Notes under the pieces: generated by a model | The model's input: only the letters and a program-made list of their open reading frames with translations | What the model was told of the DNA's origin: nothing | Database searches by the model: none | DNA from: Acutalibacteraceae bacterium | GTDB taxonomy: Bacteria; Bacillota; Clostridia; Oscillospirales; Acutalibacteraceae | Direction of reading: 5' to 3' | Assembly: GCA_036308405.1 (NCBI GenBank) | Contig: JAXJVR010000041.1 | Location: 1 to 39,570 of the forward strand | Length of the DNA stretch: 39,570 nucleotides | Part shown: positions 1-39,570 of the stretch, piece by piece | Numbering within the stretch: position 1 is the stretch's first letter | Layout: each line of letters opens with the position of its first letter | Position numbers and translations under genes: made by a program

Positions 1-1661
1 CCTATATAATCGTAAAATTCCATTATAGAGGGTGACACCACCGAATGAAAAGCGTTTATGCAAGGATAACCCAAATACATACCCGTGTTGTCGATGCCGT
101 CATAAACATCAATTCTGAACTCGCTGTCATCATCAAGATAAACTTCACCCTCAATCAGTTCATCTATCATAACGCCTTTTACATCATAAGAATGGGTGCG
201 CCCCATAGCTATAAAAATGTTTCCGTAAAGAACAGAAATAACGCAAACGCAGGCAATGGCACAGCGGTAAAATTTAGTCCGGTTTGATTTTAAAAGCATC
301 AAAAGCGGTTTTTGAATAAGAATACATATTATTGCGATAAGACTTGTTATCCAAAAGCGCAGCATATATACGCCGTCATCGCTTTGTGTGTAAAGGCCGA
401 AGACGATTTTATCATCAATCTTTTGCGGAAAAAAGCCAATAACAAGCACAAATGCAAGCGTTATTGCCGTGTTCCACCTGAATCCGCTTGACCAATCAAC
501 CGTGCTGTCCTCGGTAAGCATAACGGTAGCAAGGCAAATCATAAGCACCGGCATATAAAACCAGCGCGCATAGTAAGAAGTGTTAAAAGCATAAAACGCG
601 CTGTTAAGTATGGGCACCATTGCGCAAAGCACGCATACCGCAAGCACGCGCTTAAGCCAACTTTTTTCGCGTGTTTTAAACCATACAAAAAATCCGGTCA
701 TACTAAACACGGGCAACCATCCGCCCAAGGAAGACCATTTTACATTTGCGTTTGGAAAAAATACCGGCCTTGCCGGCAAATCCGGCGGAAAGAAAAAGCA
801 CTGAATTACATTAAGATAAATTTGCTCTTTGCCGTAGGTTATGCCGTTCCAACCCATAAGTATGTTTGAAACGCGCGAATTACCCATTATTGCGTTAAGC
901 GCAGGCAACAGCAAAACAGCCGAAAGCGCAAGGCCCAAAACCGCCTCAAGCAACAGCACCGCAAACCGCGAAAATTTAACCTTTACAGCCTTTGAACCCA
1001 CACGAATAAAGAAATAAATTACGCAAAATACCACCATACCGAAAAAGAAAAAATAGTTTGTAATCGCGCACATTGCGACTGCCAAAGCAAAGACTCCGCG
1101 GCGGTTTTCGGTAATAAGCAGTTCCATTGCAAGCAATAAAAGCGGAAAAACAATTATTGCTTCGTGAAAATGGTTAAAAAAGATATTATATATTGAAAAT
1201 CCCGAAAAAGCATAAAGCAAGCCGCCGAGACACGCGGCATTTGCCGTTTTTGTAAAACGACGAATATACAAATACGCCGTAAGCGCGGCACAGGCAAATT
1301 TTAAGATAAGCAACGGCCCCATAAGATAAGGCACAAAGCTGTTGGGAAAAATAAGCGTTATCCAGAAAAAAGGACTGCCCAAAAGATAAAAAGCGTAAGA
1401 CCCCACAAAATCAGAGCCTAAATCGGTAAGCCAATTCCAATTTATATCACCCGTGCGAATTGCGTTATGACACATTTGATAAAAAGGTATTTGCTGAACA
1501 TTAAAGTCACCGTAAAATGTAAAATACCCGTCGCCTGAAATCATATACGGAACAAAAAGACAAGCCGCAACTCCGAGAGCCAGCAAAAAAGTAAAAAGCC
1601 GTTTTTCTTTTTGGGGGCGCAATGTTGTCATTTTGGCATAAGAAAAGGTCATAGCGAGCAT
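1..1661 (-). CDS. YfhO-like polytopic membrane protein; N-terminal ~553 aa, with the C-terminus running off the window start
   Basis: Not in the ORF track because it has no in-window stop. My own reverse-complement translation from ATG at 1661 (RBS AGAGGTGA just upstream) gives MLAMTFSYAKMTTLRPQKEKRLFTFLLALGVAACLFVPYMISGDGYFTFYGDFNVQQIPFYQMCHNAIRTGDINW... I hand-checked 1441-1661 as an open, very hydrophobic frame; openness down to position 1 is inferred, not checked. The N-terminal pattern resembles the YfhO family (PF09586) from memory. Confidence 0.55.
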   Translation of the reverse strand, partial: MLAMTFSYAKMTTLRPQKEKRLFTFLLALGVAACLFVPYMISGDGYFTFYGDFNVQQIPFYQMCHNAIRTGDINWNWLTDLGSDFVGSYAFYLLGSPFFWITLIFPNSFVPYLMGPLLILKFACAALTAYLYIRRFTKTANAACLGGLLYAFSGFSIYNIFFNHFHEAIIVFPLLLLAMELLITENRRGVFALAVAMCAITNYFFFFGMVVFCVIYFFIRVGSKAVKVKFSRFAVLLLEAVLGLALSAVLLLPALNAIMGNSRVSNILMGWNGITYGKEQIYLNVIQCFFFPPDLPARPVFFPNANVKWSSLGGWLPVFSMTGFFVWFKTREKSWLKRVLAVCVLCAMVPILNSAFYAFNTSYYARWFYMPVLMICLATVMLTEDSTVDWSSGFRWNTAITLAFVLVIGFFPQKIDDKIVFGLYTQSDDGVYMLRFWITSLIAIICILIQKPLLMLLKSNRTKFYRCAIACVCVISVLYGNIFIAMGRTHSYDVKGVMIDELIEGEVYLDDDSEFRIDVYDGIDNTGMYLGYPCINAFHSVVSPSIMEFYDYI

Positions 1662-1739
1662 TTCACCTCTGATTTTTAAATATTTAATATTGATATTATA
1701 ACAAAAAATGTTATAATATTCAATAAGGAAGTGGTAAGT

Positions 1740-2312
1740 TTGTCAAGTCATTTTTACGCTATGCTGTCAAGAATGAAATATATACAGCGCTGGGGTCTTA
1801 TGAGGAATACCAGACAGGAAAATTTAAGCGAACACAGTCTTGAAGTCGCTTTTATTGCCCACGCGCTCGCAATAATCAGAAACCGCCGTTTCGGCGGAAA
1901 TATAGACGCCAATGCGGTTGCGGTTGCCGCTATGTTTCACGATACATCCGAAATTATCACAGGTGATATGCCCACACCGATAAAATATTATAACGAAGAC
2001 ATAAAAAGCGTATACAAAGAAATCGAATCGGTAGCAGAAAACCGACTGTTAGAGTTACTGCCCGAATATATGCGCGAAGATATGTCAGCCGTTTACAATA
2101 TAGACAGCGAAAGCCGAAAAATCATAAAAGCGGCGGATAAAATATCAGCGCTGATTAAGTGTATCGAAGAAAAAAACAGCGGAAACCGTGAATTTACAAC
2201 CGCCGAAAAAAGCACGCGCGACGCAATTAAAGCACTTAATTTGCCCGAGGCCGATGCCTTTTTAGAAGAATTTACCGACAGTTTTTCGCTGACTCTCGAC
2301 GAACTGAAATAA
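1740..2312 (+). CDS. yfbR: HD-domain 5'-deoxynucleotidase, YfbR-like
   Basis: SHFYAMLSRMKYIQRWGLMRNTRQENLSEHSLEVAFIAHALA...FHDTSEIITGDMPTPIKY is near-colinear with E. coli YfbR as I remember it ([21 protein letters not shown]...). The RBS AAGGAAG at 1724-1730 favours the in-frame TTG at 1740 over the track start at 1731. Confidence 0.85.
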   Translation: MSSHFYAMLSRMKYIQRWGLMRNTRQENLSEHSLEVAFIAHALAIIRNRRFGGNIDANAVAVAAMFHDTSEIITGDMPTPIKYYNEDIKSVYKEIESVAENRLLELLPEYMREDMSAVYNIDSESRKIIKAADKISALIKCIEEKNSGNREFTTAEKSTRDAIKALNLPEADAFLEEFTDSFSLTLDELK

Positions 2313-2319
2313 GATTATA

Positions 2320-2356
2320 AAAAAAGATGTGAAACCTATGTTTCACATCTTTTTTA
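2320..2356. terminator. Bidirectional Rho-independent terminator
   Basis: AGATGTGAAAC/ctat/GTTTCACATCT is an 11-bp perfect stem flanked by an A-run and a T-run. It lies between convergent genes. Confidence 0.7.
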
Positions 2357-2581
2357 CCTTTTCGGAAACTCTAAATTATCAGGCAGTCCCAAAACATAAT
2401 CTGCCGATATTCCTAAATAAAGACAAACTTTCTTTAAATGTGTTATCGGCATTAAATTTATACCCTTTTCATAACGGGCATATTGTTGTTGCTTAATACC
2501 CAAATAATCGGCAACTTGTTTTTGAGTTTTGTTTTGTGTTTCACGCTCAAACTGAATAATTTCATTGTAATACATAACCAA
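2354..2581 (-). CDS. XRE-family helix-turn-helix transcriptional regulator (75 aa)
   Basis: KTQKQVADYLGIKQQQYARYEKGINLMPITHLKKVCLYLGISADYVLG is a typical Cro/C1 HTH. It starts 6 nt after the ABC ATPase stop. The start is uncertain (TTG at 2581 or ATG at 2575) and the RBS is weak. Confidence 0.7.
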   Translation of the reverse strand: MVMYYNEIIQFERETQNKTQKQVADYLGIKQQQYARYEKGINLMPITHLKKVCLYLGISADYVLGLPDNLEFPKR

Positions 2582-2586
2582 AAATA

Positions 2587-3378
2587 TTACTGCTCCGAAA
2601 GCAACATACGGTCATTTGTAAGTGCTTTGCCTGCGGCCTCCTTAAACTTTTCAAGCAGGTCATTTACGGTAAGACCGTGTCGCTCATCACCGCTTACGTC
2701 AAATATAATGTTACCGTTGTTCATCATAAGCGTGCGGTTACCAAGCTCTAACGCCTGCGCCATATTATGAGTTATCATAAGGCAGGTAAGATTATTTTCA
2801 TCAATTATTTTTTTTGTAAGCTCAAGCACCTTTTCGGCAGTTGCAGGGTCAAGCGCGGCGGTATGCTCATCAAGCAAAAGTATTTTAGGCGGATTTACGG
2901 TAGCCATCATAAGCGTAAGCGCCTGACGCTGACCGCCCGAAAGCAAGCCAACCGGCTGTTCCATACGGTTTTCAAGCCCCATATCAAGCATTGCTACACG
3001 CTCACGCAATTCTTTTTTTTCTTTTTTTGAAATGCTTCCGAGCCAGCCGCCTTTGCCTGCGGCAAGAGCCAGATTTTCTTCAATGCTCATACCCGGAGCG
3101 CTGCCTCGCATAGGGTCCTGAAAAAGTCTGCCTATGCTTCTTGCTCTTTTAAATTCGGGCATAAGCGTAATGTCTTCACCGTCAAGTATTATTTTTCCGC
3201 TGTCGGTGTAAAAACTTCCGGCAATGGCGTTAAAGAGGGTTGATTTACCTGCACCGTTAGCACCGATTATGGTTATAAAATCGCCCTTATTTACTTTAAG
3301 CGATAAATCTTTTAATGCGGTTTTGGCATTTACCGTTCCGGGATTAAAGGTTTTTGTAATATTTGATATTTCAAGCAT
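2587..3378 (-). CDS. ABC transporter ATP-binding protein (COG1101-type)
   Basis: Walker A GANGAGKST, signature LSGGQRQ and Walker B ILLLDEHTAALD. It overlaps the upstream permease by 8 nt. Confidence 0.9.
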   Translation of the reverse strand: MLEISNITKTFNPGTVNAKTALKDLSLKVNKGDFITIIGANGAGKSTLFNAIAGSFYTDSGKIILDGEDITLMPEFKRARSIGRLFQDPMRGSAPGMSIEENLALAAGKGGWLGSISKKEKKELRERVAMLDMGLENRMEQPVGLLSGGQRQALTLMMATVNPPKILLLDEHTAALDPATAEKVLELTKKIIDENNLTCLMITHNMAQALELGNRTLMMNNGNIIFDVSGDERHGLTVNDLLEKFKEAAGKALTNDRMLLSEQ

Positions 3379-4309
3379 TGCCCCTTCTCCTTTCGCGTCT
3401 GATTGCCATTTTTCGTTTTAACATAGGTATCTGCTTTTTCATATAAGGCGCAGAAATAGCAATAATAACTATTATTGACGATACGGCTTTAAGCATAAAT
3501 GCCGGCATATTAAAGCGAATTGCTACGGTATAAATAAGTCTGAATATAACCGAGCCCAAAACCGCGCCTACAGCACGCAAAGCAACCTTACCTTTGCCCA
3601 TAAACGCTCTGCCTATAAGCAAAGATGCAAGCGCCATTGTTACCATACCCGAACCTATGTCAATATTAACCGATTTTTGCGACTGTGCCAAAAGGCAACC
3701 CGAAAGAGCCGTAAAAGCATTTGCTACGCAAAGACCTACCGTTGTGGTGAAAATCGGATTTATGGATGATGAACGCACCATATCGGGATTATCGCCTGTA
3801 GCGCGTATTGCAAGACCTAATTTTGTGCGTAAAAAGAGCGATAAGAACACTACAACTGCGGCTACAAACAACACAATTACAATAAGCTTATACTGCTTTG
3901 CTATAAATGTGCCCTCAAGCGCCGTTTTTACCTTTGTGAAAACGGTTTCGGTCTTGTTCATATTAAGTAATGACGAGTTGCCCATAACGGCAATATTTAC
4001 CGAGTAAAGCGCCGTGTTCACAATAATACCCGAAAGCAGACTGTCTATGCCCATTCGTGTTTGCAAAAATGCGGTTATAAAACCCGAAAGCATACCGGCA
4101 AGCATTGCCGCCGGTATGGAAAGTATCGGATGACCGGATATTGCAACCACCGCGCCTACAGTAGCGCCGAGTGTAAAACAACCGTCGGTTGAAAGGTCGC
4201 ATACATTAAGCATTGAATAACTTAAAAACAGTGCCAAAACCGTAAGCGAACTCATAAGTCCGAGTTCAAGGGCAGTTTGCCCTAAACCCAATATAGTAGT
4301 TATATCCAT
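3371..4309 (-). CDS. ABC transporter permease (COG4120-type)
   Basis: 312-aa polytopic hydrophobic ORF located between the binding protein and the ATPase genes. Confidence 0.85.
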   Translation of the reverse strand: MDITTILGLGQTALELGLMSSLTVLALFLSYSMLNVCDLSTDGCFTLGATVGAVVAISGHPILSIPAAMLAGMLSGFITAFLQTRMGIDSLLSGIIVNTALYSVNIAVMGNSSLLNMNKTETVFTKVKTALEGTFIAKQYKLIVIVLFVAAVVVFLSLFLRTKLGLAIRATGDNPDMVRSSSINPIFTTTVGLCVANAFTALSGCLLAQSQKSVNIDIGSGMVTMALASLLIGRAFMGKGKVALRAVGAVLGSVIFRLIYTVAIRFNMPAFMLKAVSSIIVIIAISAPYMKKQIPMLKRKMAIRRERRRGNA

Positions 4310-4330
4310 AAACTGTCAAAATCTCCGTTT

Positions 4331-5353
4331 TTATTCAAATTCTTCTGCTGTTTCAATTCCGTTTACTGCTGTGCAGAAAGGCTCAAATGCAGATTTTACA
4401 TCTTCAAAATTAAGTCCTAATTCATCGCATACATCGGTGTTAACGGTAGCGGTGCCGTTGTCAAAGGTTTTAACCGCCATAGAAGCGGTATCTTTGCCTT
4501 CTATAAGCACCTCGGCTATCATATCTGCGGTTTCACGACCTAAATTTGCATAGTCAACGCCGTAGCCTAAAAACGCGCCGTTTAACGCAAATGAATCTGC
4601 GCCGGTGTAATGCTTAATGCCTGCTTTGGCAAATTTTTCGTATATAGAAAGTTCGGCTGTCATAATGGTGTTATCGGTAGGTGTAAATACAACATCTACT
4701 CCGTCTGCTACAAGTGCGTCAGCCGCAAGCATTACCTCGTCAACGCCCGTTCCGGTGCGTTCTACATATTCTATGTTTTTGCTGTCGAGATATTTTTTAG
4801 CGTCGGCAATAGGTGTTGCGGATGAATCTTGACCTACATCATAAAGCAAACCAACCTTATCAACATCGTTATCAAGCGCAAATATCAGGTTCATAACAGA
4901 GTTTGTATCAAGATAATCGGATGTTCCCGTAATGTTAGCACCGGGCGCTTCAAGCGACTCAACAAGCTCGACAGAAATCGGGTCTGATACAGCCGAGAAA
5001 ATTACCGGGATACCGTTGTCTTCGGTAGCGGACTGCATTGCCATTGCAACCGGTGTTGCAACACCTACCATAAGGTCAACACCGTCGGCAATAAAATCTG
5101 CAATTATCTGTGACATTACATTTGCGTCCGCATTGCAGTTGTCATAAGAAATTTCAAACTTAACGCCCTTTTCGGTCTCAATTTCGGCAAGGCGTGATTT
5201 TATGTTGTCTATTATCTGATTAAGCGATGCATCATCGACATAATTACAAATACCTACCTTATAAGTGGTTTTGCCTGCACTGTTGTTGCTGCCGCAAGCT
5301 GCGAGTGAAAATACCATTATTAAAGCAAGAACTAAACTTATTATTTTTTTCAT
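4331..5353 (-). CDS. ABC transporter substrate-binding lipoprotein (COG2984/ABC_sub_bind type), probable tryptophan-related substrate
   Basis: Signal peptide plus lipobox (VFSLAACGS). It is the first gene after a T-box leader with a UGG specifier. Confidence 0.8.
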   Translation of the reverse strand: MKKIISLVLALIMVFSLAACGSNNSAGKTTYKVGICNYVDDASLNQIIDNIKSRLAEIETEKGVKFEISYDNCNADANVMSQIIADFIADGVDLMVGVATPVAMAMQSATEDNGIPVIFSAVSDPISVELVESLEAPGANITGTSDYLDTNSVMNLIFALDNDVDKVGLLYDVGQDSSATPIADAKKYLDSKNIEYVERTGTGVDEVMLAADALVADGVDVVFTPTDNTIMTAELSIYEKFAKAGIKHYTGADSFALNGAFLGYGVDYANLGRETADMIAEVLIEGKDTASMAVKTFDNGTATVNTDVCDELGLNFEDVKSAFEPFCTAVNGIETAEEFE

Positions 5354-5487
5354 TTTTATCGACTCCTAAAGTAAATTTTAATAAAGATTATGATTATAAA
5401 TTAAATTTGTTAAAATTCAGTTTAAGCTTCGCCATCGTTTAGTTAAAAGTTTCATAAAAGCATCTCCTTAAAAATCAAGGGATAAAA

Positions 5488-5767
5488 AATAAAAAAGCCC
5501 TATCCCTATACTAAATAGGGACAAGACTTTGAAAATACAAATCCTGCGGTGCCACCCTTATTGATGAAATAATCATCCGCTTTGCCTTACACTGATATGT
5601 AAGCTGTTCTGTAACGGGAACACCCCGTTGACTGCTACTCGGCTCTGTGCCTTTCGGTCACCCTCATAAGTCCATTCGCCTTAACATTCACTGCTGCCAT
5701 TTCACCGTCGGCAACTCTCTGAAAGCTTCAAATTAAGGTTACTACTCTTAATCATCGGTTTTTTGTT
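5488..5767 (-). promoter_or_regulatory. T-box leader (tRNA-sensing riboswitch) with a Trp (UGG) specifier and an intrinsic terminator
   Basis: Read on the minus strand. Stem I carries the AGAGAG and GGTGAAA motifs. The specifier loop reads GCGAA-UGG-A, with the codon at 5674-5672. The T-box sequence is TAAGGGTGGCACCGCAGG (5560-5543). The terminator is AGTCTTGTCCCTAT/ttagt/ATAGGGATAGGGCT followed by a U-run (5529-5488). Confidence 0.85.
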
Positions 5768-5773
5768 TTGCAT

Positions 5774-5802
5774 ATAATAACATTATTTGCGAATATTGTC
5801 AA
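5774..5802 (-). promoter_or_regulatory. Sigma-A type promoter for the T-box operon
   Basis: Minus strand TTGACA (5802-5797), 17-nt spacer, TATTAT (5779-5774). Confidence 0.5.
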
Positions 5803-5916
5803 GTGTTTTTTAAAAAATTTTTCAAAGCGCGTATTTATGCTTGAAAAATGTAGTTAAATGTATTATATTATATATTTAGTGTTATAATTTTGTTAATATT
5901 CCTTGGAGGTTTTTAT

Positions 5917-7197
5917 ATGCCCGATTATTTAAAAATGAACAAAGACGAACTTAAAGCAGAGTTCGCCTCGGCAAAAGCCGAGTATGAAAAGTTGCGTTCA
6001 ATGCATCTTTCGCTTGATATGTCACGCGGTAAGCCGGGTGCTGACAATATGGATTTAAGCGAAAAAATGTTTGACCTTGTCGGCAACGACACCGGTTTTA
6101 AAAACATTGAAGGTATTGATTGCCGTAACTACGGCGGCCTTGACGGTCTGCGTGAACTGAAAAATCTTTTCGGTGAAGTTTTAGGCCTTGCGCCCGACCA
6201 GATTATAGTAGGCGGTAATTCATCGCTTAATATGATGTTTGACACCATAGCGCAGGCTATGACGCACGGTCTCGGCGGTGAACCTTGGTGTAAAGAAACA
6301 GGACTTAAGTTTTTGTGCCCAGCGCCCGGTTATGACCGTCACTTTGCGATAACCGAATATTTCGGTTTTGAACTTATCCCCGTAAAGCTTAATGCAGACG
6401 GACCGGATATGGACGAGGTTGAAGAGCTTGTAAAAGACGAAAAGGTTAAGGGTATTTGGTGTGTTCCCAAATACTCTAACCCCGAAGGCATAACCTACAG
6501 TGATGAGGTTGTTCGCCGTTTTGCGCGTCTTAAGCCGGCGGCAAAAGATTTTAAAATCTTTTGGGACAACGCATACTGTATACATGACCTTTATGACGAG
6601 GGCGATACGCTTTTAAATATTTATGACGAATGTCTTAAAGCAGGCAACCCCGATTTGCCCATAATTTTTGCGTCAACATCTAAAATCAGCTTTCCGGGAG
6701 CCGGTGTTGCCGTAGCGGCAGGCAGTCCTAACAATGTGGCAATACTTAAAAGCCGAATGAAATTCCAAACAATAGGACCCGACAAGCTTAACCAACTGCG
6801 ACACGCAAGAATGTTTAAAACAGCTGATGATTTATACGCCCATATGAAAAAGCACGCCGATATTATACGCCCCAAATTTGAAAGCGTATTAACCGAGCTT
6901 GATACCAGAATAAAAGATACCGGCATTGCGCATTGGACAAACCCCAAAGGCGGATATTTCATAAGCCTTTATGTTTTACCGGGTTGCGCAAAGCGTGTTG
7001 AACAACTTTGTGCAAACGCAGGTCTTATATTAACACCGGCAGGCGCCGCCTATCCCTACGGCAAAGACCCCGACGACTCAAACCTTCGCATAGCGCCGAC
7101 ATATCCGAGTGCAGAAGAAATTAAAACCGCAGCGGTTATTCTTTGTTCGGCGGTTAAGGTTGCGGCTCTTGAAAAACTGCTTGACGGTAAAAACTGA
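5917..7197 (+). CDS. PLP-dependent aminotransferase, class I/II fold
   Basis: 426 aa from the ATG at 5917, which is preceded by GGAGG. The track start at 5890 lacks an RBS. Features include LDMSRGKP, a GGNSSLN-type motif and the TSKISFPGAG lysine region. Substrate is unknown. Confidence 0.8.
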   Translation: MPDYLKMNKDELKAEFASAKAEYEKLRSMHLSLDMSRGKPGADNMDLSEKMFDLVGNDTGFKNIEGIDCRNYGGLDGLRELKNLFGEVLGLAPDQIIVGGNSSLNMMFDTIAQAMTHGLGGEPWCKETGLKFLCPAPGYDRHFAITEYFGFELIPVKLNADGPDMDEVEELVKDEKVKGIWCVPKYSNPEGITYSDEVVRRFARLKPAAKDFKIFWDNAYCIHDLYDEGDTLLNIYDECLKAGNPDLPIIFASTSKISFPGAGVAVAAGSPNNVAILKSRMKFQTIGPDKLNQLRHARMFKTADDLYAHMKKHADIIRPKFESVLTELDTRIKDTGIAHWTNPKGGYFISLYVLPGCAKRVEQLCANAGLILTPAGAAYPYGKDPDDSNLRIAPTYPSAEEIKTAAVILCSAVKVAALEKLLDGKN

Positions 7198-7203
7198 TTT
7201 GGT

Positions 7204-7232
7204 TTGACTTTAACGGCATTATTTAGTATAAT
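7204..7232 (+). promoter_or_regulatory. Sigma-A type promoter for secDF
   Basis: TTGACT (7204-7209), 17-nt spacer, TATAAT (7227-7232). Confidence 0.5.
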
Positions 7233-7282
7233 ATACTAATCGCATAAACAATGCATATAAACAAATTGGAGGTTTTAAAAAA

Positions 7283-8665
7283 ATGAAGTCTAAAACTGCT
7301 CACAAGTCGACATTTTTTGTAATCCTCGCGCTGATTTTAGCCCTTACATATCTGGCTTTCTTCGGCATTGAGAATTACCACGGCGACACAAGACAGATTT
7401 ATGTAAAAGGCGCTAAAGATATCCGTTGGGGTATCGATATAAGCGGCGGTGTTGAGGCGGTTTTCAGCCCCGATATCGAAGATGTCGAAATAACCGAAAA
7501 CGATATGGACTCTGCAAAAGCGGTTATAGAGACCCGTCTTGTAAACAACAACATAACCGATTATGAGGTTTATGCCGACAATCACAATCATCAGATTATT
7601 GTCCGCTTCCCTTGGAAAGCAGACGAAAGTGATTTTGACGCGCAGGCCGCTGTTCAGGAACTCGGTGAAACCGCAATGCTTACATTCTGCGCAGGTCAGG
7701 ATAACACGAATATTATTCTGCAAGGCTCGCAGGATATTAAATCTGCATACGCCGGCGTTCACCCCGAAGATTCTACAAAGCCTATCGTGGCGCTTGAACT
7801 TACCGACCAAGGCACAGCAAAGTTTGCCGCAGCTACACAGACATATCTCGGTCAGACCATTTCTATTTGGATGGACGATGTGATGCTTTCAGCACCCACC
7901 GTTAACACCGTTATAACAAACGGCTCGGCTTATATTGACGGTATGGAAAACGCCGATGAAGCGCTTGACCTTGCAAACAAAATCAACGCCGGTTCGCTTC
8001 CGTTTGCGCTCACCGTTGACGAAAGCAAGTTGCAAATCATTTCACCGTCACTCGGTTCTGATGCGCTTCGCGTTATGCTTATTGCAGGCGCTATCGCGTT
8101 TACAACAGTTTGCATCATTATGATTGCGCGTTACCGCGTAAACGGTGTTATTGCCGCTATTGCGCTACTTGGTCAGCTTGCGGGCACAATAGCTTGTATA
8201 TCAGGCTTCTTCCCCGGAATTTCAAGCTTTACGCTTACAATACCGGGTATTGCGGGCATCATACTTTCGATAGGTGTCGGCGTTGACTGTAACGTTATCG
8301 CGGCAGAGCGTATCCGTGATGAGTTTAAACGCGGCAAGACAATTGACAATGCAATAGCAGCAGGTTACAAAAACAGTTTAAGCGCTATTATCGACGGTAA
8401 CGTTACCATAGTTATCGTATCAATAGTTCTTATGGGCGCTTTCGGCTCACCCGACGGTTTCTTGGGCACACTCTTCTCACCGCTTATGTCATTGTTCGGC
8501 GCATCAATAACAGGTTCGATTTATTCGTTCGGTTACACACTTTTAATCGGCGTAATATTCAATCTTGTTATGGGCGTTCTTGCTTCTAAAGCTATGCTTC
8601 GCAGTATTTCACAATTAAAGTTTATGCGCAAACCTGCTTTTTACGGAGGTAAGAAAAATGGCTGA
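7283..8665 (+). CDS. secD: Protein translocase subunit SecD
   Basis: N-terminal TM segment, a large periplasmic-type domain and a C-terminal 5-TM block (LGSDALR...SIGVGVDCNVI). It overlaps secF by 8 nt. Confidence 0.9.
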   Translation: MKSKTAHKSTFFVILALILALTYLAFFGIENYHGDTRQIYVKGAKDIRWGIDISGGVEAVFSPDIEDVEITENDMDSAKAVIETRLVNNNITDYEVYADNHNHQIIVRFPWKADESDFDAQAAVQELGETAMLTFCAGQDNTNIILQGSQDIKSAYAGVHPEDSTKPIVALELTDQGTAKFAAATQTYLGQTISIWMDDVMLSAPTVNTVITNGSAYIDGMENADEALDLANKINAGSLPFALTVDESKLQIISPSLGSDALRVMLIAGAIAFTTVCIIMIARYRVNGVIAAIALLGQLAGTIACISGFFPGISSFTLTIPGIAGIILSIGVGVDCNVIAAERIRDEFKRGKTIDNAIAAGYKNSLSAIIDGNVTIVIVSIVLMGAFGSPDGFLGTLFSPLMSLFGASITGSIYSFGYTLLIGVIFNLVMGVLASKAMLRSISQLKFMRKPAFYGGKKNG

Positions 8666-9575
8666 TAAAACTATTAACACAAAAAAATGCTTTAAAATCG
8701 TTATGATTGTTTATGCCGTTTTATTTGTTATAGGCATAATAATGACTGTTGTCTTCGGTCCTAAACTTGACATTAACTTCAGCGGCGGCACAAAGATTTC
8801 TTATTCATACACAGGCGAAATTGCCGAAAATGACTTTAAAGACACCGTAGCTACCGCTCTTGATAAAGAGTTTACCGTCGGAAAAAACACATCTCTTGCA
8901 GGTGATGTTAACTCTTATGTAATTACTCTTGCAGGCAAAAACTCTATCTCGGCTGAAACGCAAGAAAACATCACACTTGCTTTGGAAGAAAAGTTTGCCG
9001 ACAATGAAATTGAGCTTTACGACTCAACCTCCATCAGTCCTACAATAGCCGGCACATTCTTTATTAAAAGCTTGGTAGCGGTTCTTATAACGGCAGTGCT
9101 TGTTATAATTTATGTCGGTATCCGTTTCAGAAAAATAGGCGGTGTATCGGCTGCGATTACAGCGTTCTGCGCACTTATACTCGACCTGCTTGTTGCGTTC
9201 TTTATATGCGTAATATTCAGACTGCCGATAGATATGAACTTTATGGCTGTAGTTCTTACAATTCTCGGTTATTCGCTTAACGATACAATAGTTATCTATG
9301 ACCGTGTCCGTGAAAACAAACGCCTCCACCCCGAACTTTCGGTTGGTGAAAATATGGATTTGAGTGTTTCAAGCACACTTGTTCGTAACATAGTTACAAC
9401 CGTTACAACCGTTTGTGCCGTGCTTACAATAGTTGTTGTATCCGAAGTGTTCGGTCTTACATCATTGCGTTCGTTTGCAATACCCATGGCATTCGGTCTT
9501 GTATCAGGCTGTTTCTCATCATTGTTTGTATCAGGTCCGTTGTGGGTAATATACAAAGAAAGAAAAGCAAAATAA
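8658..9575 (+). CDS. secF: Protein translocase subunit SecF
   Basis: DINFSGGT motif and a C-terminal RND-like TM block (GYSLNDTIVIYDRVREN). Confidence 0.9.
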   Translation: MADKTINTKKCFKIVMIVYAVLFVIGIIMTVVFGPKLDINFSGGTKISYSYTGEIAENDFKDTVATALDKEFTVGKNTSLAGDVNSYVITLAGKNSISAETQENITLALEEKFADNEIELYDSTSISPTIAGTFFIKSLVAVLITAVLVIIYVGIRFRKIGGVSAAITAFCALILDLLVAFFICVIFRLPIDMNFMAVVLTILGYSLNDTIVIYDRVRENKRLHPELSVGENMDLSVSSTLVRNIVTTVTTVCAVLTIVVVSEVFGLTSLRSFAIPMAFGLVSGCFSSLFVSGPLWVIYKERKAK

Positions 9576-9589
9576 CATTTTTCAAGCTT

Positions 9590-9625
9590 AAAGCCGTGCG
9601 GTAATTCACCGCACGGCTTTTGTTT
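9590..9625. terminator. Rho-independent terminator after secF
   Basis: GCCGTGCGGT/aattc/ACCGCACGGC followed by TTTTGTTTT. Confidence 0.7.
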
Positions 9626-9807
9626 TACTTAAAAATGGTTTGCACGCCTTCTACTATTTCGCCTACCGCTTTTACTACTTTGGCTGAACCTTTTGAAACA
9701 TTGTGCTTGTCCTGCATCATCATTTTGCCGGCAACAACTGCGGCGGCACCTGCCACCATACCTGCGCCTACTCCTTTTACAAATGACATTGTATTTCCTT
9801 TTTGCAT
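9625..9807 (-). CDS. Small glycine-zipper membrane or amphipathic protein (60 aa), hypothetical
   Basis: The GGGAGG RBS lies 9 nt before the ATG. The sequence contains GVGAGMVAGAAAVVAG. The gene is bracketed by hairpins on both sides. Confidence 0.5.
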   Translation of the reverse strand: MQKGNTMSFVKGVGAGMVAGAAAVVAGKMMMQDKHNVSKGSAKVVKAVGEIVEGVQTIFK

Positions 9808-9871
9808 AAAAATAAACCTCCCTTCAAAGGTAGTTTTACCTTTTAAGAGAGGTTTTATTTATAGCCAATTT

Positions 9872-10426
9872 TTACTTCTTTTTATACTCGCTGAAAGGCG
9901 GATGAAGTTTATCTTTATCCGAAAGTTTAATCTCCATATCGGCGGGTATAGGCCACTCAATGCCTATATCCGGGTCGTTCCACATAAGACCGCCCTCATC
10001 GTTAGGATGATAATAATCATCAACCTTGTAGCAGAATTCCGCCTCATCGGAAAGCACAACAAAACCGTGCGCAAAGCCCTTCGGAACTAAAAACTGACGC
10101 TTGTTTTCGGCTGAAAGGATAACGCCTTCCCACTTGCCGTAGGTTTCTGAACCTTCGCGCAAATCAACGCAAACATCAAACACTTCACCGCGAACACAAC
10201 GAACCAGCTTTGTCTGCGGATAGTTAATTTGGAAATGAAGTCCGCGAAGCACGCCTTTTGTAGACATCGACTGATTGTCCTGAACAAAGTCAATGTCAAT
10301 TCCGCCTGCTTTAAAGTCTTCTTTTTGATATGTTTCCATAAAATAGCCGCGACTGTCGCCGAATGCGGTTGGCTCAACAATTATAACGCCGTCAATAGAA
10401 GTTTTAATAAAATTAAACTTTCCCAT
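9872..10426 (-). CDS. rfbC: dTDP-4-dehydrorhamnose 3,5-epimerase
   Basis: FGDSRGYFMETY...LRGLHFQ...KLVRCVRGEVFDVCVDLR...FAHGF are RmlC cupin signatures. Confidence 0.92.
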   Translation of the reverse strand: MGKFNFIKTSIDGVIIVEPTAFGDSRGYFMETYQKEDFKAGGIDIDFVQDNQSMSTKGVLRGLHFQINYPQTKLVRCVRGEVFDVCVDLREGSETYGKWEGVILSAENKRQFLVPKGFAHGFVVLSDEAEFCYKVDDYYHPNDEGGLMWNDPDIGIEWPIPADMEIKLSDKDKLHPPFSEYKKK

Positions 10427-10430
10427 TAAA

Positions 10431-11498
10431 TTATAACTCCTCTTTTCCGCTATACATTGTTTCGTAGTATTTTTGATAAGCGCCGCTTGTTACATTTTCA
10501 AACCACTCTTTGTTGTCAAGATACCATTTAAGTGTCTTTTTAATGCCGACTTCAAAGCAGGTTTCAGGATACCAACCGAGCTCGTCCTTGATTTTTTGCG
10601 GGTCAATACCGTAACGACGGTCATGGCCCTTGCGGTCGGTAACATGCTTAATCATATGTTCGCCGACGGTTGCGTCAACATTTTCTTTAATGTATTCGAT
10701 AATAGATTTAACTATAAATATATTAGGTCTTTCGTTATGACCGCCTACATTATAAACCTCACCGAGTCTGCCGCCGCGAATAACCATATCAATGGCTTTG
10801 CAGTGGTCCTCAACATAAAGCCAGTCACGAATTTGCATACCGTCACCGTAAACGGGCAAATCTTTGTGCTGTAAAGTGTTGTTCATAATAAGCGGAATAA
10901 GCTTTTCGGGGAACTGGAACGGTCCGTAGTTATTTGAGCAACGGGTTATATTTACAGGGAACTTATAGGTATCGCCGAATGCTTTTACAAAGAAATCAGC
11001 TGCTGCTTTTGATGATGAATACGGTGAATGAGGGTCAAGGGGTGTGGTTTCGGTAAAGTAACCTGTTTCACCCAAAGAACCGTAAACTTCATCGGTAGAA
11101 ACCTGCAAATATTTTACGCCCTCTTTATATTTATCATCGCCTATACTCCAAGCAACCTTTGCGCATTGAAGCATATTAACAGTGCCTTCAACATTTGTTT
11201 TAACAAATATTTCAGGATTTGTTATGCTGCGGTCAACATGGCTTTCTGCCGCAAAGTTTACAACATAATCAACGTCATTTTCAGCAAAGATTTTAGAGAT
11301 TGCCTCTCTGTCGCAAATGTCGGCTTGAACAAAGCTGTAACGAGGGTTGTTTTCAACGCTCTTAAGATTTTCAAGATTTCCGGCATAAGTAAGTTTATCT
11401 ACATTGATGATTTTTACATCATCATACTTGTTAAGCATATAGATAACAAAGTTTGAACCGATAAATCCTGCGCCGCCTGTTACTAAATAGGTTTTCAT
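10431..11498 (-). CDS. rfbB: dTDP-glucose 4,6-dehydratase
   Basis: TGGAGFIGSNF Rossmann motif, STDEVYG and YSSSKAAAD (YxxxK). Confidence 0.95.
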   Translation of the reverse strand: MKTYLVTGGAGFIGSNFVIYMLNKYDDVKIINVDKLTYAGNLENLKSVENNPRYSFVQADICDREAISKIFAENDVDYVVNFAAESHVDRSITNPEIFVKTNVEGTVNMLQCAKVAWSIGDDKYKEGVKYLQVSTDEVYGSLGETGYFTETTPLDPHSPYSSSKAAADFFVKAFGDTYKFPVNITRCSNNYGPFQFPEKLIPLIMNNTLQHKDLPVYGDGMQIRDWLYVEDHCKAIDMVIRGGRLGEVYNVGGHNERPNIFIVKSIIEYIKENVDATVGEHMIKHVTDRKGHDRRYGIDPQKIKDELGWYPETCFEVGIKKTLKWYLDNKEWFENVTSGAYQKYYETMYSGKEEL

Positions 11499-11501
11499 TT
11501 T

Positions 11502-12395
11502 TTAGTCCTCCACTTTTGAAATATATGTTTTTAAGGCTTCCTGCCAGTCGCGCATTTCATTGCCGACTGTGCATTCAAGCGCCAAATTACGAAGTGATGA
11601 ATATTCCGGCCTTTTTGTATGCACATTGAATTTTGCGTTATATTCTTCGGTGGTGCAGGGTGTAACCGTATCACCGAGTCCCGAATATTCAGCTATTTTA
11701 ACAGCAAAGTCATACCAAGAACACTCGCCCTCACCTGTGCAGTGATAAATTCCGTATTCTTCGGTAACTGCCAATTTAAGCAAATGGTGAGCCAAATCGT
11801 TTGCATTTGTAGGATTACCGCGTTGGTCACATACAACACCTATACCGCCGTTTGCGCGAATAACTCGACGGACCGTTTTAACAAAGTTTTTGCCCACATA
11901 GCCGTAAAGCCATGATGTGCGAACAATAAAAGACTTTTTACAAAAAGCAAGGGCATATTTTTCACCCAAAGCCTTTGACGCGCCGTAAACGCTCTGCGGG
12001 TCGGTCTTATCCCACTCGCAGTAAGGCTTTGTGCCGTTGCCCGCAAAAACATAGTCGGTTGACACATGTATAAATTTTGCCCCGATATTCTCGGCGCAAA
12101 CCGCCAAATTTTTAACGCCTAAAGCGTTAACTTTAAATGCTGTCTTATAATCGCTTTCACAGCCGTCAACATTAGTCATAGCCGCGCAGTTAATTATAAC
12201 ATCGGGTTTGTTTTGTGAAACAAAGTCGCTTACAGCCGACATATCGGTTATGTCAAGCGTGTCAATGTCTACGGGAAAAACCTGTGCGCCGACAACCGCT
12301 TCGGGTATTGCGCCAATCTCGCTTTTACCGCTTGCAATAATAGATTGCAACTCGTTGCCCAACTGACCGTGACAGCCGGTAATCATAATTTTCAT
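11502..12395 (-). CDS. rfbD: dTDP-4-dehydrorhamnose reductase
   Basis: MITGCHGQLG, HVSTDYVF and YGASKALGE motifs. It shows ATGA overlap with the upstream GT2. Confidence 0.9.
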   Translation of the reverse strand: MKIMITGCHGQLGNELQSIIASGKSEIGAIPEAVVGAQVFPVDIDTLDITDMSAVSDFVSQNKPDVIINCAAMTNVDGCESDYKTAFKVNALGVKNLAVCAENIGAKFIHVSTDYVFAGNGTKPYCEWDKTDPQSVYGASKALGEKYALAFCKKSFIVRTSWLYGYVGKNFVKTVRRVIRANGGIGVVCDQRGNPTNANDLAHHLLKLAVTEEYGIYHCTGEGECSWYDFAVKIAEYSGLGDTVTPCTTEEYNAKFNVHTKRPEYSSLRNLALECTVGNEMRDWQEALKTYISKVED

Positions 12396-13156
12396 CTTTG
12401 CTTACCCCTCCATTTTAATAAAAATTTAAAGCAAGAAATTATATGAATAAATAAATATTTTAAACTTTTTGCACTTTCGCGCTCCCACGCGTGATTTACA
12501 CTAAACTGCGGTAAAATCATAACTTTACCTATATTTTTTGATTCAAGCGTTAAATCGGCGTCTTCAAGATACATAAAATATCTTGTATCAAATCCGCCGA
12601 GTTTTTGAAAAACATCGCTTCTTATGCAAAAGAAACATCCGCTGCAAAAATCAATTTCGCAAGGTGAATTTACCGTTTTTTCAGCCCACACATACTCACT
12701 GCGTATTTTTTGCGAAAGTCTGCCTAAAAACAACCTTTTAAAAGTCGGGCGCTCTTTAGGCAATTTTTGCTCACTGCCGTCGGCATTTAAAATTTTAGGC
12801 ATTGCCATAACCACATCGGGATTTTGTTCAAAAAAATCAACCATATATGATATAACATCGGAATTTAAGGTTATGTCGGGATTTATAACAAAATGATATT
12901 TACCCAAACCTTCATTAAGCACGGCATTATGCGCTGCCCCGAAACCTAAATTTTTATGCTGTCTTATCACAGTGGCTTTGCAGGTTTTTTCAATAAAATC
13001 AGCTGTGCCGTCGGTTGAAGCATTATCGACAACATAGAGCTTTAGCGGGTATTTTTTTGTGTTTTCGACCACGCTGTCTACGGCAGCGGGCGCACGGCTG
13101 ATATCGTTATAGGTAACAATAGATGCCGAAACCGTAATATCAGCACTCATACACAA
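12392..13156 (-). CDS. Glycosyltransferase family 2
   Basis: SIVTYND...VVDNASTDGT...GFGAAHN...YLEDADL is a GT-A fold with DxD-type motifs. Confidence 0.8.
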   Translation of the reverse strand: MCMSADITVSASIVTYNDISRAPAAVDSVVENTKKYPLKLYVVDNASTDGTADFIEKTCKATVIRQHKNLGFGAAHNAVLNEGLGKYHFVINPDITLNSDVISYMVDFFEQNPDVVMAMPKILNADGSEQKLPKERPTFKRLFLGRLSQKIRSEYVWAEKTVNSPCEIDFCSGCFFCIRSDVFQKLGGFDTRYFMYLEDADLTLESKNIGKVMILPQFSVNHAWERESAKSLKYLFIHIISCFKFLLKWRGKQR

Positions 13157-13217
13157 ACCCCCTATTTTTATAAAATAATAATACCATTTTATTTAAAAAT
13201 AATCAACATAAAAATTT

Positions 13218-14135
13218 TCACTTTAAAAATCCGTTTACTATTTCTTCTTCGGCCTGCTGTTCGGTAAGTCCCAAAGTCATAAGCTTTATAAGCTGTTCGC
13301 CGGCAATCTTACCGATAGCCGCTTCGTGTATAAGGGACGCGTCAATATGATTTGCGTTAATTTCGGGTATAGCGCTTACCTTTGCGTTTCCCATAATTAT
13401 GGCGTCACATTCGGTATGACCCGAACAAAGATTATTTCCGTTAATATTTGAACGGTAAACCTGCACCGAGTTGTCACGCGCTACAGAACGCGAAACAACA
13501 TTCGCGCTTGAATTTTCGCCGTTCATATCAACCGAAAAGTCGGTTTCGGCGCGTTGTGAGCCGTGAGTCATAATTTTTTCGTGTATTACAAGCGTAGCGT
13601 CGCGGTCAAGGGTGGCGCGTGTAATTCGCTTTGTATTGTCTATACCTTTTATCTGGCTAGTTTCCATTTCCATATAACCGCCCTCGGCTATATTTACAAC
13701 TGTGGTCGGATTCATATTTCTGCCGCCGACGCCGTCGCCCTCACCGTAGTGGCGCTCTATATATTTAACCTTTGCGTTTTTACCCACAAAGAATGTGTGT
13801 ATACCGTCGTGACGCGATTCGCCGTCGCCGCAGTTGTGTATTCCGCAACCTGCCATAATAGTAACATCGCAGTCTTCGCCGATTATAAAATCGTTATACA
13901 CCAAATCACTTATACCGCTGTTGCTTATAATTACCGGTATGTGCACCGTCTCACCTTTTGTGCCGGGGCGAATTATAATATCAATACCGTCTTTGTCGGT
14001 TTTTGTGCGAATATCAATATTAGGGGTTGTGTTGCGCTGCGCAAGCGCACCGTTTGCGCGGATATTAAACGCACCCGAAGGTGTCGAGTCCATATCGGCA
14101 ATTATTTTAAGCAAATCTTGTTCTATTTTGTTCAC
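13218..14135 (-). CDS. SufB/SufD-family Fe-S cluster assembly scaffold protein (short, 305 aa)
   Basis: The C-terminal block LIHEAAIGKIAGEQLIKLMTLGLTEQQAEEEIVNGFL is typical of the SufBD beta-helix family. It lies directly downstream of sufC. Confidence 0.8.
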   Translation of the reverse strand: MNKIEQDLLKIIADMDSTPSGAFNIRANGALAQRNTTPNIDIRTKTDKDGIDIIIRPGTKGETVHIPVIISNSGISDLVYNDFIIGEDCDVTIMAGCGIHNCGDGESRHDGIHTFFVGKNAKVKYIERHYGEGDGVGGRNMNPTTVVNIAEGGYMEMETSQIKGIDNTKRITRATLDRDATLVIHEKIMTHGSQRAETDFSVDMNGENSSANVVSRSVARDNSVQVYRSNINGNNLCSGHTECDAIIMGNAKVSAIPEINANHIDASLIHEAAIGKIAGEQLIKLMTLGLTEQQAEEEIVNGFLK

Positions 14136-14147
14136 CGTAGCACCGCC

Positions 14148-14882
14148 TTATATTGTTTTGTCAGTAAGCACCGGGCAGACAGCGTTTGTTTTGCCGAGCA
14201 ATTCCGGCAATATATCCTCGCGTTTGCCGTAAGATTTAAGTTCGCCTGCGCTGAGCACGGCAACTTTATCGGCAGTATTTAAAATTCTTTCCTGATGCGA
14301 AATTATAATTATTGTGCCGCCCAATGTTTCACGCATTTTTTCAAAAACATTTATAAGATTACCGAAACTCCAAAGGTCAATACCCGCTTCGGGTTCATCA
14401 AAAATCGAAACCTTTGTTCCGCGGGCTAAAACCGTGGCTATTTCAATTCGTTTAAGCTCACCGCCCGAAAGCGAAGCGTTAACCTCACGATTTATATAGT
14501 CGCGCGCGCAAAGACCCACCTGCGAAAGATAATCGCACGCTTCGGACATACTTATGTCTTTACCCGATGCAAGTCTTATAAGGTCGTTTACGGTAATACC
14601 CTTAAAACGAACCGGTTGCTGAAAAGCAAAGCTTATGCCCTTTTGCGCTCTTTCGGTTATCGAAAGGTCGGTTATATCCTCTCCGTCAAGCAAAATTTTG
14701 CCTGATGTCGGCTTTAAAATACCTGCAATGATTTTTGCAAGAGTTGACTTGCCGCCGCCGTTAGGACCGGTTATAGCAAGAAAGCCGTCATCAATATCCA
14801 TTGTTATTTCTTTTAAAATCTCTTTAACCCCGTCTTCGTTTTCGGCAGAAAAAGAAATATTTTTAAGTTGCAGCATTGACAT
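14148..14882 (-). CDS. sufC: Fe-S cluster assembly ATPase SufC
   Basis: GPNGGGKST, LSGGELKR and IFDEPEAGIDL, plus the SufC-like LISHQERIL motif. Confidence 0.85.
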   Translation of the reverse strand: MSMLQLKNISFSAENEDGVKEILKEITMDIDDGFLAITGPNGGGKSTLAKIIAGILKPTSGKILLDGEDITDLSITERAQKGISFAFQQPVRFKGITVNDLIRLASGKDISMSEACDYLSQVGLCARDYINREVNASLSGGELKRIEIATVLARGTKVSIFDEPEAGIDLWSFGNLINVFEKMRETLGGTIIIISHQERILNTADKVAVLSAGELKSYGKREDILPELLGKTNAVCPVLTDKTI

Positions 14883-15018
14883 CCTCCATATTTTTTAACA
14901 TACATAAGTATTATACATTTTTTGTCAATAAAAAGCAATATTATTATTTGCCAAAAACTGTCTTTTATGGTATAATGCCTTATATTTTATTTCTCGCGGT
15001 GAGAAGGGACTTGAAAAA

Positions 15019-15957
15019 ATGGCAAAAAAAAATAATTTAAAGGGCAGTCTTATATTGTGCACTGCGGCTTTACTTTGGGGACTTGCGTTCGTGGTGCAAA
15101 ACCGAGCCGCCGATAAAATACCGCCTTTTACATTTAATGCCATGCGCTCTTTTATAGGTGCAATATTTTTGTTTGCTTTTATGGGTATAATGTCAGGCAA
15201 AAACAAAGAATATGTGCCCATCCCCAAAAATTTTGATAAAAAACTGCTTTTTACGGGCAGTATGGTCTGCGGCGTGGTGCTTGCCGTATCGACCAACTTT
15301 CAACAGTTCGGCATAGCCGCATATCCTGACGGAGTGCCTACAGAAGCGCGCTCGGGCTTTTTAACCGCGCTTTATGTAATTATAGTGCCTATTATGTCGG
15401 TGTTTGCCAAAAAGAAAGTGCCTGCTGTGGTCTGGATTTCGGCGCTTGTGGCGCTCGGCGGCTTTTATATACTCTGCCTTTATGAAGGTGTAAGCGGTTT
15501 CTATTTTGCGGATATTTTGGTTTTGTGTTGCACTCTTGCGTTTTCAATGCACATTATCGTTATAGACAAATACTGCGGTTTGATAGGCGGTGTCAGACTT
15601 TCGGCATTTCAATTTATCTTTTGCGGTATATTTTCGGGAATAATGGCTATTATCTTTGAATTTGATAAAATAAACATTCAAAATATACTCTCGGTTCTGC
15701 CCGAAATTTTATATATGGGCATTGTATCAAGCGGAATTGCCTATACCTTGCAGATAGTAGGTCAAAAATATGCCGAACCGGCAATAGCATCGCTTTCTAT
15801 GAGTCTTGAAAGCGTATTTGCAGCCCTCGGTGGTTGGGTTATCACCGGTAACGCACTAAAAGGCAATGAAATCATAGGTTGCCTGCTTGTCTTTTCGGCA
15901 ATAGTATTAGCGCAGTTGCCCGATTTTTTCAAAAAGAAAAACACCGTAAATACTTAA
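15019..15957 (+). CDS. EamA/DMT-family transporter
   Basis: About 10 TM segments in two repeated halves, with no other motifs. Confidence 0.75.
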   Translation: MAKKNNLKGSLILCTAALLWGLAFVVQNRAADKIPPFTFNAMRSFIGAIFLFAFMGIMSGKNKEYVPIPKNFDKKLLFTGSMVCGVVLAVSTNFQQFGIAAYPDGVPTEARSGFLTALYVIIVPIMSVFAKKKVPAVVWISALVALGGFYILCLYEGVSGFYFADILVLCCTLAFSMHIIVIDKYCGLIGGVRLSAFQFIFCGIFSGIMAIIFEFDKINIQNILSVLPEILYMGIVSSGIAYTLQIVGQKYAEPAIASLSMSLESVFAALGGWVITGNALKGNEIIGCLLVFSAIVLAQLPDFFKKKNTVNT

Positions 15958-15970
15958 ATCAGGTTTACCA

Positions 15971-16010
15971 AAAAGTCTCTGCTTTCATATTTTAAGCAGA
16001 GACTGTTTTT
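15971..16010. terminator. Bidirectional Rho-independent terminator (EamA / spoIIID)
   Basis: AGTCTCTGCTT/loop/AAGCAGAGACT with an A-run before and a T-run after. Confidence 0.7.
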
Positions 16011-16021
16011 AGTTGCACGAC

Positions 16022-16270
16022 CTATTCGCCTTTGTATTTGCGTCTTGTTGCCATTCCCCCGCGTATATGTCGCTCACTCTTGTTTTTTTGCAACACAGCA
16101 TTAACCTGACTATAAAGCCTGCGATTTATATGTAAAAGCCGTTCGGTTACATCTTTATGCACCGTTGATTTGCTGACGCCGAATACCTTTGCGGCGGCGC
16201 GCACGGTGGCGCCGGTATCTACTATGTATTTACCCAACATCTCTGCCCTGTCACAAGAAAACTCTCTCAT
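16022..16270 (-). CDS. spoIIID: Sporulation transcriptional regulator SpoIIID
   Basis: GKYIVDTGATVRAAAKVFGVSKSTVHKDVTERL...RHIRGGMATRRKYK is near-identical in pattern to B. subtilis SpoIIID as I remember it. The RBS AAGGTGG favours the ATG at 16270 over the GTG at 16282. Confidence 0.9.
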   Translation of the reverse strand: MREFSCDRAEMLGKYIVDTGATVRAAAKVFGVSKSTVHKDVTERLLHINRRLYSQVNAVLQKNKSERHIRGGMATRRKYKGE

Positions 16271-16362
16271 ACTACCTACCACCTTAAATGACTTGGTAAA
16301 TTATATGAGAGAGTTGTTTTATTTATGTTTTTATAATTGTGCAAAATCTTAACATCAAAAAC

Positions 16363-17283
16363 CTATACGCTCATTTGCAAATTTTCGGTTACCCAGCGTT
16401 TGTATTTAATAAATTCCTCGTTTTCGGGCGTTACCGACAGCACAAAATTTATTTGTCCCAAAAGTTTTTGTAAATAGTGTTCTTTGGTATCTGTTATATT
16501 CTTATTTTGCATATGCGAGTCAACGCCGTATTCCATACAGTAATACATCGTCTGTCTGATTTTTCGGCGGTAAATTGCGGAGGTGTTCGCTTTTTCATTA
16601 ACAACAATACCGGTTACTATTTTCTTTTGTCCGTCACGCACAACGGTTGTCTTTTTATTATTTAGATAAAAACCGTATTTAGCAAGTTCTGATTTTACAA
16701 ATTCTATGACCTCGTTAGGTTTAAAACTGCCCGAAAAGGTCATATCGTCGCAATAACGGGTGTATGTAATACCTCCGTTTTTGCACCAAGCGCCCACCGC
16801 ATTGTCAAAATCTTTCATAATAATGTTTGAAATCGCGGGAGAAGTCGGCGCGCCTTGCGGCAACGCTTCATGAAAACTGCAAATTTGAGCCAAAATCATA
16901 GCAACTTTGTCAGAAAAAATCTCTTTTGAAAAGGCGCCTAAAATCATCGAAAAAGTAATTTTGTCAAAGAAATGGCGAATATCCAATTTTAAAAGCGTGT
17001 TGTTATTTATATGCGGTTTTGCATTTGCAAGCGGACTGCCGCCCGGTCTGTACGCGGTAGCGTATGGCGAAATCTCGATAATAGGCAAAATCACATTATC
17101 AATTCTTTTTTGCACAGTTTTAAGTTCATTATCGGGAACTGTAAGTTCGCGAAAACCGCCGCTGTTTTTCGGAACACTTGCCTTATGATAATGCTTTTCA
17201 GGTCTGTTGCCGAGTGTATATAAATGCTTTAAAGAAAAGCCCAAATCTGCGCAAAGGGAGGAAAGTTCACGATAAACAATCAT
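16363..17283 (-). CDS. Retron-type reverse transcriptase (306 aa)
   Basis: RT motifs 1-7 are present: FRELTVPDNELKTVQKRI, DIRHFFDKI, LPQGAPTSPAISN, YTRYCDDMTF and NNKKT. It also has the retron-specific signatures NAxxH (LANAKPH) and VTG (KIVTGIVVN). The RBS GGGGAGGGAAG lies 8 nt before the ATG. No extra fused domains. Confidence 0.85.
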   Translation of the reverse strand: MIVYRELSSLCADLGFSLKHLYTLGNRPEKHYHKASVPKNSGGFRELTVPDNELKTVQKRIDNVILPIIEISPYATAYRPGGSPLANAKPHINNNTLLKLDIRHFFDKITFSMILGAFSKEIFSDKVAMILAQICSFHEALPQGAPTSPAISNIIMKDFDNAVGAWCKNGGITYTRYCDDMTFSGSFKPNEVIEFVKSELAKYGFYLNNKKTTVVRDGQKKIVTGIVVNEKANTSAIYRRKIRQTMYYCMEYGVDSHMQNKNITDTKEHYLQKLLGQINFVLSVTPENEEFIKYKRWVTENLQMSV

Positions 17284-17290
17284 TAACTAA

Positions 17291-17476
17291 CTTCCCTCCC
17301 CTTTACAAAAAACGAAACAATACAGTGTTGATATTCAAGTTGCGAAACTGATTTTGGTGCACATGAAATGTGTTTTAAATCAGTGAGAGCAATCTTGAAT
17401 TGAGCATAAGCAAATGTATGCAAATGTGCAATCCCGAAAGCGACTCGCCGTTTTAACGTTTTTACAGCCTTCCCCT
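17291..17476 (-). ncRNA. Candidate retron msr/msd non-coding RNA
   Basis: Sits directly between the stop of the upstream gene and the RT start. It contains a 68-nt imperfect hairpin at 17400-17333: ATTCAAG-a-TTGC-tctc-ACTGATTT...AAATCAGT-ttc-GCAA-CTTGAAT, with an inner CACAT/ATGTG stem. Smaller stems lie 5' of it, including GCATA...TATGC. The a1/a2 repeats and the branching G are not confidently identified, so the boundaries are approximate. Confidence 0.5.
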
Positions 17477-19102
17477 TTACCACTCGTAAAAATTAACCAA
17501 AAACTGACAACTGCTGCTGAAACTCGGGTTTTTCTCTATAAATTTATACAGTGAATTATATGCTTCTGCTTTAGGTATGCTGTAGTTTTTTATGCCTTTA
17601 TATTTTTGTTTTTCTTTTAAATCATCAACAGTAAATGATTGCGAATCTGCATTATTGTCAAAATAATCATATAAATATGCCTGCGACAAATAATATTGAG
17701 CTTCTTTTGCAATTTCCGGCTTTTTACTGCAAGCAAGTTTTGTAATATACGGTATGCCCTCGTCGCCCAACTCATACATTGCATATATGTCTATGTTTTT
17801 GAGTCTGCCGGTTTTATAGGCTTCATAATTGTATTTTGCGGACACGGCATTTACATTTACCGTTCCCAAAACAAATATCACACAGCCTGCGGTTATAATT
17901 GCTGTTTTTAAAACATTTATTTTAGAAATATAAATGCGCAAAATTACACTTATAAAAACTATGGCTAAAAACAGCATAAAAGAGCTTGTCGTTATTCTTA
18001 ACACGGTCATACCGAAAGATTTTATATAAAGCACCATTTTTGAAACAGCAGTTGCAATTATTATGAGTGTAAAAACCGATATAAAGGTGCAAAAAGCTTT
18101 TATTGCGTAGTTTAATTTTCCGTTGTTTTTTTTAGATAAGAGTATACACAAAGCCGTAACGGCTAAATTTATTACGGCTATTACGCACATTTCAAAAAAG
18201 CCTTTTCGGGCGTATTGCGAAACATTAAACTTGTAACCCGACGGCAAAATCCCGCTGAAAGCGCTGAAAAAATACGCAAGCTGTGAAAACAAATAAAGCA
18301 AATAACAAGCCGATATAACGCTTAAAAAAGAAATAACATATATATTTTCAACGCCCTTAAAATTACACGGTTTTAACTGCGCACTCAAGCCTTTTTTAAC
18401 AGAAAATCCGTATGAAATTACAATCAGCGACATACCTAAACCCAATATAATTTTTAAAATTGTATTAAAAGAGTTGCTGAAAATATTTTCAACAAGTCCG
18501 CTGAACGCATCGTCAGATGAAATAAGCAACGGAACTATAATAATAAGCATCGGTATTGCGCATATCATACCGATAAATACTTTAATAACTTTTTTGCTGC
18601 CGTTACCGTCAAATAAAGATTTAACCGAAATCAAAATGTTACCAACACTTGAAAATGCCGAATAAAAAGTGTTAATAACCGCTTTGTTACCGCGGCGGCG
18701 AGTATTTATAAAACCATCAAAAAACATTATACAAAGCAAAAATATTATAATTACCGCAAAAAATTTTACACTTGCATTGGTAGTGCTTATAAACACCGCA
18801 GAATTCATTACTGTCAACAAGCCGTAAAAAACAGATGTTAATTTTATTTTTTGTTTATTTACAAAATATAAACTTATAAGCACTGTAAGCATAACCGTTG
18901 ACAGCGTATATCCGAGCGCAAAATTAAAAATTCCGAACAAAGCCGTAAAAACACAGCATACAACGGCTCCTACCGCAAATAATATATCTTTTTTATTTAT
19001 CGCAAAAGTTTGTTTTACAACTGTTGAACTATCTTTGTCTTTTTCAGAATTAAAATCTGTTTGGGCACATTCACATTCTTGAATATTATTCTCAAAATTC
19101 AT
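17477..19102 (-). CDS. Large polytopic membrane protein (541 aa), DUF4153/DUF4173-like by recollection
   Basis: At least 10 hydrophobic segments followed by a soluble C-terminal ~110 aa tail (YNYEAYKTGRLKNIDIYAMYELGDEGIPYI...). It starts 4 nt after the HTH gene stop. Confidence 0.7.
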   Translation of the reverse strand: MNFENNIQECECAQTDFNSEKDKDSSTVVKQTFAINKKDILFAVGAVVCCVFTALFGIFNFALGYTLSTVMLTVLISLYFVNKQKIKLTSVFYGLLTVMNSAVFISTTNASVKFFAVIIIFLLCIMFFDGFINTRRRGNKAVINTFYSAFSSVGNILISVKSLFDGNGSKKVIKVFIGMICAIPMLIIIVPLLISSDDAFSGLVENIFSNSFNTILKIILGLGMSLIVISYGFSVKKGLSAQLKPCNFKGVENIYVISFLSVISACYLLYLFSQLAYFFSAFSGILPSGYKFNVSQYARKGFFEMCVIAVINLAVTALCILLSKKNNGKLNYAIKAFCTFISVFTLIIIATAVSKMVLYIKSFGMTVLRITTSSFMLFLAIVFISVILRIYISKINVLKTAIITAGCVIFVLGTVNVNAVSAKYNYEAYKTGRLKNIDIYAMYELGDEGIPYITKLACSKKPEIAKEAQYYLSQAYLYDYFDNNADSQSFTVDDLKEKQKYKGIKNYSIPKAEAYNSLYKFIEKNPSFSSSCQFLVNFYEW

Positions 19103-19106
19103 AAAA

Positions 19107-19313
19107 TCAATCCCCTTCCGAATATTTAATTATGTCTCCCGGTTGACAGTCAAGCACTTTGCAAATCGCATCAAGCGTAGAAAAGCGTATTGCTTTAGCT
19201 TTTCCTGTTTTAAGTATAGAAAGATTTGCGGGCGTTATGCCGATTTTTTCCGAAAGCTCAAGCGATGTCATTTTACGCATCGCAAGCATTACATCTAAAT
19301 CAATTTCTATCAT
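19107..19313 (-). CDS. Small HTH transcriptional regulator (YozG/COG3655-like, 68 aa)
   Basis: MTSLELSEKIGITPANLSILKTGKAKAIRFSTLDAICKVLDCQPGDII is a Cro/C1-type HTH with the typical YozG-like C-terminus. Confidence 0.8.
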   Translation of the reverse strand: MIEIDLDVMLAMRKMTSLELSEKIGITPANLSILKTGKAKAIRFSTLDAICKVLDCQPGDIIKYSEGD

Positions 19314-19328
19314 AAAATACCTCTGTCT

Positions 19329-19796
19329 TTATATTGTAAGTTGATTTTCTTCGCTAATTTCGACGGCGTTCTGCATAACATTTTTTACAATGCGAAGCAT
19401 AAGACCTACAAATGCGGCAGCCGCTGTTATAAAAAGAAACGGAATATAGAATATTCCCCCGACAAGCGTTATAACTGCAACCGCAAAACAACACCAAGAA
19501 ATACGGCGAAGATACTTTATATTTTGTGTAATAAATATTTCTTCTTTTTTTATATTGAAAAGCAATTTTATAAGACTGTAAAGGGTTACATAAGCAAATA
19601 TCGCGCAGGGATAAAAACACGCTTTAAACAAAACAAGCATTTTATTTAGAGCAAAACCGTTTTTGTCAAAGCCGCGGTATGCTGTAAACCAAATTTCTAC
19701 AATTTTAGGTCCTGCAAAAACAAGAACCGTAAGAATAGCCAAAAATGCAAAGCAAACCGCAATAGATAATATTACCGAGCGTTTTCTGTTCCACAT
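19329..19796 (-). CDS. DUF2975-like four-TM membrane protein (155 aa)
   Basis: The start is moved to ATG 19796 (MWNRKRS...), which is preceded by GGAGG. The longer track ORF would begin inside the promoter -35 element. The C-terminal ...EENQLTI ending is as in DUF2975 proteins that pair with YozG-like regulators. Confidence 0.7.
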   Translation of the reverse strand: MWNRKRSVILSIAVCFAFLAILTVLVFAGPKIVEIWFTAYRGFDKNGFALNKMLVLFKACFYPCAIFAYVTLYSLIKLLFNIKKEEIFITQNIKYLRRISWCCFAVAVITLVGGIFYIPFLFITAAAAFVGLMLRIVKNVMQNAVEISEENQLTI

Positions 19797-19827
19797 AAAA
19801 TTACCTCCGATGGAATTATTTGTTATT

Positions 19828-19890
19828 ATAATATCATCAAAATTATCGTTTGTCAATAATTATTTTATTGAAAAACGATAATTTATTATC
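19828..19890 (-). promoter_or_regulatory. Promoter plus palindromic operator for the membrane/HTH/(retron) operon
   Basis: Minus strand TTGACA (19856-19851), 17-nt spacer, TATTAT (19833-19828). A 39-bp palindrome at 19843-19881 (TTATCGTTTGTCAATAA-ttatt-TTATTGAAAAACGATAA, 17-bp arms, one mismatch) overlaps the -35. A second palindrome, GATAAT-tt-ATTATC, lies at 19877-19890. Confidence 0.55.
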
Positions 19891-19933
19891 AAATAATAAT
19901 AATCCTATTCCGAACAATAGTTTTTTATATACT

Positions 19934-19967
19934 AAAAATCCCCGACTGATGTCGGGGATTTTTTTAA
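19934..19967. terminator. Bidirectional Rho-independent terminator after nth
   Basis: AAAAATCCCCGAC/tgat/GTCGGGGATTTTTTT. Confidence 0.78.
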
Positions 19968-19989
19968 GTTTATGCAAACCGTTATTTAA

Positions 19990-20619
19990 TTATTTGCTTT
20001 TTGACGGACAAATTTCTGCAAGGGGGCATTTTTCGCAATAAGTCTTGCGCGCCGTGCATATATCGCGCCCGAAAAGCACCGTTCTGTGACAAAAATCATT
20101 TGATTTTTCAGGCGGCAATAATTTGAGCATCGCCTTTTCAACTTTTAGCGGGTCGGTGGTTTTTACAAGACCCAAGCGGTTACACAACCTTATAAAATGC
20201 GTGTCGGTCACTACGGCAGGCTTACCGTATATATCACCGCAAACAAGGTTGGCGGTTTTTCTGCCCACACCCGGCAGACGGATTAACTGCTCAACCGTGT
20301 CGGGCACACAACCGTCAAAATCACTTACAATCATTTGTGCAATGCCCACCAAATCGCGCGCTTTTGTTTTATAAAGTCCGCAGGTTTTTATAAGGTTTTC
20401 TATATCCTCTACCGTGACTTTTGCCATACTTTTAGCATCGGGATATTTTTCAAAAAGAGCAGGAGTTACAATATTAACGCGAGCGTCGGTGCATTGCGCC
20501 GAAAGTCTTGTTGCGATAAGCAGTTGAAAAGCGTCTTTATAATTAAGCGAGCAAATTGCCGTGGGATACAGCTTTTCAAGCTCCTCTACCGCTTTTAAAG
20601 TCTTTGACTTTTTATCCAT
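19990..20619 (-). CDS. nth: Endonuclease III (DNA glycosylase/AP lyase)
   Basis: HhH-GPD motif (LPGVGRKTANLV) and a C-terminal 4Fe-4S cluster motif C-x6-C-x2-C-x5-C (CTARKTYCEKCPLAEIC). Confidence 0.9.
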   Translation of the reverse strand: MDKKSKTLKAVEELEKLYPTAICSLNYKDAFQLLIATRLSAQCTDARVNIVTPALFEKYPDAKSMAKVTVEDIENLIKTCGLYKTKARDLVGIAQMIVSDFDGCVPDTVEQLIRLPGVGRKTANLVCGDIYGKPAVVTDTHFIRLCNRLGLVKTTDPLKVEKAMLKLLPPEKSNDFCHRTVLFGRDICTARKTYCEKCPLAEICPSKSK

Positions 20620-21676
20620 TTGCTATATCCTGAAGTTTAAGGTCGCCCTTTTTAATCCAGCCGAGCTTACGCATTGCCTCTGAAATGCCAAGACATACCA
20701 CAGCAGGCAAAACAAAGTGCATAACAATTATTTGCAAAATAGCAATAACCGGTGAAGTGCCTGCTTCTATCATAGCGCCGTAAGCCGCAAACTGACCTAC
20801 AAGACCGGCAGAACCCATACCCGAACCCACGGGAGTGCTAACCATTTTAAGCAATGCCGATGACACAGGACCCAAAATTGCGCTTGCAAGTATTGCCGGT
20901 AACCAGATTATAGGTTTGCGAACTATATTAGGCATTTGAAGCATTGAAGTGCCTACACCCTGCGCGATAAGTCCGCCCATTTTATTTTCACGGTAGCTTA
21001 TAACTGCAAAGCCAACCATATTGCAGCAGCAACCTATTGTCGCTGCGCCTGCTGCAAGACCGGTTATACCCATAGATATGCCTATTGCTGCTGATGAGAT
21101 AGGCAATGTAAGCAATATGCCCATAACAACCGATACTATCATACCGCCTAAAATCGGACTCTTTTCAACATTTATGTTTACAAGCGCGCCTATCCACTTC
21201 ATAGCGGCGGATATGTAAGGCCCTACCAAATATCCCGCTGCGGCGCCTGCCAATATACAGCAAAGCGGAGTTACGATTATTTCAAGCTTTGTTTTGCCAG
21301 AAACAAGACTGCCTATTTCTATAGCAACATAAGCCGCAATAAACGCGCCGAGCGGTTCGCCGGGAGCACCTATTTTAAAACTTTCAACCGCGAGATTAGG
21401 AAATGCGCCGACCATACCGGCAACAGCAGCCGAAATTGTGGTAAGCGGTGAAGCCTTAAGCTTTACAGCAACGCCGACACCTATGCCCGCGCCTGTAATT
21501 GTTTTTGCAACATTGCCCATAGCGGTAAAATAATTGCCGACAACATTACCGCCTATTAAAGAGCCTATCTGACAAATAATAGTGCCTATTATAAGCGTAG
21601 AAAACAGACCGTATGCCATGCCCGAAAGTCCGTCAATAAAAAGACGGTTTAAATATTTTTTTATCACCGTGTTCAT
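20612..21676 (-). CDS. PTS EIIC-like polytopic membrane protein (PF13303-like by recollection)
   Basis: 354-aa Gly/Ala-rich polytopic ORF. It overlaps nth by 8 nt. The family assignment comes from the N-terminal pattern KKYLNRLFIDGLSGMAYGLF only. Confidence 0.55.
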   Translation of the reverse strand: MNTVIKKYLNRLFIDGLSGMAYGLFSTLIIGTIICQIGSLIGGNVVGNYFTAMGNVAKTITGAGIGVGVAVKLKASPLTTISAAVAGMVGAFPNLAVESFKIGAPGEPLGAFIAAYVAIEIGSLVSGKTKLEIIVTPLCCILAGAAAGYLVGPYISAAMKWIGALVNINVEKSPILGGMIVSVVMGILLTLPISSAAIGISMGITGLAAGAATIGCCCNMVGFAVISYRENKMGGLIAQGVGTSMLQMPNIVRKPIIWLPAILASAILGPVSSALLKMVSTPVGSGMGSAGLVGQFAAYGAMIEAGTSPVIAILQIIVMHFVLPAVVCLGISEAMRKLGWIKKGDLKLQDIANG

Positions 21677-21711
21677 CCTCCTTATAGGTGATTTTTGAAT
21701 ATATTGTTACA

Positions 21712-21740
21712 ATTATATTACAAACAAAGTAACCAGTCAA
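21712..21740 (-). promoter_or_regulatory. Sigma-A type promoter for the EIIC-like/nth operon
   Basis: Minus strand TTGACT (21740-21735), 17-nt spacer, TATAAT (21717-21712). Confidence 0.5.
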
Positions 21741-21833
21741 CTGTTTAAAAAGCCAAAAATTATGCCTGATTTACAAAATATTCCACGAATTTGCACACAT
21801 TATTTATTTGCTATAACAAAACCTTTTAATTTA

Positions 21834-21872
21834 CAAAAAAGCGGTGTAACCCTTAAATTCGGGTAACACCGC
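21834..21872 (-). terminator. Rho-independent terminator after pnp
   Basis: Minus strand GCGGTGTTACCC/gaatttaa/GGGTTACACCGC followed by a U-run. Confidence 0.7.
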
Positions 21873-21889
21873 TTAAATGCTTTTATTTA

Positions 21890-24088
21890 TTATTTATCAC
21901 GATTTCTGAAACCGCGTCTGTTGCGATTGCCGTCGTTTCTGCGAGGCGGAACATCATCCGCATCGTCTTCAACAACTGCGCCGTTTACCTCAACAAGCGC
22001 GTCACGACGTGAAAGGTTAATTCTGCCCTGGTCGTCGATTTCGGTAACCTTAACGATAACCTGGTCGCCTACCGCTACTACATCTTCAACCTTTTCAACG
22101 CGTTTAACATCAAGCTTTGAAATGTGAACAAGACCTTCTTTACCGGGTGCGATTTCAACAAAAGCGCCGAATGTCATAAGTCTTGTAACCTTACCGCTGT
22201 AAATTGCGCCGATTTCGGGGTCGTTTGCAATAAGATTTATTATGTCTATAGCCTGTTTTGCCTTATCAATATCAAGTCCTGAAACAAATACATGACCGTC
22301 TTCTTCGATATTGATTGTGCAATCGCACTGCTCTTGTATAGACTGAATAACCTTACCCTGCTTACCGATAACATCACCGATTTTGTCGGGGCTGATTGTT
22401 GTGGTGAGCATTTTGGGAGCATAGGGTGAAAGTTCCTTACGGTATTCGGGTATACACTTGAGCATTACTTCATCAAGAATATATTTACGAGCCTTATTTG
22501 TTTTAGCAAATGCTTCTTTAATAATTTCGGGGGTAAGACCGTGAACCTTAAGGTCCATCTGAATAGCGGTAATACCCTTGTGTGTGCCTGCTACCTTAAA
22601 GTCCATATCGCCGTAGAAATCTTCAAGTCCCTGAATATCTACCATAGTCATAAAGTCGCCGTAAACGCCGTCATCACCGGTGATAAGACCGCATGAAATA
22701 CCTGCAACGGGGGCTTTAATAGGCACACCTGCCGCCATAAGCGCAAGAGTTGAACCACAGATAGAACCCTGCGAAGTAGAGCCGTTTGAAGAAAGCACTT
22801 CGCTTACTACACGGATAGCATAGGGGAATTCCTCAACAGAAGGAATAACCGGCAAAAGCGCGCGTTCAGCCAAAGCGCCGTGACCGATTTCACGACGGCC
22901 GGGGCCGCGTGATGGCTTTGTTTCACCTACTGAATATGAGGGGAAGTTATAGTGGTGGATATAACGCTTGCTTACCTCTTCGTCAAGACCGTCAAGCTTT
23001 TGAGCCTCGCTTACTGGTGCTAATGTTGCAACCGAAAGAACCTGTGTTTGACCGCGTGTAAACAAACCTGAACCGTGAACACGGGGAAGCAGGTCAACCT
23101 GCGCGTCAAGAGGACGGATTTCATCAATACCGCGTCCGTCAACACGCTTGCCCTCATCCTTAAGCCAAGAGCGAACAACATGCTTTTGAACAAGATACAA
23201 AATCTCGTCAATTTTTGCTTCGCAACCTTCAAAACGCTCATCAAACTTAGCGTGAACAGCGTCATATATAGGAAGCAATGCCGCGTCACGAACATTTTTA
23301 TCGTCGGTGTCAAGCGCTTTTTTTACATCTTCAATGCAAAACTCTTCGATTTCTGCCATGATTTCGGGGTCGGGGTTGCTTGACTCAAAAGCAAACTTTT
23401 CTTTACCGATTTCGGCAACTATGCCGTTGATAAACTTAACGATTTCTTTATTTACCTCGTGACCTGCCATAATACAGTCAAACATAAGGTCATCCGGAAT
23501 TTCGTTACCGCCTGCCTCTATCATAGCAACCAAGTCTGCTGTAGAAGAAACCGTAAGTGTAAGGTCGGTTTTAGCGCGTTGTTCAAGTGTGGGGTTTATA
23601 ACAATTTCACCGTCAACAAGACCTACCGCTGTGCTTGCAATAGGGCCGTCCCACGGAATATCGGATACTGCTATAGCGGCAGATACACCGATAGCGGCAG
23701 TGATTTCGGGTGAGCAGTCGGGGTCAACCGACATAACAGTTGCAACAACAGAGCAATCGTTGCGCATATCTTTCGGGAAAAGCGGACGGATAGGTCTGTC
23801 TATACAGCGTGAAGCCAAAATTGCCTTTTCGCTTGCCTTGCCCTCACGGCGCTGGAACGAACCGGGGATGCGGCCTACGGCATACATTTTTTCTTCAAAA
23901 TCAACAGAAAGCGGGAAAAAGTCGACGCCCTCACGCGGTTTTGAAGATGCGGTTACCGTGCAAAGCACGCTTGTGTCGCCGTAAGAAGCCATAAAAGCGG
24001 CATTTGCAAGGCCTGCCATTTTACCTGTTTCAAGCTTAAACGGTCTGCCTGCAATGGTGGTTTCGTAAACCTTGTAGTTTTCAAACAT
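21890..24088 (-). CDS. pnp: Polynucleotide phosphorylase (polyribonucleotide nucleotidyltransferase)
   Basis: Two RNase PH domains, a KH domain (IGKQGKVIQSI) and an S1 domain (YSGKVTRLMTFGAFVEI), then an Arg-rich tail. Confidence 0.97.
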   Translation of the reverse strand: MFENYKVYETTIAGRPFKLETGKMAGLANAAFMASYGDTSVLCTVTASSKPREGVDFFPLSVDFEEKMYAVGRIPGSFQRREGKASEKAILASRCIDRPIRPLFPKDMRNDCSVVATVMSVDPDCSPEITAAIGVSAAIAVSDIPWDGPIASTAVGLVDGEIVINPTLEQRAKTDLTLTVSSTADLVAMIEAGGNEIPDDLMFDCIMAGHEVNKEIVKFINGIVAEIGKEKFAFESSNPDPEIMAEIEEFCIEDVKKALDTDDKNVRDAALLPIYDAVHAKFDERFEGCEAKIDEILYLVQKHVVRSWLKDEGKRVDGRGIDEIRPLDAQVDLLPRVHGSGLFTRGQTQVLSVATLAPVSEAQKLDGLDEEVSKRYIHHYNFPSYSVGETKPSRGPGRREIGHGALAERALLPVIPSVEEFPYAIRVVSEVLSSNGSTSQGSICGSTLALMAAGVPIKAPVAGISCGLITGDDGVYGDFMTMVDIQGLEDFYGDMDFKVAGTHKGITAIQMDLKVHGLTPEIIKEAFAKTNKARKYILDEVMLKCIPEYRKELSPYAPKMLTTTISPDKIGDVIGKQGKVIQSIQEQCDCTINIEEDGHVFVSGLDIDKAKQAIDIINLIANDPEIGAIYSGKVTRLMTFGAFVEIAPGKEGLVHISKLDVKRVEKVEDVVAVGDQVIVKVTEIDDQGRINLSRRDALVEVNGAVVEDDADDVPPRRNDGNRNRRGFRNRDK

Positions 24089-24126
24089 TTTTTCAATCTC
24101 CTTTGTTTAAAATAATTTTATTTTTC

Positions 24127-24214
24127 AAGAGATTTTCCGTTTAGCAATAAATCCAACATCTGTTATAAACTTACACAGACACTCGATTTACCGCTAAACA
24201 ACAAAAAATCTCTT
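24127..24214 (-). promoter_or_regulatory. Long extended hairpin in the rpsO-pnp intergenic leader
   Basis: The pairs are AAGAGATTTT/AAAATCTCTT (10 bp), GTTTAGC/GCTAAAC (7 bp), TAAATC/GATTTA and TCTGT/ACAGA. They stack into one ~88-nt stem-loop upstream of the pnp start. Confidence 0.4.
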
Positions 24215-24227
24215 TAAAGCGATAATA

Positions 24228-24265
24228 ACAAAATCAAACCGAGCAAATAAAACTTGCTCGGTTTG
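24228..24265 (-). terminator. Rho-independent terminator/attenuator after rpsO
   Basis: CAAACCGAGCAA/loop/TTGCTCGGTTTG is a 12-bp perfect stem followed by a U-rich run on the minus strand. Confidence 0.7.
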
Positions 24266-24276
24266 TCTTTACCCGA

Positions 24277-24540
24277 TTACTTACGCAATCCGAGGCGTTT
24301 AACGATAGAACGGTATCTTTCGATATCTTTCTTTTGAAGATATGCAAGAAGGTTTCTTCTGTGACCTACCATTTTAAGAAGACCGCGACGTGAATGGTGG
24401 TCTTTCTTGTGAACATCAAGGTGAGCGTTGAGCTCATTGATACGATAGGTAAGAACAGCAATTTGAACTTCAGGTGAACCTGTGTCGCCTTCGTGTGTTG
24501 CATATTCAGCCATAATCTGCTGCTTTTGTTCGTTTGTCAT
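24277..24540 (-). CDS. rpsO: 30S ribosomal protein S15
   Basis: [45 protein letters not shown]. The ATG at 24540 has an AGGAG RBS at the proper spacing, while the track GTG at 24549 abuts the RBS. Confidence 0.95.
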
Positions 24541-24820
24541 TGTTTTCACTCCTTTTTAAAAAACAGTCCGCCGTATTCCGAGCCAAAGGTCTATTTGAGT
24601 GTTCCGCGCAAAGCGGCAGTCGCCCAAAGCACAGGATACGGTATTTACCGACTTTACACAGTCAGCCTTGGTATTATAACACAACTTTTTCAAAAAGTAA
24701 AGAACTTATTTTTTCTTTTTTGTCTGACACAAAAAATTATTAACGATTAATTCACAAAATCAAATAATGATTGTAATAAATTGGGTTTAAAGTTATAATA
24801 CAAAATAAAATTTTGCGGAG

Positions 24821-26227
24821 ATGAATCATTTTATGAACGAAAATGAATTTGAAAAAAATAACCGACAAAGCGGCAACATTTCGGGTTTTGACAATACAGA
24901 CAACGGTGAAAACACCGAATACACCGTAACGCCTAACGGCAACTATTACAGCAAAAAGTCGGAGGACATTATTCAAGACGAAGTATCGCATAATGATAAT
25001 TCGGGCAATACCGATACAGATTATCAAACTGCGCCTACCTATACCGCGTCTTACAATAATTATTACAACTCAAAACAGCACAAGGCTAAAAAGGTAAAAT
25101 CACAAAAAAGCGGTCACAGCACGGCAACCGTTATTGTTTCAAGTATACTTGCGGCAATAATAGGCGCCGCAAGCAGTATTGCAATAATCGCAACGGTATT
25201 AAAACCCGAACAAAGCACGACTGTATCGACCACACAAAACACACCCACAAGCAATGTAAGCATAAAGGTTGATGAAACGGCATCTTCCGTAGCAGAAGCC
25301 GTTGCCGAAAAATGCACCGACAGCGTTGTCGGTATACGCACAACAACATCGGTTTCAAACTGGTTCGGCGGCAGTGAGGAGCAGTCGGGCGAAGGCTCGG
25401 GTGTTGTTTACACTCAAGACGGTTATATTATAACAAACTACCATGTAATAAGCGATGCAGTCCAGTCATCAAAGGCAAAGATAGATGTATACATCGGCGC
25501 CGATAAAACAAATTCTTATTCGGCTTCTGTTATAGGCTATAATATATCCTGCGACCTTGCGGTTATAAAAATTGATGCAAGCGGTCTTACACCTATGGAG
25601 CTCGGCGACAGCAGCGACCTTAAAGTAGGTCAAAATGTTATAACAATAGGTGCGCCCGGCGGTCTTGAATTTATGGGCAGTGTAACCTACGGTATAATAA
25701 GCGGTCTTGACCGCACGGTTTCGACCAACTCAGCTTTAAAACTTATTCAGACCGATGCCGCAATAAACCCCGGTAACTCAGGCGGCGCGTTGCTTGACAC
25801 AAGCGGTAAGCTTATAGGCATAAACAGTTCTAAAATAGCCTCGGTTGAGTTTGAGGGTATGGGCTTTGCAATTCCTGTTAACACAGTTAAAGAAAAATGC
25901 GACAAGATAATATCACGCAAAAACGATTCTCAGGCATATTTAGGCGTAAGCATAAGCAGCACCTATACGAACGAAGTGCTCTCATTCTACGGTTATCCGT
26001 CGGGCGCGGTTGTATCAAGCGTTGCCGAAGGCAGTCCTGCAGATAATGCCGGCATTGAACGCGGTGATATAATAACCGAATTTAACGGTGTTTCAATAAC
26101 CGAATACACCGTGCTCAACGACGTGCTTTATGACTGTGAGCCTGATGACACCGTAAGCGCAAAAATCTATCGCGGCGGCAGGTCTTTTTCGGTTGATATA
26201 AAACTTGCTTCCGACACATCAAATTAA
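24821..26227 (+). CDS. htrA: HtrA/DegP-family serine protease with a PDZ domain
   Basis: TM anchor, trypsin-like catalytic triad region (TNYHV...DLAVIKI...GNSGGAL) and a C-terminal PDZ (GSPADNAGIERGDII). The start may be the in-frame ATG at 24833. Confidence 0.85.
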   Translation: MNHFMNENEFEKNNRQSGNISGFDNTDNGENTEYTVTPNGNYYSKKSEDIIQDEVSHNDNSGNTDTDYQTAPTYTASYNNYYNSKQHKAKKVKSQKSGHSTATVIVSSILAAIIGAASSIAIIATVLKPEQSTTVSTTQNTPTSNVSIKVDETASSVAEAVAEKCTDSVVGIRTTTSVSNWFGGSEEQSGEGSGVVYTQDGYIITNYHVISDAVQSSKAKIDVYIGADKTNSYSASVIGYNISCDLAVIKIDASGLTPMELGDSSDLKVGQNVITIGAPGGLEFMGSVTYGIISGLDRTVSTNSALKLIQTDAAINPGNSGGALLDTSGKLIGINSSKIASVEFEGMGFAIPVNTVKEKCDKIISRKNDSQAYLGVSISSTYTNEVLSFYGYPSGAVVSSVAEGSPADNAGIERGDIITEFNGVSITEYTVLNDVLYDCEPDDTVSAKIYRGGRSFSVDIKLASDTSN

Positions 26228-26241
26228 GACTTAAAGGCTTT

Positions 26242-26277
26242 AAAAAGGCGTTGTGAGATTTCACAGCGCCTTTTTTC
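26242..26277. terminator. Bidirectional Rho-independent terminator (htrA / malQ)
   Basis: AAGGCGTTGTGA/gatt/TCACAGCGCCTT followed by TTTT. Confidence 0.65.
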
Positions 26278-27766
26278 AGTTTCTTTCTTTAGTCAAGTCT
26301 TTTAATATTTCCGAATTTTTTTCATTTATATCTGACTTTTTTAAACGCCACACCCAGTTGCCCGACATTGTGCCCGGTATGTTCATACGAGCAGAGCTTT
26401 CAAGGCACAAAATATCCTGCATAGGAACTATGCACAGCATTGACGGTGATTTTGAAACGGCTCTAATCATTCTGTGAGAGACATTAAGGTCATTGTCTTT
26501 TATAAGCGCGTTAAAAACCGCTTTTTGCTTTCGCGGTGCATTTTTATACCAACCGAGCGCGGTATCGTTGTCGTGAGTGCCTGTATAGCACACACTGTTA
26601 TAATTATAATTTTGTGGCAGAAAAACATTTTGCATATCACCGTCAAATCCGAACTGTAAAATTTTCATATTAGGAAAATCGGTCTGCCTTAAAAGCTCTT
26701 TTACATCGGGGTCGTCTTCTCCGCCCAAGTCTTCGGCAATTATATTTATACTGCCGATTTTCTCCCTGATTTTATTCCAAAAAGCAACTCCCTCACCCTT
26801 TTGCCAACTGCCGTTTACCGCGGTTTTGCTTCCGTAAGGAATACTGTAATAATCGGCAAAGGCTCTGAAATGGTCAATACGCAAAACATCGTATAAACTT
26901 TTACAAAAGCCGAGTCTTTTTTGCCACCATAAAAATTCGTTTTTTCGCATATTTTGCCAGTTGTATATCGGATTGCCCCAAAGCTGTCCGTCTTTAGAGA
27001 AAATATCGGGCGGAACACCTGCCACAGCCGTGGGCGTAAAGTCACGGCCTACCTTAAAATCATCGGGATTTACCCAAACGTCAACGCTGTCCGGTGAAAC
27101 ATAAAACGGTATATCACCTATGATTTTAACACCGCATTCCTCGGCGTAGTTTTTAAGATTAAAATATTGGCTGTAAAAGATATACTGAACAATTTTATAA
27201 AAAGTAATTTTGTCGCGGTGTTTTTCTTCAAACGCTTTTAAATCATGGGGCAAGCGGTATTTTATACCGTCGGGCAAATCGGTAATACAGCTCGTTTTAT
27301 AAACCGACAGAGCCGCCGCAAACACAGCATAATCGTTAAGCCACCAATCGTTTTCTTTTAAAAATTTTTTAAAGAAAAGCGCGTTGGTGTTAAAATTTTC
27401 CGCCGCTTTTAATATAAGCGGAATTTTAAACCGACGAACAGCGTTATAATCTACTCTGTCGCAATTTTTATATTCGCCTATATCTTCGGGTGAAAGCAGA
27501 CCGTCGCGAACCAAAAAATCTAAATCAATATAAAGCATTTCACCCGCAAAACAAGATATTGATTTATAAGGCGAATTGCCTTCACCCAAAGGGTTTAAAG
27601 GCAATATCTGCCAAAAACGCTGTCGGCTGTTTTTTAAAAAATCAATAAACTTAAAAGCCTGCTCGCCGAAAGTTCCTATTCCGTAATCGGACGGCAAAGA
27701 CGAAACCGCAAGCAATACTCCGCTGTCCCTTTTTTTGCTCCTATCCTTTAACGGCACCTGCGGCAA
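26276..27766 (-). CDS. malQ: 4-alpha-glucanotransferase (amylomaltase, GH77)
   Basis: SGVLLAVSSLPSDYGIGTFG..., LRIDHFRAF, AEDLG and YTGTHDNDT motifs. Confidence 0.9.
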   Translation of the reverse strand: MPQVPLKDRSKKRDSGVLLAVSSLPSDYGIGTFGEQAFKFIDFLKNSRQRFWQILPLNPLGEGNSPYKSISCFAGEMLYIDLDFLVRDGLLSPEDIGEYKNCDRVDYNAVRRFKIPLILKAAENFNTNALFFKKFLKENDWWLNDYAVFAAALSVYKTSCITDLPDGIKYRLPHDLKAFEEKHRDKITFYKIVQYIFYSQYFNLKNYAEECGVKIIGDIPFYVSPDSVDVWVNPDDFKVGRDFTPTAVAGVPPDIFSKDGQLWGNPIYNWQNMRKNEFLWWQKRLGFCKSLYDVLRIDHFRAFADYYSIPYGSKTAVNGSWQKGEGVAFWNKIREKIGSINIIAEDLGGEDDPDVKELLRQTDFPNMKILQFGFDGDMQNVFLPQNYNYNSVCYTGTHDNDTALGWYKNAPRKQKAVFNALIKDNDLNVSHRMIRAVSKSPSMLCIVPMQDILCLESSARMNIPGTMSGNWVWRLKKSDINEKNSEILKDLTKERN

Positions 27767-28574
27767 CCCCTTTTATAATATATTTTTGACAACTTAAATA
27801 AAAAATAACTACGGGTAAAATTGCAAGCACCAACATTGCCATCATAGCGCCCATATCAACAGAGCCGTAACCGCCCTTTAAATACTGCACGGCTATCGGT
27901 ATAGTTTTATAATCACTGCCTATTACCAAATACGGTAACAAATAATCGTTCCACACCCACATAGTGTTAAGAATAGCAACCGTAACAGCCGTAGGTTTAA
28001 GAACCGGAAACACCACGCGCCAAAATGTTTGGAACGGATTACAACCGTCTATCACTGCGGCTTCTTCAAGACTTATAGGCACAGATTTAATGAAGCCCGA
28101 AAATATAAATACCGAAAGTCCCGCGCCGAAGCCGAGGTATATAAACACAAGGCCAAGCGGGTTATCGAGGCTTAAAACATTTGCAATTTTTGACATTGTA
28201 AACATAACCATTTGAAAAGGAACAATCATTGAAAACACAAACAGATAGTAAAGTATACTGTTAAATCGGCTTTTAATTCTTATGATATACCACGATGTCA
28301 TAGCGGTAAATAAAACTATAACCGCTACCGACAGCACCGTAATAAACAATGACCAAAAAAACGCCTGCAAAAAACCGGTGTCGTTTATACCTGAAATATA
28401 GTTTTCTGTTCCGGCAAAAGTGTCGGTGTCAGGCAAAACAAACGGCGTCTGACTTATCGAAAATTTGTCTTTAAAAGAATTTAAAACCACCGTAATTATC
28501 GGTATCAAAAAAATTATGCTTAAAGCAAGCAAAAAGATAAAAATTAAAACGCTTGAAACTTTTATTTTTTTCAT
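27741..28574 (-). CDS. Carbohydrate ABC transporter permease (MalG-like)
   Basis: 6-TM BPD_transp_1 type with an EAA-like loop (LEEAAVIDGCNPFQTFWRVVFP). Confidence 0.85.
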   Translation of the reverse strand: MKKIKVSSVLIFIFLLALSIIFLIPIITVVLNSFKDKFSISQTPFVLPDTDTFAGTENYISGINDTGFLQAFFWSLFITVLSVAVIVLFTAMTSWYIIRIKSRFNSILYYLFVFSMIVPFQMVMFTMSKIANVLSLDNPLGLVFIYLGFGAGLSVFIFSGFIKSVPISLEEAAVIDGCNPFQTFWRVVFPVLKPTAVTVAILNTMWVWNDYLLPYLVIGSDYKTIPIAVQYLKGGYGSVDMGAMMAMLVLAILPVVIFYLSCQKYIIKGVAAGAVKG

Positions 28575-29419
28575 CAGTTTTCTACCTCTTTGCTTCTTGT
28601 AAGATATAGCTGTAACAGTGCAACAACCGCTACAAGCATAAAGAAAATAACCGCTTTAGCCTGACCTATGCCTTCGCTGCCTACCCTGCCGTAAAATGTG
28701 TTATAAATATCAAGCGCCACCATTTGAGTCTGTTTTGACGGAGCGCCTGCAGTAAGTGCTAAATTTTGGTCAAACAGTTTAAAGGCATTTGTAATCGTAA
28801 GAAACAAACAAATTGTAATCGAAGGCATTACGGACGGTATTATAATTTTAAAAAGCGTTCTTATCGGTCCTGCGCCGTCAACACGCGCCGCTTCGAGTAT
28901 GGCAGAGGGTATGTTTTGAATACCGGCAATATATATTATCATCATATAACCTATCATCTGCCAACTCATAAGAGCCACTAAACCCCAATAACCAAACGCC
29001 GAATTTGAGGTTATTGAATACCCGTATTTATAAAGAATACCGTTTATAATAAGTTGCCATATATAACCGAGCACTATTCCGCCTATAAGGTTGGGCATAA
29101 AGAAAACCGTGCGAAAAAGGTTTGTGCCCTTTATCCCCCTTGTAAGCAAAAGAGCAAGCAAAAAAGCCGAAACATTTATAATTACAACTGCAACAACGGC
29201 AAACTTAAGCGTAAAAAGCAGCGAATTTATAAATTCGCGGTTTTGAGTAAAGGCGTTTATATAATTTTGAAGCCCTACAAAGCGTGCGTCGCTCACCGTT
29301 CTGAAATCGCAAAAAGACAGATAAAGTCCCAATATAAACGGCGCCAAAAACGCTATGCAAAAAGCCGTAAGCGTAGGCAAAACAAATACGGCAAACCATT
29401 TTTTAGAAACTTTTCTCAC
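28574..29419 (-). CDS. Carbohydrate ABC transporter permease (MalF-like)
   Basis: EAA loop ILEAARVDGAGPIRTLFKIIIP. It is start/stop coupled with its neighbours. Confidence 0.85.
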   Translation of the reverse strand: MRKVSKKWFAVFVLPTLTAFCIAFLAPFILGLYLSFCDFRTVSDARFVGLQNYINAFTQNREFINSLLFTLKFAVVAVVIINVSAFLLALLLTRGIKGTNLFRTVFFMPNLIGGIVLGYIWQLIINGILYKYGYSITSNSAFGYWGLVALMSWQMIGYMMIIYIAGIQNIPSAILEAARVDGAGPIRTLFKIIIPSVMPSITICLFLTITNAFKLFDQNLALTAGAPSKQTQMVALDIYNTFYGRVGSEGIGQAKAVIFFMLVAVVALLQLYLTRSKEVEN

Positions 29420-30762
29420 GAGCGTTCACTCTTCCACACAGATTTAACGGTTGACTCTAAATTGTCCCACTCTTTTGTTCCCTGCACATACTCAAGAAGC
29501 GATGCCCCAACCTCGCTTTTAAAAACATCGCTCGGAAAAGCCGTAAACACCCACGGAACAGTCCGAACACTTTCATCGTTCATATAACGCACAACCTCAC
29601 GCGCTAACGGGTCATTAGGCAATTCATCTTCGCTGAAGGTGTCAAACGGAGTAATAAAATCCAATTTTTCGGTTACATATTTTTTACCGGTTTCGCTTGA
29701 AAACAGCCAGTTTAAAAAGTCAAGCGACTTTTGTTGTTGGTCTGCGGTTGCGTTTTTGTTAATCGCAAGATAATTTTCGGTGCCTATGCAAAGTCCCTGT
29801 TCCTCTTCACCCGAAACGCCCGTGTAAAGCGGCAAAAATTTAATATCATCTTTTGCTACGGTATTGCCCTTAACGTCGGCAATCTGCGACCACGCCCAGT
29901 TGCCGTTTTGCACCATGGCAACACGACCTAAAGCAAATTCCGCCATTGAATCACTTGTAGATTTTGAACCCAAAATTCCCTTTTCGGTTACTGAATTGTT
30001 TGTATAAAGGTCAAAAAGATTTTTATAATTCTGCGAGTATCTGAAAGCTATTTCTTTAGCATTAAGGCAGGCAATAATCGGGTCGGCATAGTCTTCGCTG
30101 TCACGCAGTTCGTAATAAAGCGGAACATTAAGCAAATGCGACTGCCAACGCCAATCTTCTCCGCTTGAAAGCGAGGTTGACGCAAAAACGCCGTCTATAC
30201 CGAGTTCATGCTTTTTGGCGGTCATATCTTCAACCACCGCTTTAAGTGTTTCAAAATTTTTAATCTGCTGCGCGTTATTTATATTTACCGCACGGTCAGG
30301 CAAGGCAAAATATTTATTCATAACGGCGTTATTATAAATAATACCGTATCCCTCAACAACATACGGCACACCGTATATGCCGTTGCCGTTTTCGTCGGTT
30401 ATGGCAAGCGTTTTATCGCTTAAATGCGAAGCAAATTCGCTGTTTTCTATATTGAGACAATAATCTTTCCAGGACTGATAACCTATAGGTCCGTTCACCT
30501 GAAATATAGTAGGCGCGCTTGATTTTGCAATTTCTGATTTTAAGGTCTGCTCATAAGTGTTTGCCGCCGCTGTTACCACCTTTACGGCAACGCCTGTTTC
30601 CTCCTCATATTTTTCGGCTATTTCTTTATACACACTTGCGGCTTCGGGTTTAAAATTCAAAAAATAAACATCGGCTTTTTTGCTCTCACCGCAACCCGAA
30701 AACAACGCGGTAGACAAAATCAACACCGTGCAAAGTATAAAAGATATTGTTTTTTTGCACAT
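29416..30762 (-). CDS. Extracellular sugar-binding lipoprotein of the ABC importer
   Basis: Lipobox LFSGCGES and a 448-aa family-1 solute-binding protein. It is the first gene of the operon ending in malQ. Confidence 0.85.
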   Translation of the reverse strand: MCKKTISFILCTVLILSTALFSGCGESKKADVYFLNFKPEAASVYKEIAEKYEEETGVAVKVVTAAANTYEQTLKSEIAKSSAPTIFQVNGPIGYQSWKDYCLNIENSEFASHLSDKTLAITDENGNGIYGVPYVVEGYGIIYNNAVMNKYFALPDRAVNINNAQQIKNFETLKAVVEDMTAKKHELGIDGVFASTSLSSGEDWRWQSHLLNVPLYYELRDSEDYADPIIACLNAKEIAFRYSQNYKNLFDLYTNNSVTEKGILGSKSTSDSMAEFALGRVAMVQNGNWAWSQIADVKGNTVAKDDIKFLPLYTGVSGEEEQGLCIGTENYLAINKNATADQQQKSLDFLNWLFSSETGKKYVTEKLDFITPFDTFSEDELPNDPLAREVVRYMNDESVRTVPWVFTAFPSDVFKSEVGASLLEYVQGTKEWDNLESTVKSVWKSERS

Positions 30763-30850
30763 AAAAATTCCTCCGTAAAATTAAGGTTATTTATATCTTT
30801 GCCTGCTTTTGCGAAAAAAATACAAAAAACAAAATACAACACATAAACAG

Positions 30851-30878
30851 TTGACTTTTAAACTTAAAAAAATATAAT
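30851..30878 (+). promoter_or_regulatory. Sigma-A type promoter for the parA-like operon
   Basis: TTGACT (30851-30856), 16-nt spacer, TATAAT (30873-30878). Confidence 0.55.
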
Positions 30879-30903
30879 ATATATAAAAGGAAGGTGTTGT
30901 GTT

Positions 30904-31695
30904 TTGAGCAAAACCGTTACAATCTGCTTTGCCAACAACAAAGGCGGAAGCGGTAAATCGACTACCTGTTGTAATGTGGGTTACGAGTTATCGCAAATGG
31001 GTTATAAAGTGCTGCTTATCGACGGCGATATGCAGATGAATTTGTCGATTTCTTTGTTTTGTGAGGATGATGTTTTAACAGCCGCACAAAGCGGAAACAA
31101 CATATACTCTGCCGTCACTATGCAAAAGGATATTGAAGATTACATAACACCTACAAAGTATGAAAATCTTGATATGGTTCTTTCTTCAAGCCTGATGAGC
31201 AACATTGAATTTGAGTTGTTTTCAAAATGGCAGCGCGAATTTATTTTAAAAAATTGTTTGGCTTCGGTTAAACAAAGCGGTAAATACGATTTTATTTTAA
31301 TGGACGCTCCGCCTACGCTCGGCGGTTGGGTAATGAATATGCTTTGCGCGTCCGATTACTTAATTATTCCGGTAGAGTCAAGTCCTTGGGGACTTTTCGG
31401 TCTTGCCAATATGTTTGAATTTTTCGGAACCGTTAAACAGATAAACCCTGATATTTCGGCTTTAGGAATAGTGGTAACAAAGGTTGACACACGCAAAAAT
31501 TACTTTAAGCAAACGGTAGAAACCCTACAAAACACCGAAGGTGTGCATTTGTTTAAAAATTACATTCGCACAGATAGTTCTATCGAATGGGCGCAGGACG
31601 CCTCGTTGCCGGTAGCAGTTTTTAAGCCGAGCGCAAGAAGCGCAAAAGAATATAAAGAACTAACAAGGGAGGTTGTTTCACTTGTCGATAGGTAA
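30904..31695 (+). CDS. ParA/Soj-family deviant Walker-A ATPase
   Basis: NNKGGSGKSTT (KGGxxK[ST]), DGDMQ and FILMDAPPT. It has a TTG start with an AAGGAAGG RBS. Confidence 0.85.
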   Translation: MSKTVTICFANNKGGSGKSTTCCNVGYELSQMGYKVLLIDGDMQMNLSISLFCEDDVLTAAQSGNNIYSAVTMQKDIEDYITPTKYENLDMVLSSSLMSNIEFELFSKWQREFILKNCLASVKQSGKYDFILMDAPPTLGGWVMNMLCASDYLIIPVESSPWGLFGLANMFEFFGTVKQINPDISALGIVVTKVDTRKNYFKQTVETLQNTEGVHLFKNYIRTDSSIEWAQDASLPVAVFKPSARSAKEYKELTREVVSLVDR

Positions 31696-32137
31696 AAGCA
31701 GTATCGCGCGCGCCGCGTCTAACGCAAACACACAGTCGCATAACACGAGTGAAAAGAGTAATTCTTTTACCGTTGCAAAATTTAACATTGACAAAATCGG
31801 TGTGTTATCTATAGCAGAAACGCCCTCAGACAACGATTGCTTAAAACTTAAAGAAAGCATAAAAAAACGAGGCATAATATACCCCGTTTTAGTTGCAATT
31901 ACTCCAAAAGAAGATGTTTGGCTTATCGACGGATACCGCCGTTTTTATACAGCTAAAGAACTTGGAATTACAGATATAGACGCTGTTGTCATAACTGTTA
32001 AAAGCAAAACCGAAGCCAACAGCCTTTATAAAGAAATGTGTTTGTCGACTTCGCACAAAAACGGCGACAGCATACACCAAGAAAAGTTTAATGTGCTTGC
32101 GGTAAAAGACCATGACCTGCCTGCATATTTACTGTAA
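31682..32137 (+). CDS. Short ParB N-terminal-domain (ParB/Srx fold) protein, ~151 aa
   Basis: YPVLVAITPKEDVWLIDGYRRFYTAKELG is a ParB box with a GxRR-type motif. The N-terminal SIGKSSIARAAS peptide resembles the ParB ParA-activating tail. I see no HTH or dimerisation domain. A start at TTG 31682 fits the GGGAGG RBS, whereas the track start at 31673 abuts it. Confidence 0.65.
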   Translation: MSIGKSSIARAASNANTQSHNTSEKSNSFTVAKFNIDKIGVLSIAETPSDNDCLKLKESIKKRGIIYPVLVAITPKEDVWLIDGYRRFYTAKELGITDIDAVVITVKSKTEANSLYKEMCLSTSHKNGDSIHQEKFNVLAVKDHDLPAYLL

Positions 32138-32167
32138 AAATTTTAATTTAAGAGAGGTAGTAAAAAA

Positions 32168-32767
32168 ATGAATGTAGTATGTTTAGATATGGAAGGCGTA
32201 TTAGTCCCTGAAATTTGGATTGCTTTTGCAAACGCTGTCGGCGTGCCCGAACTTAAGCGCACCACCCGCGACGAGCCCGATTATGACAAGCTTATGAAAT
32301 ACAGACTTGATATTTTAAAGCAACACAATTTAGGTCTTAAAGAAATTCAGGATGTTATTTCAACCATTGATGTTATGGACGGCGCAAAAGAATTTTTAGA
32401 TGAGCTTCGCAGCGTTACACAAGTTATAATTTTGAGTGACACTTTTGAGCAGTTTGCAGCTCCCCTTATGAAAAAATTAGGTATGCCCACAATTTTCTGC
32501 AACACACTTGAGGTTGCCGAAAACGGTGAGATTACCGGTTATAAAATGCGTTGTGAAAAATCAAAACTTACAACCGTTAAAGCCTTGCAGTCTTGCGGAT
32601 TTGATACCATAGCCGCAGGCGACAGCTTTAATGACCTCGGTATGATTTTAAACAGCAAGGCAGGTTTCTTATTCAAATCTACCGAGCAGATTAAAAAAGA
32701 TTATCCCGATGTTCCGGCTTTTGAAGAATACGACGATTTGCTCGCCGCTATTAAAGCCGCATTATAA
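32168..32767 (+). CDS. thrH: ThrH-like HAD phosphoserine phosphatase / homoserine phosphotransferase
   Basis: VVCLDMEGVLVPEIWIAFA...TTRDEPDYDKLMKYRL...VIILSDTF...AAGDSFND is colinear with Pseudomonas ThrH as remembered. Confidence 0.85.
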   Translation: MNVVCLDMEGVLVPEIWIAFANAVGVPELKRTTRDEPDYDKLMKYRLDILKQHNLGLKEIQDVISTIDVMDGAKEFLDELRSVTQVIILSDTFEQFAAPLMKKLGMPTIFCNTLEVAENGEITGYKMRCEKSKLTTVKALQSCGFDTIAAGDSFNDLGMILNSKAGFLFKSTEQIKKDYPDVPAFEEYDDLLAAIKAAL

Positions 32768-32780
32768 TGACTGAAATGGT

Positions 32781-32826
32781 CTTGGGCACAATCCGCCGTT
32801 TTGGATTGTGCCCAAGTAATTTTTTC
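32781..32826 (+). terminator. Rho-independent terminator after thrH
   Basis: CTTGGGCACAATCC/gccgtttt/GGATTGTGCCCAAG is a 14-bp perfect stem followed by a T-run. Confidence 0.78.
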
Positions 32827-32991
32827 AACACTATGCCGTTTAGTATACTTGCCGTAGGCTTATCTGCGATTTTTACCGCAGCATCGGCTTATATACATAG
32901 CACGGATTTTTTTCTTCCGTTGTTATAGATTATACTATACGGTTTTTAAAAAAATGATGATTTTTTGTAAATATTTTTTTAAGGTGATTAA

Positions 32992-34062
32992 ATGATTAAC
33001 GAGCGTGTTTCAAATTTACAAAGCAAACTAACCGACGGCGAGGCTTTTTTGGTTACAAGCCCATCTAACCGTTTTTACTTAACAGGCTTTAATTCGAGCG
33101 CCGGCACAGTTGTTATAACTCGCGAAAAGGCAGTGTTTTTTATAGATTTCAGATATTTTGAAAAGGCAAAACAAACGGTAAAAAGTTGCAGTGTTGCGCT
33201 TTTTGACAAAGGTGATAAAGATATTTACAAGTTTTTAGAAAGCGAAAACATTAAAACCGTGTTTGTAGAAACCGATTTTGTAAGCGTTGCAAAGTTAAAG
33301 TATTACGGCAGTATATTTGATGGTCTATCTTTTTCAAAAGAAAACCGACTTGATACCGAACTTTTTAATATGCGCGCCGTAAAATCGGAATATGAGTTAA
33401 ATCTTATAAAAGAGGCTCAAAACCTTACCGAGCAGACTTTTGACTATATTATTACACGCATAAGCGAAGGCAGAAGCGAGCGTGAGGTTATGCTTGATAT
33501 GGAATTTTTTATGCGCGGTTTAGGCGCTGACGGCGTAGCCTTTGATTTTATTGTTGTGTCGGGCAAAAATTCGTCTTTACCGCACGGTGTGCCTACCGAC
33601 AAAAAAATTGAAAAAGGCGATTTTGTAACTATGGATTTCGGCGCGCTGTATAAAGGCTACCGCAGTGATATGACGCGAACCGTAGCCGTAGGCAATGTAA
33701 GCGAGGAGCAACGCACGGTTTATGAAACCGTATTAAAAGCGCAAACCGCCGCTTGCGGCGCAATAAAAGCCGGCAATGCTTGCTGTGACATGGACAAGAT
33801 AGCAAGAGATATTATTTATAACGCAAGATACACCGGTTGCTTCGGTCACGCGCTCGGTCACAGCGTGGGTATTGATATTCACGAGTCCCCATCACTCTCA
33901 CCCGGAAACAAAACAATTTTAAAACCGGGCAATGTTGTAACGGTAGAACCCGGCATTTACATTGAAAATAAATTCGGGGTCAGAATAGAAGATATGGTCT
34001 ATGTAACAGATGACGGTTGCATAAATCTGACAAAAAGCAAAAAAGAACTTATAATATTATAA
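32992..34062 (+). CDS. pepP: M24-family Xaa-Pro aminopeptidase/dipeptidase
   Basis: Creatinase-like N-domain plus the pita-bread metal ligands (DFGALYKGYRSDMTRT, HALGHSVGIDIHE, VEPGIY, RIED). Confidence 0.85.
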   Translation: MINERVSNLQSKLTDGEAFLVTSPSNRFYLTGFNSSAGTVVITREKAVFFIDFRYFEKAKQTVKSCSVALFDKGDKDIYKFLESENIKTVFVETDFVSVAKLKYYGSIFDGLSFSKENRLDTELFNMRAVKSEYELNLIKEAQNLTEQTFDYIITRISEGRSEREVMLDMEFFMRGLGADGVAFDFIVVSGKNSSLPHGVPTDKKIEKGDFVTMDFGALYKGYRSDMTRTVAVGNVSEEQRTVYETVLKAQTAACGAIKAGNACCDMDKIARDIIYNARYTGCFGHALGHSVGIDIHESPSLSPGNKTILKPGNVVTVEPGIYIENKFGVRIEDMVYVTDDGCINLTKSKKELIIL

Positions 34063-34099
34063 AAAAGCAAGGCAGTTTATTTTCTGCCTTGCTTTTTTA
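34062..34099. terminator. Bidirectional Rho-independent terminator
   Basis: AGCAAGGCAG/tttatttt/CTGCCTTGCT flanked by an A-run and a T-run. Confidence 0.75.
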
Positions 34100-34119
34100 T
34101 ATAGGTTTACCGTTGTAAT

Positions 34120-34539
34120 TCAGTCTGCTTTATATGCGGTATAAAGTTCGCATAAATCAATATATGCCTGTCTGCCGTTGGTGACGGTATAAAAATCTTC
34201 ATAATCTTCACCCAAGCAACACGCGCCGTTTTCGTAGATAGTAAAAACAAGCTTTGTTTCTAAATTTTCATCATAAAAGCAAAGATTAAGATACGACGTG
34301 CCCATTTCACCCTCGGTTTGAGTGTTTATATTAAGTTTTTTAAATGCGTCAAGCATTTTCTTTGCATAATCGGCATCGTCGATTACTGTTTTATATTCTT
34401 CGCCTTCGATGTTGTCTACAATTTCAACACATGCAGGCTCAAAATTGTCATACTCCTCATACTTTTCGGCACATCCTACCGTGCAAATCAAAAGACAAAG
34501 CGTTAATAACATAGTTATAATTTTTTTGGTTGTTTTCAT
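34120..34539 (-). CDS. Hypothetical acidic lipoprotein (139 aa)
   Basis: Signal peptide with lipobox LICTVGCAE. I recognise no other family. Confidence 0.55.
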   Translation of the reverse strand: MKTTKKIITMLLTLCLLICTVGCAEKYEEYDNFEPACVEIVDNIEGEEYKTVIDDADYAKKMLDAFKKLNINTQTEGEMGTSYLNLCFYDENLETKLVFTIYENGACCLGEDYEDFYTVTNGRQAYIDLCELYTAYKAD

Positions 34540-34551
34540 AAAAATTCCTTT

Positions 34552-35478
34552 CTACATCAAAAAATACTGACCGATTACACGAAGACGCGTTCCCTTTTTA
34601 AATCCGTATTTTTTCATCGTTTTAATTTTTTGTATTTTGGTCATATTCTGCATTTTGCAGTAAGCTTCAAGCAAATTAAGGTCATTTTGGCTTAAATGTT
34701 CACGGTAGCACCTTAGCAAAGCCGATGCTTGAGTGTAGGTTGCGTTATAATTCTTTTTAACTTCGGAAAGTGTCAAAAGTTTGCGCTTAATAAGCGCAAT
34801 ACCGTAAGACGCTTTAGCCCCTACCTGATTATCGCTGTGTTGACGGTAAAGCATTGTAGGTTCGTTTATGCAGACAATTTTACCGAACAACTGCGCCGTT
34901 AGTGCCAACCACCAATCGTGCATAATACAATCATCGGGTATTGCGGCGCATTTTTGCTTTAGGGCGCGGTTTATCATAACCGTGCAACCTGTCACATAAT
35001 TTTGCACCAACAAGCGCGCAGTAGTAATGTTATCTTGATAAAGACGCTGAAATTCAAAAAAAGAATTTGATATAACATTTAGGTTGCTGTCGACAACCTT
35101 TAAATCGCTGTGCACAAGAACGGGTATTTTCCCGCCTTCTTCGGCAGTTTGCATAGCGCAAAGGGTTCTTTCTGCCTTCTCGTGCAACCACACATCGTCC
35201 TGGTCGCAAAACATTATGTAGTCATCATCACAAGACTCTAAAAGATAGGCAAAATTTTTCTTTGCGCTGCCGGTAGAGCCGCCGTTTAAGCAAGAAATAA
35301 TATTCGGATATTTCAAGCGGTAAGACTCTATAATCTGCGCGGAGCTATCGGTAGAGCCGTCATCATGAATGACGATTTTTATATCTTTTAGCGTTTGATT
35401 AAGTATTGACTCAATCTGCTCTTTTAAATATTTTTCACCGTTATAAACGGCAAGCAAAACCGTAACCGTGATTTTCAC
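34552..35478 (-). CDS. Glycosyltransferase family 2 (rhamnosyltransferase-like)
   Basis: VLLAVYNGEKYLKEQIESILNQT...DDGSTDSS...FCDQDDVW is a GT-A fold with a DxD motif. Confidence 0.8.
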   Translation of the reverse strand: MKITVTVLLAVYNGEKYLKEQIESILNQTLKDIKIVIHDDGSTDSSAQIIESYRLKYPNIISCLNGGSTGSAKKNFAYLLESCDDDYIMFCDQDDVWLHEKAERTLCAMQTAEEGGKIPVLVHSDLKVVDSNLNVISNSFFEFQRLYQDNITTARLLVQNYVTGCTVMINRALKQKCAAIPDDCIMHDWWLALTAQLFGKIVCINEPTMLYRQHSDNQVGAKASYGIALIKRKLLTLSEVKKNYNATYTQASALLRCYREHLSQNDLNLLEAYCKMQNMTKIQKIKTMKKYGFKKGTRLRVIGQYFLM

Positions 35479-35499
35479 CGCCTATAAAACAAATTTAGG

Positions 35500-37227
35500 T
35501 TAATCGTGACTGTAATCGTAATCGCCGTCATTGCCTATAAGTCCGTCGGCAAGTTCATCGCCTTTGTAAGAATTTACATAAATTTCTATATAACTCTCGG
35601 CGGTAACCTTTTCACCCGGCTCTATAGACTGACCGAGCACCATACCCGGTTGAGAGTCGACATCATACTTTTCTACAACTACAATGTTGTCATACAAAAA
35701 GCCTTGTTTAAGAAGTTCCATTTGAGCGCTCATCTGGTCGAGTCCGACAACATTTGCAACACTGAACTCTTTAGGTCCTAAACTTATAGTAACCTGTATT
35801 TCGGTTTCGTTTTCGACCTCTTTGCCTGCTTCAAGCGACTGCGCGCATATCATACCGCGAGCATATTTATCGGAATATTCTTTACCCTTTATTGTAAATT
35901 TAAAACGCTCATAAATTTCATCGGCGTCTTCTTCGGTCAGTTCATAAAAATACTTACCGGTAATGTCGGGAACCTGATAGAGTATAACCGATTCAACTGC
36001 ATCAGAGTCAACATCGCCGATTTTATCAACTTGAGGCACAGACACATTGTCCGAAGTGTTATACAAAATTTCTCCGCTGCCGAAAATACTGTCTTTGAAT
36101 ACCGTAAAGCACAAAATTATACCCACCGCCAAAAAAATCGCCGCGGTTACACCGCAAGAAACTGCGGCATACTTAACACCGCTTGTCTTACCGTGCTTTT
36201 TGGGTGCTTCGGGTTCTTTTGCCTTTTGCTCGGCTGCTCGGCTGTTTGCCGCGCGACGAATGTTTTCTTGTGTTTCGCCGTATACCAACTCGTTTTTAAA
36301 TGTTTCTATGCTGTCGGTCCGTTTGTGAGGGTCAACCTGCATACCGTTGGCAATCGCCACAAGCACCTGACGCGGCAGTTCATCGGCAAAATGCGCCGGA
36401 ATAGAAAGGCTGTCACTTGAAAGCCTTGTTTCACTTGAAGGCGGAACAGTGCCTATAAGCACACGGAAAAGCGTTGCGCTTAAAGCATAAACATCGGTAT
36501 ATGCGCCGAGTGCAACACCCGACTTGCCATACTGTTCGGACGCCGCATAGCCGTTATAAAGCTCGGCAGGACTGTCTGCAGAAGCCATACGCAAACGCGG
36601 TATGCAAATGCCCGCAAGACGCAACTTACCGTCGCGGCCTACCATAACGGTTTCGGGTGAAATACCGCCGTGAATAATGCCCATTTCGTGCAGACCCTTA
36701 ACCGTGTCGATAAGGGGTAAAAACAACGGTCTTGCCTGCTCCCAACGCAAACTTCCGCCGTTGCGGTCAAGAAAACTTTGCAGTGTTATTACCGATATAA
36801 CCGGCGTTACGGCATAGGCTGTGCCGTTTTCTTCAAAAACGGTAAGCACCGGAATAACCGCCTGAAGCTCGGTTGCAATGAGCCGTTTATTGATTTCGAT
36901 AAAATCAATAAGTCCTTCGTTAAATACAAACTCGTTACCCGTAATAACCGAAACCGTTTTGTCGGGATTGCGGACCGAAATACCTTTAGGATAATATTCT
37001 TTAATATGAACTGCGGTATCGGAAGAATTATCCCACGCAAGATATGTAATGCCTTCGGTGCTTTGCGATAACGCTTTGCCTACAAAGTAACGCTCTGACA
37101 GCAAAAACTTTACGGGCAGGCAATTTTTATCATTTTGGCTTGACATATCATAACCGCATACACTGCATATTTTTTCGCCGCCGTTGTCATTCATACAGCC
37201 GGGGCATAATCTGTCGGTGTTTAACAT
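35500..37227 (-). CDS. Zinc-ribbon / degenerate Ser-Thr kinase-like domain / TM / 2x PASTA membrane protein
   Basis: N-terminal CPGC...CSVC motif. The kinase fold has IHGGISPET in place of HRDxKPxN and LAG in place of DFG, and no GxGxxG loop. One TM segment (AAVSCGVTAAIFLAVGIILCF) is followed by two PASTA-like repeats (VPDITGK..., VANVVGLDQ...). Confidence 0.75.
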   Translation of the reverse strand: MLNTDRLCPGCMNDNGGEKICSVCGYDMSSQNDKNCLPVKFLLSERYFVGKALSQSTEGITYLAWDNSSDTAVHIKEYYPKGISVRNPDKTVSVITGNEFVFNEGLIDFIEINKRLIATELQAVIPVLTVFEENGTAYAVTPVISVITLQSFLDRNGGSLRWEQARPLFLPLIDTVKGLHEMGIIHGGISPETVMVGRDGKLRLAGICIPRLRMASADSPAELYNGYAASEQYGKSGVALGAYTDVYALSATLFRVLIGTVPPSSETRLSSDSLSIPAHFADELPRQVLVAIANGMQVDPHKRTDSIETFKNELVYGETQENIRRAANSRAAEQKAKEPEAPKKHGKTSGVKYAAVSCGVTAAIFLAVGIILCFTVFKDSIFGSGEILYNTSDNVSVPQVDKIGDVDSDAVESVILYQVPDITGKYFYELTEEDADEIYERFKFTIKGKEYSDKYARGMICAQSLEAGKEVENETEIQVTISLGPKEFSVANVVGLDQMSAQMELLKQGFLYDNIVVVEKYDVDSQPGMVLGQSIEPGEKVTAESYIEIYVNSYKGDELADGLIGNDGDYDYSHD

Positions 37228-37300
37228 AACGACCTCCGTAAAAATTAAAAATAAAATGCAATAAGATTATTATAGCATAAATTTAACCGAATTACAAGTT

Positions 37301-37984
37301 TTAAGCCTTTTGGTCTATCTGTATCAGTTTTTTAAACACACAGGTGTGGTGTTCGGTAATAACGCGGTCTTCGTGCAGTGAGCCAAAATACCAATGCTTA
37401 TAAGAACAGGACCTGCCTATTTCTTCAAGATAGCCGTTAAGCTTGTTAACGCTGTCGTTGTCACCGCGTCGCAACAGCATTGCGCTTTTTACACGGGCAG
37501 GCGGTTCGTGGGTTATTATGTAGTCAACCTTACACCCTGCTTCATCAAGCATACGGGCGCCGTCCGCCATTTCGGCAGGTGTTGCCTCTTCACTGCGCCA
37601 CCAAAAGCCCTCTGCAACACGCATATCTTTATCGGTGCTTTCACCGCCGCCGAAGGTAAAGTATTTATTGCCGTCAATTTCAAAAATCTGACCGCGCATT
37701 AAATGCAGCAAATTGCCCTTTATTCTGTGAACCTTTCCGCCTTTCCAAACGGTTTCACGGCAACGGTTTATTTTATCAAGATTATCGTGTGTGCCCTCTA
37801 CAAAAGCAGTTACAAACTTGCGCTTTGCAAAATAATTTACAACCTGCTTTTCAAGTTTTGAGCCGTCAAATATATATCCGAAATCACCGCACACGATAAG
37901 AATATCGCCCTTTTTAAGCTTGCGGAATTCTTTACTGTAAAGACGCTCTACATCACCGTGCATATCGCCTGTTATATAAACCAT
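37301..37984 (-). CDS. Calcineurin-like metallophosphoesterase
   Basis: GDMHGD, CGDFG, GTHDN and ITHEPP motifs. Confidence 0.8.
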   Translation of the reverse strand: MVYITGDMHGDVERLYSKEFRKLKKGDILIVCGDFGYIFDGSKLEKQVVNYFAKRKFVTAFVEGTHDNLDKINRCRETVWKGGKVHRIKGNLLHLMRGQIFEIDGNKYFTFGGGESTDKDMRVAEGFWWRSEEATPAEMADGARMLDEAGCKVDYIITHEPPARVKSAMLLRRGDNDSVNKLNGYLEEIGRSCSYKHWYFGSLHEDRVITEHHTCVFKKLIQIDQKA

Positions 37985-38075
37985 ATTTTCACCGCCGATT
38001 TTTTGTATTTTTTACTTTATTTTTATAAGTTTGTAATGTATAATAATACTATACCATATATTTAAGGAGATTTCT

Positions 38076-39395
38076 ATGCTTAAAAGAATATTTTCGGCAT
38101 TTTTAATAATTTGTTTAATTTTTATACCGACTTTTACGGTGTCGGCATACGAGCCTACCGGATTTGAAATAACCGCAAAATCGGCTATGCTTGTTTCACT
38201 TGATACAAACGAAGTGCTTTTTGAAAAAAATGCCGATGACAAAGTATACCCTGCGTCAATTACAAAAATAATGACAACCCTGCTTATTCTTGAAAGCGAT
38301 AAATACGACCCCAACGCTAAAATTGCAATGACCGAAGAGGCGCTTGACCTTGTAAGCGGAACGGGCAGTTCGGTTTCTTTGCTTAAAGCCGGTGAAGAAA
38401 TTTCTCAACTTGACCTTGTGTATATGGTGCTTATGTCATCTTACGGCGACTGTGCGTTGCTTGCCGCCGAATACTATTGCGGAAGCGTTGAAAATTTTGT
38501 AGCACAAATGAACGCACGCGCCGCAGAACTCGGACTTGAGGGCACACATTATGAAAACCCGATAGGGCTTCACAGCGAGCAAAATTATACCACCGCGCGC
38601 GACACCTACAAGCTTACCGCCTTTGCTCTGCAAAATCAAACTTTTAAAGAGGTATGCGAAAGCACCCGCCACACAGTGCCTGCTACAAATATGTCGGGTG
38701 AAAGAACACTTTCTACCACAAACTTTTTGCAGGACAACACCACAGAATATTACTATAGCTACGCAAAAGGCGTAAAAACGGGCTACACCGACGAAGCAGG
38801 CAGATGCCTTGTCAGCACGGCAAGTTATAACGGATATAACTATATTTGTGTCGTTTTCGGTTGCCCGCCGGATAAAAAAAATCACTTTACCGAAAGCAAA
38901 GAGCTTTACCGCTGGGCATTTAATAACTTTGAATTTAAAAAGGTTGCCGACAGCGAAAATCCCGTTGCCGAAATAGCAGTTGACCTGTCGCTTAACACAG
39001 ATTTTGTTTCGCTTTATATTGAAGACGGTTTTGTGTCAATATTGCCTAAAGACGCTGATGACTCTACTATAAGCATAGTTGCAAAACCAATAAGCGAAAA
39101 GGTTGACGCGCCTATAAAAAAAGGTGATGTCTTGGGCACGGCCGATATAATATACGCCGAGCAGGTTATAGGCACGGTTAATCTTGTTTCTAACGAAGAT
39201 GTTGAAAAAAGCACCATGCTCGCCGTTTTGCGCACGGTTAAAAATTTCTTTACATCGTCATATATGAAGGTGGTTTATATAATAATAGCCGCGGCTGTTA
39301 TTATATTTATAATCGCAATTATTAAAATGAACAGCACGGGTAAGAAAAAGCGCAAAATAAAATATATGCCCTACGATGAAGATAAAAAGCAGTGA
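38076..39395 (+). CDS. Serine-type D-Ala-D-Ala carboxypeptidase (peptidase S11, PBP5/DacB-like) with a C-terminal TM anchor
   Basis: Signal peptide, SxxK (SITKIMT), KTG (GVKTGYT), a PBP5 C-terminal beta domain and a hydrophobic tail (VVYIIIAAAVIIFIIAII). Confidence 0.85.
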   Translation: MLKRIFSAFLIICLIFIPTFTVSAYEPTGFEITAKSAMLVSLDTNEVLFEKNADDKVYPASITKIMTTLLILESDKYDPNAKIAMTEEALDLVSGTGSSVSLLKAGEEISQLDLVYMVLMSSYGDCALLAAEYYCGSVENFVAQMNARAAELGLEGTHYENPIGLHSEQNYTTARDTYKLTAFALQNQTFKEVCESTRHTVPATNMSGERTLSTTNFLQDNTTEYYYSYAKGVKTGYTDEAGRCLVSTASYNGYNYICVVFGCPPDKKNHFTESKELYRWAFNNFEFKKVADSENPVAEIAVDLSLNTDFVSLYIEDGFVSILPKDADDSTISIVAKPISEKVDAPIKKGDVLGTADIIYAEQVIGTVNLVSNEDVEKSTMLAVLRTVKNFFTSSYMKVVYIIIAAAVIIFIIAIIKMNSTGKKKRKIKYMPYDEDKKQ

Positions 39396-39433
39396 TAAAA
39401 AAGAACCTACCGAAAGGTAGGTTCTTAAATTTT
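39396..39433. terminator. Bidirectional Rho-independent terminator
   Basis: AAGAACCTACC/gaaa/GGTAGGTTCTT with an A-run before and a T-rich tract after. Confidence 0.7.
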
Positions 39434-39442
39434 ACACTAAAA

Positions 39443-39570
39443 TTAAATTGCTGTTTCAAGGGCGATTTGAAGTAATTTTTTATCAAAATCTTTTTTCATT
39501 TTGAGTGCGGTTTCAATATCGTAACTTACAACCTCACTGCCCTTATAAGCTACAACGCGGTTGCCCTCAC
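39443..39570 (-). CDS. 3' end of an unidentified gene (last ~42 codons; the rest lies outside the window)
   Basis: My own translation gives ...EGNRVVAYKGSEVVSYDIETALKMKKDFDKKLLQIALETAI*. It is open to the window edge and followed by a terminator. No family recognised. Confidence 0.3.
   Translation of the reverse strand, partial: EGNRVVAYKGSEVVSYDIETALKMKKDFDKKLLQIALETAI

Follow-up and report, generated by a model that had tools for sequence, protein, structure and literature searches.

A probable recently inactivated Ec107-like orphan retron with a 5'-truncated msr-msd remnant in an Acutalibacteraceae bacterium

A reverse transcriptase (RT) gene next to a sporulation regulator, predicted to follow a structured RNA and without a recognisable effector, raises the question of whether it belongs to a working retron, to a retron with an unclassified partner or to an RT of another kind. 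The gene lies in a 39,570-nt stretch from an Acutalibacteraceae bacterium (GCA_036308405.1, contig JAXJVR010000041.1, positions 1 to 39,570 of the forward strand), referred to here as the window. The RT and its neighbours are arranged as follows.

16022..16282, minus strand: spoIIID, housekeeping sporulation regulator
16363..17283, minus strand: retron reverse transcriptase, clade-2 Ec107-like, 306 aa, ATG start; ORF intact but chimeric
17477-19102, minus strand: DUF4153 membrane protein, upstream flank, context only
19107-19313, minus strand: HTH_26 regulator, 68 aa, upstream flank, context only
19329-19856, minus strand: DUF2975, upstream flank, context only

The RT translation was found to contain the motif series cited in the original prediction (FRELTVPDNELKTVQKRI, DIRHFFDKI, LPQGAPTSPAISN, YTRYCDDMTF and NNKKT), together with the retron-specific region X (NAxxH, here LANAKPH), the VTG motif (KIVTGIVVN) and the YxDD box (RYCDDMTF). 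RVT_1 (residues 37-216, 81.7 bits) was its sole Pfam domain, in agreement with the claim that nothing is fused to the RT. Classification with retron HMMs, proposed beforehand as a check, gave RT_Ec107-like as the top PADLOC model (411 bits, full length, 7.7e-124), followed by RT_III-A (348 bits; III-A models 348-239 bits), and retron RT models made up 25 of the 25 top matches; the type VI retron RT model scored 204 bits. Identity to the E. coli Ec107 RT was 42% over 281 aa, with the YCDD catalytic box described for Ec107 (PMC6868368) common to both, and all 75 columns invariant across 24 family members were kept. Homologues of the RT in Clostridia number in the thousands. The HMM ranking, the identity and the YCDD box place the window RT with Ec107, apart from type III-A and the other types, and it is a genuine retron RT, a class assignment settled by HMM ranking, ncRNA homology and the literature. 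The alternative of a group II intron, Abi/UG/DRT, DGR or CRISPR-associated RT could draw on the fact that Pfam sees nothing beyond a generic RVT_1 domain, but it is extremely improbable in view of the all-retron PADLOC ranking, of the scores against the group II RT/maturase model TIGR04416 (82.9 bits, below the cutoff of 300) and the Drt2/3a/4 models (at most 62 bits, cutoffs 200-450), and of the RNA upstream, where an msr-msd remnant directly precedes the gene and no group II intron was found by Rfam. Group II intron RTs carry a maturase/X domain, often En, and have their ORF inside the intron RNA, features that the window RT lacks. The original assignment to the retron-type RTs was thus borne out.

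The RNA upstream of the RT was compared with that of the whole family. A strongly covarying ncRNA was found, composed of an a1/a2 duplex (8-12 bp, covarying), an invariant UAG, two msr hairpins and an msd hairpin. The alignment of 25 sequences contains 32 pairs with 95.8% of cells paired, 26 of the pairs show compensatory changes, and the observed values were reached by 0 of 500 shuffles. The AG of the nUAG motif is invariant in all 25 aligned sequences and in Ec107, as hairpin 1 is conserved in all 25 and in E. coli Ec107; the G of UAG is presumed from its position to be the branch point. A covariance model, R1, was built here from the ncRNAs of the relatives; at 74 of the 82 family loci it has a match immediately 5' of the RT gene, and it recovers the validated msr-msd of E. 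coli Ec107 (48 bits, E 2.7e-11). Alignment and model together give good support to an ncRNA structure for the Clostridia branch of the clade and tie it to the validated Ec107 msr-msd. In the window, R1 and its alignment, together with blastn against L085 and L087 (two intact retrons whose RTs are 97-99% identical to that of the window), defined the following elements.

17308..17451, minus strand: 5'-truncated msr-msd remnant
17308-17319, minus strand: a2, UGUUUCGUUUUU, retained
about 17334-17399, minus strand: long msd hairpin (inner stem 17348-17383), aligned to R1 with high posterior probability
17440-17448, minus strand: family-invariant GCGAGTCGC, within the retained 3' part of msr hairpin 2; the rest of the msr is also retained
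17452..17476, minus strand: 25-nt joint without homology to the intact retron (blastn and alignment)
17283..17483, minus strand: 66-aa ORF with a GTG start over the ncRNA remnant, judged spurious

The remnant was scored by R1 with 50 bits (E 5.5e-11) and left the 5' model positions (a1, UAG and hairpin 1) unaligned, whereas L085 and L087 scored 121 bits. Only the 3' portion of about 144 nt of an Ec107-type ncRNA was detected in the window by R1, our own model. It includes the msd stem-loop template between the msr and a2, whose pairs covary across the family, and the GCGAGUCGC loop, and the segment derives from a retron msr-msd. Homology to the L085 and L087 ncRNAs begins by blastn exactly at 17451; beyond it, where an intact copy has its promoter, a1, UAG, hairpin 1 and the opening 4 nt of hairpin 2, the window has the joint. 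The missing ncRNA amounts to 58 nt, corresponding to L087 7775-7832, and with it the segment of the branching guanosine at the 3' edge of a1 (R1, alignment). The a1-UAG motif was not found anywhere in the window with up to 3 mismatches allowed, nor was a counterpart of the promoter-like L087 sequence TTTACA-17-TATACT. Within the joint, TGTAAAAACG resembles the 5' half of a1, and a 7-nt a1-like AAAAACG can pair with CGUUUUU of a2, with G residues coming next; nevertheless, the predicted pairing of the 5' and 3' ends falls from 14.5 expected pairs in the intact ncRNA to 6.7 in the window, and the canonical a1/a2 duplex is not formed in the window minimum-energy fold. The original prediction of a structured RNA in front of the RT was therefore right as to the msr-msd origin of 17308-17451 but not as to an intact msr-msd/RT layout, given that the 5' 58 nt and the promoter are missing. 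Nor did the fold carry that prediction: by predicted energy, the 193 nt that separate the RT start from the preceding gene's stop (17477) fold no more stably than shuffled sequence (z = -0.56), so the single-sequence fold is uninformative. Rfam searches (gathering thresholds over the whole window and E-value mode over 16000-17800) returned no retron RNA family and no group II intron. The only Rfam match was a T-box elsewhere in the window. The 66-aa ORF was rejected as a gene, as it overlies structured RNA, has no PADLOC match and is without a ribosome-binding site. A second ncRNA copy may exist elsewhere in the genome, outside the window.

How the truncated RNA came to precede a full-length RT gene can be read from sister strains, which carry an island of about 9.4 kb flanked by 497-nt direct repeats that are 95% identical. 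On the DUF4153 side of the island lies a dead fragment made of the same truncated ncRNA and RT nt 1-329, and on the spoIIID side a complete retron. The island contains a toxin/immunity pair, a WYL regulator and transporters. The left joint of the window is identical in the island-bearing contigs L088 and L093, and L088 and L087 are 99.97% identical where they overlap. Informative sites distinguishing the two copies placed the following feature inside the RT gene.

17175..17180, minus strand: crossover interval, at about codon 35-36 of the RT

Upstream of the crossover the window agrees with the left (remnant) copy at 9 of 9 informative sites, and downstream with the right (intact) copy at 14 of 14. 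About 104 nt at the 5' end of the RT gene thus come from the left copy and the remainder from the right, with a single difference from the intact copy within the gene downstream of the crossover; the window RT is a clean recombinant of the two. Among long contigs with the same DUF4153 protein, about 15 are island-less and 5 island-bearing, and the crossover points of the other island-less contigs differ from that of the window. The particular hybrid of the window was seen only here, though the island-less order is common. As to the direction of the event, the presence of several different crossover points favours recurrent deletion of the island over a Campbell-type insertion. In either direction, the locus is a clear natural case of an island gained or lost when retron copies recombine.

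Repeats of this kind around a 9.4-kb segment are also a classic cause of assembly collapse, in which case the island-less junction would be an artefact of merging the 497-nt repeats, with both the island and an intact retron present in the true genome and the truncated RNA confined to the dead left fragment. Consistent with this, one of the island-less contigs (L090) was assembled with short k (Logan), the exact window RT protein was not found in any other assembly by exact-protein look-up, and the exact 67-nt crossover sequence was not found in metagenome contigs. However, the copies share no identical run longer than about 78 nt, so that large-k assemblers should not merge them; the island-less order recurs in about 15 long contigs, the longest of 157 kb, that stem from different samples and assemblers; and the crossover relative to L088/L087 falls between informative sites only 5 nt apart, a pattern not expected of k-mer collapse. 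An artefact is therefore considered unlikely.

With the history of the locus outlined, the missing effector was considered. The downstream gene had been named as spoIIID, and this was corroborated (Pfam SpoIIID 1.8e-36; TIGR02844 112.9 bits, cutoff 111.5); it adjoins the RT downstream in all strains of this species and is not an effector. Only 80 nt lie between the RT and spoIIID in the window. The claim that no known effector class lies nearby was upheld by PADLOC, which found no retron effector among the ten flanking window proteins. Its only related match, of the 68-aa HTH protein to HTH_VI (19.6 bits, E 2e-4), is weak and generic, and the HTH_26 protein was rejected as a type-VI-like HTH effector on account of this weak match and of the RT not being of type VI (204 vs 411 bits). 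A co-occurrence check among homologues had also been proposed: across 82 loci no recurrent neighbour family was found (the largest occurred in 12 of the 82, at scattered positions, the next in at most 4), and among 150 flanking proteins of relatives no PADLOC family appeared in more than 4. These proteins include no PRTase, ATPase/HNH or TOPRIM. A hidden effector in a conserved small downstream ORF was likewise rejected; the 187-aa ORF of L001 and the 113-aa ORF of L004 have no Pfam match, do not co-cluster and do not recur.

An unclassified partner had been envisaged instead, for which the candidates are the upstream genes for the DUF4153 membrane protein, HTH_26 and DUF2975. These genes are on the same strand as the RT, no terminator-like site was found between DUF4153 and the RT, and the HTH protein has the weak HTH_VI similarity mentioned above. 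Against this, none of the three stands beside the RT in any of the 81 other family loci, the intact retron of the sister strains is separated from them by the island, with different genes next to its promoter, and L085 has yet another upstream sequence. The adjacency in the window itself arose from the event that destroyed the 5' end of the ncRNA, and a functional partnership is very unlikely.

The absence of an effector is real and, contrary to the original view of it as unusual, is a documented property of the lineage: a clade-2 Ec107 branch without associated protein was described by Mestre 2020 (PMC7736814), and the SPIRE survey (bioRxiv 10.64898/2026.05.14.725207) reported an Ec107-like lineage of which 93% are Bacillota and 91% host-associated and in which no accessory module recurs, in agreement with the 82-locus analysis here. 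It is the HMM of this orphan lineage, clade2_Ec107like, that matches the window RT best. The closest validated system, Retron-Eco5 (Ec107, msDNA-Ec107), likewise has a minimal RT of about 310 aa, an ncRNA directly upstream on the same strand with an architecture like that of the window family, including the GCGAGUCGC hairpin loop, and no linked dedicated effector. It also sits among housekeeping genes (pyrE and slmA flank the RT in E. coli) with no obvious mobile element (PMC6868368). The host differs, being an enterobacterium for Ec107 and a spore-forming Clostridia-type bacterium for the window, and Ec107 has the a1, UAG and hairpin 1 that the window copy is without. Published members of the Ec107-like lineage were scored as an RT plus a detectable Ec107_like ncRNA, whereas the window has a 5'-truncated ncRNA and a recombinant RT. 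Type III-A retrons, whose models ranked second, form the sister clade and consist of an RT and a PRTase-like effector, with or without a winged-helix protein; neither gene was present among the ten proteins flanking the window RT, and neither recurs in the 150 flanking proteins of relatives. The contribution to retron biology is small, the missing effector having already been published as a hallmark of the Ec107-like clade.

Taken with the truncated RNA, these comparisons make it probable that the locus is a clade-2 Ec107-like orphan retron, recently inactivated and left as a scar, a known kind of element that is locally degenerate. It is most likely not a new defence system but a recently disabled remnant. 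The working of intact members was deduced from the covarying structure and from the retron biochemistry established for Ec107, Ec86 and others. In these, a promoter just upstream would drive an ncRNA of about 180-200 nt whose ends would pair (a1/a2), the RT would bind the msr hairpins, and the 2'-OH of the G in the invariant UAG beside a1 would prime reverse transcription of the msd hairpin to give msDNA, with no linked effector gene. Homologous recombination between the 497-nt repeats would remove the island and fuse the truncated ncRNA to the full-length RT ORF, the arrangement seen in the window. The window RT may still be expressed by read-through, for which a promoter-like site of the upstream operon (19856-19828) is the only apparent source of transcription. 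The window allele is most likely unable to make msDNA in cis because a1 and the priming G are absent, whereas the L087-type allele is predicted to make it.

The intact RT ORF with every family-invariant residue is a counterpoint to inactivation, as is the ability of AAAAACG in the joint to pair with a2. The same points, together with the retained msd hairpin, a2 and GCGAGUCGC loop and the frequency of the island-less haplotype, would fit a functional orphan retron in which a read-through truncated RNA still primes from a nearby G with the help of the remaining AAAAACG/CGUUUUU pairing, or in which the RT uses an ncRNA in trans. The greater number of island-less contigs indicates that this arrangement is not strongly counter-selected and could therefore have some function. 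On the other side stand the loss of the family-invariant AG of UAG and of hairpin 1, both present in 25 of 25 aligned members and in E. coli Ec107, the absence of a1/a2 from the minimum-energy fold and the drop in the R1 score. An intact ORF is expected, and hence uninformative, if the recombination is recent, which the single difference downstream of the crossover would fit, and dN/dS between strains, with too few counts and confounded by inter-copy recombination, is uninformative on selection acting on the RT. A functional retron at this locus is accordingly judged improbable. An intact retron RT ORF is not evidence for an intact retron, and RT-only retron annotation would over-count alleles such as that of the window.

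Beyond inactivation, it is conceivable, though improbable, that the 497-nt retron-derived repeats act as a recurrent recombination switch, in which loop-out of the island leaves what was a live orphan retron as an RT with a headless template RNA, perhaps with an activity of its own. The headless form might then carry out non-canonically primed cDNA synthesis or keep the RT for use in trans, and selection, not decay, would account for how common the island-less allele is.

The RT of the window is encoded by an uninterrupted reading frame whose translation contains every motif quoted in the original prediction, and RVT_1 (residues 37–216) was its sole Pfam domain, in agreement with the earlier statement that no domain is fused to it. 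The genes and segments concerned are the following, the downstream gene having been correctly named as spoIIID.

16363–17283, minus strand: retron RT ORF, 306 aa, ATG start
80 nt downstream of the RT, minus strand: spoIIID (Pfam 1.8e-36; TIGR02844 above its cutoff)
17452–17476, minus strand: 25-nt joint after the DUF4153 stop codon, containing TGTAAAAACG
17477–19102, minus strand: DUF4153, 541-aa multi-pass membrane protein upstream of the RT (Pfam)
within 17477–19856, minus strand: HTH_26 (XRE-type) regulator upstream of the RT (Pfam)
within 17477–19856, minus strand: DUF2975 upstream of the RT (Pfam)

All 25 PADLOC matches listed for the RT were retron RT models, which upheld the retron class. 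RT_Ec107-like matched best, over its full length (411 bits, 7.7e-124), and RT_III-A came second with 348 bits. The score against the NCBIfam retron St85 model (232 bits) was slightly below its cutoff of 235, and those against the group II intron and Drt models were far below theirs. The RT of Ec107, an E. coli retron with an experimentally validated msr-msd, is 42% identical to the window RT over 281 aa and shares its unusual YCDD box, singled out as an Ec107 feature by Simon et al. 2019 (PMC6868368). The Ec107 locus was retrieved and, in keeping with its published position, is flanked by pyrE and slmA. All 75 columns invariant among 24 family members are kept in the window RT, a genuine retron RT whose lineage is known, abundant and effector-less.

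In a protein search, 5764 homologues passed E ≤ 1e-20; most were about 55–60% identical, 300–310 aa long and from Clostridia MAGs. When five genes per side of 82 loci (80 GTDB species plus others) were clustered all against all, no recurrent neighbour was found; the largest cluster covered 12 of the 82 loci, where its positions were scattered, and the clusters after it at most 4. PADLOC found no PRTase, ATPase/HNH or TOPRIM among the 150 proteins immediately flanking family RTs, with every family in at most 4 of them, and no retron effector among the ten proteins flanking the window RT, as had been predicted. Since these relatives have neither a recurrent neighbour nor a PADLOC effector, the idea that homologues carry a classical effector lost only here found no support. 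The effector-less state itself therefore stands, locally and in the clade, but not its novelty: it is a known property of a clade in which 2 of 59 members adjoin a PRTase and which was named orphan retrons by Mestre et al. 2020 (PMC7736814). In the 2026 SPIRE survey (bioRxiv 10.64898/2026.05.14.725207), clade2_Ec107like ranks second in retron-group abundance.

The regions upstream of the RT relatives aligned well with each other, and a trimmed 25-sequence alignment gave the following ncRNA consensus.

ncRNA ends: a1 (GcGGAACA) paired with a2 (UGUUCCgc)
3' edge of a1: invariant AG within nUAG
msr hairpin 1
msr hairpin 2, with an invariant CGAGUCG loop region
long msd hairpin

Compensatory changes occurred in 26 of 32 pairs and paired cells amounted to 95.8%, values reached by 0 of 500 shuffles; shifting the 3' partners lowered pairing to about 35–44%. 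Of 82 family loci, 74 had a match to the covariance model built from these RNAs (R1) immediately 5' of the RT and on its strand, many of these loci being absent from the training set of the model. On E. coli, R1 recovered the validated Ec107 msr-msd (48 bits, E 2.7e-11); the alignment covered a1, AUAG, the two hairpins and a2. From its position and retron biochemistry, the G of UAG would be the branching residue. Many family members (L005–L031 and others) have a TATAAT-like box about 6–10 nt directly upstream of a1, which would put the start of the ncRNA transcript at a1 or very close to it; the best promoter-like site of the sister-strain contig L087 is situated about 40 nt farther 5'.

In the window, R1 matched at 17308–17478 (minus strand) with 50 bits, and a1, UAG and hairpin 1 positions were gapped or mispaired. 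The same-species contigs L085 and L087 (RTs 97% and 99% identical) scored 121 bits, with a perfect 12-bp a1/a2, UUAG and both hairpins. By blastn, homology with them starts exactly at 17451. Missing from the window are the 58 ncRNA nt that precede this point in L087 (7775–7832) and its promoter-like TTTACA-17-TATACT (L087 7709–7737), replaced by 25 unrelated nt after the DUF4153 stop codon. No promoter-like site was found between DUF4153 and the RT, and no a1-UAG motif in the whole window with up to 3 mismatches. Expected end pairs were 14.5 in thermodynamic folds of the intact RNA, where the end duplex formed, versus 6.7 in the window RNA, where no canonical one did. Of the roughly 190-nt structured RNA predicted 5' of the RT, the 193-nt gap and the R1 match held, but the 5' end is missing, folding was no more stable than in shuffled sequence (z = −0.56) and Rfam gave no match in the gap; the proposed intact msr-msd/RT layout was not supported. 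In the intact copy the 5' half of a1 reads TGTTAAAAACG, which the TGTAAAAACG of the joint resembles. This TGTAAAAACG may be a relic of a1, in which case about 51 nt would have been deleted internally, in place of a clean breakpoint; UAG and hairpin 1 have disappeared in both cases.

The exact DUF4153 protein was found on hundreds of contigs. About 15 of the long ones have the window order (DUF4153, 193 nt, 306-aa RT, spoIIID), and about 5 (including L088 and L093) have DUF4153, the same 25-nt joint, truncated ncRNA, RT nt 1–329 and then unrelated genes. Because these genes overlap L087 at 99.97% identity, the second haplotype is reconstructed as dead retron fragment, ~9.4-kb island, promoter with full ncRNA and full RT, and spoIIID.

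L088 7149–11626 plus L087 1–7770: ~9.4-kb island, absent from the window, lying between retron-derived direct repeats of 497 nt

The island encodes an MS channel, a flavodoxin-like protein, STAS, an SDF transporter, a WYL-domain protein, SHOCT, a 531-aa Endonuclea_NS_2 toxin with YezG-like immunity and several ORFs without a Pfam match; no integrase was seen in it. The left (dead) and right (intact) retron copies have 497 nt in common at 95.4% identity. The window equals the left copy at 9/9 informative sites (17412 to 17180) and the right copy at 14/14 (17175 to 16961) and beyond, which places one clean crossover in RT codon 35–36. Downstream of it the RT gene differs from the right copy only once, so the intact ORF says nothing about function; dN/dS between strains rested on small counts confounded by RT mosaicism. 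Four other island-less contigs (L089–L092), from different samples, have crossovers at other positions. Within the repeat (window 17053–17412 and its equivalents) the points are 17180|17175 in the window and 17412|17373, 17356|17301, 17053|16975 and one mosaic in the others; some joins may be short-k assembly artefacts. These differing points favour recurrent island loss through homologous recombination. Assembly collapse across the repeats could also produce such junctions, and no other assembly contained the exact hybrid of the window; such a collapse is unlikely, given that the copies are identical over runs of about 78 nt at most and that many long contigs show the island-less order.

Homologous recombination between the retron repeats would remove the island, with each product inheriting the truncated 5' junction. 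That DUF4153, HTH_26 and DUF2975 adjoin the RT is for this reason a side effect of the lesion and does not reflect a functional link, and sequence upstream of the L085 retron is different again from those of the window and L087. The suggestion of an unclassified partner among these neighbours was not supported. The window retron is a degenerate member of a known lineage, its RT attached to a template RNA without its 5' end, and the locus is most likely the scar of a recent recombination, unable to make msDNA. Possible alternatives are non-canonical priming and a second copy of the ncRNA in another part of the genome.

DUF2975, HTH_26 and DUF4153 form an apparent operon (17477–19856, minus strand) with a near-consensus promoter-like site (TTGACA-17-TATTAT with TG, 19856–19828), and their proteins are 100% conserved across strains of the species. 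The EamA transporter gene (15019–15957, plus strand) is the neighbourhood's most divergent between strains (pS up to 0.11, versus 0.05 or less in flanking genes), suggesting a local recombination or diversity hotspot beside spoIIID. A T-box leader (Rfam RF00230; 5514–5764, minus strand; 113.8 bits, E 1.3e-24) lies upstream of a 340-aa ORF (4331–5353, minus strand).

Follow-up and report, generated by a model that had tools for sequence, protein, structure and literature searches.

The window analysed here is a 39,570-nt contig from an Acutalibacteraceae bacterium in which the gene of a retron reverse transcriptase (RT) follows, on the minus strand, a compact operon for two membrane proteins and an HTH regulator. 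This layout raises the question of whether the membrane proteins are the effector of the retron or neighbours that it acquired by accident. The initial annotation put forward the first reading, a non-canonical effector module, and named an insertion accident as a caveat. The minus-strand order is DUF2975, HTH_26, DUF4153, a 193-nt gap between DUF4153 and the RT, the retron RT, and spoIIID. The gene coordinates and the gaps of 15 nt (DUF2975 to HTH) and 4 nt (HTH to DUF4153) agree with the initial annotation. The main features are as follows.

19934-19963: bidirectional terminator hairpin after nth, with a 13-bp perfect stem and T-runs on both sides
19840-19884: putative operator; an inverted repeat of 20 nt with 95% complementarity and a 5-nt spacer, which overlaps the -35 hexamer
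19828-19856, minus strand: sigma-70-type promoter of the module, TTGACA-17 nt-TATTAT with extended TG, matching at 11 of 12 positions
19329-19796, minus strand: DUF2975 (YoaS-like) small membrane protein, 155 aa (Pfam PF11188, E 1.5e-18)
19107-19313, minus strand: HTH_26 Cro/C1-type (YozG-like) regulator, 68 aa (Pfam PF13443, E 1.4e-22)
17477-19102, minus strand: DUF4153 polytopic membrane protein, 541 aa (Pfam PF13687, E 4.7e-64), with its stop codon at 17479-17477
16363-17283, minus strand: retron RT, 306 aa, intact ORF (Pfam RVT_1, E 7.6e-23; PADLOC RT_Ec107-like)

The start of DUF2975 was placed at ATG 19796, behind GGAGG, and the same 155-aa protein was called in sister contigs. The mechanical ORF call, with a start at TTG 19856, was rejected, as this TTG is part of the -35 hexamer.

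The transcription unit from DUF2975 to the RT is limited upstream by the nth terminator hairpin. No terminator-like site was found in its three intergenic junctions, and none in a scan of the 200 nt 3' of the DUF4153 stop, so that two scans bear out what the initial annotation had stated for these junctions. In metatranscriptome run X25 one 3469-nt contig spans 16338-19804, and in run X27 a contig covering 17299-18062 crosses the DUF4153/RT junction. These RNA contigs, together with the terminator-free junctions, support the earlier proposal that the RT is co-transcribed with DUF2975-HTH-DUF4153 from the promoter at 19828-19856. In X25, depth was zero over spoIIID and most of nth; the Logan contigs, being assemblies rather than reads, give no strand information and a flat depth per contig. 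Because the DUF4153-RT gap holds no terminator, all transcription of the RT would come from read-through that starts at the module promoter. Some carry-over of DNA into the RNA runs is formally possible; the sharp contig ends speak against it.

We compared the operon with its relatives. The order DUF2975-HTH-DUF4153 was kept in all 38 informative DUF4153 relatives (those with upstream DNA), with DUF2975 always first (39–78% identical) and the HTH protein 72–94% identical in the 38. No RT was found within 6 kb of any of 40 DUF4153 relatives, even at tblastn E<=10, nor was SpoIIID or Nth found near any of the 40. These results bear on both comparative checks that the initial annotation had suggested: among these relatives, membrane and HTH genes with no RT are the rule, and none of the 40 homologues of the 541-aa protein lies beside a retron RT. 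A control region of approximately 60 nt, promoter and putative operator included, was nearly identical in 34 of 34 relatives. A terminator lies just 3' of DUF4153 in 32 of the 40 relatives, and a terminator score of at least 14 was reached in 31/40 compared with 19/200 control stretches. The linker at 17452-17476 in the window sits where this terminator would be expected.

The Pfam DUF2975 + HTH pair and the 20-nt inverted repeat over the -35 hexamer (half-sites TTATCG/CGATAA) place the module among YoaS-YozG-type operons of Bacillota, for which upstream inverted repeats have been proposed as an autoregulatory operator (bioRxiv 10.64898/2026.09.15.751765). It shares with these the gene pair, its order, and an AT-rich upstream region with promoter-overlapping inverted repeats; the window and at least 38 relatives differ in the addition of a fixed third gene, DUF4153 (~540 aa, polytopic). 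The HTH protein presumably binds the inverted-repeat operator, and the module is probably an autonomous operon that would be repressed by its own HTH protein. In the ancestral operon DUF4153 comes last, and it is the fixed third partner of DUF2975-HTH in this lineage. The AlphaFold model of DUF4153 is all-helical (pLDDT 71.6) and gave no fold match against the PDB (best E 0.19, TM <0.2), and thus no functional lead; PADLOC and NCBIfam gave no matches to DUF2975 or DUF4153.

The RT carries NAKPH at residues 87-91, YCDD at 177-180 and VTG at 223-225, read from the translation. It thus has the YxDD box together with the NAXXH (region X) and VTG (region Y) motifs as defined by Mestre et al. 2020 (PMC7736814), and is of the retron type. 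Of the PADLOC models, RT_Ec107-like fits it best (E 7.7e-124, over the full length), and it groups with the Ec107-like and III-A PADLOC models, not with the 2TM types; against the NCBIfam retron St85 family it scores 232 bits at a cut-off of 235. Its relatives belong to Acutalibacteraceae and Oscillospiraceae and have an upstream region of their own, with a full msr-msd RNA gene directly upstream of the RT. Among 16 RT-relative contexts, none had the DUF2975-HTH-DUF4153 module and no neighbouring gene was common to them; copies 97–99% identical to the window's RT likewise lack the module. The module is thus conserved and the RT found elsewhere with other partners, in substance the pattern that the initial annotation had named as speaking against its effector reading. 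Stand-alone cassettes have been reported in the Ec107 branch (Mestre et al. 2020, PMC7736814), and by profile models and gene context the retron is assigned as a stand-alone Ec107-like retron of the clade 2 branch. With Retron-Eco5 (Ec107) and the clade 2 stand-alone cassettes it shares the best PADLOC model, NAXXH + VTG, an upstream RNA gene and the lack of a conserved accessory gene. Its host, a Clostridia gut bacterium, sets it apart from clade 2 retron RTs, which are mostly from Gammaproteobacteria (Mestre et al. 2020, PMC7736814), as do an RNA gene cut at the 5' end and an RT on a foreign promoter. Neither component of the locus is of a new kind: one is a stand-alone Ec107-like retron, the other a YoaS-YozG-type operon.

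The junction between the two comprises the following features.

17452-17476, minus strand: 25-nt linker of non-retron origin, homology to the intact loci L051 and L054 ending at 17451, which puts the rearrangement junction at 17451/17452
17313-17451, minus strand: 5'-truncated retron RNA gene (nhmmer, family profile)
16955-17451, minus strand: segment present twice in island-bearing sister strains (self-blast of merged contig k141_70072)
17175-17180, minus strand: crossover interval of the window, with copy-A bases up to 17180 and copy-B bases from 17175

The intact form of the RNA gene is a 204-nt msr-msd gene, and 13 relatives share its a1/a2 helix, an invariant G, two msr hairpins and the msd hairpin. 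The helix shows compensatory changes at 4 of 8 pairs across the family; the invariant G, within a conserved AG, is directly 3' of a1 in 13/13 intact relatives and, from its position, would be the branch point; and TATAAT lies approximately 10 nt before a1 in several relatives. In L051 and L054, whose RTs are 97–99% identical to that of the window, a1 is AAAAACGAAACA, perfectly complementary to a2, and the match to the window starts only at 17451, going downstream. The window holds a2 (TGTTTCGTTTTT, 17308-17319) and lacks the a1 repeat. It matches the family profile at model positions 38-174 of 175 (nhmmer, E 1.2e-23), and positions 1-37, including the invariant G, have no match anywhere in the window. 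The long msd hairpin is intact (~17333-17400); of the two msr hairpins, the first is absent and the second is a remnant (~17433-17450) without its three outer pairs. The window therefore has neither the upstream region native to the retron nor a1, the invariant G or msr hairpin 1. The putative ncRNA that the initial annotation saw abutting the DUF4153 stop is indeed a retron RNA gene, of which only the 3' two-thirds remain, starting at 17451.

Since these conserved 5' elements are missing, the window's retron can very probably no longer prime msDNA synthesis. A 7-bp pairing, AAAAACG/CGUUUUU, is still possible between the linker and a2, as read from the sequence. In an RNAduplex search for alternative a1 partners upstream of 17440, an A/U-rich region, 90% of shuffles were as good; the native L051 a1/a2 duplex is itself unexceptional by this measure in A/U-rich sequence. 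Single-sequence folding of the 193-nt gap was uninformative (z-score -0.71), and an Rfam scan of 15500-20500 found no retron family, with sub-threshold chance matches at the nth terminator and the AT-rich region only. Both ends of the gap carry the 10-nt direct repeat GTAAAGGGGA. It was rejected as a target-site duplication because the copy on the downstream side is the ribosome-binding region of the retron, which is conserved and present in all relatives.

Sister strains show where the missing part lies. Their order is DUF4153, a partial retron copy A, a variable island of approximately 9.4 kb, an intact retron copy B, and spoIIID. Copy A extends from RNA gene position ~69 to RT codon 109, and contig k141_70072 carries both copies, 9890 bp apart. 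They form a 497-nt direct repeat with 93.4% identity; the copies differ by ~5–7%, compared with 0.3–1.3% between strains in the flanks, and 11 synonymous and 7 non-synonymous codons distinguish them. These codon differences hint that copy A is what is left of an allele that once worked, and not a recent duplicate. Among the island genes are a WYL regulator and a polymorphic toxin/immunity pair; Pfam and PADLOC searches of its unknown ORFs found no integrase and no retron effector, with WYL/WCX and SHOCT as the only matches.

The window itself is an A/B chimera that switches at 17180/17175. Approximately 20 island-less contigs from different assemblers and samples have the same arrangement with an intact RT ORF, every one of them is an A/B chimera, and none has a pure A-type full-length RT. 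Including the RNA contig, they show four different crossover intervals, the window's and three others. The island-less form predominates in several metagenomes. In the bovine-gut samples X1-X3 the Logan contigs pass 17451 without a branch, and in a fourth, X4, the contig graph branches exactly at 17451/17452, with a depth of 3.6 for the intact 5' flank versus 25.6 for the DUF4153 flank.

The observed gene content, truncation, repeats, chimeric bases, RNA contiguity and absence of a conserved association very likely reflect two unrelated units that were joined by a deletion, the junction being a recombination scar and not a new retron defence system. The first unit would be the autonomous YoaS-YozG-type operon, whose promoter and operator are its own, as is the terminator seen in relatives; the second would be the stand-alone Ec107-like retron just upstream of spoIIID. 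Homologous recombination of copy A with copy B would have deleted the island and, with it, the upstream region, a1 repeat, invariant G and msr hairpin 1 that belong to copy B. The full-length RT ORF would then be a hybrid, with codons 1 to ~35 from copy A and the remainder from copy B. The locus resembles known cases of island loss between flanking direct repeats in its 497-nt repeat, its ~9.4-kb segment, the single chimeric repeat left behind and the varying crossovers. It differs in that the repeat is a retron fragment, made up of a portion of the RNA gene and the RT N-terminus, so that each deletion would also disable the retron and fuse the RT to the neighbouring operon. The caveat of an insertion accident was thus the correct reading of the adjacency, at a junction that cuts the retron RNA gene.

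The direction of the event, from the two-copy to the island-less state, is one that we infer. Under the opposite history, the island-less form would be ancestral, and the island with the 5' half of a retron would have entered later by a single crossover (Campbell-type) into a resident RT. The A/B divergence of ~5–7%, far above that of the flanks and mostly synonymous, fits an origin of copy B from another lineage. However, the island-less contigs all combine A-type bases with a B-type 3' part, with four switch points and no pure A-type RT; since all are A/B chimeras, the window must derive from a two-copy state. We therefore regard this history as unlikely, and even if it held, the RNA gene beside DUF4153 would be truncated and the module would be no effector.

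The fusion, once formed by accident, might since have become useful, with the RT under the YozG-like repressor and acting without canonical msDNA, possibly by priming elsewhere, within the linker, or by acting on other templates. Many island-less contigs, drawn from many samples, preserve an uninterrupted RT ORF, the RT is transcribed, the island-less form is predominant in several metagenomes, and the 7-bp complement of a2 persists in the linker. The intact ORFs could result from continued selection or from recent, recurrent deletions, and the four independent crossovers make the latter a sufficient explanation; moreover, all covarying or invariant 5' elements of the family RNA are missing, and the absence of a branch at 17451 in X1-X3 means that there is no intact second RNA-gene copy to complement in trans. 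Such exaptation is distinctly unlikely. A bolder form of the idea, in which the A/B copies are a built-in recombination cassette that, by recurrent crossover, sheds the island and rewires the RT to a repressor-controlled membrane operon, with the RT keeping a selectable msDNA-independent role, strikes us as decidedly improbable.

We return to the reading with which we began, in which DUF2975, HTH and DUF4153 would form a new effector module (membrane disruptor, helper and repressor) that the RT and RNA restrain, in the manner of 2TM (type IV) retrons. The close packing of the genes, their single promoter, the terminator-free junctions and co-transcription with the RT all agree with it, as does a weak PADLOC match of the HTH protein to HTH_VI (E 2e-4, 19.6 bits); the latter, however, is generic HTH similarity. 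A membrane protein gene beside a retron RT on the same strand is likewise found in type IV retrons with 2TM effectors, but in the window the association is not a conserved one and the RT is of another clade; the window's membrane genes lie upstream, under their own promoter and operator, and are not recognized by PADLOC. Against this reading stand the zero co-occurrence from both sides (0/40 module relatives and 0/16 RT relatives), the ~9.4 kb between the units in conspecific strains, where the intact retron adjoins spoIIID and not the module, an Ec107-like/III-A rather than 2TM-type RT, and a junction at which a1, the invariant G and msr hairpin 1 are lost. A literature search for retrons with DUF4153 found no papers. 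The effector module is very improbable, and the membrane proteins are not the retron's effector.

Assembly collapse, in which a contig passed from one retron copy to the other (93% identical) and left the island out, might be suspected in a metagenome-derived window for whose RT protein one 39570-nt NCBI contig is the only recorded source and whose repeat includes identical stretches of up to ~69 nt, but it is hardly credible and was rejected on the Logan contig evidence, as k=31 contigs, which end wherever a branch occurs, continue across 17451 in X1-X3, the alternative flank in X4 has one seventh of the depth, and ~20 contigs from different assemblers and samples plus one RNA contig show the same arrangement.

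The deletion scar, which was revealed by strain-level comparison, is a warning for defence-system discovery by gene neighbourhood: close spacing, a common promoter and real co-transcription can occur with no functional system behind them. The locus also documents, for Clostridia of the ruminant gut, a family of stand-alone Ec107-like retrons whose RNA structure is well supported. Its intact and 5'-truncated RNA genes, beside near-identical RTs, are a natural allele pair that could be used to test the msr elements for msDNA priming. For the widespread DUF2975-HTH pair, it adds a fixed DUF4153 partner in this lineage and a strikingly conserved operator. The membrane genes are also the more A+T-rich part of the window, as the initial annotation had noted, with a G+C content of 0.32–0.34 at 17501-20000 versus 0.45–0.48 around 22000-24000.

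The locus forms a compact gene run on the minus strand, and coordinates, Pfam domains and a terminator scan confirmed the gene order, gaps and absence of junction terminators described in the initial annotation:

19934-19963, nth terminator, upstream boundary of the minus-strand gene run
19856-19828, minus strand, strong promoter (TTGACA-17-TATTAT, extended TG)
19796-19329, minus strand, DUF2975 gene, real start ATG 19796 behind GGAGG
19313-19107, minus strand, HTH_26 (YozG-like) protein, 68 aa, 15-nt gap after DUF2975
19102-17477, minus strand, DUF4153 protein, 541 aa, 4-nt gap after the HTH_26 gene
17283-16363, minus strand, reverse transcriptase (RT), 306 aa, 193-nt gap after DUF4153
directly following, minus strand, spoIIID, 80-92-nt gap after the RT depending on the start codon chosen

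No terminator-like site was found in any junction of this run. The DUF2975-HTH-DUF4153 module is A+T-rich (G+C 0.32-0.34). Weak Rfam matches at 19876-20003 (MicC, BSnc120 and rimP leader), far below gathering scores, were rejected as chance, all lying on the nth terminator and the adjoining AT-rich region.

The RT is a retron RT: it matched the PADLOC model RT_Ec107-like over its full length (E 7.7e-124) with type III-A models next, its top NCBIfam matches were retron families, and the NAKPH, YCDD and VTG motifs are present (motif definitions from PMC7736814). None of the window's neighbour genes flanks the RT in ten relatives with 53-59% identity, and these ten share no neighbour among themselves. 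Closer relatives (66% and 62%) are located behind yunB and an EF-G-like gene, and three further ones lie in other contexts again. Every relative has a gap of ~200-350 nt upstream of the RT, and 13 of these gaps align as a canonical retron RNA gene with an 8-bp a1/a2 helix (compensatory changes at four pairs), an invariant G directly after a1, two msr hairpins and a long msd hairpin; compensatory change was seen in 20 of the 42 predicted pairs. Several carry TATAAT ~10 nt before a1. This layout agrees with the stand-alone (msr-msd)-RT cassettes described by Mestre et al. in the Ec107 branch of clade 2 (PMC7736814). A hairpin with a T-rich loop (e.g. TGTCCTTTTTATAGGACA), conserved ~20-45 nt upstream of a1 in seven relatives (L001-L004, L007, L008 and L010), lies just upstream of the retron -10 box and may act as an insulating terminator or in regulation.

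Scanning one genome per species gave 40 loci encoding DUF4153 relatives (35-62% identity), mostly from Acutalibacteraceae and Oscillospiraceae MAGs of animal guts. The order DUF2975-HTH-DUF4153 was kept in all 38 loci having upstream DNA. No RT was found within 6 kb of DUF4153 in any of the 40, even at tblastn E ≤ 10, and neither spoIIID nor nth was nearby. The ~60 nt upstream of DUF2975, which include the promoter, were near-identical base by base in 34/34 loci, with three TTATCG/CGATAA half-sites around the -35 hexamer that in the window form a 20-nt inverted repeat over it. This upstream region and putative operator fit the published description of YoaS-YozG operons (bioRxiv 10.64898/2026.09.15.751765). 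The control region (window 19828-19884; 120 nt upstream of DUF2975 in L011-L050, the module relatives) is far more conserved than the module proteins, which are 50-75% identical across 34 genomes (HTH protein, about 90%). A strong hairpin and T-run follows DUF4153 within 160 nt in 32/40 relatives, and terminator scores of at least 14 occurred in 31/40 vs 19/200 random stretches; the window has no such terminator after DUF4153. The conserved triad, its own control region and the usual 3' terminator indicate an operon that is self-contained, apparently regulates itself and has DUF4153 as its usual last gene. The DUF4153 protein is predicted to be helical throughout, including its C-terminal domain, and to have about 12 transmembrane helices; its predicted structure had no fold relative in the PDB, and the protein no match in defence or NCBIfam libraries. 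The evidence best supports describing the module as a YoaS-YozG-type envelope system that is conserved and autoregulated.

The 193-nt gap had been read as holding the retron ncRNA. Two loci with near-identical RTs (L051 and L054, 97-99%) are 98.7-99.1% identical to the window in DNA only from 17451 downstream, and unrelated to it upstream of the equivalent point. There they carry a1 AAAAACGAAACA, the perfect complement of a2 at window 17308-17319, together with TTAGCGC (containing the invariant G) and msr hairpin 1. The family RNA profile (175 positions) matched window 17451-17313 as positions 38-174 (E 1.2e-23), and positions 1-37 had no match anywhere in the 39.5 kb. Homology and profile both begin at 17451; the gap is therefore a 5'-truncated retron remnant behind a 25-nt foreign linker rather than a complete RNA gene.

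Contigs of the same species showed three structural forms. Of the 24 contigs examined for one RT allele, about 20 had the first, that of the window. The second has the order DUF4153, the same 193-nt gap, a 114-aa RT fragment (copy A), ~9.4 kb, an intact retron (copy B) and spoIIID, and is represented by:

L067 9330-18345, continuing in L059 (same contig, ena:ERZ27236854:k141_70072), strain-variable island, window equivalent 17451/17452

The island encodes a WYL/WCX regulator, MscS, a flavodoxin-like gene, STAS, an SDF transporter, Endonuclease_NS_2 (a predicted toxin) with YezG-like (predicted immunity) and SHOCT genes, and several ORFs without family match. In L066 and L068 the far end of the island differs, with a SpoIIE/HATPase gene and an SDF gene of full length. 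The third form, a shorter intermediate (L062 7910-8202; L065 1-55), is a separate internal deletion that keeps copy A only to the equivalent of window ~17189 and runs from there straight into the final island gene (95 aa), with the intact retron after it. The initial annotation had proposed the retron as the tail of a non-canonical effector module; this is refuted both by the comparative evidence (0/40 module relatives with an RT; RT relatives without the module) and by the island separating DUF4153 from an intact retron in conspecific contigs. The module-RT fusion is a recombination scar, and both components, retron and YoaS-YozG-type operon, belong to known kinds.

In k141_70072, copies A and B form a 497-nt direct repeat (window 17451-16955); the two share 93.4% identity and lie 9890 bp from each other. 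Between them, 11 codons show synonymous and 7 non-synonymous differences, a pattern suggesting that copy A is what remains of an allele that once worked. Unlike the other island-bearing strains, L067 has lost a further 10 nt within the msd part of copy A (8843-9329) and carries a single base substitution there, as would fit an unused copy that is decaying. Window bases are of copy-A type from 17456 to 17180 and of copy-B type from 17175 on; other island-less contigs switch at 17301/17239, 17356/17301 or 17412/17373. These four intervals imply that A and B recombined repeatedly and independently. No full-length RT of pure A type was seen, and the window thus derives from a two-copy ancestor. 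Assembly collapse was rejected as the origin of the island-less form: k=31 Logan contigs of three metagenomes (X1-X3) cross 17451 without a branch, and hence gave no sign in those populations of a further, intact copy of this RNA gene; in a fourth (X4) the copy-B 5' flank had a depth of 3.6 vs 25.6 for the DUF4153 flank.

The locus was present in three bovine metatranscriptomes. Co-transcription of module and RT, previously suggested, was supported by assembled contigs, which carry no strand information: one of 3469 nt in X25 spans 16338-19804, and one in X27 spans the DUF4153/RT junction. The X25 contig, with its A/B switch at 17356/17301, ends just downstream of the predicted start site and 25 nt beyond the RT stop codon, with zero depth over spoIIID and almost zero over nth; such sharp ends argue for RNA over DNA carry-over. 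In all conspecific contigs spoIIID lies immediately downstream of the retron; 16283-16362 holds no obvious terminator, though the X25 contig ends at 16338 and spoIIID depth is zero.

Each deletion would cost the retron its native upstream region along with a1, the putative branching G and hairpin 1, and would leave DUF4153 without a terminator. Expression of the RT would then depend entirely on read-through from the module, presumably with the YozG-like repressor in control. Both an a1/a2 duplex and a branching G are required to prime msDNA (PMC7736814); the window-form retron, lacking a1 and this G, is very probably inactive. It is possible that the RT is still in use in the island-less form; recent, recurrent deletions can explain the intact RT ORF in many contigs.
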